A DNA stretch of 64,000 nucleotides from assembly GCA_043813075.1 (NCBI GenBank), contig JBDRLL010000036.1, positions 1-64,000 on the forward strand. Reading direction: 5' to 3'. The notes below the pieces were generated by a model, which saw nothing but the letters and a program-made list of their open reading frames with translations, did not search any database and was not told the origin of the DNA. This document shows, piece after piece, positions 1-64,000 of the stretch. The position numbers were made by a program, and so were the translations under genes. Positions within the stretch are counted from its first letter, which is position 1, and each line of letters begins with the position of its first letter. The stretch is from Candidatus Altiarchaeota archaeon (GTDB taxonomy: Archaea; Altiarchaeota; Altiarchaeia; IMC4; SCGC-AAA252-I15).

Positions 1-2
1 GC

Positions 3-557
3 TTGTTTGATTTCACCTCCGGCCAAAGTAATGCTGAGTATCCGGATTGTGATTTTGAGGAGACGCCATTCGCCAATAACGGGCAACTTCAGCAGGCGGG
101 TTTGAGAACGTGCATGGGAGGCGATGATATCGCAAACCTGGGAGTGACAAACTTTGATACTGCAACCATACCAGCTAATGACAGGTTTGAATGCAACCCA
201 CCCGCTAAAGCAAGGAGTGTTTATGTAGTGAAAACCCGTGAGGGAGGGTATGTTAAGGTGTTGGTTACGGCTGTCCACAATATGGATGAGGTAAGCTTCA
301 GATGGATGAATTTGCCGGGTAAATGGAAGACAAAAACAACATTGCAGGGGATAGTGAAGATAGTAGTGGATGATAACACAACTGTGGAATGCAATCTTTC
401 AAAAGGAAAAGAAGTATTATCCACCGAACACGCGCTTGCATACAATAACCTAACCACTTACATGGCTGCAGGAAAGGGAAACACCAGTGAAGCCAAAGCA
501 GCATACAAAAGATACCAAGCCAAAAAAGCCTGCTATGAGCAGGTATTGAATTCCTAA
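3..557 (+). CDS. hypothetical protein, C-terminal part (5' end outside window)
   Basis: Open frame from the window edge to TAA at 557; no recognisable family. Confidence 0.6.
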   Translation: MFDFTSGQSNAEYPDCDFEETPFANNGQLQQAGLRTCMGGDDIANLGVTNFDTATIPANDRFECNPPAKARSVYVVKTREGGYVKVLVTAVHNMDEVSFRWMNLPGKWKTKTTLQGIVKIVVDDNTTVECNLSKGKEVLSTEHALAYNNLTTYMAAGKGNTSEAKAAYKRYQAKKACYEQVLNS

Positions 558-702
558 AAATATCTTTTTAAAGTACAAAAAGAGGATACAACATTACACT
601 ATTTTGCAGTGACTTGAAAATTCACATCTATGCCAAATGTGGGTCTCGAACGATTTGTTCGAAAAAGCATACTTTATATTCCAGATTAGTGAATAGATTA
701 AA

Positions 703-1827
703 ATGAGGAGATTTATTATATTACTCTCTTTTTTGTTTAGTTTATCATCTATTGTTTTTGCTGAGAGTGTCTCTAATTCCTATGGAAGTCCTGGTGATGC
801 ATATCTTGAGTATAGCATCTCAGGTGCCGATTTTTCAGGAGACGATGATGGCCCGCCAAACCATGAGGGCGTATACACTGGCGGCACGGTAATATTACAG
901 GGGTTGATGAGTGTGGATCGCACAGGTGGAACTGTCTCCTATGTCACTATGGATGCTAGGCTCGGCGACGATTTTGCCCACTGGCCTAAGGAAGGTATGG
1001 ACAACAAAGTTGAAGGCAATAAGGTTGAGATGCCTTTCTTACTGTCATATACCCCAAACTCCGAAGAAAAATCCATATCCGGTCAGGTTAAGCTTGAGGT
1101 TTGCGGCGGAGTGTGCGGAGTATACAATGTTAAAATCAATATAATTATGCCTGACAAAGGAGAAAAAGAACAGCTGTTGAAGGATATAACTAAGGACATA
1201 GATGATAAAATGACGGTAACATTTATTCGAGGAGATATTAGCCTATCAAGAAATAGGGAAAGTAGTTGGATACCTCTGGACAAAAATACTCCTGCTGAAT
1301 TGAAAGTATATGATATTATAAAAACCGGAGAAAATAGTCGGGCTTTAATAAAGTATCCTGATGGAGCGATTTTCAAAGTTAAATCAGATACTCATCTAAC
1401 AATACTCCCAGACGGCTTACAATTAAGTGGGGGCGACGTTTGGATAAACATAGTGAAACAGGATAAAGTATTTAAGGTAATAACAGACCCAGGATATGGT
1501 GGAGTTTTAGGCACACAATTTATCGCCAGTCAAAAAACAAACGGAGATGCTGAATATAAATTGATTGATGGAAAAATATCCGTGACAATCAATAAAACCT
1601 TGGAGCAGATAACGTTAAATCCAGGAGAGATGATAAGCGTCCAAGCCAACGTCGAATACCAAAAAACCGGGTTTGATGTAAAAGATGAAATAAAAAAGAT
1701 TAACCAAGAGAACGAAGAAGATGAACAAATACTCTCACAATCAAAAAAGAACATGTGTTTTTGCATCCCAGCACTGCCAATGATACTAACCCTACTCGGA
1801 GCAGGAATAACAAAGCAACTAATCTAG
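703..1827 (+). CDS. secreted FecR-domain protein with C-terminal membrane anchor
   Basis: Signal peptide; FecR-like segment (DIIKTGENSRALIKYPDG...GVLGTQF...LNPGEM); C-terminal CFCIP plus hydrophobic helix. Confidence 0.7.
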   Translation: MRRFIILLSFLFSLSSIVFAESVSNSYGSPGDAYLEYSISGADFSGDDDGPPNHEGVYTGGTVILQGLMSVDRTGGTVSYVTMDARLGDDFAHWPKEGMDNKVEGNKVEMPFLLSYTPNSEEKSISGQVKLEVCGGVCGVYNVKINIIMPDKGEKEQLLKDITKDIDDKMTVTFIRGDISLSRNRESSWIPLDKNTPAELKVYDIIKTGENSRALIKYPDGAIFKVKSDTHLTILPDGLQLSGGDVWINIVKQDKVFKVITDPGYGGVLGTQFIASQKTNGDAEYKLIDGKISVTINKTLEQITLNPGEMISVQANVEYQKTGFDVKDEIKKINQENEEDEQILSQSKKNMCFCIPALPMILTLLGAGITKQLI

Positions 1828-1843
1828 TTACAAAAAGTAATCT

Positions 1844-2079
1844 TGCCGAAGGCGTGACTTGAACACGCGACTTCCAGATAACTCAGCACAAGCTTTTACC
1901 GTCCCATTGGTCGGGTAAAACCTTGACCCAAATTGTGTTATCCTGAAGCTCCTAGCCGTGGTGGTATCCACGCCACAAAGCCATCGAGTCCGTTAGGACG
2001 AAGATGGCTTCTTTGATGAATCTTTAATAAAGATTCTGCTTATGAGTCTGGCGCTCTAACCAATCTGAGCTACTTCGGC
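1844..2079 (-). tRNA. tRNA-Met(CAT), elongator type, with 161-nt intron (1880-2040)
   Basis: Acceptor stem GCCGAAG/CTTCGGC, anticodon arm CCAGA-CT-CAT-A^A-TCTGG, T-loop GTTCAAGT; BHB central helix CTCA/TGAG; G1-C72 argues against initiator. Confidence 0.92.
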
Positions 2080-2159
2080 ATCCGAACGAATGTGGGGATG
2101 GCGAAGCTCAGAAACCGTAGGTTTCTGTGTGCTTCGGCCGAAGCCTGGTTGGCTTCGGC
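2080..2159. repeat. 80-bp palindrome-rich segment in the tRNA-Met leader
   Basis: Hairpins CAGAAACC-GTA-GGTTTCTG and GCCGAAGCC-TGGTT-GGCTTCGGC; extra copies of the first 7 nt of the tRNA. Confidence 0.6.
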
Positions 2160-2194
2160 GTTTTTGAGTGTTTTTATTATGTTTTTCGTGTTTT

Positions 2195-2929
2195 TTAATC
2201 TGCTGGTTTTTTGACTGGTGTTCGGGTGACAGTCCATAGTACTTGTCCGTCGGGTTTTTCGGTTTTTCGGGCTGTTATCTCGTGTTTTTCGTCTAGTTCC
2301 CCGGTTTGGCGTAGTTCTTCCTGTGTTTTGCTTATCCGGTCGTAGAATATGACTTGGAGGGATAGGTAGTCTCGTGGTCTCTTGTCTGTCCGTGTTTTCT
2401 CCGCCTCCGTGAGTTTCTCAGGTATCTGGACGGCGTATCCTGCGGCCGCGAGGTGTGTTGCTGCGGTGGCTATGCATGCTGGGAAGTAGCCTCCTGAGAG
2501 GGTTATTTCGCCTCCTGGGGCGACCCTCTTCCGTATTTCACGTACTATGGTCCGGTATGGGTCTGCCGTGTCTCTGACGTATTTGACGCCGTCTTTGCGT
2601 TGTAGGAGGGGGTGTGTTTTCCTGGATCTGCGGCTGTGGGAGTCTATCACCGGGTCCCCTGCATCCAGGAATCGGGTGGTTTCGCCCGCTATTTCGCCTG
2701 CCAGCTCGTCGACTTCACCCACCCTCGTCCGGTAGGCTTCCCTTGCTTCCGGCGGCGTCAGGTCCACTAGTTCTTTCACCAGCTGGGCGTCTGACTTCTC
2801 CCGCTGGCGGGATTGGTCTAGGATTCTCTGGACACGGACCTGGTCCGGAACCCGGTTGGTGTCTTCCATGATCTCGTAGAGGTTGACTGAGAGCGGCCCG
2901 AAGTCTCTGGAGCCTGCGTCTATCCGCAC
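2195..2929 (-). CDS. hypothetical protein, possible remote cysteine hydrolase (isochorismatase-like)
   Basis: 244-aa ORF; ITLSGGYFPACIATAATHLAAAGYAVQI resembles the catalytic-Cys region of the family. Confidence 0.45.
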   Translation of the reverse strand: MRIDAGSRDFGPLSVNLYEIMEDTNRVPDQVRVQRILDQSRQREKSDAQLVKELVDLTPPEAREAYRTRVGEVDELAGEIAGETTRFLDAGDPVIDSHSRRSRKTHPLLQRKDGVKYVRDTADPYRTIVREIRKRVAPGGEITLSGGYFPACIATAATHLAAAGYAVQIPEKLTEAEKTRTDKRPRDYLSLQVIFYDRISKTQEELRQTGELDEKHEITARKTEKPDGQVLWTVTRTPVKKPAD

Positions 2930-3003
2930 TAGAGCCCTCTGCCTAAGGTTTTGCTTGATTTTAACCGCCTCCGGGTTTTATTATAGCCAGTCCTTTAATT
3001 AAT

Positions 3004-4026
3004 ATGCGTCGCCACCGGTTCATTGTATTGTTTTTTTTCGGCGTACTGATAGTCATGAGCCTTGTTTTGTGGGTCGGATTCTGGGAGGTCCTGCGGGATC
3101 TCGCGTTCATGAACCTCAAGTACTTCATGATACTATTGTGCATCCAGTTTGTTATGATGTTCCTCTGGGCAGTCAAGTGGAGTATCGTGCTGCGGCATAG
3201 TAAGGCTTCTTTCCGCAAGATCCTGCCAGTCTCCTTCGTCGGGTATCTCATCAACAACCTGACGCCCATCTCAATGGCGGGGGGTGAGCCGATTAGAGCC
3301 TACCTGTTGAGTAGGGTGGACGACATCTCCACTGAGGATTCCGCAGCCAGCGTTATAGTCGACTTGTTCCTCGAGGTCTTCCCCCTCCTCGGGCTCGTGC
3401 TCCTAGGCATAGGATTGTCTTTCATGTACAACGTCAGTGTCGGAGTCGCCCTCCTGCTGGGTGTCGCAGGATTGTTCATACTATTCGTGTCCGCAGTCAT
3501 CATGACTCTTTTCGTGAACGAGAGGATTTCCTTGAGGATGATTGAAGTCACCCTAGGCCTTATCGAGAGGATTCCCGTAGGCTTCCTGAGGGACCATGCG
3601 AAGGACGCTAAAACCAGGATAGACGACATAATAGGCAACTTCATGTCCAGCATGAGGAAGACCATGATGGACTGGAGGATAATAACCGTCGGAGTGCTCG
3701 TCTCAACACTCAACCAGATGCTCTGGATATTCCGCATGTACATCATCTTCAACATGATGATGGGTTTGAACCTCCCCTGGGATGTCGTATTGATAGGCAG
3801 GATAACGGTTGCCGCCGCATCCTTCGCCAGCATAATCCCCGGCGGCCTCGGAATCTGGGAGGGCGTCGGAACCTGGGTCTACAGCATGTTCGGGGTCGCA
3901 GCCTCCTCCGCCATGGCCGCGAACCTTGTGGAGAGGCTTTTCAGCTACTGGATAGGCTCGGCCATAGGCTTGGCTGCAGCAGCCTATCTCGGCGTAACAG
4001 AATACATCAAGAGATACTTGGACTAG
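3004..4026 (+). CDS. flippase-like membrane protein (UPF0104 / lysylphosphatidylglycerol synthase TM family)
   Basis: NNLTPISMAGGEPIRAYLL and IPGGLGIWEG motifs; multiple TM helices. Confidence 0.85.
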   Translation: MRRHRFIVLFFFGVLIVMSLVLWVGFWEVLRDLAFMNLKYFMILLCIQFVMMFLWAVKWSIVLRHSKASFRKILPVSFVGYLINNLTPISMAGGEPIRAYLLSRVDDISTEDSAASVIVDLFLEVFPLLGLVLLGIGLSFMYNVSVGVALLLGVAGLFILFVSAVIMTLFVNERISLRMIEVTLGLIERIPVGFLRDHAKDAKTRIDDIIGNFMSSMRKTMMDWRIITVGVLVSTLNQMLWIFRMYIIFNMMMGLNLPWDVVLIGRITVAAASFASIIPGGLGIWEGVGTWVYSMFGVAASSAMAANLVERLFSYWIGSAIGLAAAAYLGVTEYIKRYLD

Positions 4027-4079
4027 GAGGGGGTTATTTTTATTGATTAAACCACATATTATCTATCCTATTTCAAGAC

Positions 4080-4204
4080 CCCGTCTTAGCGTAGTTTGGT
4101 TTAACGCGGCCGCCTGTAGTTTGGTTTAAAGCCCTTTTTCACAGGGTTTTGCGGCTGTATGAGCAGCTAGCGGCAGATCTCCGGTTCAAATCCGGAAGAC
4201 GGGA
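4080..4204 (+). tRNA. tRNA-Tyr(GTA) with 49-nt intron (4120-4168)
   Basis: Acceptor CCCGTCT/AGACGGG (C1-G72, archaeal/eukaryal Tyr identity), anticodon arm GCCGC-CT-GTA-G^A-GCGGC, T-loop GTTCAAAT; BHB helix CTGT/GCAG. Confidence 0.92.
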
Positions 4205-4242
4205 AACACCCTTTTTTACCTGGTTTTCAGTAATATTCTTTC

Positions 4243-4452
4243 ATGAGCGAAGGCAATGGCGGTGGCTCCACCATAATCCAGTTTTCCGCAGGATCAGTGC
4301 TGGCGATAGTCATATCCTACATGGACAACCACTCGATAGTCTGGGCCCTGATACACGGCATAATGGGCTGGCTCTTCGTCCTATACAAGATTGCGGTGGT
4401 CATGGGGTGGGTGGGCGGCATAGACTGGATGGGGATCTACAACTTCCCGTAA
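4243..4452 (+). CDS. small membrane protein
   Basis: 69 aa, two hydrophobic segments (GSVLAIVISY...WALIHGIMGWLFVLY). Confidence 0.6.
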   Translation: MSEGNGGGSTIIQFSAGSVLAIVISYMDNHSIVWALIHGIMGWLFVLYKIAVVMGWVGGIDWMGIYNFP

Positions 4453-5327
4453 CCCGACTTCCCGGAATCAGATAGGCGGACTAGAATCTCCTGCTCCAAC
4501 GCAAGGCACTTGTTCCTCATGCACGGGAGATAGCATCTCTCATACATCTTCAAGCCAGTCCTCGCGTGAGCCAGAGCAGACTCATAATCACCTGCCGCAA
4601 GATAGTCGTCTGCAGCATAACACTGCTGGTTAGCGGCCTCCTCCCAGTACGGGGGGCATCCCCTGTTCTCCACGATCGTCTTGTTCAACGCCTTGTCAAC
4701 GTACTCCACATCCCCCGACGAATTCAACCGCACATAGATGCTGCGCGAGAGCTCGAGGAAAGCCTGAGACAAGACAGGGTCATCAACCGAGAAAGACTTG
4801 TCGAAGAACCGGGCAGCCCAACATGAGTCAGGGCAGATGTCTTCAGTGGGCTCGTAGACGCTATCGTTTGAGACAGCAAGCCAATAGCAGACTGCCATAT
4901 AAGGGACGTCACGCATCACGTCACAGACGCTGGAGTCATTGAAGGCATACGCAATCCGGGAGAGACAAGTATGCCTCAAATCGAAAGAAGAGATGTTCAT
5001 ACAGTATGTGGCGTTGAACTCATTCAGAGCGAACCGCATGTTACAGGAATCCCTCGCACCCCCACCCCCAATCATGGAGCAGAAGCTCCCAGAACCCTCA
5101 TCAACAGCCAAAAGAAGATAACAATTGTCACGGCCAGCGCCAGCAGGATAAGACCCGCAACCACCCCCACCCGGCAGAGAGGATGATGTGGGAGCCATTG
5201 TAGTGGACTGGAGGGTGGAGGATGAAACCACAACCCCCAAAGGCAATGTCGTCGCAGAAGACCCGTCCAAACCACCCAAACACCCTGAAAACACCGAAAA
5301 AACCAGAAACAAACCCACAAAACGCAT
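4437..5327 (-). CDS. Cys-repeat lipoprotein
   Basis: Lipobox FSGC; Ser/Thr linker; repeats of the type C-x-I...RD-x-C-Y-x3-A. Confidence 0.7.
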   Translation of the reverse strand: MRFVGLFLVFSVFSGCLGGLDGSSATTLPLGVVVSSSTLQSTTMAPTSSSLPGGGGCGSYPAGAGRDNCYLLLAVDEGSGSFCSMIGGGGARDSCNMRFALNEFNATYCMNISSFDLRHTCLSRIAYAFNDSSVCDVMRDVPYMAVCYWLAVSNDSVYEPTEDICPDSCWAARFFDKSFSVDDPVLSQAFLELSRSIYVRLNSSGDVEYVDKALNKTIVENRGCPPYWEEAANQQCYAADDYLAAGDYESALAHARTGLKMYERCYLPCMRNKCLALEQEILVRLSDSGKSGYGKL

Positions 5328-5441
5328 AGAAGAATATTAAAACAACCAAAACTAAAAACACGAAAAAACAGGGAAAACACCCCCAGCAAAACCTATTTAA
5401 ACCCTAAAGCAGTATAATAAAAAACCCACAAAATCCCACAC

Positions 5442-5603
5442 GCCCCGGTAGTGTAGCGGACTATCATGCGAGACTGTCGGAAACTTTAATAAAGTTTCAT
5501 CAAAAAGGCCATCCTCGCCCCAAAAGGGCTCGATGACCTAACGATGCAAGCCAGTTAAGTTTGCGGAAATCTCGCGACCCGGATTCGAATTCCGGCCGGG
5601 GCG
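5442..5603 (+). tRNA. tRNA-Asp(GTC) with 89-nt intron (5480-5568)
   Basis: Acceptor GCCCCGG/CCGGGGC with G discriminator, anticodon arm CGAGA-CT-GTC-G^A-TCTCG, T-loop TTCGAAT; BHB helix CTGT/GCGG. Confidence 0.92.
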
Positions 5604-5693
5604 TCGAACCCTAAAATTTCTATTGTTTTAGCTTCTGGAGGATTATTATTTCGGGGGCATGATTTTCATTTGATTTGGGAATTCGAATTCTAG

Positions 5694-5712
5694 TTTTTCC
5701 TTAGCTCCAGAC
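5694..5712 (+). repeat. 19-bp direct repeat, copy 1
   Basis: TTTTTCCTTAGCTCCAGAC, identical to 8216-8234. Confidence 0.9.
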
Positions 5713-5743
5713 GGTCTTTCCTTAATCTGCAAGACACGTCTTC

Positions 5744-8122
5744 TTAATCTCTGTCGAGGAATCCTATGTCGAGGGCCCTGCGGAATGCCTCTTCTTGCTC
5801 TGGCCCTGGAGTGTACAATAATTTATCATCAGCGCTTGCGACTATCCAGTCCCTGTCCAAGCTGAATGTCGACATGCCAAGACCGAATCCTCCACCACGG
5901 CCGACTAGTACGTTTCCTGGCCCGAATGGACGGTAGAACCTTCCGATGACTTCCCGGATACCTGTTACTGATTGCTGCTGTGTGAGCCCCGGTATCGTGT
6001 CCGTATTGACTGTGATAGTCTCGTCGTCTCCAGGAGGCTTTGCGTCAGGCCCTTCTGTCCCGTCCGCCACCTTGTATGTTGGATCCGCATGGTAGTGGCC
6101 ACCGTCTGTAACAAATTTGACAGGAAATCTTTCCCGTCCCCTTGGATGCACTGAGACCTGCTCTATCCCCAAGTCATCCATGGGTGTTGATGCTGCATAG
6201 AACTGGAAGTCCGTCACCTTTCCTTTGCCGTCACTCACATAGCAGGTGCAGCCACCGCGCATGAGATTAGTACGCACGTAGTGTGTCGGATCAGGGCCAA
6301 CACCCATGCCTGAGAATCTGATATTCCCGTCCTGCTGAGCGTCTACCTGCAGTCCAAGGCCGTAGCTTTCCGGACTCAATGGGCGGAGGATGATTCCTCG
6401 CCTTCGTCCTGAAAGTACTTCCTCCGCATACTCTCTCGAGGCCGCGAGAACCCCCATGCGCTGATATAATTCGAATCCCATAGTGTATGGCCTGTTTAGG
6501 CGGCCTCGTGTGCGGTCAGCATGGCTTTTCTCATACCATTGGTCTGGAGGGTATGGTGCCCTGTATCCTAATGGTTGATTGTCTACTGCAAGGTCTGGCG
6601 GATACGCTGCCGGCAATCTGAGATTTTCGGGCAGCAGCCTGTTGACTGCAGCATCCGGGTGTTGACCGTATTCGTTCTCATTCCAGTGTAATGCGGGATT
6701 CAATGGTTCGCCGACAATCCCTTCTTTTACAACATCAGGCCTTTGGGCTTCTGGGACTGGCCCTATGTCCCTGAATAGTGGGGCGAAAATCCTGGATACG
6801 CCCTCGGTCTCCTGCATCTCCCGGTACATTCCGGCTCTTGCCTGTGCAGTATCCCTTAGAAAACCACCGAGCTCACTGTCTCCACTAAGCTCAAGGTATG
6901 CACCACCTGGTTCATTGCGTGTTACCTGGACTAGTTCATCTCTTGCAGATGCGATATCGACTTTATACCATGTCCCGTCTGGCTGCGTGATTACTACCTG
7001 TCCTGTATCTTTTCCTGTGATACAGTATCGTATCCTCGATTCTTCCATCTCGTCCCCGACAGGAACCGTGAACTCTCCTACCTTCCTGGATGAGAACGGC
7101 ATGACGATTCTGACTCCCGTGAAATATGTGTCATCCTTACTTGTCCCATGCCGTTCGTATCGCGTGAAAGAGAAGCCGCGTTCGGTCATCTCCGCCCTCA
7201 TCGACTCGTTCGGCCCATTCGACTCACAACCGACTGAAAGCACGGCATCCGCATCATCAGCGTCGAAAGGCGTTAGCGTCAGCACATCTGTATATACTCC
7301 ACTGCCCATATTGCGTTTAACGAATCGTGCCGTGAAAGTCGGCTTCTCAGCATCTTCAGCTGTCTTTCCATGGACAGTGATCCTTACACCCCCCTTCTCA
7401 ACCAGCCCTTTGACGCGCGCAGAAAACTCCGCATCCTGTCCGTCATCAGGTGCCATAACGCTTGCCGCCGCAGCCGGCATGCTAGAATCTTCAAACGATG
7501 GCCTTCTAGAATCGACTCGTATCATGTCTGCTGTCACGGGAATTTCCATAGCATCCCCAGGTATCTTGTAGGGTCCGGTTTCCCCGATTCTCGGCTGCCT
7601 GTCGACGATACATGTCATCTGGTCGACCCCATCTTCGCTGAAACGTCCAGCCATCCCACCCCGTTTGACGATCATCTCTTCCTGCTGGGGGATATACTGT
7701 ACGTCAGCAGGATGGCCGACCTTTGACTCTAGGCTGACTCTCGAAAGCTCTCCCCTGACCACTGGCACGTAGAATATCCCTTGCCTGCCATCGACCTTTC
7801 CGACCGGAGCAATCCTTGCGCTTTCTGGATCATGGATATCCCTTATAGGATAGGTTGCATACGGGTCCTCACCATCCACGCAAGTGACGCCCATTGCACG
7901 CATCACTGCCTGATCGTATCCTAGGACTGTCGGCTTCATCTGTGTCTGTCTTGGCGATGGGAGATTGCCGGCAGGCCATCCAGTCCACTGTGCACGGGAA
8001 TGTCTCACATCATCTTCAGAAAGCTCGATAACACGTAAAACATCTTCAGGAGGCTTTTCAGGCTGCCTTTCAGGCTGTTGTTCAGGATCTTGTCTCCTCC
8101 AAAACCTGCGGAAAAAAGCCAT
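5744..8122 (-). CDS. large hypothetical protein (~792 aa)
   Basis: Long ORF; ATG at 8122 (MAFFRRFW) preferred because the upstream extension runs through repeat DNA. Confidence 0.7.
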   Translation of the reverse strand: MAFFRRFWRRQDPEQQPERQPEKPPEDVLRVIELSEDDVRHSRAQWTGWPAGNLPSPRQTQMKPTVLGYDQAVMRAMGVTCVDGEDPYATYPIRDIHDPESARIAPVGKVDGRQGIFYVPVVRGELSRVSLESKVGHPADVQYIPQQEEMIVKRGGMAGRFSEDGVDQMTCIVDRQPRIGETGPYKIPGDAMEIPVTADMIRVDSRRPSFEDSSMPAAAASVMAPDDGQDAEFSARVKGLVEKGGVRITVHGKTAEDAEKPTFTARFVKRNMGSGVYTDVLTLTPFDADDADAVLSVGCESNGPNESMRAEMTERGFSFTRYERHGTSKDDTYFTGVRIVMPFSSRKVGEFTVPVGDEMEESRIRYCITGKDTGQVVITQPDGTWYKVDIASARDELVQVTRNEPGGAYLELSGDSELGGFLRDTAQARAGMYREMQETEGVSRIFAPLFRDIGPVPEAQRPDVVKEGIVGEPLNPALHWNENEYGQHPDAAVNRLLPENLRLPAAYPPDLAVDNQPLGYRAPYPPDQWYEKSHADRTRGRLNRPYTMGFELYQRMGVLAASREYAEEVLSGRRRGIILRPLSPESYGLGLQVDAQQDGNIRFSGMGVGPDPTHYVRTNLMRGGCTCYVSDGKGKVTDFQFYAASTPMDDLGIEQVSVHPRGRERFPVKFVTDGGHYHADPTYKVADGTEGPDAKPPGDDETITVNTDTIPGLTQQQSVTGIREVIGRFYRPFGPGNVLVGRGGGFGLGMSTFSLDRDWIVASADDKLLYTPGPEQEEAFRRALDIGFLDRD

Positions 8123-8215
8123 TATACAAAATCTACGAAATCCAGGGTAATAAATCGTACTTTTTGTTCGCTTTAGGCTTAATCCTAGCGTGTAAAGCGA
8201 AAAACACGGGGTTAT

Positions 8216-8234
8216 TTTTTCCTTAGCTCCAGAC
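8216..8234 (+). repeat. 19-bp direct repeat, copy 2
   Basis: TTTTTCCTTAGCTCCAGAC. Confidence 0.9.
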
Positions 8235-8326
8235 AGTTCTGTTTTATGTATTTGTTGCCTAAAAAGAAAAATAGGATCTTCATCCTGATTCACATATTTT
8301 TGGGATATTAATAACAATATCTTATC

Positions 8327-8363
8327 GAGAAAGGAACCCTGCGTGTTTAGCGCGGCCGGGGCG
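8327..8363 (+). repeat. att-like repeat R1 (arm + tRNA-Asp 3' end)
   Basis: GAGAAAGGAACCCTGCGTGTTTAGCGCGGCCGGGGCG; ends in CGGCCGGGGCG as the tRNA does. Confidence 0.85.
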
Positions 8364-8412
8364 AGCCATAGCGGCTCATATTGTTTTATAGTCTTCTGTT
8401 TAATTGTTGACT

Positions 8413-10950
8413 ATGAGGGTGGTGTTGGTTTTGCTGTTTTTGATGCAGCCTGTGTCTGCCGCACAACAGTACACGTGTTCTCAGACTAGTCCGGGTCAAT
8501 GCCAGGAGGGGACTTGCCCTGCAGGCCAGGTGTGTGCGGTACAGATGTATCTGACGCATCAGGGAAGCTACTGCGCATGCATTCCAGTCCCGACGACAAC
8601 AATAATGCCGTGCACGCTAAACCCTAAGACCGGGCAATGCGGGGGATACTGCAGTCAAGGCCAAGTATGTGATAGCTACTATGGGAAATGCCTGTGTCAG
8701 ACACCCACAACAACATTAAAGCAAACCACGACAACACTGGGGAAGACAAGCACAACGCTGGGGAAAAGCACTACGACACTGGGAGAGACTACATCTACGT
8801 TGGAGAAAACCACAACAACAGTTAAGGGGGTGAAGACCACAACAACTATTCCAGCCCAGGTTATGCCATCTGTGGGGGAAATACTCGCCAGACTGCATAC
8901 GACCACGACAACATTGACTTTTGCCCATACAGTACAAGTCTCGCTGCCAGACAGGGATTCGGACGGAGTCCCTGATATCGGAGACAACTGTATAAACACG
9001 TCAAACCCAAGCCAGATAGACACAGACACTGACGGGGTCGGAGATGCCTGTGACCTATGCTTTTGCGAGACATGCGGCACAACAACAAACGCACAGTTCA
9101 CGTACCAGTACTATGACAGATGGGGGTGCGGGTGCGATGACACAGACCATGGGATGATAAAATACGTGAAGGGAACAGTCAAATGTGACATGGAGCAGGA
9201 CGGGGAAGTATCACCGGAATTCACACGCCCGGATAATGCAGCCCCAACAGTAGACATGGAAATGATGGTGAATATTGGGATGGCAGTAGACCCATCCAAT
9301 TTAGAGCTCCGGCAAAATGATAGGGGGATGACAAGTGAGATTGTATTGGACCTGGAGGTTTCAGACTATAACCCCACATACTACACCGACTACTGCGTCG
9401 GCGGGGGAGTGATGGAGTTCTGGTGCGATGAAGAAGGAGTGCACAACGAGATAATCAGCTGTGAAAACGGATGCGTCCAGGGAGCATGCAATTGCGTGGT
9501 CGGCGACGGAAACGACCCGGACCAGTACACGGCCCTGGAAGGCGACCCCCAAGACCAATGCCTCACAGCCAGTACATTAAGGGAATACTATTGGGAGATA
9601 ACAGGCGGGGGGGAAGGATGCGCGAAAAACCATCAGGACATAGACTGCCTCCTGGGATGCTCAGGAAACAGGTGCACGTGCGGAGACACTGACGGAGGAG
9701 AAAACCCGGGTGAAAGAGGGACAACATCCCTAGGCCATACAGACTACTGCATAAACCAGGACACGTTAAGAGAATACAGGAAGACCAGCGACTACCCATG
9801 CATGGACGCCTACAACGACATAACATGCCCCACTCCGGAGATATGCGTTGAAGGGGCCTGCAAGCCTGCGAGCTGCCTGGATGGGGTGAGGAATGGTGAT
9901 GAAGCCGGTGTCGACTGCGGCGGAAGCTGGTGCCCCCCATGCAGTCCATGCGTGACGGGCGCCAGATGGGCGCCGACAGACGGGCCATGCAGGCACAAGT
10001 GGCCGACAAGTGACGGCCCGAAGATAGAGTGGAATACGGACTCGGACAGCTGTGACAAATATGAAGTCTGTGACGAAAACCTAGATTACATAGTTGAAGA
10101 TGCCCTTAAATGTTGTGAAAACGAGGACTACTCGTCAGCTCTAGGATGGCCCCATAAGGACCGTAAGGAAGCTGCGTGCAATTGGGCGAGGACTGTCTCG
10201 GGCATCGACATAGCATTGAATACTGCATCATTTAAGAAATGCCTGGCCTTATACGCGATATCCGGTTTTGGGGGTGCGGGAGTATACATGCAGGGCTACT
10301 TTGACGGTGAGTTATGCTGCAGCGATTCAGACAACTGTCCGTCGGGATGCTCTGAATTCCATGTGGACCCGGCGGCATGGGAGATGGGGACGACGCTAAG
10401 TTGTGCGGGAGACGGGGGATACCATCCAGACTTTGCGATGGGCGGCCACCGGTGCGAATACAATAAGGTGGGGATATGCAGCATAGCCTGCACGAAATGG
10501 GGGAAACACGGCCACTGGTCAAGCGACACCAACTGGAGGGACAACAGCGACGGATTAACCGACGTGCCAGCCCACGCAAGCATCAATAAACTGTCGACGG
10601 GAACGTGCGTAGACTACTCTATAGCAGTGACAACAATGCTCAGAAAAATAGGGTATAACAAAGATGACGTGTTAAGCGTGGACGGGGACGGTCACGGATA
10701 CAATCTGGTACGGTTCCCAGGGGAAGCTAAATGGCATTATGTGGACACTGTAGGGAACCGGGGTGGGGAAGTGTTCGGGGGAACATTCGCCCCCATAGTC
10801 AACCAGAGCGCGCCGGGAAGGCCGACACTCGCCTGGTACGACTACTGCAGAAACATGGATGGAGGATGCTCGAGCGATGAGGTAGACAATAGCGTAAGCA
10901 ACTGTCCGTCAAACAGTAACATATACGGGTGCGAGGGAGTTCCAAGATGA
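8413..10950 (+). CDS. secreted Cys-rich protein with thrombospondin type 3-like repeat and C-terminal transglutaminase-like domain
   Basis: Signal peptide; DRDSDGVPDIGDNC; GTCVDYS...GHGYNLV...WHYVDT Cys-His-Asp triad. Confidence 0.8.
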   Translation: MRVVLVLLFLMQPVSAAQQYTCSQTSPGQCQEGTCPAGQVCAVQMYLTHQGSYCACIPVPTTTIMPCTLNPKTGQCGGYCSQGQVCDSYYGKCLCQTPTTTLKQTTTTLGKTSTTLGKSTTTLGETTSTLEKTTTTVKGVKTTTTIPAQVMPSVGEILARLHTTTTTLTFAHTVQVSLPDRDSDGVPDIGDNCINTSNPSQIDTDTDGVGDACDLCFCETCGTTTNAQFTYQYYDRWGCGCDDTDHGMIKYVKGTVKCDMEQDGEVSPEFTRPDNAAPTVDMEMMVNIGMAVDPSNLELRQNDRGMTSEIVLDLEVSDYNPTYYTDYCVGGGVMEFWCDEEGVHNEIISCENGCVQGACNCVVGDGNDPDQYTALEGDPQDQCLTASTLREYYWEITGGGEGCAKNHQDIDCLLGCSGNRCTCGDTDGGENPGERGTTSLGHTDYCINQDTLREYRKTSDYPCMDAYNDITCPTPEICVEGACKPASCLDGVRNGDEAGVDCGGSWCPPCSPCVTGARWAPTDGPCRHKWPTSDGPKIEWNTDSDSCDKYEVCDENLDYIVEDALKCCENEDYSSALGWPHKDRKEAACNWARTVSGIDIALNTASFKKCLALYAISGFGGAGVYMQGYFDGELCCSDSDNCPSGCSEFHVDPAAWEMGTTLSCAGDGGYHPDFAMGGHRCEYNKVGICSIACTKWGKHGHWSSDTNWRDNSDGLTDVPAHASINKLSTGTCVDYSIAVTTMLRKIGYNKDDVLSVDGDGHGYNLVRFPGEAKWHYVDTVGNRGGEVFGGTFAPIVNQSAPGRPTLAWYDYCRNMDGGCSSDEVDNSVSNCPSNSNIYGCEGVPR
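8707..8826 (+). repeat. degenerate 21-bp tandem repeat coding a Thr-rich linker
   Basis: 7-aa units TTTLKQT / TTTLGKT / STTLGKS / TTTLGET. Confidence 0.7.
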
Positions 10951-11723
10951 AGAAAATCACGATAATCCTCACGGCCTTGATTATGATCTCACTCGCATCA
11001 GCTCAGGAGATAGGAGTAAGGCCGGATGATATTCCAGCCAACGCGACCGTGGAGACTGGTGAAGAACTGTTGGAAGCGCCGACAACTCAAGGAGTTTCAA
11101 CCAACATTTCCATCACACGCACGCACAAAGCCAATACGACTGTTGGAGAAACCGTGAAAGTCACGATAAGAGTCAGCAACAACCATGACGCCCCACTCAC
11201 ACTGTTAGTCGTGGAACCCCAACGGCCGGGGCTAGAGTATATTAATGCACCGGAACCGTACATGAGGACATATGAAAACCTTCAGGTGCCATTGATGAGA
11301 TGGCGGGAGGAATTCAGGCCGGGAGAAAACAAGGAGTACACGTATAGTATTAGAAAAACGGGCACAGGTTCCGTGCTATTGGCTGCGGCAACCGTAACAG
11401 ACCAATACGGCAAAACCTACGCAACACCAGCGTCATCCATAACATTTGCGTGCAATCCGGACGGGTTTTGTCAGAAAGGCGAGGACTACATATTCTGCCC
11501 CCAAGACTGCCAGACGGGGTCGGAAGACAACACCTGTGATGGAATACAAGACGGCCGCATGGACCCTGACTGCATGCCCGAAGCAGACCCCGACTATCAA
11601 AAAACCACGACAACACTACCCGCTAAAACAACCCCAAAACAGACGACGGGATGCATACCAATGACAACACTTTTACTTTCAGGATTGGTTGCGGCAGCAA
11701 TAAGAACATTCAACCAGTATTAA
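10947..11723 (+). CDS. secreted Ig-like (DUF11/BatD-like) protein with C-terminal anchor
   Basis: ATGA overlap with the upstream stop; signal peptide; VGETVKVTIRVSN beta-sandwich motif; GCIP plus hydrophobic tail. Confidence 0.7.
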   Translation: MKKITIILTALIMISLASAQEIGVRPDDIPANATVETGEELLEAPTTQGVSTNISITRTHKANTTVGETVKVTIRVSNNHDAPLTLLVVEPQRPGLEYINAPEPYMRTYENLQVPLMRWREEFRPGENKEYTYSIRKTGTGSVLLAAATVTDQYGKTYATPASSITFACNPDGFCQKGEDYIFCPQDCQTGSEDNTCDGIQDGRMDPDCMPEADPDYQKTTTTLPAKTTPKQTTGCIPMTTLLLSGLVAAAIRTFNQY

Positions 11724-11759
11724 CATAAATTTTTATTTCTAGAATATTGTATGGATAAT

Positions 11760-11796
11760 TAGAAACGAACCCTGCATAATAAGCGCGGCCGGGGCG
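11760..11796 (+). repeat. att-like repeat R2
   Basis: TAGAAACGAACCCTGCATAATAAGCGCGGCCGGGGCG. Confidence 0.85.
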
Positions 11797-12018
11797 TTCC
11801 TTTTTATTATTTGACAGGCATTGTCTTAGTTGTCAAAGTCTTTGAAGATTATTAAATCCGCTCTTTGAGCATATTCAGACACTAGTATGGAATAGCCTGT
11901 ATGAACTCCCTTTACGTCCTCAAGGGTTATAATCGTGTTTTGGCCTGCGTAACTTATTTACGCATACTCAAATAGAGTAGTGGCATTATAGGGATGGGAA
12001 AAGAGCATAGTAGGTGTT

Positions 12019-13254
12019 ATGGTGGTTGAAGTCAAAAGAGAGGGTGTAATTCTCGAGAGTACTGATAACGAATTTGAGAGGCAAGCAGTCTGCAATCCAG
12101 GTTGTGTTAGAGTGGGTGGCAAGGTTAAGATGTTCTACCGCGCCATAAGAGAGAACAACTACTCGAGCATAGGATACTGTGAACTAGACGGTCCACTCAA
12201 TGTTGTCGAACGCTTTGACGAACCAGTCATAACCGGAGAATCAGAATACGATAGCCACGGAGTCGAGGATCCCCGTGTTATCTTTTTCGAGGATAAATAC
12301 TACATATTCTACGTCGCATACGATGGTAAAAACGCACTAATAGAGTATGCAACAAGCAAAGACCTGGTTAAATTCGAGAAAAAAGGGGTCATAAGCCCTA
12401 GGATACGCTACAGCGAAGCAAAGAAGTTGTTCATGAAATCTAAACTTTACCTGAAGGACAAGTACTTCTTTTTCGAGACGTATTTCAGGGATGTAAACGG
12501 CGAAGACATCCTACTATGGGAGAAGGACGCATTCATTTTTCCCAAGAGAATCAACGGAAAGATGGCATTTGTCCACCGGGTGCTACCAGACATGCAGATA
12601 GCATACATCAACAACTTAAGCGAACTGACCACCGACTACTGGCGGGATCACCTGAGTAACATCTCAAACCACTTGCTTTTAGGTTCAAAATACTGGTATG
12701 AATCCAGGCATATCGGTGGCGGACCGCCACCAATAGAGACGGACGAAGGATGGCTCACGGTATATCATGCAGTTGAGGACTCGGAAGCAGGGAGAATATA
12801 CCATGCATCAGCAGCGCTACTGGATAAGGACAACCCCCAAAAGGTCATTGGCAGGTTGAAGGACCCGCTTATCTCACCCCAGATGGAGTGGGAACAACAA
12901 GGAGAAGTGAATAATGTTGTATTCCCCACAGGCGCTGCCGAATTCGACGGAAGACTGTACCTTTACTATGGAGCAGCGGATAAGAGGATAGCTGTTGCAT
13001 CAGTGAACATAGACGAGCTACTTGATGAACTAAAAAACTCCCAACACTATACCCACGTAATCTCTGAAATAGGCCACACCGCAGGCCAAGTGTATGATGC
13101 AGGCATTAATCAACCCGTCAAATTGGAGGATTTAGTGAAAATTTTTGGCAAGGATGAGAAACTAGTCCTAATGGCTTTAGGCTGGCTTGCTAGGGAGGAT
13201 AAGATGGACTACATTAAGTTAGGCAAAGAGATGAAATTCAAGGTAAAGAAATAG
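12019..13254 (+). CDS. GH130-family glycosidase/phosphorylase with C-terminal winged-helix (DUF2582-like) domain
   Basis: CNPG, GVEDPRV, WEKDA, GGGPPPIETDEGWL, NVVFPTG, YYGAAD motifs; tail IGHTAGQVY...ALGWLAREDK. Confidence 0.85.
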   Translation: MVVEVKREGVILESTDNEFERQAVCNPGCVRVGGKVKMFYRAIRENNYSSIGYCELDGPLNVVERFDEPVITGESEYDSHGVEDPRVIFFEDKYYIFYVAYDGKNALIEYATSKDLVKFEKKGVISPRIRYSEAKKLFMKSKLYLKDKYFFFETYFRDVNGEDILLWEKDAFIFPKRINGKMAFVHRVLPDMQIAYINNLSELTTDYWRDHLSNISNHLLLGSKYWYESRHIGGGPPPIETDEGWLTVYHAVEDSEAGRIYHASAALLDKDNPQKVIGRLKDPLISPQMEWEQQGEVNNVVFPTGAAEFDGRLYLYYGAADKRIAVASVNIDELLDELKNSQHYTHVISEIGHTAGQVYDAGINQPVKLEDLVKIFGKDEKLVLMALGWLAREDKMDYIKLGKEMKFKVKK

Positions 13255-13273
13255 ACGTTTTTGTCTTAGGAAT

Positions 13274-15463
13274 ATGGACACTAAGAGGAAATCCAGTTGG
13301 ATACTTTTCATGGGGACGTACCCGCCAAGGGAATGCGGGATAGCGACTTTCACCAGATACCTTTCAAGCGCAGTCCACAAGAGTTTCTCCCCGACAGTCA
13401 AATCTAAAATCGCCGCATTAAACAATGATATAACCACAATCTACAATTATCCTGAAGAAGTCATATACCAGATAGACGAAAACGATGTTGAAGGATACCT
13501 TGAGACCGCAAGGAAAATCAACGAAACAGATGCAATTGAAGTCGTGAACATACAGCATGAGTTTGGGATATTCGGGGGTGAATTAGGAGGCAACCTAATA
13601 CCGTTTCTTGAGGAGCTCAAAAAACCTGTGGTTGTGACATTGCATACAGTGCTCCCAAACCCCGATAAAAAGATGAAGAGGGTCATGCAATCAATAGCTG
13701 AAAGGTCAAAGTGCCTGGTTGTCATGAACAATATGGCAATCGACATACTCAAGAACGATTATGGACTGGTTAACAGTGAGATATTCCTGATACCGCACGG
13801 CATACCGTCTGTCCCGTTTAAGACAAGCGCTGACGACAAGCTGGATTTAGGATTCAAGAACAATACAATACTGTCTTCCTTTGGGATGCTAAATCCTGCC
13901 AAAGGCTACGAAACCGTCATCAAAGCCCTCCCAAGAGTAATTGAGAAATACCCAAACTTGAGATACATAATAGTTGGCGAAACACACCCCATAATCAGGA
14001 AAAAAGAGGGGGAATCCTACAGGAACTCCCTAGAGAAGCTAGTGAAAGACCTCAATCTGAAAAAGAACGTCAAATTCTACAACAAATACGTGCGTCTGAG
14101 TGAGATAGTGAAATTCCTACAGGCGACAGACATATACATATCCTCATCCACCAACCCCAACCAGATAGTCAGTGGTACGCTATCCTTTGCGATGGGGTGC
14201 GGCAGAGCTATCGTCTCGACACCATTCCTGCATGCCAGGGAGATGGTAACCGCAGATAAGGGATTACTTGCAGAATTCAACGACCCAGACTCCTTTGCAG
14301 AGAGCATAATCAAAATATTATCAAACCCAGAGCTGAAGAGGAGCATGGAGCACAGTGCATACGCATACACCCGGCGCATGACCTGGCCCAACGTGGCATT
14401 ATCCTACATGGATCTTTTCAGGAGGTATTCTAGAATGCCAGTTAGCGATGTGCTTCCGAGGGTGAAACTCAACCACCTAGCTGAGTTGACTGGTAAGGAT
14501 GGCATCATCCAGTTTGCAAAAAACACCAAACCCGACAAACAATATGGCTACTCTATAGACGATAACTCCCGTGCACTCATCGTTTGCTGCATGCACTACA
14601 CTAGAACAGCCGACCATACATCCGTGGAATTGGCTGAAACTTATCTGAACTACATTGAGAAGATGTTCAATAACGGCAGATTCTACAACTTCGCGGACAT
14701 GAACATGAATCCGGATTTCAAAAACTTCAGCGAAGAAGCACACAGCAGAACCATGTGGGCACTAGGATACCTGACTGCAACACCTGAAATGCCGGATAAC
14801 CTAAGGGAAAAAACCAGGAAATTATTCACAAAAGGATTGACAGAGTCCATGAAACTTATGTCCCCCCGCGCAGTTGCATACAATATCCAAGGCCTATACC
14901 ACTACAACAGAGTGTATCCCTCAGACATTAACGTGGATAAAATCCATAAACTCGCAGATCACCTTGTCTCATTGTTCAATGACCATAAGTCAGACGACTG
15001 GCAATGGTTCGAACCATACCTCACCTATGTGAACGCTAGAATACCGGAGTCGCTTTATCTGGCGTACCAACTCAGGAAAAGGACAAAATATCTAGATATT
15101 GCGGAGTCAACCCTAAATTTCCTATTGTCATTAACACTCAATGAGGGCATGTTCCACCCCATAGGACAAAATGGGTGGTACATCAAACACGACAAAAGAG
15201 CCCATTTCGACCAACAACCTGTTGAGGCGGCAACCATGGTCCAAACACTCATGACCGCATACGAAAACACCAACAACAAAGACTATAAAAACAATGCTTA
15301 TACGGTCTTCAGCTGGTTCCTCGGCAACAATTACCTACGCCAAACAATCTACGACGAAAAATCCGGCGGCTGCCACGACGGATTAGGTTACTATTCCATA
15401 AACCTAAACCAAGGAGCCGAAGCAACCATATCCTACCTCCTAGCAAGACTCAGAATAGAGTGA
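13274..15463 (+). CDS. GT4 glycosyltransferase fused to a six-hairpin glycosidase-like domain
   Basis: GTYPPRECGIATFT, IQHEFGIFG, QIVSGTLSFAMG; C-terminal YSIDDNSRAL, FDQQP, NLNQGAE. Confidence 0.85.
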   Translation: MDTKRKSSWILFMGTYPPRECGIATFTRYLSSAVHKSFSPTVKSKIAALNNDITTIYNYPEEVIYQIDENDVEGYLETARKINETDAIEVVNIQHEFGIFGGELGGNLIPFLEELKKPVVVTLHTVLPNPDKKMKRVMQSIAERSKCLVVMNNMAIDILKNDYGLVNSEIFLIPHGIPSVPFKTSADDKLDLGFKNNTILSSFGMLNPAKGYETVIKALPRVIEKYPNLRYIIVGETHPIIRKKEGESYRNSLEKLVKDLNLKKNVKFYNKYVRLSEIVKFLQATDIYISSSTNPNQIVSGTLSFAMGCGRAIVSTPFLHAREMVTADKGLLAEFNDPDSFAESIIKILSNPELKRSMEHSAYAYTRRMTWPNVALSYMDLFRRYSRMPVSDVLPRVKLNHLAELTGKDGIIQFAKNTKPDKQYGYSIDDNSRALIVCCMHYTRTADHTSVELAETYLNYIEKMFNNGRFYNFADMNMNPDFKNFSEEAHSRTMWALGYLTATPEMPDNLREKTRKLFTKGLTESMKLMSPRAVAYNIQGLYHYNRVYPSDINVDKIHKLADHLVSLFNDHKSDDWQWFEPYLTYVNARIPESLYLAYQLRKRTKYLDIAESTLNFLLSLTLNEGMFHPIGQNGWYIKHDKRAHFDQQPVEAATMVQTLMTAYENTNNKDYKNNAYTVFSWFLGNNYLRQTIYDEKSGGCHDGLGYYSINLNQGAEATISYLLARLRIE

Positions 15464-15623
15464 ATAATTCCCCCATATTTTATTTAAAAAAAATATGGTT
15501 ATTGAACCCTCATTTCAGGCAATGAGGGCATAAATAAAGCAGTAACAGGAGTATATCTAATTTCCCCCTTCCCTAAAACCAAAGACGAACAATAAGTCTC
15601 CGCCACCTAAACCGAACATTTTG

Positions 15624-15735
15624 TTTGAATCCCGATCGGGGCGTCCAACCCTAAATTTTATTTTGTTTTAGCTTCTGTGGGCTTATTGTTTTGGGGTTTT
15701 GTTTTTCACTTGATTTAGGAACACTAATCCTACTT
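15624..15735 (+). repeat. att-like repeat R3 (tRNA-Asp T-loop/3' end + ~90-bp downstream arm)
   Basis: TTTGAATCCCGATCGGGGCG-TCCAACCCTAAATTTTATTTTGTTTTAGCTTCTG... aligns with 5584-5696. Confidence 0.85.
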
Positions 15736-15742
15736 GAAATTC

Positions 15743-15761
15743 TGCTGAAGGCGTGACTTGA
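15743..15761 (-). repeat. tRNA-Met 3'-end fragment
   Basis: TGCTGAAGGCGTGACTTGA matches 1844-1862 at 18 of 19 positions. Confidence 0.85.
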
Positions 15762-15812
15762 CTGTTTATCTCTTATGATTTATTGTGGTATTTAGGTCAG
15801 CTGGATGCTACC

Positions 15813-16592
15813 CTACCTGTTCTTGCATCTTTCTCTTAGGTCGGGATCGCTTATCCTGTCGCATGGTATCTTGTCCCCCCACTGGCTTGAGAATAGGTCG
15901 TAGCATCCGTCGCGTTCACTTCCCGCATCCTCACAAATCGAATAATCATTCTTATTATTTGCGATGTTGAAGTAGCATGCCCGCAATCCCTCCTTTGTTG
16001 CTGATCCATCACAGATTTTAGTATCGTCTTTTTCTTTTGCGAGAAGATAGTAGCAGTTCCAGTTACCGCCATAATAGTTGTCACAGTATCGCTCATCCTT
16101 TGTCTCTACGGCAAGGTCCCTGTAGCATATGGATTTATAGTACTCATCAGTTATCTCTTCACATGGCCCTCCAGACCTAGTAGACTTTGCCACTTCGGTG
16201 TAGCATTTTTCCATGTCGTATCCGCTGGTCTCACACAGTGATGAATCACCTGTCTCAACAGCGAGATTGAAGTAACATTTCCTCCGATCCATCTCCTCAT
16301 TTATCCTCACGCACAATAACTCATCTCCCGTATCCAATGCGGCCTTAGCATAACATTCATTCTTCTCGTTCATGCTCAAACCATCATCCTCGCATTTATC
16401 GCCAGAACCACCACCACCCTCATCAGCGCCTTCAGTGTCGTCCCCATTGAAGAAATCATCCAACTCCAGCAAGGCGCAGAGAAGGCTTTCTGTAGTGGTT
16501 TTCTTATAATCACACATGTCCTTCACATTACAGCCTGAAGAAAAAACAACCAAGACAATGAAAAACACGATAAACGCAGTCTTATGATCCAT
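15813..16592 (-). CDS. Cys-repeat lipoprotein
   Basis: Lipobox SSGC; about seven repeats of CY-x3-A-x4-D-x3-C. Confidence 0.75.
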   Translation of the reverse strand: MDHKTAFIVFFIVLVVFSSGCNVKDMCDYKKTTTESLLCALLELDDFFNGDDTEGADEGGGGSGDKCEDDGLSMNEKNECYAKAALDTGDELLCVRINEEMDRRKCYFNLAVETGDSSLCETSGYDMEKCYTEVAKSTRSGGPCEEITDEYYKSICYRDLAVETKDERYCDNYYGGNWNCYYLLAKEKDDTKICDGSATKEGLRACYFNIANNKNDYSICEDAGSERDGCYDLFSSQWGDKIPCDRISDPDLRERCKNR

Positions 16593-16640
16593 AGCACCAA
16601 AAAACCATTGATACTACAGAAATAAAAAGAGATGATTACT

Positions 16641-16757
16641 GAGAAACGAACTCAACGTATTTGACCCGGCCGGGGCGTTCCTGCCCTGAATTTTCTTTTG
16701 TTTTAGCTTCTGTTACTTTATTTTTTTGAGGTATGTGCATTTGTCTGGGGATTCGAG
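16641..16757 (+). repeat. att-like repeat R4 (arm + tRNA 3' end + downstream arm)
   Basis: GAGAAACGAACTCAACGTATTTGACCCGGCCGGGGCG followed by CCCTGAATTTTCTTTTGTTTTAGCTTCTG. Confidence 0.85.
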
Positions 16758-16811
16758 GCCATTGGAACGAACTCGTGATATTTTTTATTGTACAGACCAT
16801 AATTTCATGTT

Positions 16812-18053
16812 ATGGTCGACGTGAGCATGCTGTATGGGTTTCTGGTATCGCTTGGCATTGGCGGCCTTATAGGAATTGAGCGGGAGCATGACGAGAAAGG
16901 GAGGACTCTGACTGCGGGAGTCAGAACTTTTGCGTTAACCGCTCTTTTTGGAACATCACTTGCACTTATCACCGAACAACAGTCAGAGTTATTCCCCCTA
17001 ATACTAGGTCTGGGGTATGTTGCCCTTATCGCAATAGGATATGTTAGGACTAGCAGAAACAACGAGGACATAGGGTTAACGACAGAGATAGCGCAACTCT
17101 TTGTCATAGCGCTCGGATTTTTAGCATACTATCCTGAGACACGCACGCTCTCGGTAATACTTGGTATTTTGACTGCAATACTGTTGGAGATCAAGGAGTA
17201 CACGCAAGAGTTCGCCCATCGTATCGTGCAGTTCGAGCTCCGGGACAGCCTGAAGTTCATGGTCATATCATTCATCATACTCCCAGCCCTCCCTAACGTG
17301 GCTGTAGACCCATGGAGAGTCCTGAATCCGCAGAAAATATGGCTTCTAGTGGTATTGATTTCGGGCATAAGCTATTTTGGATACATACTCGTGAAACTAC
17401 TCGGCGTAAACCGGGGCATCGGAATAACCGGCCTACTGGGGGGCCTCACGTCATCAACAGCAGTCACCACTGCAATGGCAGCTAAATCCAAGGAGTCGGG
17501 TGATATCACCAAACCGGTTGCCTTCGCTACACTAATCGCGTTCACCATCATGTACCCCAGGATAATACTCGAGGTGATGGTCGTAAACCAGGAGATTCTC
17601 GGCGACCTGATGTTATCTATTGGCGTGATGTTTCTCGCAGCCCTAATCTCCGCCATCGTCATCTACAGGAAGGCTAGCAGAGTAAAGGCAGAGATTGACT
17701 TAAAGACGCCATTCGCAATCTCGCCAGCACTTAAATTCGCGGCATTCTTCGTCATCGTTCTCTTGCTAGTGCACTTCACGCAAACACGGTTAGGGGATAG
17801 AGGAGTCTACATTGCCGCAGCAGTCTCCGGGCTCGCGGACGTCGACGCGATAACACTATCAATGGCGTCACTCTCGCTAGAAGGCGATGTGTCCGCTGAC
17901 ACTGCGGTAAACGCGATAACAATAGCAGTCATGTTCAACACAATAGTGAAATTCCTATACGCCCTGATGCTGGGTACACGCCAATTCGCCAGGTATATTG
18001 GCATAGCAACAGCCTTCATACTTGCGACAGGGACGTTAGCACTAATAGTCTAA
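16812..18053 (+). CDS. MgtC/SapB-family membrane protein with DUF4010
   Basis: GGLIGIERE, AGVRTF, GLTTE, LGGLTSSTAVT, SGLADVDAITLS. Confidence 0.85.
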   Translation: MVDVSMLYGFLVSLGIGGLIGIEREHDEKGRTLTAGVRTFALTALFGTSLALITEQQSELFPLILGLGYVALIAIGYVRTSRNNEDIGLTTEIAQLFVIALGFLAYYPETRTLSVILGILTAILLEIKEYTQEFAHRIVQFELRDSLKFMVISFIILPALPNVAVDPWRVLNPQKIWLLVVLISGISYFGYILVKLLGVNRGIGITGLLGGLTSSTAVTTAMAAKSKESGDITKPVAFATLIAFTIMYPRIILEVMVVNQEILGDLMLSIGVMFLAALISAIVIYRKASRVKAEIDLKTPFAISPALKFAAFFVIVLLLVHFTQTRLGDRGVYIAAAVSGLADVDAITLSMASLSLEGDVSADTAVNAITIAVMFNTIVKFLYALMLGTRQFARYIGIATAFILATGTLALIV

Positions 18054-18195
18054 ACCACTGACGAAAACCCAAATCAAGGATAAATGTATATAGCTAAGTG
18101 AGAGTATAATTGGTTTTATACGTGGCCTAATTCTTCTTTGTTCTAATACCGGAGGAAATACTGCGGATTTTTAGTTCTATAATAAATATTTTACC

Positions 18196-18780
18196 ATGTT
18201 TTCTCGTATCCGCATGTATCTTAAGATAAGTAGGGTGTTGGATATCGCAGAGCGGTTCTTTGTTTTAAATGGCTTTGACGGCCTGTACACTATGATGGGC
18301 ATTATTGTTGGTTCCTATGTGGCAGGTCATCATGACCCGAACATCGTCTTAGCTTCTGGTTTCACGGGCATAGTTGCCCTAGGAATCTCAGGGTCGGCGA
18401 GTGCGTATGTCTCCGAGAAGGCGATGAGAGAAAAACAGATCAAGAAGCTTGAGAGACATATGATGAAAAAGATGGATAAAACCGTGCAGAAAGAAGCAAG
18501 TGATTTTGCGGCGGTTTTCTCCGCACTAGTAAACGGATTCAGCCCGATCCTAACGGCTATGATAATGGTTATACCGTTTATACTAGCGAGAATTGGATTG
18601 CTAGGTGTTGAATATGCTTTCAGCTATTCAATGATGATAGGAGCGTTCGAAGTTATTGTTGTGGGCTTTTACCTGGGAAAAATAAGCGGGGGTTCGAAAA
18701 TAGCTTACGGGATGAGGATGCTATTCATAGCAGCTGTCGCAGTCATAATAAGCTACTACCTAGGATACATGCTAAGTTAA
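18196..18780 (+). CDS. VIT1/CCC1-family transporter
   Basis: RFFVLNGFDG and ALGISGSASAYVSEKA motifs. Confidence 0.8.
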   Translation: MFSRIRMYLKISRVLDIAERFFVLNGFDGLYTMMGIIVGSYVAGHHDPNIVLASGFTGIVALGISGSASAYVSEKAMREKQIKKLERHMMKKMDKTVQKEASDFAAVFSALVNGFSPILTAMIMVIPFILARIGLLGVEYAFSYSMMIGAFEVIVVGFYLGKISGGSKIAYGMRMLFIAAVAVIISYYLGYMLS

Positions 18781-18798
18781 GAATAAACCGGATTTAAC

Positions 18799-18836
18799 GA
18801 GAAACAAAACCTGCGCATTTAGCCCGGCAGAGGGCG
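18799..18836 (+). repeat. att-like repeat R5 (degenerate)
   Basis: GAGAAACAAAACCTGCGCATTTAGCCCGGCAGAGGGCG. Confidence 0.75.
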
Positions 18837-18898
18837 TTTAATTTTTTGTTTCATGTTTTTCTTGTTTAAGTGCTCTTGCGTTAATAGTTATCCGTATT

Positions 18899-19357
18899 AT
18901 GGGTGAATTCGGTGGGAAGGGCTTTTCAAGGAAGGGTTCTTCTCGTAAAGGTTCTGGGCGAGGGGATTCAGGTAGGGGGGAATCTAGGAGGATTAGTGTC
19001 AGAGATGATGATTCTGGTGGAAGTGGCTTCATGAGGAAGAGTCCTGCAAGGCGTGGTTCTAGGCCGGGATTCAAGAGTTCTGAAAGAGGAGGATCTAGGG
19101 GTTTTGAGGGGTCTTCGCCGACAGGTTTTAATGGTAGGCCGAGGAGGGCGATGGATGTTGACGTGATATGTGATAATTGCGGGAAAGCGACGACTGTTCC
19201 CTTCAAGCCGACTGCCGGGAAACCCGTCTACTGCATCAACTGCTACAAAACAAAAGATAGTTCGAAAGAGTCGGGCAAGTCTGGTTCTTACGCGCGTGAA
19301 CTTGCAGACATAAACAAAAAGCTCGATAGGATAATGAAGGCCCTTGAAGTCGATTAG
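18899..19357 (+). CDS. Arg/Gly/Ser-rich protein with CxxC-x17-CxxC zinc ribbon
   Basis: CDNCGKATTVPFKPTAGKPVYCINC; C-terminal INKKLDRIM coil. Confidence 0.85.
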   Translation: MGEFGGKGFSRKGSSRKGSGRGDSGRGESRRISVRDDDSGGSGFMRKSPARRGSRPGFKSSERGGSRGFEGSSPTGFNGRPRRAMDVDVICDNCGKATTVPFKPTAGKPVYCINCYKTKDSSKESGKSGSYARELADINKKLDRIMKALEVD

Positions 19358-19390
19358 TCGCCTTTTGATTCCAGTCGGCGGGGGGGCTGG

Positions 19391-21280
19391 CTAGTCCACG
19401 CCGTCGCGGTAGTTCCCGACCGTATAGTTGCCTGGTTTTTTCACGTTCTCGCCGGAGAGTATCCTCCTGTAGGTTGAGACTATCGACGGGTCCTCACCCC
19501 ACAAATCCAGCAGATAGTGCCCGACTTTCGCGTCCTTCAGCCGTTTAACCCAGTCAAACAAGCCGAGAGGCATGCTGTTAAGCACCTGCCGGTAATCCGA
19601 TTCTTTGCGGACTGGGAACACGTAGCCTTTCTCATCCTTCATGCTGTCGGCGTCAAGCAGGTATTTTGTCGTCATCAGGGGAAGCCTCCCATGCGCGTAT
19701 ACGACAAACCTCTTGTCCTTGAATGATACGATTTCGCTTATCGACAGCTCCGGAGAGACCATAGGCGTCAAACCCAGTCTATTGAAGAAGCCGACGTCAA
19801 AGTCGTTGAACGCATTGCATGATGAGTCAAGCACCACGTCAACGGCGCCCAGTGAGGATGCCACCCCCAAGTCACCGCACAAAACCGTTGGCGGACTATG
19901 TGCTTCCACAAGATCAACAGCCTTCCGAGCATTCCATTCTGTGAGACACCGTGGGACGTATGGATTGACCTCCCCGCCGGGATAATCCTTTTCGAACACG
20001 TTATAGTAGACTGCGTCCGCGCCAAACTCAACAGCCTTTACCGCATCACCAGCGGAATAAGCCTTGGCCAGAAGCCGGATTCCATCAAAACAACCCCCAC
20101 CAATAGCAGGCAGGTCCTGGGGCACAAAACACCTATGGACCTTGATCTCACCCCTTGTCTTCAGCGGGTATTGCGCCCGCCTTATGACGCCAGAAGTCAA
20201 GGTCACAGTATTCCCTTCCCCAGCATTCAGGTACAAGTTAGCAGTCTCCCCCCTACGCGCGGCCTTGACTTCACGCCCTCTGACAGTGATCTTTCGGACT
20301 ATGTCGCCGTGCGTGCCATGCTCGCCCCTTATGCCGACTCCATCACCAATTCTGACGCCGACTTCTAGTCTTATGCTCCCGTTGGAGAGGATTTCCCCGG
20401 CGTAGAGCCCGCGTTTACCCGCCACGCCAGAGGCTACGACGTCAAAATCCCTGAATAATGCCCCGAGCGTGTATTCACGGCTGAAGGCAAGCTCCATGTC
20501 AAGGTACGCGTCATAGTCCAGCCTGCCTTCGTCAAGCAGCCGCCGATACACTGCAGTGGCGGCGCCAACATATTCCGGACTCCTCAGCCTGCCCTCTATC
20601 TTCAGCGCGCGTACGCCTGACTCAGCCAACTCTCCGACTTTTTCTGCGACACACAAGTCTCTCGCGGACAAAAGATAGTCGCCAGCATATTTTTTCCTGC
20701 ACGGCTGCGCGCAAAGCCCACGATTCCCACTCCTCCCGCCGAGGAAGCTGGACATCAGGCACTGGCCGCCCACGCTGAAGCATAATGCACCCTGCGCGAA
20801 AACCTCGACAGGCAATCCGGTTTTCGAGGAGAAGTCCTTAACCTGGTTGAGCGTCAACTCCCTCGGCAGTATCACCCGGTCAACGCCTGGAAGAAGCCTG
20901 CTGTGAAACGAGTTGAATATCCCGGACTGTGTTGACGCGTGGACTTCGAGATCCCCGAACTTTTCCGTGAGTATCTTCGCAAACGACAGCTCCTGTATTA
21001 TGACCGCGTCAACGCCGGCCGAATACGCGCCGCCCACAAGACCGAACCATTCCCCGACCTCGGCGTTTTTAACGAGCGTGTTCACTGCAAGATAAGCCTT
21101 GACGCCCCTATCATGGCAGAACTTCACGGCATCACTCAACTCTCCCAAATCAAAGTTGCCGGCCCTAACGCGAGCGTTGAAACTGCCCACTCCAAAATAC
21201 ACCGCGTCAGCACCCTCGGCGGCCGCTGCCTTAAGGCAGTCCCATCCGCCGGCAGGGGAAAGCAACTCAATGGAGGTCAT
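19391..21280 (-). CDS. U32-family protein (RlhA/TrhP-like RNA hydroxylase, 'collagenase-like')
   Basis: ELLSPAG, GADAVY, HASTQ, GALCFSVGGQCLMS, NRGLCAQPCR, LKIEGR. Confidence 0.9.
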   Translation of the reverse strand: MTSIELLSPAGGWDCLKAAAAEGADAVYFGVGSFNARVRAGNFDLGELSDAVKFCHDRGVKAYLAVNTLVKNAEVGEWFGLVGGAYSAGVDAVIIQELSFAKILTEKFGDLEVHASTQSGIFNSFHSRLLPGVDRVILPRELTLNQVKDFSSKTGLPVEVFAQGALCFSVGGQCLMSSFLGGRSGNRGLCAQPCRKKYAGDYLLSARDLCVAEKVGELAESGVRALKIEGRLRSPEYVGAATAVYRRLLDEGRLDYDAYLDMELAFSREYTLGALFRDFDVVASGVAGKRGLYAGEILSNGSIRLEVGVRIGDGVGIRGEHGTHGDIVRKITVRGREVKAARRGETANLYLNAGEGNTVTLTSGVIRRAQYPLKTRGEIKVHRCFVPQDLPAIGGGCFDGIRLLAKAYSAGDAVKAVEFGADAVYYNVFEKDYPGGEVNPYVPRCLTEWNARKAVDLVEAHSPPTVLCGDLGVASSLGAVDVVLDSSCNAFNDFDVGFFNRLGLTPMVSPELSISEIVSFKDKRFVVYAHGRLPLMTTKYLLDADSMKDEKGYVFPVRKESDYRQVLNSMPLGLFDWVKRLKDAKVGHYLLDLWGEDPSIVSTYRRILSGENVKKPGNYTVGNYRDGVD

Positions 21281-21367
21281 ATTACCAATAGTGTTTTGTA
21301 GTATATCTCCGGCGTCTCCACGAGCATTTATCCTATTCCACTGAATCCTGCCCTGTTTGGGTGGAAT

Positions 21368-21388
21368 AATCCCTGCTGGGGGGCGTTC
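21368..21388 (+). repeat. possible highly decayed att-like repeat R6
   Basis: AATCCCTGCTGGGGGGCGTTC versus AATTCCGGCCGGGGCGTCG; intergenic and in the same orientation. Confidence 0.35.
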
Positions 21389-21534
21389 AAATACCCTTTA
21401 TTTTTCTCTTGCTTGTATCGTAACCACCATGGGTTTTAGAGCATTATTAGGAAAAGAACTCATTGCACACGGTAAAACCATTGTGTTTTTGTGTTGTTAC
21501 TAAGGCATTTATACTGTCGTGCACAGATATTCTT

Positions 21535-22008
21535 ATGATGCAGGGGATTGTTGTCTTGGCTGTTATCTCGCTTGTTTTGGGTTGTGTTTCGCAGGAGAGG
21601 GGGGTGAGCGAGGACTTGAAGGAAGGCCCGAAGGCTGATTCAACTACCGTTCAGGCGGTGGGCAGCTTAACTTCATCAACGACGACCACTGTTAGCACAA
21701 CCACCACAATTCGCCCGACCACCACAGTCCGCAAGACCACCACAACCCTGAAGCCGATGCACTATGCGTGTCACGACGGGAAATGCCTGCTCGTCAAAGG
21801 GAAGGGTGAGGATGAATGCTTTTATAACAGGGATTGCTTCCACTTTGAATGCAAGCAGAAGGAATGCGTGCTGGTGAAGGAGAAGGGCGAGAACACGTGC
21901 AACAACACCTTCGACTGCATAACCAGATGGTGGGATGACGGCATAGACAGGAGCAGTGACGTGGAAACAAGCGAGCAACTACGGGGAATCGTAACCCGCC
22001 CGAAATAA
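21535..22008 (+). CDS. lipoprotein with Thr-rich linker and two Cys repeats
   Basis: Lipobox VLGC; HYAC...KGEDEC and HFEC...KGENTC repeats. Confidence 0.65.
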   Translation: MMQGIVVLAVISLVLGCVSQERGVSEDLKEGPKADSTTVQAVGSLTSSTTTTVSTTTTIRPTTTVRKTTTTLKPMHYACHDGKCLLVKGKGEDECFYNRDCFHFECKQKECVLVKEKGENTCNNTFDCITRWWDDGIDRSSDVETSEQLRGIVTRPK

Positions 22009-22119
22009 AGCCCTAATTGGACGTTATTGCTTGCCCAGGGTTATCCTCTCTCTAGCAGTTTCACTTGGGGGGAGATAGGGGCATTAAAGCTTTTTAGGCG
22101 GAGTGGATGATAGGTTATT

Positions 22120-22806
22120 ATGGACAACATGAAAAAGTATGTTGCGGAGATGATTGGGACATTTGCTTTGGTTTTTATTGGGTGTGGAAGCGCGGTGATA
22201 GCTGGTGACAAGATAGGATTCCTCGGCATATCATTCGCATTCGGACTTACTGTACTCGCCATGGTATACGCTATCGGCGGGATATCAGGCTGCCACATAA
22301 ACCCGGCAATCACCGTATCGATGCTCGTCGCGGATAAGATAAAGAAGAAGGATGCCATCTATTATGTGGCGTCACAGTTTATCGGCGCAATCCTAGCATC
22401 AATTGTCCTGCTTGCAGTGCTTTCCGGCAGGCCAAACTACTCCCTGGAGACGAAAGGCCTAGGCCAAAACGGATGGGGTAAGGGCTACATAGCAGGGTAT
22501 TCTATGACGTCGGCCTTCATCGCTGAAGTCGTCCTAACCGGCCTGTTCCTGATCGTGATATTCGGGGCCACATCAAGTAATGCTCCGGCAGGCTTTGCCG
22601 GGATGGCCATCGGATTGTCGCTTGTGGTGATACACCTCATAGGAATACCCATAACGGGAACGTCCGTGAACCCTGCGAGGAGCCTGGGCCCGGCGCTAGT
22701 TGTAGGTGGAAAAGCATTGTCCCAGGTCTGGCTGTTCCTCGTGGCCCCCACGTTAGGAGGCATAGTAGCGGCATTGTGTTGGAAGCACATACTCTCAGAC
22801 AAGTAG
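22120..22806 (+). CDS. aqpZ: aquaporin (MIP family)
   Basis: SGCHINPA and GTSVNPARS motifs. Confidence 0.9.
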   Translation: MDNMKKYVAEMIGTFALVFIGCGSAVIAGDKIGFLGISFAFGLTVLAMVYAIGGISGCHINPAITVSMLVADKIKKKDAIYYVASQFIGAILASIVLLAVLSGRPNYSLETKGLGQNGWGKGYIAGYSMTSAFIAEVVLTGLFLIVIFGATSSNAPAGFAGMAIGLSLVVIHLIGIPITGTSVNPARSLGPALVVGGKALSQVWLFLVAPTLGGIVAALCWKHILSDK

Positions 22807-23009
22807 GCTTTGGGGTGACGAGGCATGATGGAATGAATTGGCTTAGGCGGAACAACGACCGTCGAAAGAACATGGGAATGAGTAGTAGAAAAAACGCGAA
22901 TACAAACCCCATGTTTACTAATTAATTGAGGGCATTATAGAATCATTTAGTTGAGTGAAAGCGCGATGGCGGACTCATGCTTCTTTTATTTTAAATCAGA
23001 TAGTCTTAT

Positions 23010-24134
23010 ATGCGCTGGCTTGCTTTCCTAACAATTATAGTGTTTTTCTGCGGCTGCTTTGAAGACCCTATCACCTCGGAGGCTGTTAAGGAGAAGGATC
23101 CTGGATTATGCCTTGCGCAGGAGACCGACTATAAGGTCGACGACTGCGTTAGGAAGGTCGCTAAGGCGGCGATAGACAAGAGGATATGCGACGAGTATTT
23201 CAAGGATGATAAGGAGAATAAGGCGGGATGCTATAAGGACGTGGGCGGCTTGAGCGGCGACCTGGATTTATGCGATCAGGCTGGAACCATGTCTGGCAGG
23301 GACCTGGACAAGTGGGAGTGCTACAAGAATGCGGGAATCAATAATCAGCAGCCGGCAGTATGCGGCAGGATAGGTGACGCAGACCATAAGACGTCCTGCT
23401 ACTCCGCATTAGGCGTTACGATGGATAATGTGGACTTGTGCCATGAAGCAGCGAAAGCCAAGGAGGGTTTTATGTCAGACTCCTGCTTCAAAAACCTGGC
23501 TGACAAGAACAACAACCACGCCCTATGCCAGCATATTGAAAATGCCGTGAGCAGAGACGAGTGCTACCTGCGGGTAGCGGAAAAAACAGGGAACCCTGAA
23601 GTCTGCCTCGGTATGACTGAGGAATACGGCCACTACTGCACCGGAAAGATAACAGGGAACTACGATGAATGCGAGTACGCTGGGGGATACAAGACAGCGT
23701 GCGTCAAGGAGGCTGCCGGGAAAAGCGGTAGGGCTGATATCTGCGACACCCTGGAGGGATATTCAAAATACGAGTGCTACACCCTGGTTGCAGGAGAGAC
23801 TGGAGACGATAAGATATGCGACAAACTCGATGAAGGGAGCAGACTATCATGCCTGCTGGGTGCAGGCCGTAAAAGCGGGAACCCGGGAGTATGCTCTAGA
23901 GTGGGTGATGAGAAAAAAGAGTACTGCTACAGTGAAATAGCGGTGGCTTCTGGAAGCGTGAATATCTGCGATAGAATCAACGAGGACAAGGAACGATACA
24001 ACTGTAGGAGAAGAGTTGAAGGAAGCATCACAACAACAACCATACCCTATAAGGATAAGAGCATCATAGGGAAGGCGAAAGACAAGGCGGGAGACATTGC
24101 CGCAGACTTTATCGCAGACATCATAGGGTTCTAG
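23010..24134 (+). CDS. Cys-repeat lipoprotein
   Basis: Lipobox FCGC; about a dozen CY-x3-A-x4-D/N-x3-C repeats. Confidence 0.75.
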   Translation: MRWLAFLTIIVFFCGCFEDPITSEAVKEKDPGLCLAQETDYKVDDCVRKVAKAAIDKRICDEYFKDDKENKAGCYKDVGGLSGDLDLCDQAGTMSGRDLDKWECYKNAGINNQQPAVCGRIGDADHKTSCYSALGVTMDNVDLCHEAAKAKEGFMSDSCFKNLADKNNNHALCQHIENAVSRDECYLRVAEKTGNPEVCLGMTEEYGHYCTGKITGNYDECEYAGGYKTACVKEAAGKSGRADICDTLEGYSKYECYTLVAGETGDDKICDKLDEGSRLSCLLGAGRKSGNPGVCSRVGDEKKEYCYSEIAVASGSVNICDRINEDKERYNCRRRVEGSITTTTIPYKDKSIIGKAKDKAGDIAADFIADIIGF

Positions 24135-24169
24135 GCATGTGTTTTATTACAGTATTTCAATAAGTTACC

Positions 24170-26629
24170 ATGAAACTGGCTCTCTCGATGATAATGGGTT
24201 TGATGCTTGCCTCCACCTGCTCTGCCGACGTCCTGATAGATCAGAACATCAGGCTGGGCGATGACGGAAGCTTCTATGACATAGAATACAGCAAGACGTT
24301 CACTGTTGAAGAGGTGCCGGAAGGCCCGGTCCTTGTTTTTTCCGGTGTCTCTGGCGTGGAACGCATGTCTGACTGGAGCTGGTACTCCTACGACGACGTC
24401 ATACTGAACGGGAAGAAGATAACGCTGATGAACTATATCGCCGGGAACAACAGGATACAGGTCGACAAGTCGCTGATACGGAAAGGCTCCAACACGCTAG
24501 TCATAAAGTCGGGAATGACAAACTACCAGCCGGAAGGCGACGCCCGCGACGACTTCAGTATAGGCAGCATCACGCTGATAGACAGCGTCACCAGCAACCT
24601 TGAGCTGACATACTCTGACAAGAAGCTTAAGGCCAAGGTCACGAACTCCAAGACCGGGGACCCAATACCCTCCAAGGAAGTGAACTTCCACGAGGAGGCG
24701 GAAGCCAGTGCGGGACCAACGCCCCTGGGATACATCGGCAAATCCAACACTGACGCCACAGGTGTCGCTGAAATCCGCTACGACCCGGCAGACAAGAGCA
24801 AGCCAAAGACCATAGTGGCCACTGAAGCGGGAGGCGCGTCTGACAGGATCACCATAGAGTTCGGGGAAGACAAACTGCAGGGCATGATCACCGACGGCCA
24901 CGGCAACCCCATGCCGTACGTTAAGATAACAGTCAATTTTGACGGAGTCGACTACCCAGGCAGAAGCAACGCGGACGGGAGCTATGAAGTCAAAGTGAAG
25001 GACTTCACGCCGGACAATGACAATCCGAAGGAAGTCAAACTGAAGATAGAGTTCACGTACGAACGCGACGGGAAAAACTATTACAAGGTGATAGACGAGA
25101 CGAAGGGCGCTAACAAGCCAGTCATGTTCGAGAAGAAATTCAAACTAAAGGCCGAGGCCGACAAGACGCAGAACATCGACTTCAATCTCGCACCCTCGCC
25201 GGACATAACCTCAAGCAGCAACATAGGGAACCTCAAGCACTTGGCGCCAGTATACTTCCACAGTCACGAGGCAATCGACTTCATGCTCACGGTGCTTAAG
25301 GCGAACGTGGAATACAAGCTGCCGGTAGACGTCTGGGTGGCAGGCAACGACGGAACCTACTACTCACCCACCCACGGGCTCGTGTCCATAGACAAGAAGG
25401 ACGCCCACTACGGCAGCAGCAACCGGCCGGACAACAGGGAATACCATGAACTATGCCACCACCTGATGTACGCGACATACAATAGCTGGCCGCCATACCC
25501 GGCTGGGACCACCAACCACGGCGGGTATATAAACCCGAGTACTGGCGACTCCTACGTCGAGGGTTTCGCGGAGTTCATGGCCATGGTAATCTCGGAGCAT
25601 TACGGGGAAGCCAGCCCTGAAATCTACGCGGGCTTCGGGAGCTTCGACAGGAACTACAAGCCGTGGGAGTGGACCGGCAAGGCTGAGGAGATAGCCGTGG
25701 CTGGGATACTATGGGACCTGTATGACAAGGGGGATAATGATGATGACGCGGTATCACTCTCCTTGGGTGAGATGTGGAGCATACTGAAAGTCAAGAGGAA
25801 CGACTTTTACGAGTACTATAAGGCCTTCAGGAGCGCGCACCCCGATAAGGCAGGGAAGATAGATGATATTTTCATAAGGCACGGATTCTTTGCGGACAAG
25901 GGTGTGGGCAACAGGAGGAGGGATTCCTTCGAGCCATACAGGGACGCGAACAATAACAAGGCCTACGACGCGGGCGAACACTACGTCGACTACGGGCAGC
26001 CGCCGGAAGGCATACTAAGACACGTCTTCAATTATTGGATGGTATATGATAGGGGGGAGATAGTCGGGAAGGCCACCAACTACGAGCGGGAGAACCGTAG
26101 CATGGCTGTCATGATCGACAACGCGTTCATAAGGGTGAAGGACACGGAAGTCGAGAAGTACAGGGTGTTCGTGCACTTCAACAACCCCGCTGAAGGAGGG
26201 GACTATGACTACACGACCGACGTCCGGGACGGGCTTATCTATGTGATGCCGTTGCCTGAGGAAGACAACGCAACCATCATGGTGAAGCCGGACTCCGAAG
26301 ACTACATCGCATCCGATGTGTATGAGATAACAACCCGGGAGTATGCGGAAAGATATTACGCGACCCCCGAAGGCAGGGGATACTTTGACGAGCACACGTT
26401 CGACTTGAAGCCGACAGGAAAGCATGAGGACGAGAAGTACGATACGTTCGACAGCAACAGGCCAGCACACGTGATAGACTCGGGATACAGGGGGAAGCCT
26501 GGCGATACAGGCGGCGGGAACAACGGAGGGAACGGCGACGACAGGAAGCCGGTGTGCTGCTGCCTCGGTCCGCTAGCGGCTTTGGCTGCAAGCCTCGCGG
26601 CAGCGGTAGTCGGAGTCAAGGCGCTTTAG
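24170..26629 (+). CDS. secreted membrane-anchored zinc metallopeptidase-like protein
   Basis: Signal peptide, Ig-like domains, HELCH (HExxH) with downstream EGFAEF; C-terminal CCCLGP plus TM. Confidence 0.7.
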   Translation: MKLALSMIMGLMLASTCSADVLIDQNIRLGDDGSFYDIEYSKTFTVEEVPEGPVLVFSGVSGVERMSDWSWYSYDDVILNGKKITLMNYIAGNNRIQVDKSLIRKGSNTLVIKSGMTNYQPEGDARDDFSIGSITLIDSVTSNLELTYSDKKLKAKVTNSKTGDPIPSKEVNFHEEAEASAGPTPLGYIGKSNTDATGVAEIRYDPADKSKPKTIVATEAGGASDRITIEFGEDKLQGMITDGHGNPMPYVKITVNFDGVDYPGRSNADGSYEVKVKDFTPDNDNPKEVKLKIEFTYERDGKNYYKVIDETKGANKPVMFEKKFKLKAEADKTQNIDFNLAPSPDITSSSNIGNLKHLAPVYFHSHEAIDFMLTVLKANVEYKLPVDVWVAGNDGTYYSPTHGLVSIDKKDAHYGSSNRPDNREYHELCHHLMYATYNSWPPYPAGTTNHGGYINPSTGDSYVEGFAEFMAMVISEHYGEASPEIYAGFGSFDRNYKPWEWTGKAEEIAVAGILWDLYDKGDNDDDAVSLSLGEMWSILKVKRNDFYEYYKAFRSAHPDKAGKIDDIFIRHGFFADKGVGNRRRDSFEPYRDANNNKAYDAGEHYVDYGQPPEGILRHVFNYWMVYDRGEIVGKATNYERENRSMAVMIDNAFIRVKDTEVEKYRVFVHFNNPAEGGDYDYTTDVRDGLIYVMPLPEEDNATIMVKPDSEDYIASDVYEITTREYAERYYATPEGRGYFDEHTFDLKPTGKHEDEKYDTFDSNRPAHVIDSGYRGKPGDTGGGNNGGNGDDRKPVCCCLGPLAALAASLAAAVVGVKAL

Positions 26630-26635
26630 ACCATC

Positions 26636-27052
26636 CTACTGCCAGCGGTCCATGAAGGGGTTTATAACCCCCTTCTTCTGGGGGATGCACTTCCCCCCAC
26701 CTCCGGGGCCTAGACCCACATCACAGACACCTCCGGCACATGGGTCTTGATACAGTCCTCCGCACGCTGCTTTCACTGTGGTGGTTGATGAGGAGTTTGC
26801 GGTTGTCGTGGTAGTAGTCCGTAGTGTCGTTGACGTGGTGGTTGACGTAGTGGTTGACGTGGTGGTTGAGGTTGTGGTTGTTGTAGTGGACGTGGTCGTG
26901 TTTGACGACGTGGTCGTGGCTGCTGTGTGAGGGCGTGTTAGGAATAGGGCGAATGACGCAACCATCAGGGAGAATAAGACGAGTGCTGATATAGCGGCGA
27001 TTATGATGAGTTTCTGCCGTCCCCCGCGTATTGGCTTTTCCGTCCAGGCCAT
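26636..27052 (-). CDS. Thr-rich membrane-anchored protein
   Basis: N-terminal TM, long poly-Thr/Ser linker, small Cys module. Confidence 0.7.
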   Translation of the reverse strand: MAWTEKPIRGGRQKLIIIAAISALVLFSLMVASFALFLTRPHTAATTTSSNTTTSTTTTTTSTTTSTTTSTTTSTTLRTTTTTTANSSSTTTVKAACGGLYQDPCAGGVCDVGLGPGGGGKCIPQKKGVINPFMDRWQ

Positions 27053-27113
27053 GCAGTATATATGCGCAGGCTAGTTTAAACGCTATTAACCGTGTTTTTT
27101 TAATATTGATTGT

Positions 27114-28547
27114 ATGATGTATTCCAGACTTGCGTGCAGGCTCTTCCTGATGCTATGCATCATAATAGCATTCATCCTACTTGTTCCAGACGGACTCAGG
27201 GAGGACGAGGCTCCATCAGGCTTCATGGCTGGGACGTGCGTGGACTGCAACATAATCCTGGTTTCAGTGGACACCCTGAGGGCTGACGGGCTCGGAGCCT
27301 ATGGGAACGCTAGGCAGGTGTCGCCTAACATAGACCGCATGGCATCTGGCGGCGTCTTGTACCAGCGCGCGTACAGTCCATCTTCCATGACGGCGCCATC
27401 TCACATGTCATTCATGACCGGCTTATACCCGTCTGAACATGGAGTGTGCAATCTGGAGAGGAGGGAGGTCTGGTGCAGGCACGAGTTGGAGGACACTGTC
27501 GTCACGCTAGCTGATGTGCTTAGGCAGGAGGGGTACCGTACTGTCGCATTCACTGGCGGCGGTAACGTGGACGGCAGGATGGGTTTTGACAGGGGTTTCG
27601 ACAGCTACACGCACTACGACTTCGCGGACCCTGTGATAAACCAGGTGCTGGGGGCGGAAGGGGAAGTGGACTTTAGGGATGTTGTTGGAAACCTTTCCGG
27701 AGGTAAGTTCTTCCTCTTCCTGCACACGTATAAGACCCACGACCCATACTTCCCTGGCGAGGAAACCAGGTCCAGCGTCTGCGGAGGCTACGACAGGACT
27801 GTCATTGACTCTTGGAGCAGGCTGATGGGCGAGAAGACCATAAGTAGGCTGATGGACGAGAACCCGGATTTCTCGTTTGCCAACGGCTCCCATATCATCA
27901 GGAAGGCCGTATTCAAGAGTAATCTGAGTGAATACGACGTCGGATACCTGAGGTGCCTGTATGACGCGGAGATACGTGAGATGGACGAGAAGCTGGGGCT
28001 GATACTGGATTCGCTCGAAGATGCCGGGCTGGAAGGGAAGACGCTTATCATAGTCACGTCAGACCATGGGGAAGAGTTCCGGGAACACGGAGGCTTACTC
28101 CACCACCAGCTGTACAATGAGATAATACACGTGCCTTTGATAGTGAAAAACCCGGGGTTGACGGGTGGAGCGAATGTGCCAGGATACTTTAGCGTAGTCA
28201 GTCTGCCGGCCAGCATACTGGACGCAGTAGGCGTTGATGTGCCGGCCCAATTCAGGGATACTGGAGGGGAGCCCGTGATCAGCGAGGAATACGCTTTCAG
28301 GAGGCGGGCTATAATATACGGGGGATACAAGCTGATGGCGTATCCGGACGAGAGGATGCTGTTCAGCATGGAGTCAGACTACCGTGAGCAGAGGGATATG
28401 ATCAGCGAGGATGCTGGGACCGCCGGCAGGCTCGAATCCATTATGAACGACATCCTGCCGGAGTATGCCGGGGAAGTTGCGGGCGGCGGGGAAAAACTTG
28501 GTGAAGGCAAGAAGAGGGAGTTAAGGCATCTCGGGTACGTCGACTAG
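27114..28547 (+). CDS. sulfatase-like hydrolase/transferase (alkaline phosphatase superfamily)
   Basis: NIILVSVDTLRAD, TAPSHMSFMTG, HDPY, TSDHGEE, HVPLI. Confidence 0.88.
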   Translation: MMYSRLACRLFLMLCIIIAFILLVPDGLREDEAPSGFMAGTCVDCNIILVSVDTLRADGLGAYGNARQVSPNIDRMASGGVLYQRAYSPSSMTAPSHMSFMTGLYPSEHGVCNLERREVWCRHELEDTVVTLADVLRQEGYRTVAFTGGGNVDGRMGFDRGFDSYTHYDFADPVINQVLGAEGEVDFRDVVGNLSGGKFFLFLHTYKTHDPYFPGEETRSSVCGGYDRTVIDSWSRLMGEKTISRLMDENPDFSFANGSHIIRKAVFKSNLSEYDVGYLRCLYDAEIREMDEKLGLILDSLEDAGLEGKTLIIVTSDHGEEFREHGGLLHHQLYNEIIHVPLIVKNPGLTGGANVPGYFSVVSLPASILDAVGVDVPAQFRDTGGEPVISEEYAFRRRAIIYGGYKLMAYPDERMLFSMESDYREQRDMISEDAGTAGRLESIMNDILPEYAGEVAGGGEKLGEGKKRELRHLGYVD

Positions 28548-28580
28548 CCGTTTTTCTTTATAGGATATTAATTATCTCTT

Positions 28581-29225
28581 ATGGGGGAGGTTGTGGTATT
28601 CACGAAGGTGCCTGAGAGAGGCTACGTCAAGAAAAAACTCCAGGTCAAGCTGCCAGCATACCTGGTTGAGGAGATCTACATCGCATTCCTCGTAGACACC
28701 CTGGAAAAGCTTGGGGACTATCATCCTTACGTCGCGTATTACCCTGCCAGGAAGCTCAACTTAATATGGGACATACTCGGCGAGAGGAAGTACATAGTAC
28801 AGAGGGGCAATGACTTCAGGGAGAGGATACTCAACATGTTCTCAGACTTCTACAGGATGGGCGTCAAGGACATGCTGATGGTGGGATGCGACACCCCAAG
28901 CCTAAGGAAAGAGCACATCGACAACGCATTCAAGATGATGGAGTCCAACGACCTGGTTATGGGACCATCCCATGATGGAGGATTCTACCTTCTCGGCGGG
29001 AGCGGTGTTAGCAGCGAACTGTTCGACGACGTCGTCTGGAAGAGCCCTAACGTCCTCGAGAGGGTGAATGAGAACGCGGAAAAACTAGGCCTTAAGACGG
29101 CACTGCTGCCCCAGCTCCGTGACGTCGACAACCCGGAGGACCTGGATGCAGTATGGGAGTCAGGTGAACTGGACGAGAAAGGCAGGACATACAGTGTTAT
29201 GAGGAAGGCGTTCAAGAGGATGTGA
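28581..29225 (+). CDS. DUF2064/TIGR04282-family nucleotidyl/glycosyltransferase-like protein
   Basis: FTKVPERGYVK, QRG-DF-ER, GCDTP, GPSHDGGFYL, DVDNPEDL. Confidence 0.8.
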   Translation: MGEVVVFTKVPERGYVKKKLQVKLPAYLVEEIYIAFLVDTLEKLGDYHPYVAYYPARKLNLIWDILGERKYIVQRGNDFRERILNMFSDFYRMGVKDMLMVGCDTPSLRKEHIDNAFKMMESNDLVMGPSHDGGFYLLGGSGVSSELFDDVVWKSPNVLERVNENAEKLGLKTALLPQLRDVDNPEDLDAVWESGELDEKGRTYSVMRKAFKRM

Positions 29226-29230
29226 GTACT

Positions 29231-30040
29231 TCACGCTTTTCTTAGAGTGATTCTGACTATCTCCGGCGGCGCCATCAGCCGGTTGGGTGTGAACACCATG
29301 CCTATGCCGTTGGTGACGATTATCTTCCGTGACCCCTCGTCATAGAACCCGGAAACCCTCGTCTGCCTCAGTCGTGAAGGCATGTACGGCGCCATCAGCC
29401 GTACTGGGAGTATCTGGCCGCCGTGAGTGTGGCCGGATAGTATCAGGTTTGCTTGATGGGACTCTTGTTTGTCCGCGTACTGTGGGTTGTGGGTTAGGAG
29501 GATCACGTAGTCTTCAGGTGTCGTGGTGATGAGGGTTTTGCTGAGGTCCTGCCTGTCGGTCCATTCGTCGCCGACCCCGCCCACCCGTATCTTGTAGTCG
29601 CCGGACTCCACCCACACAGCGTGGTTGTCGAGTAGCGTGACCCCTGCCTCTTCCAGTGACCGCACGGTCTGTTGTTTCCCGGCCCAGTTGTCGTGGTTCC
29701 CTAGGACGCCGTACACCCCCAACGGAGCTTTAAGAGCATTCAGCTCGCTGATGCACGGCTGGATGTTGTGGCTGCCGCGAGTGGTATAGTCACCCCCCAG
29801 TAGTATCATGTCAGGATTCAGAGAGTTCACCTGGGATACTATATCCGCGAGCCGGTCTTCGGAGACGAATGACCCGCAATGCAGGTCTGAGATGAATGCT
29901 ATGGTCTTGCCGTCGAAGCCGTATGGTATCTGAGGGTCTCTGACCGTGAATTCGCTCACCCTCAGCGTGTAGGGCTCTATGAAGGAGTAGAGTATGACGC
30001 ACAATATCACTGCGTACAGGATTTTGGCTGGAGTATTCAT
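29231..30040 (-). CDS. metallophosphoesterase (YkuE-like)
   Basis: SDLH, GGDY, GNHD, HNP, GHTHGGQ. Confidence 0.9.
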   Translation of the reverse strand: MNTPAKILYAVILCVILYSFIEPYTLRVSEFTVRDPQIPYGFDGKTIAFISDLHCGSFVSEDRLADIVSQVNSLNPDMILLGGDYTTRGSHNIQPCISELNALKAPLGVYGVLGNHDNWAGKQQTVRSLEEAGVTLLDNHAVWVESGDYKIRVGGVGDEWTDRQDLSKTLITTTPEDYVILLTHNPQYADKQESHQANLILSGHTHGGQILPVRLMAPYMPSRLRQTRVSGFYDEGSRKIIVTNGIGMVFTPNRLMAPPEIVRITLRKA

Positions 30041-30104
30041 TCTAGGAGAATAATCGGAGTATAAGGTAAAAACAGTTTTTTTATATTATACCGCCCAGTT
30101 ATTA

Positions 30105-30539
30105 ATGAGTGTTATGGCCATAGAGAAGAGGGAACTTCAGGGCAGGAGGAATACGGTTAGATTCACTGGAGTGCCAGCCAACGTCGCAGGAGAGGATACT
30201 ACCATGACGGTGATAATGGAGGATACTCCTGTCAGGGAGCTTGACGCGGCTGCTCTTGAATTGAGGGAGGATTTTGAAAGTTCCTGCCGGCTGGCAAAGG
30301 ATGAGGGAGGATTCAGAAGAATAACCGTGGACGTGGGGTTTGATGACCGCAGTATACGGGGCTTCAGGTCGAGCCCGACTGAAGACATGTCTCAGGCTAC
30401 TCTGGCTGGCGGAAAGATCGCCATAGGCTTGACTGTGGACGAGAGGGGTACCGGATGGACAGTGAGAGACGCCCCGGACATGGACCGGATACTAAGGCAG
30501 AACCTCAGGGATATCGGAATAGTCGTCAGAGGCAGGTAA
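30105..30539 (+). CDS. hypothetical protein
   Basis: 144-aa ORF filling the gap after an AT-rich promoter-like tract. Confidence 0.55.
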   Translation: MSVMAIEKRELQGRRNTVRFTGVPANVAGEDTTMTVIMEDTPVRELDAAALELREDFESSCRLAKDEGGFRRITVDVGFDDRSIRGFRSSPTEDMSQATLAGGKIAIGLTVDERGTGWTVRDAPDMDRILRQNLRDIGIVVRGR

Positions 30540-30572
30540 GCCTTATTTAGCTAGTCTTACGAATTATCGGAT

Positions 30573-31166
30573 ATGTTAGGGATTCCAGGAGATGTGCTGG
30601 TCGGATGGGTCCTCATACCGTTGATGATCTTCTTCGCGAGGATAATAGACGTCACCATCGGCACCGTAAAGCTGATACTACTCTCGAAAGGCTACAGGCG
30701 GATAACCCCCTTCCTAGCGTTCTTCGAGGTTTTGATATGGCTTCTCGTGATAACCCAGATAATGAGGCACCTCGACAACCCCATCAACTATATCGCATAC
30801 GCAGCCGGTTTCGCGACCGGGACCTACGTGGGCATGATCATCGAGGAGAAGCTGGCCTACGGGGAGGTGGCCGTGAACGTCGTCACCAACAGGGACGCTA
30901 GGATACTGCTGGAGTACCTTAATTCAAACGGTTATACCACAACGTCCTCCAGGGGGAGGGGGGAGGGCAAGCCTGTGCACATATTCTTTACAGTAGTCCG
31001 GAGGAAGGAAGTCCCGAATGTGACTGAGATAATAAAGAGGTATAACCCAAGCGCCTTCTACACGATACAGGACGTGAAATTCGTGAGCGAGGAGCCGACG
31101 CCAATGAACAACAAGAACATTGGACTGTTCACGAGGATGTTAAACGATATAAGGAAGTCCAAGTAG
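30573..31166 (+). CDS. UPF0316/DUF2179 membrane protein
   Basis: FFARIIDVTIGT, FFEVLIW, YAAGFATGTYVGM, PSAFYTIQDV. Confidence 0.85.
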   Translation: MLGIPGDVLVGWVLIPLMIFFARIIDVTIGTVKLILLSKGYRRITPFLAFFEVLIWLLVITQIMRHLDNPINYIAYAAGFATGTYVGMIIEEKLAYGEVAVNVVTNRDARILLEYLNSNGYTTTSSRGRGEGKPVHIFFTVVRRKEVPNVTEIIKRYNPSAFYTIQDVKFVSEEPTPMNNKNIGLFTRMLNDIRKSK

Positions 31167-31417
31167 CCTACTGGGACAGGAACCACTTGCTCAGCCGAAC
31201 CTGCGCATAATATTACTAAAGCCATTAAACCCACGTATATGAGGGTTTTCCCGTGTTTTTCCGTTGATTTCATGTTTTCACCAAAAATTTTGATTCGCAA
31301 TCGTTGCTAGTGCTTTCGTTGAAACGATATAAAAACCATGGTTGGAACAAACGTTCAAAAAACGTTCCACAATCCATTTTCTTGTATAATAAAGAAAATT
31401 GCGATTAGGTAACCGGG

Positions 31418-31768
31418 ATGGGCTCGTATATCAAAGACGTTTGTTATGATCTCCTGGACTACATGGAGGACTTTAAAGACCACCTAGTCAAGAAGAGGAA
31501 GAAGGCCCACAAGAGGATGAGGAAGGGGGTGGGCAAGAAGGGCCGGCCCGCCTACGCGCTCGCCGAGAGGATTCGTGGGGTGATTTATGTTATCGTCGGG
31601 CTTAGCATTGCATACAGTGCTTTTATAGGCGTCGTTTCTGGGGTCACTGGGATGAGGGACTTCGCATCATTCATGATAAACAACTTGGTCGGGCGAATCA
31701 TCATAACGTCTATAGGCGTAGCATACCTTATTCACGGGACATGGAAGATTGTGATGGGCGCTGACTGA
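31418..31768 (+). CDS. small membrane protein
   Basis: Basic N-terminal region followed by two TM helices. Confidence 0.6.
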   Translation: MGSYIKDVCYDLLDYMEDFKDHLVKKRKKAHKRMRKGVGKKGRPAYALAERIRGVIYVIVGLSIAYSAFIGVVSGVTGMRDFASFMINNLVGRIIITSIGVAYLIHGTWKIVMGAD

Positions 31769-32948
31769 ACACTTCGCCCACAATCTTTCCGGCGATAATC
31801 GCGTTGGCCTTGCCGGAATAGTGGACAGGGTATATGCTTTCAACACCGTTCTTACTTGCCGCTTCAAGCAGTTCCGGCGCAGGGTCTATGACATTGAATT
31901 CCGACGACAGTCGGGTGAGGAGGGGCTGGTGGTAGTAATCCTCGCCCTTCATCCTCATCTCCAGGTCCCTGCGGATCGGCAGGTGGAGTATGTATACCTC
32001 TGAATTCCTGGATGACTCGTTCACAAACCTCCGGATTATCCGATAGCATAGTTCAGCCCCCGGGGAACCGTCAGCGTAATACTCCCTCTGGCGCAGGTCA
32101 TAGTCCCTCAAGTCCATTATCGAATAGATGCTTGACACGAGCTTAGAGTAGTAGAGGGGGTTGGTTGCTGAATAGTCTCGCGGGTCATAATAGTGCTCGT
32201 GCCTTGAGAGGGGATGCGAATCGAAATCCATGATAACCGCAGGTATCTTACGGTAGTCGATTGTCGGATGGTTAACCAGGTCGAGGCCTTCCCCGGAGAA
32301 TAGGAATCGCGGTTTTGAGAAAGGCATCCTGGAGTTCCGGTAGTAGAATATGCGGAATATGTTCTCATTGCGCATGCAGTTCTCGGGCTGAAAGCCGATT
32401 ATCACAACATCCAATGAGTAGTTGGAGCCGCGGTACACCCACATCAGATAGGACTGGTCTATCCCATACCCCCCGACAGCAAAATTCAATGCCTCCACGT
32501 GGGGGAGACTGTCTTCCAGATGGCTTCCGATGGACTGCCCGTAGGGGACTTCAGCACCGTAAATGAAAGAGTCGCCGAACAGGCCGACGCGCAGTGTATT
32601 GTTGGTTTTGTTGAAGCTGAATTCGCGGGGGCTTCGTATTCCAGCGGAATTGGACTCGTAGAGCCCATCACTGGCGTTGACATTACCCCTGATAGCCCAG
32701 CCTAGATGGGGGTCTGACACCATGAGACTGTCATTACGGGACTCATATTCATCTATCAGCGATGTGACCAGCCGGACTGGGAGGGTGTAGGGGCGGAAGC
32801 GGGCGTGAAAAGAGTATTCCCCGTCATCGTCCCATGTTCCGATAATGTTGAGGACTAGTTCAGACAGCACGAGGGTTATCATGAGCATGAGCAGGGTCTT
32901 CCCGGAGAAGTCCATTATTCTCCTAACGTGCATCCAGGGTTCATTCAT
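31728..32948 (-). CDS. SGNH/GDSL hydrolase-family protein
   Basis: FGDSF, NFAVGGYG, HYSGKAN. Confidence 0.8.
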   Translation of the reverse strand: MNEPWMHVRRIMDFSGKTLLMLMITLVLSELVLNIIGTWDDDGEYSFHARFRPYTLPVRLVTSLIDEYESRNDSLMVSDPHLGWAIRGNVNASDGLYESNSAGIRSPREFSFNKTNNTLRVGLFGDSFIYGAEVPYGQSIGSHLEDSLPHVEALNFAVGGYGIDQSYLMWVYRGSNYSLDVVIIGFQPENCMRNENIFRIFYYRNSRMPFSKPRFLFSGEGLDLVNHPTIDYRKIPAVIMDFDSHPLSRHEHYYDPRDYSATNPLYYSKLVSSIYSIMDLRDYDLRQREYYADGSPGAELCYRIIRRFVNESSRNSEVYILHLPIRRDLEMRMKGEDYYHQPLLTRLSSEFNVIDPAPELLEAASKNGVESIYPVHYSGKANAIIAGKIVGEVFSQRPSQSSMSRE

Positions 32949-32988
32949 TTTAGATGGATAAAAAGAGGCTTATATTATGTGATGCTTA

Positions 32989-35745
32989 ATGTCTAATAAA
33001 AGGGTGGTTGAGTTGTGTTGCTCTAATGGTTTTAGGTTGTTTGTTATCGCTTCGATTATTGTGGTGTTGTCGTCAGGCTATTGCCTTGCGAAGATTGATG
33101 AGACTCCGGGATGGGAATCCGGGATGAAGCCTGGCAAGAAGATTCCTGACGCAGGCATTCCCACAGTCGTGACTGAGGCGCCGCCTGAAGGAGACTACCA
33201 TTCGACGGGAGCATTGCAGGACAGCCAGAGAAAGCCGGCGCTCGTCCTGATATTGGATAACGTGGGCAAGGAGGAGTGTGTCGACGGCTCTGGCGGGGGG
33301 GAGGACAGGGTGGCGGAAGCCGCTGCCAGGAGCTGGTTCAACAGCCACCAGGATACGGGATACGACAAGTACGTTCTCATAGAGGATCCTGGGATGAGCG
33401 CTTGCGACGAGAACGCGGACCCGGACTGGCCGACCGGAAACGATAGTCTCGCTAGGTTCGAGATTGCGGAAGAGCTGCAGGATTTGTGCGACGACGGATA
33501 CTTCATGGACATACTGGTCTTCACGCACGGCGGGTATAATGGGGGTGAAGGTTCGATAGGCGTTGTCGGGAGGGATATAGGGCCCAGCACGCTGGTCGGC
33601 TTCTCCGGAGTGAGGGATAAGCTGCCCATACGCATGGTCTACCAGATGAACTGTTTCGGGTCGCTTTTGAACGACAAGTGGGTGGAGTTGGGGGCTCAGA
33701 CAGTAAGCGGAGCCAGGTACGTGAACTTCCTGCCAACCATATATTCGTATGTCTTCGGCCACGGGCAGGAGGGCTGGTTTGAAGGCGACTCTTATTATGA
33801 CTCAGTGTACGACAACATGTATGTGCAGGAGGGTCCTGCGACAGCGAATGCGGTAGCCTTGATATACACGGTCACTGGGATAAAGGATATGATGGGTGAG
33901 GAGCCATTTAACGACTGGATAACACACTATGGGGGTAACATGAATTCGCCCTGCGTTTCTTACGACTCTTGCCCGGAGCTATCCCAGCAGGAGGAGGTTG
34001 ATGTGATATACTGGAGCAGCAAGCCATTGTTTGAAGGGGATTCCGGCATCACCATCAACAGCCCGTTCAGGGGTAGCATGGGAGTTTGCGGGGGCTGTCC
34101 GGGGATATACGACCCAAACGCCAGCAGAAGTGACTTTGACGGGTGTCCAGACGCCTGTGACAACTGCCCTAACGCGGATAACGACGGCCAGGAGGACGCG
34201 GATGGTGACGGCGTCGGGGATGCGTGCGACAATTGCCTGGAGGACAGTAACCCTGGCCAGGAGGACGCGGATGGTGATGATGTGGGAGACGTGTGCGAGC
34301 AGGCTGAACTATCGCTGATTGTGGAATACGACGAGTTCGATGAGGAGGAGTTGAATGACGGCGGGACTAGGCTCGATTGGATTATGACCACAAAGGTTGA
34401 GAACACAGGCTCAAAGGACGTGGAAGCAGGAGTAGTGCTCAAGGCAACATGGACTCAGGGAGTCGTGACTGAGAAGAAAGACGGCTCGGTGGATGATGAG
34501 GCCGAGAAAATCATGGTCTTGAAGAGGCTTAAGAACGGTAATACAGTTCAAATCGCGGTAGCTCCGAGAGGCGAGAAGACGGGCGGCGGTGATGTCGTAA
34601 TGCGGGCGAACGTGTTGAAGCCGCTTGAGAGGGAGGAGAGCATTACCCTCACAAACGGGCTTCCTGAGGGTTCAAGCGTGGAATTCAGCCAGCAGACATT
34701 CACGGTTACCCTTGGCCCGGACGTTGAGTGCGCTGAAGTCATACACACGATAGAGCTGGAGGATACGCCGGAAGTCGATGAGACTGACGAGAACAACAGG
34801 ATGGACTTGGAGGCGTACAATACGATGAAGAACTGCCTCAACACCATGGAGATAAGCCCTGAAGAGATAACGAAAGACGTTGTGGGGCCTTCAATCGCGG
34901 TCGAGCCTGGAGTCTCAAAGGAATGGCTGAAAGACGCTACCGAAGCGGGCATGGACCAGTTGTATGGGATTGTCAGCAAGGTGGGGCCTGAAGGAGGGAT
35001 GGTGGTTTCAGGGGGCCTTGTCCTCGATATACCGGAGGGTGTGCTGGACAGGAAGGTTCCGGTTCAGGTCAGATTGACTCAGGCAAGGAATCTCAAGGGC
35101 ATCACGAGTGTGGGTGACGTGTACAACGTGATGATGCCAGGTAACGTGAAATACTCGGGTAATGTTATCATGACCATCGGGTACGATGAAGAGAGTATCC
35201 CGGAAGGCATTTCGGAGTCCAGTCTTAAGGTACTGCACCACACCAATGGAGTCTGGAATGCGTTGGAGTCAACGGTTAACGAGGCGGGAAACACTGTGAG
35301 CGCGCCAGTCAACAGCTTCTCACTGTTCACTGTCGGCGTGCTGAGTGAAAGGCCCCCAGGACAAGGGAGGATAAGGCCTGAAAACGTGTTGGAGATGAAT
35401 CCAGGCAGGATGAACAGGCCAAGAATCAATGCAAGCATTGGCAAGATGAGTGGGATGAAGCCGAACCTCACTGGAGTCAGGCCCACAATGCCGGAAGGTG
35501 GGGGGGGACGGGTTTTAGGGTCGCAGAACAGGTTTGTGATGGGGAATATTATGGAGGGTGAGAGGTTAGGATCTGTGCAGGAGGTCGAGCACATGAACCG
35601 GAAGGCATTCCTAGTGCAGAAGAGGAGGAGGGTGAGGTTGTTGGGTGTCGTGCCAGTGGACATGGACGTGAAGACCATTGTTGACGCTGAGGATGGGAGG
35701 CAACTCAGGGAGGAGAAGCCTTGGTGGGGTTTCCTGGGGGTCTGA
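32989..35745 (+). CDS. large modular secreted protein (possible clan CD peptidase domain, TSP3 repeats, ZU5-like domain)
   Basis: Signal peptide; FTHGG...QMNCFG; QEDADGDGVGDACDNC twice; GPEGG...NSFSLF; tail RLLGVVPV...KPWWGFL. Confidence 0.7.
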   Translation: MSNKRVVELCCSNGFRLFVIASIIVVLSSGYCLAKIDETPGWESGMKPGKKIPDAGIPTVVTEAPPEGDYHSTGALQDSQRKPALVLILDNVGKEECVDGSGGGEDRVAEAAARSWFNSHQDTGYDKYVLIEDPGMSACDENADPDWPTGNDSLARFEIAEELQDLCDDGYFMDILVFTHGGYNGGEGSIGVVGRDIGPSTLVGFSGVRDKLPIRMVYQMNCFGSLLNDKWVELGAQTVSGARYVNFLPTIYSYVFGHGQEGWFEGDSYYDSVYDNMYVQEGPATANAVALIYTVTGIKDMMGEEPFNDWITHYGGNMNSPCVSYDSCPELSQQEEVDVIYWSSKPLFEGDSGITINSPFRGSMGVCGGCPGIYDPNASRSDFDGCPDACDNCPNADNDGQEDADGDGVGDACDNCLEDSNPGQEDADGDDVGDVCEQAELSLIVEYDEFDEEELNDGGTRLDWIMTTKVENTGSKDVEAGVVLKATWTQGVVTEKKDGSVDDEAEKIMVLKRLKNGNTVQIAVAPRGEKTGGGDVVMRANVLKPLEREESITLTNGLPEGSSVEFSQQTFTVTLGPDVECAEVIHTIELEDTPEVDETDENNRMDLEAYNTMKNCLNTMEISPEEITKDVVGPSIAVEPGVSKEWLKDATEAGMDQLYGIVSKVGPEGGMVVSGGLVLDIPEGVLDRKVPVQVRLTQARNLKGITSVGDVYNVMMPGNVKYSGNVIMTIGYDEESIPEGISESSLKVLHHTNGVWNALESTVNEAGNTVSAPVNSFSLFTVGVLSERPPGQGRIRPENVLEMNPGRMNRPRINASIGKMSGMKPNLTGVRPTMPEGGGGRVLGSQNRFVMGNIMEGERLGSVQEVEHMNRKAFLVQKRRRVRLLGVVPVDMDVKTIVDAEDGRQLREEKPWWGFLGV

Positions 35746-35759
35746 GGATATCCAGTGAG

Positions 35760-36038
35760 TCATTTTTTATTCAGCCCTATTATGAAGTGGTCCAACTGTA
35801 TTCTCATCGACTCGTCCTCGGGGCTGTGGATTATTATCTCAGCCATCTCCGTTACCGCGTCAACCCAGTCGTTTTTTAATGCAGGAGTGTGAGAGTCCAA
35901 CCCTATTTTTATCAGGGATCTTATGGCCTCAGCACGGTTCTTCACACCTTCTTTGTGCATCCAGAGGCCTACCTGGCGTAGTGTTTCATCATCCAGGCGG
36001 ACACCTATGATTGGGGCATAAGACCTATTACGAGACAT
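35760..36038 (-). CDS. ribbon-helix-helix (CopG-like) protein
   Basis: IIGVRLDDET...NRAEAIRSLIKIGL. Confidence 0.7.
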   Translation of the reverse strand: MSRNRSYAPIIGVRLDDETLRQVGLWMHKEGVKNRAEAIRSLIKIGLDSHTPALKNDWVDAVTEMAEIIIHSPEDESMRIQLDHFIIGLNKK

Positions 36039-36155
36039 TTTATACAACAATTGTTGTATAATATATAACAACTATGTTTATAAATTGCTGGTTTATTTCA
36101 GGATTTCCACATGGTTACCGGGTTCTTTATATGGAATCAGGCCATATTCTAAACC

Positions 36156-36791
36156 GTGAGAAACAATAGTATTGCCGCATTAACATTAATCTTGAGTATA
36201 CTGGGTTGTATTGGGGGTGATGATGTGGGCAAAAAGACACCAGACTACAGCAGACTAGAAGAGAATCCGGGACTGGAGGTCGCAACATTCGCGGGCGGAT
36301 GCTTCTGGTGCATGGAGGCAGGATTCGAACCACTAGAGGGAGTTGTGGAAGCAGTATCAGGATACACCGGAGGGAGAGACGATGACCCTACATACGACGA
36401 GGTGTCGACAGGCTCTACAGGACACCTAGAGGCCGTGCAGGTATACTACGATCCGGAGAAGATTTCATACAGAGAGTTGGTGGAAGAGTACTGGAAGAAC
36501 ATAGACCCTACAGACGCTGGAGGACAGTTCGCGGATCGCGGCAGCCAGTATGAGACCGCCATATTCTACCATAATGAAGAGCAGAAGAGGATTGCCGATG
36601 AATCAAAGAAGATGCTGCAGGAATCAGGCAAATACGATTCCCCAATAGCCACTAAGGTCATAAAGTTCGAGAGGTTCTACACTGCAGAAGAATACCATCA
36701 GGACTACTATAAGAAGAACAACGTCCACTACAGCGCATACAAAAAAGGCTCCGGTAGAGAGGGATACATAAAAAGGCTCTGGGGCGATTAG
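36156..36791 (+). CDS. msrA: peptide-methionine (S)-S-oxide reductase, lipoprotein
   Basis: FAGGCFWCME, SGYTGG, GQFADRG, AEEYHQDYY. Confidence 0.95.
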   Translation: MRNNSIAALTLILSILGCIGGDDVGKKTPDYSRLEENPGLEVATFAGGCFWCMEAGFEPLEGVVEAVSGYTGGRDDDPTYDEVSTGSTGHLEAVQVYYDPEKISYRELVEEYWKNIDPTDAGGQFADRGSQYETAIFYHNEEQKRIADESKKMLQESGKYDSPIATKVIKFERFYTAEEYHQDYYKKNNVHYSAYKKGSGREGYIKRLWGD

Positions 36792-36794
36792 GCA

Positions 36795-38033
36795 TCAGAG
36801 ATATCCGGCACCATGAATCTTATCCCTTAAACCTGGTTCAAAACGCATCCCACCAAGCATTTCAGGTGTTATGCGCGTCATACGGTAGATTAAACGCCTC
36901 TCACCAGCATCATTGAAGAATGGACTCCAATACTCCCAGACAACCTCACCATCCCGGGTAACCTCGAAAACATGGCCCTTGTTCGTCTCTGAGATAAGCA
37001 CGTTACCGCCTGGCAGAGGCTGCGCAGAACCCCTGGTGCGCGAGAAAAACAGGTTTTTAGGATCCCTAGCATACTCCCAGACAATGCTCTTGTCTGCCGG
37101 ATCGACCTCCAAAACCCTCGAGTAGTTCCTACGCGCACCATTGTCGAAAACCAGTATATTACCTTCCTCTGTCAAAGTAGGCTTGTGCGGCGAGTCAATG
37201 ATTCCAGGCCCCCAAGACCATAAGACCTCCTTGGTTTCCGCATCCAGTATTGCCACCATGTTTATTAGGAGCGAACACACCATTATGTCCCCTTTACCCG
37301 CGACACCTATGTCGCGGTCAAGCACCTCCACAGTGTTTATGTGGAACACGTCGACGAAATCCTCGACTTCCAGGTCAACGTACTCCCTTAGCTTGCTTTC
37401 AGGCACGTATCCGGCAAGCGGCTCCATGAGGGATATTGTGTCGACGAGACTGCCGTTATTATCGAACACTTCAATAACATCAATTCCCGCGTCAATCCTC
37501 TTATCCATAAGGTATGGGTCGGTGAGGTTACCGAATCCTTCTGCGACAGACATGTTGCGGATCACCTTAAAAGAAAGCGCGTAGACCCGCCCACCACCAG
37601 AAGCCCAGACGTCGTGATGATACGGTCCATTCTTCACCCATATTGGGGTTGAGTCAGAGTCTAGTTTCATCAGATTCTTTAGTTCCCCGGGAGCCGGTAC
37701 TGCAAGTAGGTTTCCGTCGCCGTCAAGCATCACATGCTCCCAAACCCCAATGTTGTCTCGCGACCAGGAGTGTACGACTTCACCACCCATATCCATGAGA
37801 TATGCCTCTGAAGTCATGAACGGAGTGAACAGGTTCAATCCCTTTACCGAGAGGTATGGGTTGTATAAGGTCACTCCCGTGTTTACCGGGCTCTGCTCCT
37901 CCTCAACATGATCCACGTAACCGAGACTCTTCAACCGCGTCTCAAGCAGGCTAGGCCCGCCATTACTTGCCTGCTGGTCGGCAGCCAGACAACCGGAGAA
38001 TAGGACTATCAAGACGAAACATACGAGCCTCAT
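36795..38033 (-). CDS. arylsulfotransferase (ASST)-family lipoprotein
   Basis: HHD, FHIN, ILVFDNG, SRVLE, GSAQPLPGGNVLISE. Confidence 0.8.
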   Translation of the reverse strand: MRLVCFVLIVLFSGCLAADQQASNGGPSLLETRLKSLGYVDHVEEEQSPVNTGVTLYNPYLSVKGLNLFTPFMTSEAYLMDMGGEVVHSWSRDNIGVWEHVMLDGDGNLLAVPAPGELKNLMKLDSDSTPIWVKNGPYHHDVWASGGGRVYALSFKVIRNMSVAEGFGNLTDPYLMDKRIDAGIDVIEVFDNNGSLVDTISLMEPLAGYVPESKLREYVDLEVEDFVDVFHINTVEVLDRDIGVAGKGDIMVCSLLINMVAILDAETKEVLWSWGPGIIDSPHKPTLTEEGNILVFDNGARRNYSRVLEVDPADKSIVWEYARDPKNLFFSRTRGSAQPLPGGNVLISETNKGHVFEVTRDGEVVWEYWSPFFNDAGERRLIYRMTRITPEMLGGMRFEPGLRDKIHGAGYL

Positions 38034-38153
38034 GATGTTAAAAAAAGGCGTTTATGGTTAATTAGGTGAAGTAATGCCGTAGAACGTGGATTGGAGGTAT
38101 CCATTTGGAGACTGCGTCTTATTTATTGCAGTGGCGCTATATGTAGAAACCAA

Positions 38154-39038
38154 ATGGACCGGGTTTTCACGATATTCATTCTCTTGACCGCTATTTTCGG
38201 GGTGGTAATCTACGGCATAGCTTATTTTCAGGAGAGTTCGGCAGATTACGCCAGCCCACCCCAGGAGGAGATACCTTCTCCAACAACAATAAGGGCTACG
38301 ACAACAAGCTCTAGCACCAGCACGTCAACCACGTCCACGACCACAAGCATGCCGACGACATCGACCACAATGCCCAGATACATGCTGGTCGAACACGACA
38401 ATCTAGGGAAATGCAGCAACACCCTAATAGGGAAGATGAACACGTTAAACGTCGAGGTCAACGGGGAGGATATTACCGGCAACTGGGGTGTGAACGCGGG
38501 CCCGAAGTGGATTTACGTGTGCGACGGGAATGAGGTGGAATTCGACAAGTCCATGTTCAAGGGAGGCAGGAACATAGAGGCTTTGGAGAAGGTGGAGGGG
38601 GAATACAGGCTGATGGCAAAATGCGGTAGGAACCAGTTGGTGGATGACCTCAACGACTGCCTGGACCTAAAGGTTTACCTGGACACCGCCTCAGTGAACA
38701 TGACCAGCATAGACGGCACAGGAGTGGAGGAATACGCAGCCACTGATGAGACGATCACCAGCACCACGACAACGCTGGCCGAAAACCCATACCTCGAGAA
38801 GTTCAAGGGCAAAGGCTATCGTAAGGCAGACTTGGACGTAGCGTGGATGTGTCCGACATGCGTTCCGGCAGTGAACAAGGTGTTCATGAACGAGCCTGGA
38901 GTTAAGTCCAAGAGCATCGGATACAGGCAGGATATAAACTATGTGATATACGATCCGGGGATAATAGGGCTTGAGAGGATAATGAGGCTCGCCAACGCGG
39001 GGGGAACCGCGACACTCATCAACGACACAGACATGTAG
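38154..39038 (+). CDS. membrane-anchored protein with C-terminal HMA-like domain
   Basis: N-terminal TM, Thr linkers, MCPTC...PGV...YDP. Confidence 0.6.
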   Translation: MDRVFTIFILLTAIFGVVIYGIAYFQESSADYASPPQEEIPSPTTIRATTTSSSTSTSTTSTTTSMPTTSTTMPRYMLVEHDNLGKCSNTLIGKMNTLNVEVNGEDITGNWGVNAGPKWIYVCDGNEVEFDKSMFKGGRNIEALEKVEGEYRLMAKCGRNQLVDDLNDCLDLKVYLDTASVNMTSIDGTGVEEYAATDETITSTTTTLAENPYLEKFKGKGYRKADLDVAWMCPTCVPAVNKVFMNEPGVKSKSIGYRQDINYVIYDPGIIGLERIMRLANAGGTATLINDTDM

Positions 39039-39069
39039 GGTAATAAAACAAGGGGTTTAATAGATACTG

Positions 39070-40569
39070 ATGGAACCCCCTGAAGCCAGACACATAGCCG
39101 GGATATACGTACTGCTGATAACCCTAATGGTCGCGTCATTCACCTACCCGCTGATAGCCGGCTCCATGATAACCTTCGACGCTGACGAGGCCAGCAAGGC
39201 GGTCATGGGGCTTGAGTTTGGGAGGGCTATGGAAGAGAGGGATATTGGGGATTTCATCTCAGCGACACAGGCTTCCGGCAGATACCTGTATCCGTTCGTG
39301 TATGCCTGGTGGACTGGATTGTTCTATAACCTCTTCGGTTTTAGCCTCGCAGTCTCGAGACTGACGAGCTGGACCATGCTGTTGTTCTGCGTGCCTGTGA
39401 CATACTGGATCGGCAGCATGATGGATGAAAGGAGGGGGTGGCTCGTAGGATCCGTTTCGGCGACGATGCTCCTAACCTCCCAGAAGATACTCCTTGTGGC
39501 GGGATTGTGCATGATAGAACTAACAGGACTCTTCTTCTCCCTCCTGACCATAGGAGCATACTTCAAGGCATTGAAGACAGGAAATAAAGCATGGTTCATT
39601 GGCGCCGGATTCTCAGCGGCCGTGACATTCTTCACTAAATACAATTTCGGGATGTACGTGATAGCCGCGATACTGTTGACGCAGGCGGCAAGGTATCTGA
39701 TCATATCCAGGAGGGAGGACAGCAGGACATTCTTGGGGGATACACTACTGTTTCTTATCCCCCTGTCCCTCTGCGCGATATGGCTCTACTTCTACTGGAT
39801 GGGTTTGTACAAGTTCCTCACCGCACAGCCGGTTAGGACCACACTATTGAGTTACGACAACATAATCTACTATCCGCGAGTCATATTCACGCAGTACACT
39901 GCATCACCAGTCATCTCGACAGTCATGCTAGTCTGCCTACTGCTTTCACTGAAGAGCCTGAGGAATCCGATGGTATTCTGCCTGACAGCATACTTCATCA
40001 TAGGTGTGGCCGCAATGTTCTTCAAACTGCAGAATGTCGTGCGATTCGTGCTGACCGTCGTTCCTGCGTTATACCTGTTGACAGGGCTTCAGGCGGCGCT
40101 ATTGTGCAGCAACAGGTCATATGGCAGGAAGCCGTTATACGCGATTGCGGTGGTAGTCTTGCTTTCAATCCCTGGGGTCATCGGCACTTTCGAAAGATAT
40201 CCCGGACTGTTGGACATGGAATACGAGGGACGGGCATCATTTTCGGAGATCCATGATTTTGTGGAGCCGCTGATAGCCAGTAACAAGCTGACGACCCTTG
40301 ACTGCGGTTGGGATCAGATGCCGCCAAAGGCTTTCAGATGGTACTGGTCGATAAGGAAGGGGTGGGATGTGAGGAGGATACGGGTGAGGTCCATGTGCAA
40401 GGATCCTCCGGAAGACATAGTGAAAGCGGATAGGCGGAGGGTTCCGGACAGTGAATACTACATAAGATTCAGGAAAACAGGATCCGGGGATAAGACACCG
40501 AGGGGATACGCTGTCATCAAGTCCACTGACATAGACGGGATACAGGTAACGGTTATGGGAAGGCGTTGA
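39070..40569 (+). CDS. GT-C (ArnT/PMT, GT39-like) glycosyltransferase
   Basis: FDADE first-loop motif, FFTKY, RF-x4-P, many TM helices. Confidence 0.75.
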   Translation: MEPPEARHIAGIYVLLITLMVASFTYPLIAGSMITFDADEASKAVMGLEFGRAMEERDIGDFISATQASGRYLYPFVYAWWTGLFYNLFGFSLAVSRLTSWTMLLFCVPVTYWIGSMMDERRGWLVGSVSATMLLTSQKILLVAGLCMIELTGLFFSLLTIGAYFKALKTGNKAWFIGAGFSAAVTFFTKYNFGMYVIAAILLTQAARYLIISRREDSRTFLGDTLLFLIPLSLCAIWLYFYWMGLYKFLTAQPVRTTLLSYDNIIYYPRVIFTQYTASPVISTVMLVCLLLSLKSLRNPMVFCLTAYFIIGVAAMFFKLQNVVRFVLTVVPALYLLTGLQAALLCSNRSYGRKPLYAIAVVVLLSIPGVIGTFERYPGLLDMEYEGRASFSEIHDFVEPLIASNKLTTLDCGWDQMPPKAFRWYWSIRKGWDVRRIRVRSMCKDPPEDIVKADRRRVPDSEYYIRFRKTGSGDKTPRGYAVIKSTDIDGIQVTVMGRR

Positions 40570-40577
40570 AAAAAGGG

Positions 40578-40964
40578 CTAGACCACTTCCCCCAGGCACA
40601 TCCAGTAGCAGCATTCATTTCTAGAACCGCCTTCTCCACTAGGATACCCGTTTATCTGACACCATAAGGAGATGTAGTTGGAACACGACATGTTGGAGGG
40701 TAGATCATCCTCAGCAGCATAATGCAGGTATGGCTCATCCATGGACACCCCAGCGCAAACGTGATCGTATTCCGAGAGGGTGGTTGAAGTCGGCGTGGGA
40801 GGTGTAACAACAACTGTTGAAGTGGTGGTGGATGCGGTTGCTGGGGAGGTGACGCTGGTTGACGTTGAGGATCCTATCGTGCTTGACGGAGTTTTAATGT
40901 TCTCCTGTAGGGGATCCAAGCACCCGCACATCATTACCAGCATTATTAGGATGATCTCCCTCAT
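40578..40964 (-). CDS. small lipoprotein
   Basis: MCGC lipobox, Ser/Thr linker, Cys module; start overlaps the upstream stop. Confidence 0.6.
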   Translation of the reverse strand: MREIILIMLVMMCGCLDPLQENIKTPSSTIGSSTSTSVTSPATASTTTSTVVVTPPTPTSTTLSEYDHVCAGVSMDEPYLHYAAEDDLPSNMSCSNYISLWCQINGYPSGEGGSRNECCYWMCLGEVV

Positions 40965-41746
40965 TTTAGCTTCTTGAAGGCCTGACGACAGTCCTTGTAG
41001 TACTGGGTGTTCTTACCCAGGAGGATGCACTTGTTGGGCAGCCCTATCTTTAACGCGACTTGGGTCACGCAATCAGCGTATTCCGGGGATCCCTTACCCA
41101 AACGAGCGCACCTACCAGCCTTTCCCGCGGATTTTGCGAGGCGGATTATGCACTCGCCGTACTTTGGAGTTCCTGCATAGAGATTGCATTTCACTTGGTC
41201 GTCGTTCTCGGACTTGTACACGCAGTCAGCATACTCGGGACTGTTCTTTGGTATCCTAGAGCATAATCCCCTGCTACCGAATTTCACTGCCAGCTGGGTG
41301 ATGCATTTAGCGTAATTTTTGGTTGTGACCCCCAGAGGAAGGCAGTCCTGCCGGTTGCCTGATGATAATGCCAGGGAGCTCGCGCACTCGATTATCAGTT
41401 TATTATCCGGGTCTATGAGAGAGCAGAGGTTGGCTTTTCGGGTGTAGTTGGCGACGGCAAGTATGCACTCGGCGTAAGACGGAGTGTGGAAGCCAAGATC
41501 GAAACACCTGCCAGTATCCCTGCCGCTAACAGCCTCTGAAATCACGGCATCAACGTCCTGACGGACTTTTGGCGAAGGCGATATTCTTTTCAGGGACTTG
41601 CTTATGAAAGAAGGGGTGCTGAGGGAGGGCATGCCATAGGACTCTATCCTTGACTGCGTGAAATCTGAGATTAGGACCATAAAATGATCCATGACCATGA
41701 GCACTATGATTCCTGCGATAAGGTAGTAGTAGTTTTTATGCATCAT
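40961..41746 (-). CDS. membrane-anchored Cys-repeat protein
   Basis: Repeats of Y-A-x-C-I-x2-LA...C. Confidence 0.7.
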   Translation of the reverse strand: MMHKNYYYLIAGIIVLMVMDHFMVLISDFTQSRIESYGMPSLSTPSFISKSLKRISPSPKVRQDVDAVISEAVSGRDTGRCFDLGFHTPSYAECILAVANYTRKANLCSLIDPDNKLIIECASSLALSSGNRQDCLPLGVTTKNYAKCITQLAVKFGSRGLCSRIPKNSPEYADCVYKSENDDQVKCNLYAGTPKYGECIIRLAKSAGKAGRCARLGKGSPEYADCVTQVALKIGLPNKCILLGKNTQYYKDCRQAFKKLK

Positions 41747-41796
41747 TCCAGGCGAAGTTAATAATAAGAATCAGTGAGTTAGTTTAAATATGTGTT

Positions 41797-43020
41797 TCAC
41801 TCACCCACCAGTTTAACGCCAGTGATTGTACTCAAGTCGCTGGTTAGCGCCCTCAAATCGTCTATATCAAGGTTGTGGACGTTCGTCAAGCCCGCCAGCT
41901 GGGTGAGCATCTTCAACTCCTTCAGTATTACGCTGACATAATTCACGAGATGCTGGTCAGCGTCCTTCATGAACTTCTCCCTGAGGACAGCATCCTGTGT
42001 TGTGATGCCCACCGGACACTTCCCGAGATGGCATTGCCTGCACATTATGCATCCCACACTAATCATCGCCGCAGTAGTCAGCTGTACGGCGTCAGCACCC
42101 AGCGCCATTGCCTTAGCTATGTCAGCGCCGCTCCTTATGCCACCGGAGACTATCAGGTCGACTTCGTCCCTGAGCTTCATGTCAAGTAACGCATTATGCG
42201 CCTGGACTAAAGCGGCTATTGTGGGTATCCCAGCATGCTCTATGCCGACCGCCGGCGCGGCTCCTGTGCCGCCCTGCATACCATCTATAGCAATGGCGTC
42301 GGCCCCCGCTTTGGCAGCTATCTTGACGTCGCTGGCAACCCTGCCTGGACTGAACTTGATGATGACAGGTATCCTCCAGTCGGTTACCTCCCTCAGCTGG
42401 TTTATCTTGAAAGAAAGGTCCTCAGGACCCACTATGTCCATGTGGCGGGCTGGGCTAAGTGCGTCGGTGCCCTCAGGTATCCCGCGTATCGCCGAGACTT
42501 CAGCAGTAACCTTCTCGCCCATCAGATGACCGCCCATGCCAGGCTTGGCGCCCTGCCCGATCTTTATCTCAATGGCGTCCGCGCTATTCAAGTACTTTGA
42601 AGACACGCCGAACCTGCCTGAAGCGTACTGTACTATCAGTTTGCTGGCGTACTTCCTCTCCTCAGGGAGCATACCCCCCTCGCCGGTGTTGACTGGTATG
42701 CCAAGCCTGCTGCATCCCTTAGCGAAAGCTATCTTAGCCTCCCGGCTCAACGCCCCGAAACTCATCGCACCGAGTATAACAGGAGAATCCATCTCCAACG
42801 GCCTTTCCGCGAAACGCCCGCCGATGACTGTCCTTGTCTCGCACGGCTCACGGTAGTTGTCTATGGGAGGGCGTGAAATCTGGGCTGGAAGGATCACAAG
42901 GTCGTCGAAGTGGGGTAGCGTGCGCTGAGACCCCATGCTGCGGACGATGTATTTGCCTGAAGCGGCCTTCGCCTTTATCTCGCTTATCGTATCCTTGCTC
43001 CACATCTCCATTGTAATCAC
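41797..43020 (-). CDS. glutamate synthase FMN-binding subunit (archaeal GltB2/GlxD type)
   Basis: AMSFGALS, NTGEGG, EIKIGQGAKPGMGGHL, GCIMCRQCHLGKCPVGITTQ. Confidence 0.92.
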   Translation of the reverse strand: MITMEMWSKDTISEIKAKAASGKYIVRSMGSQRTLPHFDDLVILPAQISRPPIDNYREPCETRTVIGGRFAERPLEMDSPVILGAMSFGALSREAKIAFAKGCSRLGIPVNTGEGGMLPEERKYASKLIVQYASGRFGVSSKYLNSADAIEIKIGQGAKPGMGGHLMGEKVTAEVSAIRGIPEGTDALSPARHMDIVGPEDLSFKINQLREVTDWRIPVIIKFSPGRVASDVKIAAKAGADAIAIDGMQGGTGAAPAVGIEHAGIPTIAALVQAHNALLDMKLRDEVDLIVSGGIRSGADIAKAMALGADAVQLTTAAMISVGCIMCRQCHLGKCPVGITTQDAVLREKFMKDADQHLVNYVSVILKELKMLTQLAGLTNVHNLDIDDLRALTSDLSTITGVKLVGE

Positions 43021-43679
43021 CCGTAGAACGGCCTCCCAGTCTTTGGCGTTATCTTCCTGAACGATTCTGGGCTTGCTTTGACTGATTTTTCCTTGAATAA
43101 TTTTCTCAGCTCGCCCACCTCGCTGTCGGTTAACTCGCCGACAGCAGTGTTCTTGCCGAGGCTCTTGACGTTTCCAGCGAAGTATATTACGCCACCGATT
43201 ATGGATTCGCCAGTGCTCTCCCCAAGGTCGCCCAACACGATTATCCTGCCGCCCATCATGTAGAGGCCGGTCATGAAGCCGGCGTCACCGCCGACGATGA
43301 TTGTCCCGTTCTTCATTATCTGCCCTGTCCTGGAGTTGACGTTCCCGTGCACGTGTACAATACCCCCATAGAGGCCTTGGCCTGCACCGTCCCCGCCGTC
43401 CTTCGTGATTATGAATTCTCCGCCAGTCATGTTGTCCGCAGGATACCATCCACAGCGGCCGTTGACCGTCATCCTGACGTCGTCTATCATGGAACCCGCG
43501 TAGTAGCCCAAGTCCCCGTCGACATTCAATTCTATTTTACCTGTTAATCCCGCTGCCAGGAAGTTTATGGAATGGGGGTTCACGATACGGAGCCTCTTAT
43601 GGCTCTTGGACTCCTCCTTTATCAGCCTGTTGGCTTCCCTGGGCGTCAAGCCCTCCAGGTCCAGCATAAGCTCCTTCAT
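43017..43679 (-). CDS. glutamate synthase GXGXG-domain subunit (GltB3/GlxC type)
   Basis: Gly-rich beta-helix repeats; translationally coupled to its neighbours. Confidence 0.88.
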   Translation of the reverse strand: MKELMLDLEGLTPREANRLIKEESKSHKRLRIVNPHSINFLAAGLTGKIELNVDGDLGYYAGSMIDDVRMTVNGRCGWYPADNMTGGEFIITKDGGDGAGQGLYGGIVHVHGNVNSRTGQIMKNGTIIVGGDAGFMTGLYMMGGRIIVLGDLGESTGESIIGGVIYFAGNVKSLGKNTAVGELTDSEVGELRKLFKEKSVKASPESFRKITPKTGRPFYG

Positions 43680-44563
43680 CGCTTCACCTTGAAAACCCTG
43701 TATTCCCCCTCAGACAGCACGTCGAACGGGCCGTCCGGGGCTATCGACTCCAACGCCACCTTCTCTGAGGCTGCGGCAAGCATGTCTTTTGACTCATATA
43801 TTATGCCTGGACGAAGCGCGAGCTTGTCTTTCACCACGCCTATCCCCTCCTGAGTTGCGATTATGTATGTGAAAGGCCCGTCCATGTCCCTGACGGAATC
43901 CTCGAGAGCCTCCTCAAGGGGGTAACCGTCCTTAAGCTTGTCTGCTATGTAGTGCACTATGACTTCAGTGTCATTGTCTGTGCTGAACGAGTGGCCCTTC
44001 GCCTCAAGCCTGTGGCGCAGGCGTATGCAGTTGGTTATCTGACCGTTGTGGACCACAGTTATGTCAGGGTATAGTGAACTCTGGAATGGGTGGGCGTGGT
44101 ATCTGTCAACGCAGCTTTCCGTGCTGAACCGGGTGTGGCCCAGGCCATGGCTCCCCTTCTTGCCGCTTATGTTGAACTTCAAGTCCATGTCCTTCACAAG
44201 ACCGATGTCTTTTATCATCTCGAACTTGCCTGCGCCGAGTACGTTGACTCCCTGAATGTGGTTCAGGTTCTCGACGATGCTTTTAACGTGGTCGTATGAG
44301 CTGGAGAATATCTTGTATCGCCTAACCTCCTTTGAGAGCTGCTCTTGCTCCTTGATTTCAGCGGTTATCGCACGGTATATCTCCTCAGTGCTTTCAACAG
44401 CCTCCACTGTGATGAGGTACTCGTTCTCGTCCAGGTCTGTGCCACCGTATATCGCGAAGCCTCCGCTATCCACACCCCGGTACTGCAGGGCTTTGGCCAT
44501 CGCAACCAGCTTTGCGCCTATGCCGTTCGGCTCCTTGAATGCTGCTCCCACTATGCCGCACAT
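43676..44563 (-). CDS. class II glutamine amidotransferase subunit (GltB1/GlxB type)
   Basis: N-terminal MCGIVG, GHTRFST, HNGQITN, NDTE. Confidence 0.9.
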   Translation of the reverse strand: MCGIVGAAFKEPNGIGAKLVAMAKALQYRGVDSGGFAIYGGTDLDENEYLITVEAVESTEEIYRAITAEIKEQEQLSKEVRRYKIFSSSYDHVKSIVENLNHIQGVNVLGAGKFEMIKDIGLVKDMDLKFNISGKKGSHGLGHTRFSTESCVDRYHAHPFQSSLYPDITVVHNGQITNCIRLRHRLEAKGHSFSTDNDTEVIVHYIADKLKDGYPLEEALEDSVRDMDGPFTYIIATQEGIGVVKDKLALRPGIIYESKDMLAAASEKVALESIAPDGPFDVLSEGEYRVFKVKR

Positions 44564-44651
44564 TTTAGTACCATCAAGTCATGCTTTAACCATTTGCTAA
44601 GCGGGTTCACACGCCTTCCTGTAAGTAAATGGAAGGCAAGTATAAAAACAG

Positions 44652-44672
44652 ATGGTTTATAGTAAAAACCAT
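44652..44672. promoter_or_regulatory. palindromic operator candidate upstream of the glutamate synthase operon
   Basis: ATGGTTT-N7-AAACCAT; a related TGGT-N9-ACCA follows. Confidence 0.4.
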
Positions 44673-44750
44673 AAAAGTTTAATAATGGTAAAATATAAAC
44701 CAAATTTTAACCAGGTAGTGTATAATTTGTTTAAAAAATAAACAGTAAGC

Positions 44751-45395
44751 CTAATTACCTGCCTCGGGATAGGGTTTGAGGCAGAACTCCATTATGCACT
44801 TGGACTTCTTGGCTATCCGCAAAAGGTTTCTCGAAACAAGAATCAACCCCACAGCCCGATGCACTGGAAGATCACTCCCGTCCACTTCATAGATAATGCG
44901 CTCGTAAACCTTTTTCACTTCCTCATACTGACCCAAAACCCTCTCCGCAGTCTTCTCATCGCATGTATCCAACGCCACAGACACACTCTTTAACATGCTG
45001 TGGGCAAGGCTCTTCTCCTCCCTGAGCATATCTGAGAAAGAATCATCAGCCATGCAGGGATACTTTATCGCCGAGTCCGCCATGAAGCATATGTGGTCCG
45101 CCATGCGCTCAAACTGGTTCGCGCTGTCTATGAGAATCAATGACAGTGGAACATTCCCTCCTGCAGGCATGCTCTCAAGGTAGGTGAGCACTTCCTCACG
45201 CACCTTGACCTCGAGATCATCAATCCTCTCGTCCTTACCCAATACCATATGCGCCTTCTCAACATCCTTGCCCTCCAACGCATCCCAGGCAAAGTCGAAC
45301 ATCTCCAAGCACTCCTTGTGCATCTCCTTCACATCATTCAGGGAATCAACCAGTATATGGGCCTTCCCCAGCAGACCCAACAGGCTAAGAGTCAT
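44751..45395 (-). CDS. phoU: phosphate uptake regulator PhoU-family protein
   Basis: DERIDDLE and FERMADH motifs, duplicated helical fold; next to the Na/Pi symporter. Confidence 0.8.
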   Translation of the reverse strand: MTLSLLGLLGKAHILVDSLNDVKEMHKECLEMFDFAWDALEGKDVEKAHMVLGKDERIDDLEVKVREEVLTYLESMPAGGNVPLSLILIDSANQFERMADHICFMADSAIKYPCMADDSFSDMLREEKSLAHSMLKSVSVALDTCDEKTAERVLGQYEEVKKVYERIIYEVDGSDLPVHRAVGLILVSRNLLRIAKKSKCIMEFCLKPYPEAGN

Positions 45396-45419
45396 CGCTA
45401 AAACACCTCACGCTTTAAT

Positions 45420-46571
45420 TTATGTAACATACACGACGATTAAAGGAATTATGAAGAATAGGAGGAGGGTATATACTACTAGTGATAGCGTTGCATTCCT
45501 AGATGAGAGTATAAAGGCACTAATCCTTTCAGTGATAACCAATGGTATCCCACTCAAGCGCGGTACCCCAAACCACAATAGAACGGAAAAAACATTCAAC
45601 AATACATGGACCAGGCCGACTTGGAGGCCCATAACCCCGAATTTCAGGTACGATGCTATCTGGCCGGGGTCTATGGTAGTCCCAATATTGCATCCAAGCA
45701 GATAGGGATAAGTCTCACGGAGGCTTATCCTTCCGGAGGCGGCAAACGGTATCGCAAGAGATGTGGCAACACTCGAACTCTGGAGTATTGACGCGAATGA
45801 AGTGCCGATTACAAGCCCCCGACCCTTCGTCTTGAATGCGAGATGGACGTAGCGTGAAGCCTTACCCTTCAGGGCGGATTCAGCCGCATTGCCCATGACC
45901 TCAAGACCGAGTATGAGGACCATGAAGGATAACACACCCATCGCCAGCGCAGCATGGCTGCTTGATGATAAAAGACCTGAGACGACATGCTCGACGGGGA
46001 CCAGAACAGGGTCAACAACAATATCCAAAAAATCGGGGAAACCCCCGAGAAAGTAGTTTAACACAGGTAAGCCAGCCATCAGACCGGCAAGCCGAACAGC
46101 CAGCGAGCTTAGAAAACCGGTGTTATACTCGATGATGAAGAAGAAAAAGACAGACAAAGTCTTCACCACATCATTTAGAAGAGCTACCGGCACTGCCTTG
46201 GAGAACTCCCGTTTCCGCATCGCATAACCGAGAGTGACTATCACGCACGTGACGGTGGTCCCGATGTTGGCGCCCATTATCAAGGGCACTGCCTGCGTGA
46301 CAGTCATGCCGCCGGCCGCGACGGTCGCGATGGTGACTGCGACAACACCGCTGGAGCTCTGGACGAGGGCGGTCGCGATGATGCCGAGACACAATCCTGA
46401 GAGGGGGTTGCCAGTCATCCTTGAGATGTAGGACTTGGCGAGACCTTCCTTACCATCCACTGCGAAAGCCATGCCCCACGCATGCTTGAGGCCGGATAGG
46501 GACCATACGAACAAATACATTCCGAGAAACAGTAGTATGATGTTCCAGTGACCAGCCCTCACCCCAGACAT
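45420..46571 (-). CDS. Na+/phosphate symporter (NptA/SLC34 family)
   Basis: Two QSSS motifs, GANIGTT and GCNIGTT. Confidence 0.88.
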   Translation of the reverse strand: MSGVRAGHWNIILLFLGMYLFVWSLSGLKHAWGMAFAVDGKEGLAKSYISRMTGNPLSGLCLGIIATALVQSSSGVVAVTIATVAAGGMTVTQAVPLIMGANIGTTVTCVIVTLGYAMRKREFSKAVPVALLNDVVKTLSVFFFFIIEYNTGFLSSLAVRLAGLMAGLPVLNYFLGGFPDFLDIVVDPVLVPVEHVVSGLLSSSSHAALAMGVLSFMVLILGLEVMGNAAESALKGKASRYVHLAFKTKGRGLVIGTSFASILQSSSVATSLAIPFAASGRISLRETYPYLLGCNIGTTIDPGQIASYLKFGVMGLQVGLVHVLLNVFSVLLWFGVPRLSGIPLVITERISAFILSSRNATLSLVVYTLLLFFIIPLIVVYVT

Positions 46572-46603
46572 GATGTAATTAATCTGTTATGGGGGAATAA
46601 ATG

Positions 46604-47986
46604 TCAGACCCTATGGATGCTGCCGTAAAGGCGGTTGGCTTCAGCGTCCATGAACCTGGCTGTTCGGACGACAAAATCACCCACCGAGCCGTGCCCGCCC
46701 CGCACGTTAGCGGCCTCCCATTCGGGCACGTACTCCCCGATATTCGCCATATAGCGGCCGTGGGGCAGTGGTATTCCGACGTCTATGCCCTTAGACCTCG
46801 CGTAGTCTGCGGTATGCCGTATGAAGGCGAGAATAATGTTGCCGGGTATGCCCCGCGGGTCGTTGAACCTCAAGTCAGATACTGCATCAGCTATCGCAAG
46901 GTTCTCTCTTGTCACACGCAGTTCATCGTCAGGATAGACGTGCTTTCTCCTGGACAGCAACTCCAGGACGTTATATTCAAAACCCGAGTGGGCGCGAGTC
47001 AGCGCGTCAACGTCGATATGGAACAACAGATGGGTTATTGGAACCATCTTCTTGACCAGAAGGCCCTTGTTTACGTCAGCCATCCTGTCGACAATTCGCC
47101 TGCCGACTGCAAACAATTTCTCAGGATTAATGGAATCACCGTCATAATACTGTCGGTCCGTGTCAATACTCAGGCGGCCAGCCTGATATAGTGCGGAACG
47201 CGTGTCGCTACTCTTCCAATCCTCGTCGGAAGGCACCCCAACAACACCCGCAAACTCGACGGTCCGCCGGGTGCTGAGCACGTTGCCCAAGTAGTCCTTC
47301 TCCATCCTCCCTAAAGCGACTGCGAGAGCATTAGCCTTGCAGACGTCACTGCAAGCGAACGCATCCACGTGAGTGTCAAGCACGATGAGGCCGATGCCAT
47401 ACTCCCGGCCGTCGGCCTTCTCCCTGTCGTCCAATAGCAGTCTGGCAGCATCCATTGACGGGACCAGCGTCATGTCGGTGTCTGAGAGGAGGGTGACGTT
47501 CCCAGTGCAACCAGTAAGGAAGTCTGCGACACTCCTGCCAGGCTCCCACCTGCGGCTGAACATGCCATGATGGGCGTCAGTACGCAATTCCTCTGCAGTG
47601 ATGGGACTCCTCCCAGGAAGGGCTTCCGCAACCCGGACGCCATCAGGATCGCCTAATACACCGGTTATCTGAGTGAATCTCGTGTCTGCGGTATGCCTCC
47701 TGAGGCGGCGAATCATGTCCTCGCCATGACGGTCCAGATAGCGCTTCAAACGCCTCCCCAACTCCACCCTACCCCTATCGAACTCAGTCTCAGCGGGAGT
47801 GTCGATTAGGAGTGGGACGACCTCGCCCCGTAAGGCATCCAGATTAGCTAGCTTACGCTCCAAATCCCCTGGAGTGGGGAATCTCTCGGGATTATCAGGA
47901 TATACGCCGATTACCGCAGTACGTGGATAGGGTTTTGAGGGGTTGAGGGAAGGCCGGACAGAACCCTCACGCTTCTCATGCTGCAT
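46604..47986 (-). CDS. hypothetical protein with arginase/ureohydrolase-like metal motifs
   Basis: LIVLDTHVD (DxHxD) and FHIDVDAL (DxD). Confidence 0.55.
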   Translation of the reverse strand: MQHEKREGSVRPSLNPSKPYPRTAVIGVYPDNPERFPTPGDLERKLANLDALRGEVVPLLIDTPAETEFDRGRVELGRRLKRYLDRHGEDMIRRLRRHTADTRFTQITGVLGDPDGVRVAEALPGRSPITAEELRTDAHHGMFSRRWEPGRSVADFLTGCTGNVTLLSDTDMTLVPSMDAARLLLDDREKADGREYGIGLIVLDTHVDAFACSDVCKANALAVALGRMEKDYLGNVLSTRRTVEFAGVVGVPSDEDWKSSDTRSALYQAGRLSIDTDRQYYDGDSINPEKLFAVGRRIVDRMADVNKGLLVKKMVPITHLLFHIDVDALTRAHSGFEYNVLELLSRRKHVYPDDELRVTRENLAIADAVSDLRFNDPRGIPGNIILAFIRHTADYARSKGIDVGIPLPHGRYMANIGEYVPEWEAANVRGGHGSVGDFVVRTARFMDAEANRLYGSIHRV

Positions 47987-48021
47987 AGAATAAGAATAGG
48001 AAGGACATGGGAAAAAATGGT

Positions 48022-48432
48022 TTACCTTCCTTCTGGAGAAGTCTTCAGCATCATCAACACGAATATCGTCACTATGAGGCCATAAGCTATCAGAACGAAA
48101 TGGGTTGGAACATATGTGCCTGCAAACATTATGACGCCCAGGATGAGGGCTATTATGCCGGTGGAAAACAGTATCGCCTCCACAATAGTCCTGAAGAACG
48201 CCTTCTTCGCCTCGTACGCGGTGTTTATCGCCTCCCTGCGGAATTCCTCGAGTTTTTTCTCGGTATCCTCCCTCAAACCCTCTATCCGCTCCTCCACCTG
48301 ATACTTGTGCATCAAGTATCCTTGGAACAGGTCTCCCACAGACTCTATGATGCTGAACACCCCGCCAAAGGGTATGTCACCCAGGGATAAGCCGGAGTTG
48401 TCCGGCTTATCTGACTTCTTTTTACGAGCCAT
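48022..48432 (-). CDS. membrane protein (YqjE-like)
   Basis: Coiled N-terminal region plus two TM helices; abuts the DUF883-like gene. Confidence 0.55.
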   Translation of the reverse strand: MARKKKSDKPDNSGLSLGDIPFGGVFSIIESVGDLFQGYLMHKYQVEERIEGLREDTEKKLEEFRREAINTAYEAKKAFFRTIVEAILFSTGIIALILGVIMFAGTYVPTHFVLIAYGLIVTIFVLMMLKTSPEGR

Positions 48433-48837
48433 CTACTTCTTCCTTCTGATTAGACTGACAGCTATCGCACCCAAGACTGTGCCGACAGCAGCCGCTGCGG
48501 CGGCTGAAGCCTCAGGATTCTTGCGGACAGTCTTCTTTATCTTGGTTTCAGCCATGCGGACCTCCCGCTTGATAGCCTTCTCGCAGACCGCCTTCTCCTT
48601 CTTCCAGTCCTTACCGGAAGCCTCTACAGTCGCCCTGCAGTTCTCGATAAGCTTCTTCTCCAACGCATCCAGCTTGGCCTTAATCTTCTTCTCATGGGCC
48701 ATCACGTTCTTACCAGCCTTCTTCACGGCTGCGACAGCCTTCTTCTTTGATGATTTCACAGTAGACTTCTTAGATACCTTCTTCTTAGTAGACTTCTTAG
48801 ATACCTTCTTCTTCACAGACTTCTTCTTGGCAGCCAT
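48433..48837 (-). CDS. Lys-rich protein with DUF883/YqjD-like C-terminal anchor
   Basis: KKKVSKKST repeats; VRKNPEASAAAAAAVGTVLG...RRKK. Confidence 0.65.
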   Translation of the reverse strand: MAAKKKSVKKKVSKKSTKKKVSKKSTVKSSKKKAVAAVKKAGKNVMAHEKKIKAKLDALEKKLIENCRATVEASGKDWKKEKAVCEKAIKREVRMAETKIKKTVRKNPEASAAAAAAVGTVLGAIAVSLIRRKK

Positions 48838-48870
48838 GTGATCACCTCAAAAAATAATTTGTCGTACTTG

Positions 48871-50133
48871 TTAATAAAGACTCGCTGACTCAAAGTCAAT
48901 AAGGGTGGTCACCACCATCAGTATGGACGCCAAAACCAGTATCCCGCATCCGGCCCATGATATCACATTCATCCACCATGGATTAACGTGCTCGCCCATA
49001 AGCCGCTTATCGTTCACCAACAGTATTATCGGCACCAGTATGAAGGGGAGGAGTATCCCATTTACGACTTGGGCCGCTATTATCAAAGGTATCAGTGGTA
49101 TGCCGGGAATCAAAACCACCGCAACCGCAACCACTGTGAGAAGTATGAGTATCAGATAGAATTCCCTTGCCTCATAGAAGCTCCTGTTGACGCCCGACTC
49201 CCAGCCAAGAGCCTCACAAACATAGAATGACGTTGATATCGGGAGTATGAAGGCGCCGAACAATGCGGCCCCGAAAAAGCCTACGGCAAAGAGGATGAAC
49301 GCGTAGTTGCCTGCCAGCGGCTGCAATGCCTTGGCCGCATCCTCAGCGGACTCCACGCTCACACCATTAGCGAACAGCACGGTCCCGCAGACTACGATGA
49401 TGAAGAAGCTCACCGCATCCGTCAGCACGCAACCCACTATAACCTCCATCCTCGAATACACGTAGTCTTTAACCTCAAGACCCTTCTCCACGACAGAAGA
49501 CTGGAGGTAAAACTGCATCCAAGGAGTCACCGTAGTGCCCACCACACCAATCAGCAGGATGAGATAGGGTGCCGTCAATGAGAACGACGGCATGAACGTC
49601 TCCCTAGCCACCACACCCCAGTCAGGATTCGAGAGAAACCCTGAGACAACGTATGAAGCATAGAAGAGTATCATCAGGAGGAAGAATTTTTCAAGAGACT
49701 TGTAGTCTAATTTCAATACGGTTATTAGCACGAACAACGCGCAGAACGGGACCACAAGATACTTGCTTAATCCGAACAAAGAGCCTGCAGCCGCAATCCC
49801 CGCGAACTCTGATACCGTGACGAACAAATTAGCGAAAAGCAGGCCCAGCATCAGGAAGAAAGTGATCCTCAAGCCGAAGTTCTCCCTAATCAAGTCTGCC
49901 AGACCCTTTCCTGTGACAACACCCATCCTAGCGCACATCTCCTGGACCATGACAAGGAGTATGGTGATGGGTATTATCGCCCAGAGCATGCCGTAGCCGT
50001 AATGGGCTCCCGCGATAGTGTATGTGGTAATCCCCCCAGCATCGTTGTCCACGGCGGCGGTTATCAATCCAGGGCCGAGAACCCCGAAAAGGAAGAGCAC
50101 CCTCCTACCGCTGAGTCTTCCTAGAATTTCCAT
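48871..50133 (-). CDS. NRAMP-family divalent metal transporter
   Basis: GPGLITAAVDNDAGGITTY, QEMCARMG, GTTVTPWMQF. Confidence 0.9.
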   Translation of the reverse strand: MEILGRLSGRRVLFLFGVLGPGLITAAVDNDAGGITTYTIAGAHYGYGMLWAIIPITILLVMVQEMCARMGVVTGKGLADLIRENFGLRITFFLMLGLLFANLFVTVSEFAGIAAAGSLFGLSKYLVVPFCALFVLITVLKLDYKSLEKFFLLMILFYASYVVSGFLSNPDWGVVARETFMPSFSLTAPYLILLIGVVGTTVTPWMQFYLQSSVVEKGLEVKDYVYSRMEVIVGCVLTDAVSFFIIVVCGTVLFANGVSVESAEDAAKALQPLAGNYAFILFAVGFFGAALFGAFILPISTSFYVCEALGWESGVNRSFYEAREFYLILILLTVVAVAVVLIPGIPLIPLIIAAQVVNGILLPFILVPIILLVNDKRLMGEHVNPWWMNVISWAGCGILVLASILMVVTTLIDFESASLY

Positions 50134-51406
50134 TTATACGCCTCATAATCTTCATCGGCCGGTACTTGTCCCTCTTCCACGACTCCGGCATTATCTCGCT
50201 CAACACGTCGTCTATCTTCACCACACCCCGCAGGAGGTTGTCGCCGTCTACCACGGGAAGGGTGAACAAGTCATACCTAGCCATAGCCTTGGCGATATCC
50301 TCTTTAGGTGTTGAAAGACCAACATGTATCACCTCAGACTTCATGATGTCGTATATCCTAGCGTCAGCGTCAGCAGTCAGAAGGTTCCTAGTTCGAAGAA
50401 CACCTATGAGGCGCTGCTGCGGATCCGTCACATATATGTGGTAGCTTATGTCTGATGAAGGCCTGTTCTTGCGCAAATAGTCGATAGTCCCCTGCGCGGT
50501 ATTGTCAGCTGGCACGGAAATGAAGTTGGTCTCCATTATGGCGCCCGCACTGTCAGAAGGCAAGTCAAGTATCTTCTTTATCTTGTCCGCAGTGTTCTTA
50601 CGCATCAGACTCAACATGTAATTCTGCTTTTCCATAGGCATGAGACTCAGTATGTCTGCGGCCTCGTCAGTGGGAATGTCCTCCAGAAGGTCTTTGACAC
50701 GCTCCAGCTTCATGTCCTTAAAGACGGACTCCTGTACTTCAGGTTCCGCGTCAAGAAGTGTTTGAACCGCCTTCTTCTGGTCAAGCGCCTTGAATATGAG
50801 CACACGCTCCCGGTGGGATAGGTCCTCCATAACGTCCGCTATGTCCTCGGAGTGCATGTCAGCTATCTTCGACTTCTGGATGTTCAAGTGTATGTCGTGC
50901 AGCTTAGGCTCAAGGAGCTCCACCGCATGCCAGTGTATCACGTTGGCCTCCAGCTTGTCGGAAGCCTTGCTTGAAACCCATGGTATGCCAAGCCTGGCGG
51001 CGAAACTCCTGCCCCCGACAGCGACCGCCACCACGCAAAGCTTCTTGCTTATCTTCCCCAAGACAACGTCGTTGACGCGGACTATCTTCGCGCCGTTAAC
51101 GTCAACAACCTGTTTGTCCAGTATCTGGCCGACACGCAGGTCATCGTCACGGGGGAAGAAGTGGATTATCTTGTCTATGGGCTGGTCCAGATAGACGTCT
51201 ATTCCCTTCCCAGACTCCTTCTCCTTGAACTCGTTCACGTGCCTGAATGGTATTTTACGCCGGTATTTGTCTTCACCAGAGTATATAAGGTGGGTTACTT
51301 CAGCGTATTCCTTACCGTCCACGAAGACCATGTCCGTGAGTTTCCCCACCATCTTCCTGTCGGAGTCATAGACCGGTCTTCCGCTTAATTCGCTGAAATA
51401 GACCAT
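50105..51406 (-). CDS. PRC-barrel / MgtE-N / CBS domain protein
   Basis: LDKQVVDVNGAKIVRVND, MHSEDIAD, SAGAIME, two CBS domains; no MgtE TM part. Confidence 0.85.
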   Translation of the reverse strand: MVYFSELSGRPVYDSDRKMVGKLTDMVFVDGKEYAEVTHLIYSGEDKYRRKIPFRHVNEFKEKESGKGIDVYLDQPIDKIIHFFPRDDDLRVGQILDKQVVDVNGAKIVRVNDVVLGKISKKLCVVAVAVGGRSFAARLGIPWVSSKASDKLEANVIHWHAVELLEPKLHDIHLNIQKSKIADMHSEDIADVMEDLSHRERVLIFKALDQKKAVQTLLDAEPEVQESVFKDMKLERVKDLLEDIPTDEAADILSLMPMEKQNYMLSLMRKNTADKIKKILDLPSDSAGAIMETNFISVPADNTAQGTIDYLRKNRPSSDISYHIYVTDPQQRLIGVLRTRNLLTADADARIYDIMKSEVIHVGLSTPKEDIAKAMARYDLFTLPVVDGDNLLRGVVKIDDVLSEIMPESWKRDKYRPMKIMRRINGNSRKTQR

Positions 51407-51457
51407 AAGATATTGATAGGAGTGGTATTGTATAAATACTCAATAACATATTCTCTC

Positions 51458-53095
51458 ATGGACAGTGTTTGGCAGAGGCCATCCGTAATAATGCTTTTTT
51501 TGCTCCTCACCATAGCATCCACCCTCCCGCTCATACTTGAGATGGGGCATGTCACAAGGTTCCAGGACTCCCGCATGTACTTGTGGAGCATATGGTGGTG
51601 GCGTGACTCCATAGTCGGCAGATTCTCTAATCCATTCCACACAAGCCACATATGCTACCCCAACGAGCTTAGCCTGTACTTCCAGAACAGGGCGTCACTG
51701 ATGATGACGCTCGCCATCCCGTTGACGTTCATCTTCAGCGTCGAGTGGTCGTACAATATTATCGTCCTAGCGTCGTTCGTGCTGACAGGCTACGGAACGT
51801 ACCTGCTGTGCAGGCATGTCACTGGGAACGAGTACGCGTCCATCGTTGGCGGAAGCCTGTTTGCGTTCAGCGCCATAAGGTTCCACTGGGTGGACTTGGG
51901 GTGGGTGAACAACCTGAGCTGCCAGTGGATACCATTCTACGTGCTTTACCTGCTGAAGTCCATGAAGGATGGCGGTAGGATGAATAACCTGCTTGCCGGC
52001 GTTTTCCTCGCTTTCACCGCAATGACCCAGCTGGAACACCTGGTTTACGTAACACTCATAACAGCGGTCGTATGCGCGTACAGTGGGGTGAAAGCCTTCA
52101 GAAAAACCATTCCCGCATTCATGGTATTCCTGATAGTCTCTTCACCAGTGATGATACCAACTCTAATGGAGACATTCCCCCCAAAGTATGTGAACCCGTT
52201 AATGGAAGAAGTGGTGTCAGACTCTGCGGACGCGCTCGGCCTGCTCATCCCAGCCCCGGACAACCCGCTCTTCAAGAAATGCGTTCAAGGACTCTACAGC
52301 AGATTCAAGACAACACCCTATGTGAGGGTGTCGTTCGCAGGATACACGACACTAGCCCTGGCAGGATACTGCATCATGAAAAGGAGGGGTAGGGATACGT
52401 ACCTCTGGGCGACAGTCGCAGGACTATTCTACCTGCTCTCGCTGGGGCCAGTAGTCCACGTGCTTGGGGTGGAGACCGCCATCCCAGGAGCCTACAATAT
52501 TTTCAGGCTCCTTCCGGCCGTTGGCGCCATGCGTTTCGTGAACAGGTTCACGCTGATAACACAGATGGGGCTCGCCATACTGGCAGCCATGGGTTTCGCC
52601 AGGATTTCAGAGGGTATGGGCAGTAAGCGCCTTATTGCGCTAACGTGTATTGCACTCGCGTTCGGCCTACTTGAGTCTTCATCACCAGTAGACATGATGA
52701 AGGGTTACGGGAAAATGGGCGCATACACTGTTATGAACGAGGGTAGCGTACTCCACATACCATACAGGAGCAATGACGCCATGTATGTGGGAGTCATGCA
52801 TGGAAGGCCCCTGGTGAACTGTTTCCTCCCCAGAAAGCCGATAATATATCCTGAGGCAGGTAAGATACGGGCTCTCCAGCCGGTTTTGAACCGTATGCAG
52901 AATCCGGGGCGCTTAAGGGGGTATGAGAATGCTGGCGGAGACATGAGAGTACTGGAGGGGTACGACGTCAGATACGTTACGGTCGAGAAGTCATACTACA
53001 AGAACGGTACGGAAGACCTTAAGAGGCTTATGGATTCAATGGGTGCTACTATCCTGGGGGAAGACGATGATATCATGGTGTTTGGACTGCCCTAG
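51458..53095 (+). CDS. polytopic membrane protein, probable GT-C (YfhO-like)
   Basis: WSIWW...NPF, SYN, QWIPF, LLSLGP, MRFVNRF motifs. Confidence 0.65.
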   Translation: MDSVWQRPSVIMLFLLLTIASTLPLILEMGHVTRFQDSRMYLWSIWWWRDSIVGRFSNPFHTSHICYPNELSLYFQNRASLMMTLAIPLTFIFSVEWSYNIIVLASFVLTGYGTYLLCRHVTGNEYASIVGGSLFAFSAIRFHWVDLGWVNNLSCQWIPFYVLYLLKSMKDGGRMNNLLAGVFLAFTAMTQLEHLVYVTLITAVVCAYSGVKAFRKTIPAFMVFLIVSSPVMIPTLMETFPPKYVNPLMEEVVSDSADALGLLIPAPDNPLFKKCVQGLYSRFKTTPYVRVSFAGYTTLALAGYCIMKRRGRDTYLWATVAGLFYLLSLGPVVHVLGVETAIPGAYNIFRLLPAVGAMRFVNRFTLITQMGLAILAAMGFARISEGMGSKRLIALTCIALAFGLLESSSPVDMMKGYGKMGAYTVMNEGSVLHIPYRSNDAMYVGVMHGRPLVNCFLPRKPIIYPEAGKIRALQPVLNRMQNPGRLRGYENAGGDMRVLEGYDVRYVTVEKSYYKNGTEDLKRLMDSMGATILGEDDDIMVFGLP

Positions 53096-54095
53096 AGACA
53101 TCGTACTTCCACTTCCAACCGAAGTTTGCTGGAGCAGGCTTCATGCGTATCCTGACTTTATCCCCGACACCCATTTTAAGCCGCTTCTGGTGGGGTATGA
53201 AAATCTGCTTCCAATGCGTTAAAGGCTCTTCCGGAGCGCTGCTCAACAAGACATTATCTGACAAATGAGCTCTGAAGTACATGAGGCATCCGGTGAACTC
53301 GCCAGCCTCCCGTATCGTGAACTCCGCGTCTATCCTGATCTTCTTAGGGGGGTTATGAAGGTCGACCGAGAACGCGACCAAATCAGGGGAAAGCCGCCTG
53401 GTCCCAGGTCCTGCCTCAAAATTGCGTATCTTGTCAGGCACCTTGCCCACCACAGAATAGTCCACGCCATGCATCCGCTTCCAGAATCCGAGGCCCACTT
53501 CAGTGGTTTCGACGGGCGCTAACACCACGTCTATCCTCCCGGGGATTATGGCACCACCATCACGGAGGTATTTCTTCGCAGTGCGTATCTTGTCTGCTAT
53601 GCCCTCGTCTATTATCTCCATGCCGATGAGCTCAGATATTATGCAGTCCACTTTCGGTATGTTCAAGTCGTTAACATCAGTCCGCATGAACTCTATGGCC
53701 CCGATACCCTGTCTCTCGGCAGCCTTCCTGCCCACATCTATTATCTTAGCGGAGTCGACGGCGTATACTTTGCCTGCCCCCGCTTCTGCCGCATAGAAGG
53801 ACAGTATTCCCGTCCCAGTACCCAAGTCCAGCACAGTGTCGCCTTCCTTAACCACTTCGGATATCGCCTGCCTGAACGCCTCCAGGCGGACTTCGTCCAT
53901 GAGGAGCGTCCGGTGGACGTCCAGACTGTTCCAGTAGTATTGGGTGCCTGTGCCGCTCAGGATGCGGACCGTGAATATCTCGTCTATGAACGTGGTCGCG
54001 TCACTGACCCATAGCACAAAGTCCCTGTAGAAGAGCCGTATGAAACCCTTAACCCTCGATATAGCACGCAGTATGATGACACACCCCATATTCAA
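53073..54095 (-). CDS. PRMT-like SAM-dependent methyltransferase
   Basis: H-x3-LMD-x2-R, VLDLGTGTG, VYAVD, double-E loop ISELIGMEIIDE, THWKQ; the start may be ATG at 54089. Confidence 0.85.
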   Translation of the reverse strand: MNMGCVIILRAISRVKGFIRLFYRDFVLWVSDATTFIDEIFTVRILSGTGTQYYWNSLDVHRTLLMDEVRLEAFRQAISEVVKEGDTVLDLGTGTGILSFYAAEAGAGKVYAVDSAKIIDVGRKAAERQGIGAIEFMRTDVNDLNIPKVDCIISELIGMEIIDEGIADKIRTAKKYLRDGGAIIPGRIDVVLAPVETTEVGLGFWKRMHGVDYSVVGKVPDKIRNFEAGPGTRRLSPDLVAFSVDLHNPPKKIRIDAEFTIREAGEFTGCLMYFRAHLSDNVLLSSAPEEPLTHWKQIFIPHQKRLKMGVGDKVRIRMKPAPANFGWKWKYDVSRAVQTP

Positions 54096-54610
54096 ATCAC
54101 TATAACCCGATCCCTGCCGCCATCAATCTCCCTCAGCTTCATCCTCACAGTCTCCCTGCTTGACGTGGGTATCATACGGCCAACAAAGTCGGCTGATATG
54201 GGGTACTCCCTATGGCCCCTGTCGATGAGGACGGAAATCTTTATGCTGGACGGGCGACCGTACTCGATTATCGCGTCCATTGCGGCACGCATTGTCCGGC
54301 CGGTGTAGAGCACGTCGTCGACGATTATTATGTCTGCGCCGTCAACGTTGAACGGCATTACAGATTCGTTGCCTCCCTCGTAGTCTATGTCGTCCCTGAA
54401 TGGCCGGGTGTCCAGTTCACCGACCTTGAGTCTTACGCCGCTTATCTCCTTGATCTTGTCGGAGAGCCTCCCTGCCACGTATACGCCGCGCGTTTTTATC
54501 CCTATCAGGAATGTGTGGCTCAAGTCCGGGCTCTTGCGGACTATGCTGTACGCCATGTTGCTTATGCTATCCCGTATCTCCTGATCGTTCATTAGTACCG
54601 GCTCGGTCAT
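54092..54610 (-). CDS. pyrR: bifunctional pyr regulator / uracil phosphoribosyltransferase
   Basis: GIKTRG, FRDD, VDDVLYTGRT, LIDRGHREYPISADFVG. Confidence 0.9.
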   Translation of the reverse strand: MTEPVLMNDQEIRDSISNMAYSIVRKSPDLSHTFLIGIKTRGVYVAGRLSDKIKEISGVRLKVGELDTRPFRDDIDYEGGNESVMPFNVDGADIIIVDDVLYTGRTMRAAMDAIIEYGRPSSIKISVLIDRGHREYPISADFVGRMIPTSSRETVRMKLREIDGGRDRVIVI

Positions 54611-54611
54611 G

Positions 54612-55268
54612 TTAAACCCTTTTTGTGCGTTCTATCAACTGGCGTATGACTTCGATCGCCTTGAGCGAATCCTTCTTGTCGACTATCAGGAAGGTGTTGT
54701 CGTAGCTTGAAGTCACCTCCACCAGGTTAATCCTGCTTCCCCCAAGCGCAGTCATCAATTGGGCGATGACTCCGGGTGTGTGCACTATCTCTTTGGGACT
54801 TGTTATTATTATCGCAGACAGGTCTTTTATTTTACTGTAAATATCATCCCCGCGTATCCCCATGTCACCCAAGTCCTCATCAGCGACCAATATCGTGGTG
54901 GTCCCTATGCCCTGTATCTTAACGTAAAACCCCCTGTTAGCGTCTATGACTGACGTGTATTTTGGTTCTTTGAACTCGGAATCGCCCTTCAGGTAAAGGA
55001 GGGCTATGTCATCCCTTAACTGAAGCCTGCTTTTACTGAAAAGGTCTCTGAGGGACTCGTCAACCTCGTTTGACATGATTCTAGCTGCAATCCGCTGTAT
55101 AGAAACCGCTATTGTGGATGTGCCCGCCTGGTGGCCGAGCCGTCTAACCACCTCCGGCTGTATGCGTCTGGCCAGGGAATGGTGGTTCACTATGCCCATC
55201 TGAAGAGCATTCATTATCCTAAGATCGCTTTTAAGAACCTCACCAACAACCTCAGATATTTGTTTCAT
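54612..55268 (-). CDS. archaeal ACT-domain regulator with N-terminal HTH-like region
   Basis: GIVNHHSLARRI; TPGVIA...INLVEVTSSY ACT domain. Confidence 0.75.
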   Translation of the reverse strand: MKQISEVVGEVLKSDLRIMNALQMGIVNHHSLARRIQPEVVRRLGHQAGTSTIAVSIQRIAARIMSNEVDESLRDLFSKSRLQLRDDIALLYLKGDSEFKEPKYTSVIDANRGFYVKIQGIGTTTILVADEDLGDMGIRGDDIYSKIKDLSAIIITSPKEIVHTPGVIAQLMTALGGSRINLVEVTSSYDNTFLIVDKKDSLKAIEVIRQLIERTKRV

Positions 55269-55293
55269 ATTATATTAAAATGTATTATTTAAA

Positions 55294-55338
55294 ACAAAAA
55301 AATGTTTTTTGTAATATATTGAACAATGTTATTATATT
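55294..55338. promoter_or_regulatory. palindromes in the divergent regulator/arg promoter
   Basis: ACAAAAAA-ATG-TTTTTTGT and AATATA..AACA-A-TGTT..TATATT in an AT-rich intergenic region. Confidence 0.35.
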
Positions 55339-55378
55339 ATTGTATTGTCTTATGAATTAAAAAAGGGGGCAATTCAAG

Positions 55379-56671
55379 ATGAGCGAAGAAGAGATGACGC
55401 TGGAAGAGATAATCAGGAAGATAGATGAGACTCCAAAACCAAAAGTAAAGAAAGCATGCATCGCATACTCGGGGGGCCTGGACTCCTGCCTTGGAGTGGA
55501 ATTCCTGAGGAGGGTCTACGGCGCCGAAGAGATAGTGGCGATAACACTCGATGTGGGGCAGGGCGAAGAGGAGATAAGAGACGCCAGTGAAAAAGCCAAG
55601 AAGCTGGGCATCAAGCCCATAATGATAGACGTCAAGGAAGAATTCACGGAAGTGTGGATGAAGAAGGCCATAATGGCGAACAGCAGCTACAACGGCTATC
55701 CAGTATCAACATCAATGACACGCCAGCTTGTCGCCGCAGTAGCGGCGGAAGAAGCGGTAAAACACGGGTGCGACGCAATACTCGAAGGATGCACTGGAAA
55801 AGGTAACGACCAGTACAGGATGCACAACGTCATCAAATACTTCGCGCCAGACATGGAGATACTACAGCCCGTCAGAGACTTCGACATGACACGACTGGAG
55901 GAGAACATCCTGGTGAAAGAATGGGGTGTGCCAGTCAACGAGCAGTTGACCGGCGGAGACGATAAGACAATGTGGTGCCGCAGCATCGCGTCAGGTGCAG
56001 TGGACTTGAACCAGCCATTAAATGACGACATATGGATGTGGCTAGTCCCCCCAGAGAAGGCGCCAGACAAGCCGGAGATAGTTGACATAGAATTCGAAAA
56101 GGGAGTCCCGGTATCGCTCAACGGGACCAGGAGGAAGCTGGGAGACCTTGTCATGGAACTCAACGTGATAGCAGGTAAAAACGGCGTAGGAAAGATAGAC
56201 ATGTTCGAGGACGGGATAATGAACATGAAGAGCAGGGAGATATACGAGGCGCCCGCCGCACACGTGATACTCAAACTACACAGCGACCTCGAACAATGGT
56301 GCCTCACAAAAGACGAAATCCAGTTCAAGAAGAGCGTGGACGCGAAATGGGCGTACCTCGTCTACCACGGGGAATGGTTCCACCCCCTCAAGGAAGACCT
56401 GGATGCGTTCATAGGGAAGAGCCAGGAGAACGTTAACGGAACGTACAGGGTGAAACTCTACAAAGGCAACATAGACATAGTGGAACGCCACTCCGACTCG
56501 GGACTGTTCAGCAAGGAGATGAGGTCCATAAAGACCAGGGGATTCGACCAGCGCTGGGCCATAGGGTCAACAAAAGTGGAGACCCTCCAGTGGATGATAA
56601 TGGCGAAAGCTGGTAGGACGACTAATGCCACCTCAAAAAAGAAGGTGGTTGTTGAGGTGAAAACGAAATAA
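55379..56671 (+). CDS. argG: argininosuccinate synthase, divergent paralog
   Basis: AYSGGLDS, GCTGKGNDQ, KSREIYEAP. Confidence 0.85.
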   Translation: MSEEEMTLEEIIRKIDETPKPKVKKACIAYSGGLDSCLGVEFLRRVYGAEEIVAITLDVGQGEEEIRDASEKAKKLGIKPIMIDVKEEFTEVWMKKAIMANSSYNGYPVSTSMTRQLVAAVAAEEAVKHGCDAILEGCTGKGNDQYRMHNVIKYFAPDMEILQPVRDFDMTRLEENILVKEWGVPVNEQLTGGDDKTMWCRSIASGAVDLNQPLNDDIWMWLVPPEKAPDKPEIVDIEFEKGVPVSLNGTRRKLGDLVMELNVIAGKNGVGKIDMFEDGIMNMKSREIYEAPAAHVILKLHSDLEQWCLTKDEIQFKKSVDAKWAYLVYHGEWFHPLKEDLDAFIGKSQENVNGTYRVKLYKGNIDIVERHSDSGLFSKEMRSIKTRGFDQRWAIGSTKVETLQWMIMAKAGRTTNATSKKKVVVEVKTK

Positions 56672-56677
56672 CATTAG

Positions 56678-56699
56678 TGTGGGGATTACGCCCCCCACC
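56678..56699 (+). terminator. GC hairpin after the first argG
   Basis: GTGGGG...CCCCAC stem followed by ATTATTTT. Confidence 0.3.
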
Positions 56700-56759
56700 C
56701 ACCATTATTTTAGTGGGATGAACAAATAGGTTACACAAGGCCACGGGCCTAAAAAAAAG

Positions 56760-58271
56760 ATGGATAAATCAAAGAAGCTTTGGGGTGGACGGTTCCAGAA
56801 GAACCCGACGAAAAGCGTTGAAGACTTCCTCCAGTCCATAGAAGTGGACCGTGAGATGGTCTTGGAAGACATCTGGGGTAGCGAAGCCCACGCCATAATG
56901 CTGGCCAAACAGGGCATCATCGACAACAAGGACTTGAAGAAGATACTATACTGGCTGGAGAAGGCCCGTAAAGACTACCTGTCAGGCAAGTTCGTGCTGA
57001 CCACCGAGAACGAGGACGTCCACATGAACGTGGAACGATACCTTATCGACGGGGCAGGACCAGAGTACGGCGGCAAACTCCATACAGCCCGCAGCCGTAA
57101 CGACCAGGTTCTCGTGGACTCGAAGATGCACATACGCAAGAAGATAATAGGCGTGAAAAAACAGGTCATCGGACTGCAGAAGGTGTTCCTGAAGATCGCT
57201 GGGGAGAACCTGGAGACGCCGGTCCCAGGATACACGCACACTCAGGACGCGCAACCCATAACACTGGGCTTCTGGGCCACCGCCTACGTGAGCATGCTCA
57301 TGCGAGACCTACGCCGGCTGGACAACGCGTACGAGATAGTTGACATGAACCCGCTGGGAGCGTGCGCGCTCGCAGGCACTTCATTCAACACAGACCGAAT
57401 GCTAACCACAAAACTCCTCGGATTCAGCAAGGTGCACCACCACTCGCTAGACATAATAAGCAGCCGCGACTTCATCGCAGAGACACTGTGCGCGCTAACC
57501 CTCCTTATGAGCAGCCTGAGCAAGCTGGCGGAGGAGATGGTGTACTGGAGCACATACGAGTTCGGCATACTTGAACTCGACGACAGCTACACTGCAGGAA
57601 GCAGCATCATGCCGCAGAAGAAGAACCCTTGCATCGCAGAGCTCACGCGAGGCCGAACAGGACGGATTTACGGCTCGCTAATCCAGTTGCTGACGATGCT
57701 GAAGGGCATCCCGATGGGCTACAACCGGGACCTGCAGGAGGACAAGCCGCCACTATGGAATGCGTTCAAGGTGATAGAGGACACGCTGGACGTGACGACG
57801 GGCATGATAGACACCATGAAGGTGAACAAGGAGCGGCTTGCGGAGCTGGCTGGAGCCAACTTCACGACAGCAACAGAGCTCGCGAACCACCTGGTGCGGG
57901 AGCATGGGATAAGCTTCCGGGAATGCCACCACATAGTCGGAGACTTGGTGGGCACCCTGCACCGCAAGGGGAAGAATTTCATGGACTTCGACGAGGTTGA
58001 TGAAGTGCTGGGCAAACACGGGATAAAGATAGGCTACGACGAGATGCGGAACATCTTCGACCCGAAGAAGAACATATACACGTACAAGAGCCTTGGAAGC
58101 ACGTCCCCGAAGGAGGTCTCGAAGATGATGAAGATGTTCGAGAAGGATGTCATTGAAAAGGAGAAGATAACGCTAAAACAGGAGAACAGCATTAAAGACG
58201 CGGAGAAACTAACGCAAAAAACGGTAAATGCCGTGCTTGAAGGCGGAGACATATTAAAGATAAAGATATGA
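56760..58271 (+). CDS. argH: argininosuccinate lyase
   Basis: KLWGGRF, HTARSRNDQV, GSSIMPQKKNP, YNRDLQEDK. Confidence 0.97.
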   Translation: MDKSKKLWGGRFQKNPTKSVEDFLQSIEVDREMVLEDIWGSEAHAIMLAKQGIIDNKDLKKILYWLEKARKDYLSGKFVLTTENEDVHMNVERYLIDGAGPEYGGKLHTARSRNDQVLVDSKMHIRKKIIGVKKQVIGLQKVFLKIAGENLETPVPGYTHTQDAQPITLGFWATAYVSMLMRDLRRLDNAYEIVDMNPLGACALAGTSFNTDRMLTTKLLGFSKVHHHSLDIISSRDFIAETLCALTLLMSSLSKLAEEMVYWSTYEFGILELDDSYTAGSSIMPQKKNPCIAELTRGRTGRIYGSLIQLLTMLKGIPMGYNRDLQEDKPPLWNAFKVIEDTLDVTTGMIDTMKVNKERLAELAGANFTTATELANHLVREHGISFRECHHIVGDLVGTLHRKGKNFMDFDEVDEVLGKHGIKIGYDEMRNIFDPKKNIYTYKSLGSTSPKEVSKMMKMFEKDVIEKEKITLKQENSIKDAEKLTQKTVNAVLEGGDILKIKI

Positions 58272-59512
58272 GAGAAGGAGAAATGAAAATAGTACTAGCA
58301 TATTCAGGGGGATTGGACACGAGCGTATGCATAAAATGGTTGCAGGAGAGATACGATGCAGAAGTCATAACACTGACTCTGGAGTTGGGGCAGGAGATAG
58401 AGGACCTCGACGCCATAGAGAAGAAGGCCAAGGACTTCGGCGCGATAAAGACGTACAGCATAGACGCGAGAAGGGAGTTCGTGCACGAGTACATAAACCC
58501 TGCAATAAAGGCCAACGCGCTATACGAGGGGAAATACCCCGTGAGCACTGCGATAGGAAGGCCGCTTATCGCGAAGAAGATGGTTGAGATAGCTGAGAAG
58601 GAGCGTGCCGACGCCGTAGCCCACGGGTCAACTGGCAAGGGGAACGACCAGGTGCGTTTCGACGTCGCAGTCCAATCACTGAACCCGGAATTGAGGGTTA
58701 TAGCGCCGGTCAGGGAATGGCCTATGACGCGTGAGGAGGAGATAAACTACGCTAAAAAACACGGGATACCGGTGCCGGTGACAGTGAAAGACCCCTACAG
58801 TTACGACATAAACCTGTGGGGCAAGAGCGCTGAGGCAGGACCCCTTGAAGACCCCATGTTCGAGCCCACTGACGCGTCGTTCTGGTGGACTGTTAAGCCT
58901 GAGAAGGCCCCCAACAAGCCGGAATACGTCGAACTAGAGTTCGAGGACGGCATACCCATAGGCCTAAACGGGAGGATAATGGATGAGGTCGAGCTGATAA
59001 AATCATTGAACGAGACCGCTGGAAAACACGGTGTGGGAAGGATAGACATGATGGAAGACCGGCTTGTCGGCATAAAGAGCCGTGAAACCTACGAGTGCCC
59101 GGCCGCAATCACCATACTGGAGGCCCACAAGGAGCTTGAACGCCTGACGCTCACCATAGAGCAGAACCTGTTCAAACCCAGGATAGAATCCAAGTGGACT
59201 GAGATGGCCTACTTCGGGCTATGGTTCGAGCCTTTGATGAAGGACTTGGAGGCTTTCATAAACGAGACCCAGAAGAACGTCTCAGGGAAGGTCAAGATGA
59301 AGCTCTACAAGGGTTCTGCGACAGTAGTCGGCCGTGAGAGCGCGCACTCCCTATACCATCAAGGCCTTGCGACATACGATAAGGGAGACGCCTACGACCA
59401 CACCGCCGCGGAAGGGTTCATAAAGATATGGGGTCTACCGTCCGTTGTCGCGAACAAGCGGAACAAGAGCGTTGCCGGAAAAAAGAAGAGGAGGAGGGTG
59501 AAGGAGGAATAG
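58268..59512 (+). CDS. argG: argininosuccinate synthase (canonical)
   Basis: AYSGGLDTS, LYEGKYP, HGSTGKGNDQVRF, YSYDINLWGKSAEAG; alternative start at 58283. Confidence 0.97.
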   Translation: MREGEMKIVLAYSGGLDTSVCIKWLQERYDAEVITLTLELGQEIEDLDAIEKKAKDFGAIKTYSIDARREFVHEYINPAIKANALYEGKYPVSTAIGRPLIAKKMVEIAEKERADAVAHGSTGKGNDQVRFDVAVQSLNPELRVIAPVREWPMTREEEINYAKKHGIPVPVTVKDPYSYDINLWGKSAEAGPLEDPMFEPTDASFWWTVKPEKAPNKPEYVELEFEDGIPIGLNGRIMDEVELIKSLNETAGKHGVGRIDMMEDRLVGIKSRETYECPAAITILEAHKELERLTLTIEQNLFKPRIESKWTEMAYFGLWFEPLMKDLEAFINETQKNVSGKVKMKLYKGSATVVGRESAHSLYHQGLATYDKGDAYDHTAAEGFIKIWGLPSVVANKRNKSVAGKKKRRRVKEE

Positions 59513-59516
59513 AGTT

Positions 59517-60992
59517 ATGGTTCATGAGGATGCCTGTAGAACAAAAAAACGAATGATACTATACGGTATCCTCACTTTCTCAGCTATTCTGATGCCTATT
59601 ATAACGCATCAACTGGAATCTGAGTTTGAATTAAACTTTATTGGAAACAACATCTCAAGGAACTACATTGCGTGCTCCCTTTTTTCCATAGGGATAATAG
59701 TATTTGGTTACTTAGAGCTAAGAGGAAGATGGAAGAAACCGTTAGAGGAGAATATACCGATCATACTCGCAGTATTGGTGTTGATTAATTACTGCATCCT
59801 ATGGACTTCAGCCACCGCGAAAGGCCATGACTACGACTGCTTTGAGATAGCAGCTAAAAGCTTTTTAGCGGGGAAAAACCCCTATGCGGGATGCTATCTG
59901 TACCCTCCCCTATTCGTAGAGAGCATGGCGGCCGCATACAAGTCGATTGATTACCTCGCCTCGACTACCGGCATGAACATTACTGGAGAAGGCATCTGGG
60001 AGCTTATGTTTTATTTGTTTCAATGCCTTCAGTTTGTATCCTACATCACAGCATACTACCTGTGTTATATATTCGCCCGTAAGGCCTCACTGAAGGGGAT
60101 GCATGCATCCATAATCGTCACCATATTATTCCTGTTTAACTATCCGGTGAACAACAACATGTTTGGCAGGCAAATCAACCTGATGATACTGGACGCCATC
60201 CTCATAGCCATCCTGCTTGCCGAAAAGCACCCATTCCTAAGCGGACTATCACTGGCTATCGGGGGGAACATCAAGTATTACCCATTCCTACTCCTATACC
60301 CGTGGGGCATGGCAAAGAGGATGCGGATACTTGCGTACAGTGGCGTATTGATTACCGTAATTTTCCTGATAACAAGCAGCTTTGGCAGTGACCTGAACAC
60401 CTGGTACCGGTGGAGGGATTACGTGGGCATCTACAGTAAAAACATCGCATACAATGATGTCGGGCTTTACGCAATCACTTACAACATATCCAGGGCCATC
60501 ACGATTGTTTCTGGAATGAACAGGAACTTTTCCCACATACTGCATGAAGCATCATACGGGCTGTTGGTTGCCTTGACCATAACCTGGTTTTCAACACGTT
60601 TTATTGCCCGGAAAAAAGCATCCGAGAATCTCCCAAAACCATTAGGAGACAGGTTCAGATTGTTCGGGGATTCCATAGACGCAGTATGCATTGGCCTCTT
60701 GATATTCCCGGAAGTCTTAAGCCATCACTATGTTTTTACGATACCCGCGGTAATATGGGCTATTGCTGTCAGAGGGGATAGGAGGGGGAGTACTGTATTG
60801 AGCGCCATCCTAATGTTTTGGATGATAGACACCAATATTTTACTGGTAGACTACAGTAGAATAGTCGGGCTTCTTATCGTATTGCATTTAACATCGCCAA
60901 AAGCGGTTCCAAAACAGATTGACGCCCCCTATTTCACACAAAACATGGGCCCAACACCCACTGATAGCGACACCTCTCGCGATAGTGACTAA
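59517..60992 (+). CDS. GT87/DUF2029-like membrane glycosyltransferase
   Basis: HDY, NPY...YLYPP, QIN, IKYYP, HHY motifs. Confidence 0.75.
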   Translation: MVHEDACRTKKRMILYGILTFSAILMPIITHQLESEFELNFIGNNISRNYIACSLFSIGIIVFGYLELRGRWKKPLEENIPIILAVLVLINYCILWTSATAKGHDYDCFEIAAKSFLAGKNPYAGCYLYPPLFVESMAAAYKSIDYLASTTGMNITGEGIWELMFYLFQCLQFVSYITAYYLCYIFARKASLKGMHASIIVTILFLFNYPVNNNMFGRQINLMILDAILIAILLAEKHPFLSGLSLAIGGNIKYYPFLLLYPWGMAKRMRILAYSGVLITVIFLITSSFGSDLNTWYRWRDYVGIYSKNIAYNDVGLYAITYNISRAITIVSGMNRNFSHILHEASYGLLVALTITWFSTRFIARKKASENLPKPLGDRFRLFGDSIDAVCIGLLIFPEVLSHHYVFTIPAVIWAIAVRGDRRGSTVLSAILMFWMIDTNILLVDYSRIVGLLIVLHLTSPKAVPKQIDAPYFTQNMGPTPTDSDTSRDSD

Positions 60993-60999
60993 AAAATAA

Positions 61000-62403
61000 T
61001 CAGACCACGTAGCCCATATCCCTTAGAATCTGGAGTGTCTTCTCGTCAGCCATTATCGGCTCCCTGGAAGTGTTCTCGACAGGGTATAGTTCAAGCATCT
61101 TATCCCTTAGCCGGGAGGATACCTCAAGATACCTTGAGGCAGCATTAGACTGCTCGAGAGGATCCCTAGCATGGTCGTACAACTCCTCCACGTCAAAAGA
61201 GACGTGATGGGCTAGGGGAATGCATTTAGGCCTCAAGCCCTCAGGATTGTATATGTACCGCCATCTGCCGGCCCTAATGGACTTGATGTCAGTCAGCTCG
61301 CTCAATGCTATGCCGAAGTCACGGCCGGAATAGCCGGGCTCGAAAAGGGGTGCCATAGACTTGCCTTCAAAATGGGGGAGAGGACGTAATCCTAGAAGCT
61401 CTAATGCTGTGGGAACCACGTCAATGTTCTCCACCACCTCCCCAACCCTGAGACCACCATACCTGCCGTCCGGAAGACGGATTATGAGGGGTATGTGCAG
61501 TACTGAGTCGTGTATGGAACACTGGTGGAAGAAGTAGTAGTCGTGCTGGTACAACTCCTCCCCATGATCCGCGAATATGAATACAATAGACTTGTTCAAC
61601 AGGCCGAGAGATTCCAGCTCCCCGAAAATCTCGCGGACAGAAGAGTCAGCCCATAGCACGTCCCCATCGTATTTAGAGATGTGATAGTCCAATTGCGCGG
61701 CCGTTAGATTAATCATCTGGGTTGTAATCTGGGTGGGGCGTAGCTTGTCCCCGGGAGAGTAGTTGCCGAAAACATCGTACTTTTTTGGCGGCTTGTAAGG
61801 CCGGTGGGGTGCGAACAGGTGGGTGAAGAGGAAGAATTTCCCGTCCTTGTTCTTCCTCAAGAACTTGATGGTCTTGTCAACGTTACGATCGTCCGCGTAT
61901 CTCGTGCATGCTTTGTCGCCGAAACCGTACTCTAGGATATGGCACCCGGTAGACATGACCGCGATTGTCGCATAACCCTCACCCCGGAGCACGTCCGCTA
62001 TCGATGGTATGCCCTCCCCAAGCACCTGCCCGTTCTCCCTAACGTTGGTCGAGACTGGGTACAGTGAGGTCAGCATTGACGTGAGGGAAGGCTCGGTCAG
62101 ACCCCGCGAGGTGAACATGTTCTCAAACAGAATACCCCCGCCAGCGACCGAATCCACGAATGGCGTGGTGTCACGATCATACCCGTAACAACCCATGTGA
62201 TCAGGGCGCAACGTCTCTATCGAAATGAATATCAGGTTATATCCAGGATAAGAAGAACTTGCAATGTCAGGAGCACCCCCCAGGGTAGTGGCCGGGCCTT
62301 CGATAGGGGCAGGGGAACGCAGCACGCCATACGTGACTGCGGAAACGATTATTATAAACAGTGTTAAAGCGGTTATGCCTAGAAAATCAGGTTTTGAATG
62401 CAT
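61000..62403 (-). CDS. sulfatase-like hydrolase/transferase
   Basis: NLIFISIETLRPDH, TEPSLTSMLTS, PHRPY, ADHGEE, HIPLI. Confidence 0.88.
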   Translation of the reverse strand: MHSKPDFLGITALTLFIIIVSAVTYGVLRSPAPIEGPATTLGGAPDIASSSYPGYNLIFISIETLRPDHMGCYGYDRDTTPFVDSVAGGGILFENMFTSRGLTEPSLTSMLTSLYPVSTNVRENGQVLGEGIPSIADVLRGEGYATIAVMSTGCHILEYGFGDKACTRYADDRNVDKTIKFLRKNKDGKFFLFTHLFAPHRPYKPPKKYDVFGNYSPGDKLRPTQITTQMINLTAAQLDYHISKYDGDVLWADSSVREIFGELESLGLLNKSIVFIFADHGEELYQHDYYFFHQCSIHDSVLHIPLIIRLPDGRYGGLRVGEVVENIDVVPTALELLGLRPLPHFEGKSMAPLFEPGYSGRDFGIALSELTDIKSIRAGRWRYIYNPEGLRPKCIPLAHHVSFDVEELYDHARDPLEQSNAASRYLEVSSRLRDKMLELYPVENTSREPIMADEKTLQILRDMGYVV

Positions 62404-62412
62404 TTTAGAGGA

Positions 62413-62604
62413 TCATAGGCCCCTTTTATCTTTCTTAATCCTGCGGCTGCTGTCACAGCCGAACTCCAGGTGGTGGGATTCAACATCCCTTAACTCTGAC
62501 TTTGAGACTTCAGCTTCATGCCTTGTCTTGACTTCCCTCGCCCTTAGCCTGGCGAGCTCGTTCCCAGCGCCGCCACAAAGCCTATAGTTACTCCCGCGCG
62601 CCAT
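62413..62604 (-). CDS. small basic hypothetical protein
   Basis: ATG immediately after the upstream stop; fills the gap between two minus-strand genes. Confidence 0.35.
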   Translation of the reverse strand: MARGSNYRLCGGAGNELARLRAREVKTRHEAEVSKSELRDVESHHLEFGCDSSRRIKKDKRGL

Positions 62605-62605
62605 G

Positions 62606-63172
62606 CTATTCCTCGCTACTCTCAGTGTAGGGCACGCAGCCGACTTCCTTCTGGCATCTCTCATTATCCATGCAGGTCCGGATTATCTTCTTCGTCTGCG
62701 TTACCTTGCACGAACCATCATCGCAGAATGGTTCAGAGTATATCTTGTAGGTCTTGTCGTAGTCGCACCTTATCTCACTGTACTCTGGATCACCGCAGTC
62801 AGCGTTCGAAGTGCACGGCGGCAGTACAGGCACGTGAATAGTGGTGGTAGTTACCTTAGCGCCGGGAGAACAGACTTGAGGGCACTTGCTGATGCAGTCA
62901 GTGCACTCGAACCCGACCTTCACAACCTGTTTTTCGCTGGTATCCTTTGTGACATCCTTCGTCTCCTCGCACTCGGGGATGTTGGGCTCAGGGCACTCGC
63001 TCAAGTCAGGCCTCTTAGAGCCGTCATAACACTGGTATTCGATACTCGTTGTCTCAATGACCTTGCTGCACGTCCTCGGCATGTACCAGTAGGTGAATCC
63101 GCCGCCGAAGACCAGCCCTAGGAACAATGTGAGCACTGAAAGCGCGCTAAGTAGTATTATCTCTTCCTTCAA
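62606..63172 (-). CDS. membrane-anchored Cys-rich protein
   Basis: N-terminal TM, C-x-D-G-S...CP module, Cys-rich tail. Confidence 0.65.
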   Translation of the reverse strand: MKEEIILLSALSVLTLFLGLVFGGGFTYWYMPRTCSKVIETTSIEYQCYDGSKRPDLSECPEPNIPECEETKDVTKDTSEKQVVKVGFECTDCISKCPQVCSPGAKVTTTTIHVPVLPPCTSNADCGDPEYSEIRCDYDKTYKIYSEPFCDDGSCKVTQTKKIIRTCMDNERCQKEVGCVPYTESSEE

Positions 63173-63212
63173 GAGGAATCACCTTGTAGATATATGGATT
63201 CACAATTAAAAA

Positions 63213-63731
63213 CTATTGTTTCAATAGCCGTATTATCTCGCAGGCGAACTCCCTGGCGGATTCAGGACCCCTTGCAGTCACTATCCTGCCGTCTGAGACC
63301 ACCGGCCCCTGCACGTAGACTGCATTACCTTCCTTTAGCGCCCGTATAGCGTCTGGGGAGGGGAATACCGTCGCCTTCACGCCAGCCAGTATGCCCGCCT
63401 TCGCCAGAGCCCCTGTTGAAAGGCATATTGCTGCGACAACACTGCTCTTCCCCACCGCGTCTGAGAGTATTTTATGCAGTCGCCCGTCACCCCAAAGCCA
63501 TTTAGGAGAGCCGCTGCCACCAACCACTATCACAGCGTCATATCCTGAAGCATGCGCTTCGCCAAGACTCATGTCCGACTCCACGGTCATGCCGAGCATG
63601 CCACGACATAGCCCGCCCGAAGGCGAGGCAACAGAAACGCCAATGCCAGAAGACTCGAGTTCCCTCCGGGGTATATCGTATTCCTCATCCCTAAAATTGT
63701 CCTGTGCAATAATCATCAAGACATTCATCAT
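63213..63731 (-). CDS. DJ-1/PfpI-family protein
   Basis: FRDEE, VVGGSG, AAICLS, IVTARGP. Confidence 0.9.
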   Translation of the reverse strand: MMNVLMIIAQDNFRDEEYDIPRRELESSGIGVSVASPSGGLCRGMLGMTVESDMSLGEAHASGYDAVIVVGGSGSPKWLWGDGRLHKILSDAVGKSSVVAAICLSTGALAKAGILAGVKATVFPSPDAIRALKEGNAVYVQGPVVSDGRIVTARGPESAREFACEIIRLLKQ

Positions 63732-63780
63732 GAAACACCATTATTTATATTGGATTTTAATCATTTAACGGGTGTTGCCT

Positions 63781-64000
63781 GTGAAGTACGCTATCCTTGC
63801 CTTAACGCTACTTGCAGTGGTAGCAGCATATAGCGTGCTGGAGAGTGACGTGACCGAGATTGATGTTAATAGCGGTGCGGTAAGCCTGCCGGAACCTGTC
63901 TTGAAGGGTGGTTTAAGCGTTGAGGAAGCCTTGAGTTCCCGCCGTTCAGTCAGGTCATACAGCAGCGGCAGCGCGACAAAAGGGGAGTTAGGGCAGATGC
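63781..64000 (+). CDS. SagB/ThcOx-type nitroreductase-family protein, 5' part
   Basis: Not in the ORF track; manual translation gives ...LPEPVLKGGLSVEEALSSRRSVRSY...ELGQM. Confidence 0.75.
   Translation, partial: MKYAILALTLLAVVAAYSVLESDVTEIDVNSGAVSLPEPVLKGGLSVEEALSSRRSVRSYSSGSATKGELGQM

Follow-up and report, generated by a model that had tools for sequence, protein, structure and literature searches.

A dispersed two-hairpin repeat in and beside tRNA genes of one Altiarchaeota order

We found that two tRNA introns of Candidatus Altiarchaeota archaeon carry copies of a dispersed two-hairpin repeat, which is limited to one Altiarchaeota order and lies mostly in or beside tRNA genes. The window, i.e., the 64,000-nt stretch of contig JBDRLL010000036.1 (assembly GCA_043813075.1, genome G000) that was analysed, contains these two copies in a tRNA-Met and a tRNA-Asp gene (Table 1). 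We consider it somewhat probable that the stretch common to the two introns is a copy of an old mobile DNA repeat, non-autonomous and kept in anticodon loops because it is removed by bulge-helix-bulge (BHB) splicing.

Table 1. Positions of the two module-bearing tRNA genes in the window and of their parts
Feature	Positions	Strand	Basis
tRNA-Met(CAT) gene, intron of 161 nt at 37/38 (1880-2040)	1843..2080	-	ARAGORN with introns allowed
Met-intron module: hairpin 1 2036-2018, linker ATCAAAGAA 2017-2009, hairpin 2 2008-1980	1980..2036	-	
tRNA-Asp(GTC) gene, intron of 89 nt at 37/38 (5480-5568)	5441..5605	+	ARAGORN and orthologues
Asp-intron module: hairpin 1 5480-5498, linker ATCAAAAAG 5499-5507, hairpin 2 5508-5537	5480..5537	+	
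Asp intron 3′ end: TTAAGTTT 5555-5562, GCGG 5563-5566, AA 5567-5568	5555..5568	+	By hand

ARAGORN reported no genes without introns and three genes when introns were allowed. The gene on the plus strand was labelled Ser(GGA) by the program, and reading by hand together with the orthologues identified it as tRNA-Asp(GTC). The tRNA-Asp orthologues were recovered with the exon sequences at 16 loci of related genomes; two of them (L066 and L069) were called Asp-GTC by ARAGORN, and the intronless ones aligned exon to exon with the window gene. In the ARAGORN predictions, removal of the Met and Asp introns restores a cloverleaf tRNA. A preliminary description of this DNA had claimed that the two introns share a module of two hairpins, and both sequences were indeed found at the positions it gave. 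MAFFT aligned them with 47 identical positions in 61 columns, the same count as had been made by hand, and the compensatory changes described were present in hairpin 1 (T-A to A-T) and hairpin 2 (GTCC/GGAC to GCCC/GGGC). The C-A mismatch that had been pointed out lies in the outer stem of the Asp copy (GCCATC/GATGAC), and hairpin 2 of the Met copy has a TTC/TC internal loop. Both copies are in the sense orientation; the Asp copy starts right at the 5′ splice site (0 nt) and the Met copy 4 nt beyond it, again as described. The BLAST match of the pair alone was weak (30 nt at 87%, E of 0.27 against the genome), and their homology is secure because of the wider module family. The covariance model (R1) matched the Met copy at 1978-2038 with 78.3 bits and the Asp copy at 5478-5539 with 75.4 bits; both copies were seed sequences, so these two scores are circular, and those of other copies are not.

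In a reading by hand, both introns showed the BHB pattern at the splice sites, with 3-nt bulges on either side of a 4-bp helix. The Met structure has helix H of CUCA/UGAG, helix h′ of GCA/UGC, and bulges UA|A and UU|A. The Asp structure comprises CGAGA/TCTCG, CUGU/GCGG, bulges CG|G and AA|A, and helix h′ of AAACUUUAA/UUAAGUUU. Here, h′ arises from pairing between TTAAGTTT and the 5′ arm of hairpin 1, H from pairing between GCGG and CUGU of the anticodon loop, and the 3′ bulge from the terminal AA of the intron together with A38. The minimum-free-energy fold of the Asp pre-tRNA also contained the long-range helix between the 5′ arm and the intron 3′ end, with hairpin 1 not formed, yet it gave no clean BHB. 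In each of the 17 distinct introns that contain it, the module is in sense and lies between -2 and +5 nt relative to the intron start. All 17 were at the canonical anticodon-loop position according to ARAGORN, which is blind to most non-canonical introns and may have missed some module-bearing ones. The intron copies have complementary ends, as needed for splicing.

The covariance model gave 14 matches in G000. Of 41 related genomes, 29 had the module; together they gave about 115 matches at E ≤ 1e-3, and single genomes contained as many as 17 copies. In a survey of the phylum, the module was present in 28 of 61 genomes, namely 28 of 49 in one order, which we take to be different from that of Ca. 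Altiarchaeum, and 0 of 12 outside it, these 12 representing two families. The module is ~57 to 62 nt long. Its hairpin 1, which has AAC/GTT at the base, is joined by an A-rich linker to hairpin 2, in which the internal loop TCTTCG...CTCGAT is conserved (per position, 71 to 84 of 85 copies for TCTTCG and 68 to 80 of 85 for CTCGAT). Sequence conservation was confined to the stem base and the spacer, and the terminal loop of hairpin 2 varied in length. The covariation reported for the two window copies held in the larger alignment of 85 copies, in which 95.2% of the stem cells were paired and 17 of 18 pairs were double-changed; 0 of 500 shuffles reached the observed values, and slid controls were 22 to 45% paired. 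In this model-based alignment, which is biased towards structure and against G·U, 10 of the 1342 cells of module stems were G·U and 64 were other mismatches, as opposed to 39 G·U and a single other mismatch among 912 cells of tRNA stems of the same genomes. These data support the view that the stems are constrained like DNA rather than RNA, as they covary strongly and treat G·U like other mismatches. There were no near-identical paralogues (median identity ~0.5, maximum 0.77 to 0.85), and therefore no recent burst is visible. Selection acting on each copy may explain the 95% pairing among paralogues of ~50% identity. A second type of module was also found, and some composite inserts end in an antisense copy of it. 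By eye, no terminal inverted repeats were seen in the copies outside introns. No Rfam family matched the module: the search gave 0 matches at the gathering score in the whole window and, at E ≤ 1 in window positions 1800-5700, tRNA-Tyr only.

Whether the module is confined to tRNA introns had been raised in the preliminary description, and the covariance search answered in the negative: introns hold only 18 of the 85 copies examined, and the label "intron module" is too narrow. A further 12 copies immediately follow a tRNA and 11 precede one by no more than 150 nt, all of them, like the intron copies, in sense; 4 adjoin a tRNA in antisense, and for 40 no tRNA was found in the locus examined. 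Thus, 41 of the 45 tRNA-adjacent copies are in sense. Twelve of the 14 matches in G000 are at tRNA genes, and all 12 have this orientation. The host introns are canonical introns of at least eight tRNA types with the module at the 5′ end; those of G000 belong to Met, Asp, Glu, Arg-GCG, Arg-CCT, and a sixth tRNA (SeC per ARAGORN), which reading by hand suggests is probably Arg-TCG. Trailer copies begin within ~3 nt of the tRNA 3′ end, and the module abuts the 3′ end of SRP RNA in three loci. A role at the RNA level would also be compatible with the sense bias near tRNAs and with copies placed exactly against RNA processing sites. The 40 copies for which no tRNA was found include those at SRP RNA, some that follow the stop codons of a chaperonin gene and a metallo-β-lactamase-fold gene, and some that adjoin purE in antisense. 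They also include antisense copies inside RNase P RNA, between P1/P2 and CR-I, in G008, G022, and G002. Overall, the module is strongly concentrated at the genes of tRNAs and other stable RNAs.

Direct repeats of 12 to 89 nt, ending no more than 4 nt from the module start, flanked 25 of 83 copies at a cut-off of at least 26 for the upstream/downstream score. The best of 20 shuffles reached this score for 7 of the 83 copies, and a clear flanking repeat was not found at 58. The duplicated targets were many unrelated sequences, including the ends of protein genes, and partial tRNA copies flanked many modules. The duplication length is variable, unlike the fixed short target-site duplication of MITEs, and fits no standard transposase. 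Duplications of this kind would also be expected if a small circle had integrated by a Campbell-type mechanism. Comparisons between relatives revealed filled and empty sites. Upstream of tRNA-Lys, G019 is 109 nt longer than G008 of the same genus, and the extra sequence consists of the module and 14 nt plus a second copy of the ~40-nt target. The copy after the chaperonin gene is present in G019 and absent in G015 and G017, all three being of one genus. At position 37/38 of tRNA-Asp, 7 of the 16 loci (14 after merging two duplicates) are intronless, and the others have a full module, a module lacking hairpin 2, an element of the second type, or an intron unrelated to these. The tRNA-Asp of G001, from the same genus as G000, is without the module.

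An integrase gene accompanies the module at a tRNA-Lys locus of G019 (G019:C43). The tRNA is followed there by a module and then by the integrase gene and two ORFs (3.3 kb); at the far end, a 20-nt repeat of the tRNA 3′ end precedes a second module and the host flank. Among the flanks examined, an integrase gene beside a tRNA with a tRNA-end repeat at the far border was found only at this locus. The empty site of G008 matches the first G019 module on the 5′ side (5/5 informative sites) and the second one after TCTTCG. Judged from this alignment of one locus, the crossover of the integrase-bearing element maps inside hairpin 2, and the module can serve as a crossover site for such an element. 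In G001 (G001:C187), a module follows tRNA-Cys, and 39 nt after this module comes a 21-nt repeat of the tRNA 3′ end and then a second module. Integrase genes also adjoin tRNA-Asp in G012, G015, G027, and G040, and no module was found at the integrase-adjacent intronless tRNA-Asp loci.

Among 45 neighbouring ORFs scanned, one was an integrase and none a transposase. Y1_Tnp genes were present in 18 of the 61 genomes of the phylum. In the comparison of 28 module-bearing with 33 module-free genomes, all of them incomplete assemblies, the module was tracked neither by Y1_Tnp (8/28 versus 10/33) nor by Cas1 (6/28 versus 9/33) or RVT_1 (2/28 versus 5/33). Homologues of the one module-adjacent integrase occurred in only 3 of the 61 genomes, and Phage_integrase had no match at all in G000 and G008, both of which have many modules. 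In viral contigs, 0 of 62 pattern matches were full modules. The lack, among the enzymes searched for, of one that tracks the module, the lack of a visible recent burst, and the 58 of 83 copies without a clear repeat count against a mobile repeat.

The preliminary description had proposed a small mobile element, similar to REP or IS200/IS605 ends, with spliced tRNA introns as its safe harbour. We retain the mobile element because of the copies dispersed outside introns, the filled and empty sites, the target duplications, and the DNA-like stems, and we drop the likeness to REP and IS200/IS605. A recombinase supplied in trans would recognise the module as folded or palindromic DNA, the only candidate seen being a tyrosine integrase. 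Copies landing in an anticodon loop would survive, with the 5′ arm of hairpin 1 and the complementary intron 3′ end forming helix h′; their removal by the splicing endonuclease is predicted because this pairing yields a BHB. The Met and Asp introns would then be two resident copies that are vertically inherited and were not made for the tRNA. The pairing of the module stems would be kept by DNA-level processes, either selection on both strands or template-switch correction of quasi-palindromes, and not by RNA function.

Alternatively, the module may function as a small RNA, in line with the excised intron RNA that the preliminary description gave as its other option, or may act in cis within precursor transcripts, with its 5′ end freed by the splicing endonuclease at the 5′ splice site or by RNase Z at the tRNA 3′ end. 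The tRNA-linked C/D box RNAs of other archaea and plants are made in this way by tRNA-processing enzymes. We regard such a role as unlikely. It is favoured by the narrow range of module starts in the 17 introns, at trailers, and at SRP RNA, by the predominance of sense copies, by the conserved internal loop of hairpin 2, and by stems that are still paired among diverged paralogues. However, G·U is no commoner than other mismatches, unlike in the tRNA stems, and some copies are antisense to their host gene, both within RNase P RNA and beside purE. Close relatives have orthologous tRNAs that do without the module, such as the tRNA-Asp of G001, and the target duplications and filled/empty sites indicate insertion. 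No C/D-type box pair was seen by eye, and the Rfam result for the 1800-5700 region likewise speaks against a small RNA.

It is still less probable, and in our opinion doubtful, that the copies are immobile footprints left by integrative plasmids or viruses that target tRNA genes and have a tyrosine integrase. These elements would carry a tRNA-end copy and the module in their attachment region, and integration followed by internal deletion would leave a tRNA end, module, remnant, and tRNA end. Their attP copies would bring the introns in, a route proposed for Caldiarchaeum in the accessible portion of PMC3293823. The tRNA-Lys locus of G019 is arranged in just this way; its integrase is intact, and its crossover lies in the module. 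A site-specific attP does not explain the many unrelated targets, including protein-gene ends. The tRNA-Cys locus of G001, the four genomes with integrases beside tRNA-Asp, and the partial tRNA copies around many modules agree with footprints, but the single integrase among the neighbouring ORFs, the absence of modules from the integrase-adjacent intronless tRNA-Asp loci, the lack of full modules among the matches in viral contigs, and the many modules of G000 and G008, where no integrase was detectable, do not. Movement of a REP-like or IS200/IS605-end-like element by an HUH Y1 transposase (RAYT/TnpA) is highly improbable. Imperfect hairpins with a conserved asymmetric internal loop, strong orientation bias, and Y1_Tnp genes in the phylum would fit, but these genes do not co-occur with the module: G046 has 17 Y1 matches and no module, whereas G011 and three genomes with many copies, G000, G001, and G008, have modules without Y1. 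No module was noticed flanking a Y1 gene in a casual look. The long flanking duplications (25/83 copies; ~40 nt in the filled/empty pair) are also contrary to such movement; IS200/IS605 and REP elements are not known to produce long target duplications on insertion.

In Thermoproteales, transposed tRNA introns (Fujishima et al. 2010, Mol Biol Evol 27:2233, via PMC4090602) are homologous BHB-type introns in different tRNAs of one genome, and their presence or absence varies between close relatives; the mechanism of their transposition is called unknown in the accessible part of PMC4090602. Similarly, introns of different isoacceptor tRNAs in G000 share homologous sequence and are of the BHB type, and close relatives differ in having them. 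However, Altiarchaeota belong to another phylum, their module-bearing introns are all canonical by ARAGORN (17/17), and, as far as the same part of PMC4090602 allows comparison, they share only the 5′ module of the intron. The Altiarchaeota module also occurs outside introns with target duplications, which that part does not report for Thermoproteales. In Caldiarchaeum subterraneum (Sugahara et al. 2012, PMC3293823), the accessible text describes one 1.8-kb element at one tRNA-Thr locus and ascribes the intron gain to recombination with an element-borne tRNA copy. Both systems show partial tRNA copies as direct repeats around an insert with a recombinase gene beside the tRNA. On the same partial account, the ~60-nt Altiarchaeota module differs in occurring at many tRNAs and in many genomes, mostly without a recombinase gene, and in the G019 crossover, which lies downstream of the tRNA, within the module. 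Among archaea, Ca. Altiarchaeum hamiconexum has the highest density of MITEs according to the accessible part of PMC11602168. The module resembles bacterial REP/BIME, BOX, and other MITE-like repeats, and prokaryotic MITEs in general, in being short, non-coding, hairpin-forming, dispersed, lineage-specific, and modular, with no internal transposase. It differs from them in that its copies outside introns showed no terminal inverted repeats by eye, in its long variable target duplication, in its extreme concentration at tRNA genes, and in its residence in introns predicted to be spliced.

Integron attC sites are folded single-strand recombination sites of tyrosine recombinases. The design of hairpin 2 resembles theirs, with a small asymmetric unpaired spacer between an outer and an inner stem and a terminal loop of variable length. 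Further likenesses are the conservation confined to the stem base and spacer, the AAC/GTT base of hairpin 1, and the crossover of a tyrosine-integrase element that maps inside hairpin 2 at one locus. Unlike attC, the module has two hairpins instead of one, and its copies lie at tRNA genes with flanking duplications; unlike in integrons, neither a cassette array nor an IntI-type integrase was seen in the loci read. We put forward tentatively, and think it rather unlikely, that the module is an attC-like folded-DNA recombination site with its crossover at the TCTTCG loop, inserted with target duplication at tRNA genes by a tyrosine recombinase, and that insertions into anticodon loops are the direct origin of BHB introns. 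With its 5′ arm, hairpin 1 would contribute a strand of the splice helix, and such an insertion would thereby create a new BHB intron. The route of archaeal tRNA-intron gain is called unknown in the accessible parts of a review (PMC4090602) and a 2026 preprint, and the attC-like reading, if true, would be the first concrete molecular route. A dispersed repeat in and beside tRNA genes is a concrete lead on archaeal tRNA-intron gain.

No tRNA gene was called in the window by ARAGORN with default settings, and the Rfam scan gave no match at the gathering score, showing that intron-bearing tRNA genes here escape standard finders. When introns were allowed, ARAGORN called three tRNA genes. Only the tRNA-Tyr(GTA) gene was recovered by the Rfam tRNA model, at a loose threshold, and in positions 1800-5700 it was also the sole Rfam match at E≤1. 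The third gene was mislabelled as Ser; by hand and by comparison with orthologues it is assigned to tRNA-Asp(GTC), whose 89-nt intron lies at 37/38. Canonical bulge-helix-bulge introns could be drawn by hand for both Met and Asp. In the Asp intron, TTAAGTTT at the 3' end offers the 5' arm of hairpin 1 a second pairing partner, and this pairing, which is preferred by the minimum-free-energy fold, forms the outer splice helix. It is argued by eye, because a duplex-energy test of the 5' arm against the intron 3' end was not clean: shuffles often matched the observed energy, in part owing to the approximate intron bounds given by ARAGORN. The long introns of tRNA-Met and tRNA-Arg-CCT, the latter elsewhere in the window's own genome (G000), have a further short stretch in common after the module, AGGATAACACAA; hairpin 2 is followed by TGTGGCG(T)GG both there and in the tRNA-Ala and tRNA-Gly trailers, the former case being the Met intron. 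No RNA sequencing run was listed as containing window positions 1700-5700; the two runs that were are DNA metagenomes, with small shares of 0.16 and 0.06.

The preliminary description reported homologous stretches in the Met and Asp introns, and these were found where described, with 47 identities over 61 alignment columns; the compensatory changes in both stems and the C-A mismatch were also as described. In both copies, an A-rich linker (ATCAAAGAA or ATCAAAAAG) joins hairpin 1 to hairpin 2, the latter having a TTC/TC or CTC/TC internal loop, and no known Rfam family matched the copies in the scans of the window. The covariation persisted in a larger alignment of 85 copies, which was fitted to the model and is thus biased towards structure: 95.2% of the stem cells were standard pairs, and double changes occurred at 17 of the 18 pairs, in 228 cells. 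None of 500 shuffles reached these values, and slid partners were 22-45% paired. The best-conserved letters were TCTTCG and CTCGAT, on the two sides of the hairpin 2 internal loop, and, in hairpin 1, the basal AA/TT. Hairpin 2 was rejected by eye as a K-turn or C/D box, there being no tandem G·A on the sense strand; its antisense strand has a GA/GAA loop.

In the module stems, G·U pairs were outnumbered by other mismatches, 10 to 64 (1342 cells; G·U is somewhat penalised by the model, whose seed had none), whereas in 76 tRNAs of these genomes they prevailed over other mismatches in the acceptor and T stems, 39 to 1 (912 cells). An RNA-selected structure should tolerate G·U, whereas a DNA-level palindrome should not. 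Quasi-palindromes can be corrected by template switching, and either this correction or selection on both strands may have kept the stem pairing at the DNA level.

G000 (1.8 Mb in 41 contigs, 52% G+C) has 34 ARAGORN tRNAs; introns are called in 21 of these, and many measure 80-170 nt. Besides those of Met and Asp, the Glu, Arg-GCG and Arg-CCT introns contain the module, as does that of a tRNA called "SeC" by ARAGORN, which by hand is probably Arg-TCG. The covariance model R1, built from six copies (all from G000 introns), gave 14 matches in G000 at E<1. Twelve were located at ARAGORN tRNA genes, all in the sense orientation: six in introns, four directly against a tRNA 3' end (Ala, Thr, Gly, Ser), and two upstream, by 45 nt and 98 nt (Met, Thr). 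At E≤1e-3, the module was detected in 29 of 41 related genomes (designated here, like G000, by G numbers), with a maximum of 17 copies in G008 and G019. Phylum-wide, at E≤1e-4, it was present in 28 of 61 genomes, all of one order (28/49), and was found in none of the 12 genomes of two other families, all figures referring to incomplete assemblies in which "not found" does not mean absent. An exact pattern scan of genome contigs gave only six matches, in Altiarchaeota, "Euryarchaeota archaeon SCGC AAA252-I15" and one "Thermoplasmatota" MAG. The hairpin-2 pattern occurred at 62 loci of viral contigs, none with the full module at E<1e-3 (two weak matches had E of 0.003 and 0.007). Paralogues within a genome are judged to be old from their median identity of about 0.5 (maximum 0.77-0.85); orthologous modules of G008 and G019 showed identities of 0.92-1.0.

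The preliminary description had asked whether copies are confined to tRNA introns or the neighbourhood of transposase genes. Introns accounted for 18 of the 85 copies, and the 45 neighbouring ORFs included one integrase and no transposase. By ARAGORN, which misses non-canonical introns, with flanks of 300-1500 nt, the intron copies were all in the sense orientation, as were 12 copies directly 3' of a tRNA and 11 within 150 nt 5' of one; four adjoined a tRNA in antisense, and 40 lay in loci without an ARAGORN tRNA. Where an intron carries the module (17 distinct cases), the offset of the module from the start of the intron was always between -2 and +5 nt. At three loci (L048 in G006, L052 in G011 and L104 in G015), its first position coincides exactly with the SRP RNA 3' end; these represent three genera, and the stem sequences differ in each. 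Copies also directly followed the stop codons of a chaperonin gene and a metallo-beta-lactamase-fold gene, and another adjoined purE. In each of G008, G022 and G002, an RNase P RNA gene carried an antisense module between the P1/P2 5' strand and CR-I. There it occupies the expected place of P3, and these genes score 39-49 bits against Rfam RNaseP_arch. G019 and G015 (L047) have the RNase P RNA flank too, by similarity; G015 has a second, canonical RNase P RNA on another contig, scoring 91 bits. Tandem pairs of modules in the same orientation, 110-160 nt apart, were also observed, and in the pair of G001 a tRNA-Cys 3' end copy precedes each module.

Coordinates of tRNA genes, modules and associated features (contig:positions in the named genome, except for the window)
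Feature	Genome	Position	Strand	Remark
tRNA-Met(CAT)	window	c[1843,2080]	-	161-nt intron; ARAGORN, introns allowed
tRNA-Tyr(GTA)	window	[4080,4204]	+	49-nt intron without module; ARAGORN, introns allowed
Third tRNA gene	window	[5441,5605]	+	ARAGORN label Ser(GGA)
Met intron, part with common stretch	window	1880-1979	-
Arg-CCT intron, part with common stretch	G000	C11:51509-51620
RNase P RNA with antisense module	G008	C36:5331-5645		L085, L151
RNase P RNA with antisense module	G022	C152:4146-4448		L046, L152
RNase P RNA with antisense module	G002	C1:97691-97930		L061, L149
Tandem module pair	G001	C187:1931-2104		L098
Tandem module pair	G019	C51
Tandem module pair	G008	C7
Tandem module pair	G027	C2
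Tandem module pair	G030	C23
Tandem module pair	G004	C27
Second element type, intron	G000	C6:2939-3135		Asn
Second element type, intron	G000	C6:84490-84643		Ala
Second element type, intron	G000	C6:87750-87910		second Asp-like tRNA
Second element type, intron	G000	C20:74252-74410		Cys
Second element type, intron	G000	C39:21637-21795		Leu-TAG
Second element type, trailer	G000	C24:12227-12281		directly after tRNA 3' end
Second element type, trailer	G000	C20:74415-74462		directly after tRNA 3' end
Second element type, trailer	G000	C39:21598-21640		directly after tRNA 3' end
Second element type, trailer	G000	C10:99285-99308		directly after tRNA 3' end
Second element type, trailer	G000	C32:8278-8301		directly after tRNA 3' end
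Phage_integrase near tRNA-Asp	G012	C4:3008-3873		≤ ~1 kb
Phage_integrase near tRNA-Asp	G015	C65:18157-19551		≤ ~1 kb
Phage_integrase near tRNA-Asp	G027	C12:289-1479		≤ ~1 kb
Phage_integrase near tRNA-Asp	G040	C150:522-1685		≤ ~1 kb

For each copy, 90 nt upstream were aligned with 200 nt downstream. A direct repeat of 12-89 nt reached the cut-off score of ≥26 at 25 of 83 copies, compared to 7 of 83 for the best of 20 shuffles. No more than 4 nt separated the end of the upstream repeat from the start of the module, and the downstream repeat began 4-140 nt past hairpin 2. The repeated segments included tRNA 5' parts together with 9-16 nt of upstream DNA, tRNA 3' ends and the purE 3' end. An origin of the duplicated segments by RNA ligation or reverse transcription, in which they would start at tRNA +1, was rejected on account of that upstream DNA and the rarity of reverse transcriptase genes.

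A filled and an empty site were observed upstream of tRNA-Lys within one genus, where G019 has 109 nt that G008 lacks; this extra DNA consists of the module and 14 nt, together with a second copy of the ~40-nt target. The chaperonin-gene module is present in G019 and missing from G015 and G017 (one genus). No clean empty site was found in relatives for the purE copy, the upstream flank being rearranged there. Position 37/38 of tRNA-Asp was compared at 16 loci (14 when two duplicate entries are discounted): seven are intronless, including that of the same-genus G001, and the others contain the module, a form of it lacking hairpin 2 (G033, G038), a second type of element (G011) or an unrelated intron (G025). 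Module copies also coincide with breakpoints of rearrangement between relatives. The left flanks of two copies are swapped between G008 (L092/L091) and G019 (L078/L075), and the breakpoint falls at or in hairpin 1. One of the swapped flanks is the 3' part of a gene of the metallo-beta-lactamase fold that may encode RNase Z; a tRNase Z-type gene ends beside a module in G013 (L060).

The second element type starts with GAACC and includes a T-rich/A-rich hairpin, CGTTCACGG and an A-rich run; it showed the same distribution as the module in the introns and trailers of G000. With both types taken together, an element was present at 21 of the 34 G000 tRNA genes, weak second-type matches being accepted to E 0.5. 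The second type also occurs in antisense in the tails of some module inserts.

On contig C43 of G019, tRNA-Lys is followed in turn by a module (M1), a Phage_integrase gene, two ORFs that match no Pfam family, 20 nt repeating the 3' end of the tRNA, another module (M2) and the host flank. G008 is an empty site for this element, with one module and a flank corresponding to that after M2. Because the G008 module equals M1 at 5/5 informative sites up to TCTTCG and M2 after it, the 3.3-kb element appears, in this single case, to have recombined inside hairpin 2. Across the 61 genomes, no association with the module was found for Y1_Tnp, Cas1 (6/28 module-bearing vs 9/33 module-free), RVT_1 (2/28 vs 5/33) or the G019 integrase, homologues of which occur in 3/61. 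Phage_integrase was detected in 25 of the 41 relatives and gave no match in G008; in the 89%-complete assembly of G000, no Phage_integrase, Y1_Tnp, Cas1 or RVT_1 match and no Xer-type recombinase was found. Four genomes have a Phage_integrase gene by tRNA-Asp, which makes this tRNA gene a hot spot of integration within the order.

The likeness to IS200/IS605 ends proposed in the preliminary description was not upheld: the long, variable duplication fits neither these elements nor a standard transposase, and Y1_Tnp occurs in 8/28 module-bearing vs 10/33 module-free genomes. Such a duplication is compatible with staggered breaks of variable spacing or, alternatively, with Campbell-type integration of a small circle carrying a target copy. 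We lean towards the view that the module is a DNA repeat confined to this lineage, non-autonomous and either mobile or prone to recombination, which strongly favours tRNA and other stable-RNA genes; the Met and Asp introns would then be two resident copies tolerated because they are spliced. The main alternative is that the module is an RNA freed by tRNA-processing enzymes. The exact abutment of copies on processing sites and their sense bias speak for it; however, the scarcity of G·U in the stems, the antisense copies and the observed insertions make it rather unlikely.

The arrival of archaeal tRNA introns is an open question. In the literature, different tRNAs of Thermoproteales are described as carrying homologous introns by an unknown mechanism (PMC4090602), integrative elements are proposed as a route of intron gain in Caldiarchaeum (PMC3293823), a 2026 preprint on Asgard tRNA introns finds no arrival route and leaves the question open, and a MITE census gives a high MITE density for Ca. 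Altiarchaeum hamiconexum (PMC11602168). In the main texts of the papers searched, no archaeal dispersed hairpin repeat was linked to tRNA introns in Altiarchaeota. Within the same order, one small element occupies introns, tRNA trailers and leaders and the interior of RNase P RNA, and it also occurs as a recent insertion accompanied by target duplication; one integrase-borne recombination maps inside it. The question of intron arrival thus becomes testable, namely which enzyme recognises hairpin 2, and whether an insertion in the anticodon loop can yield a spliceable intron.
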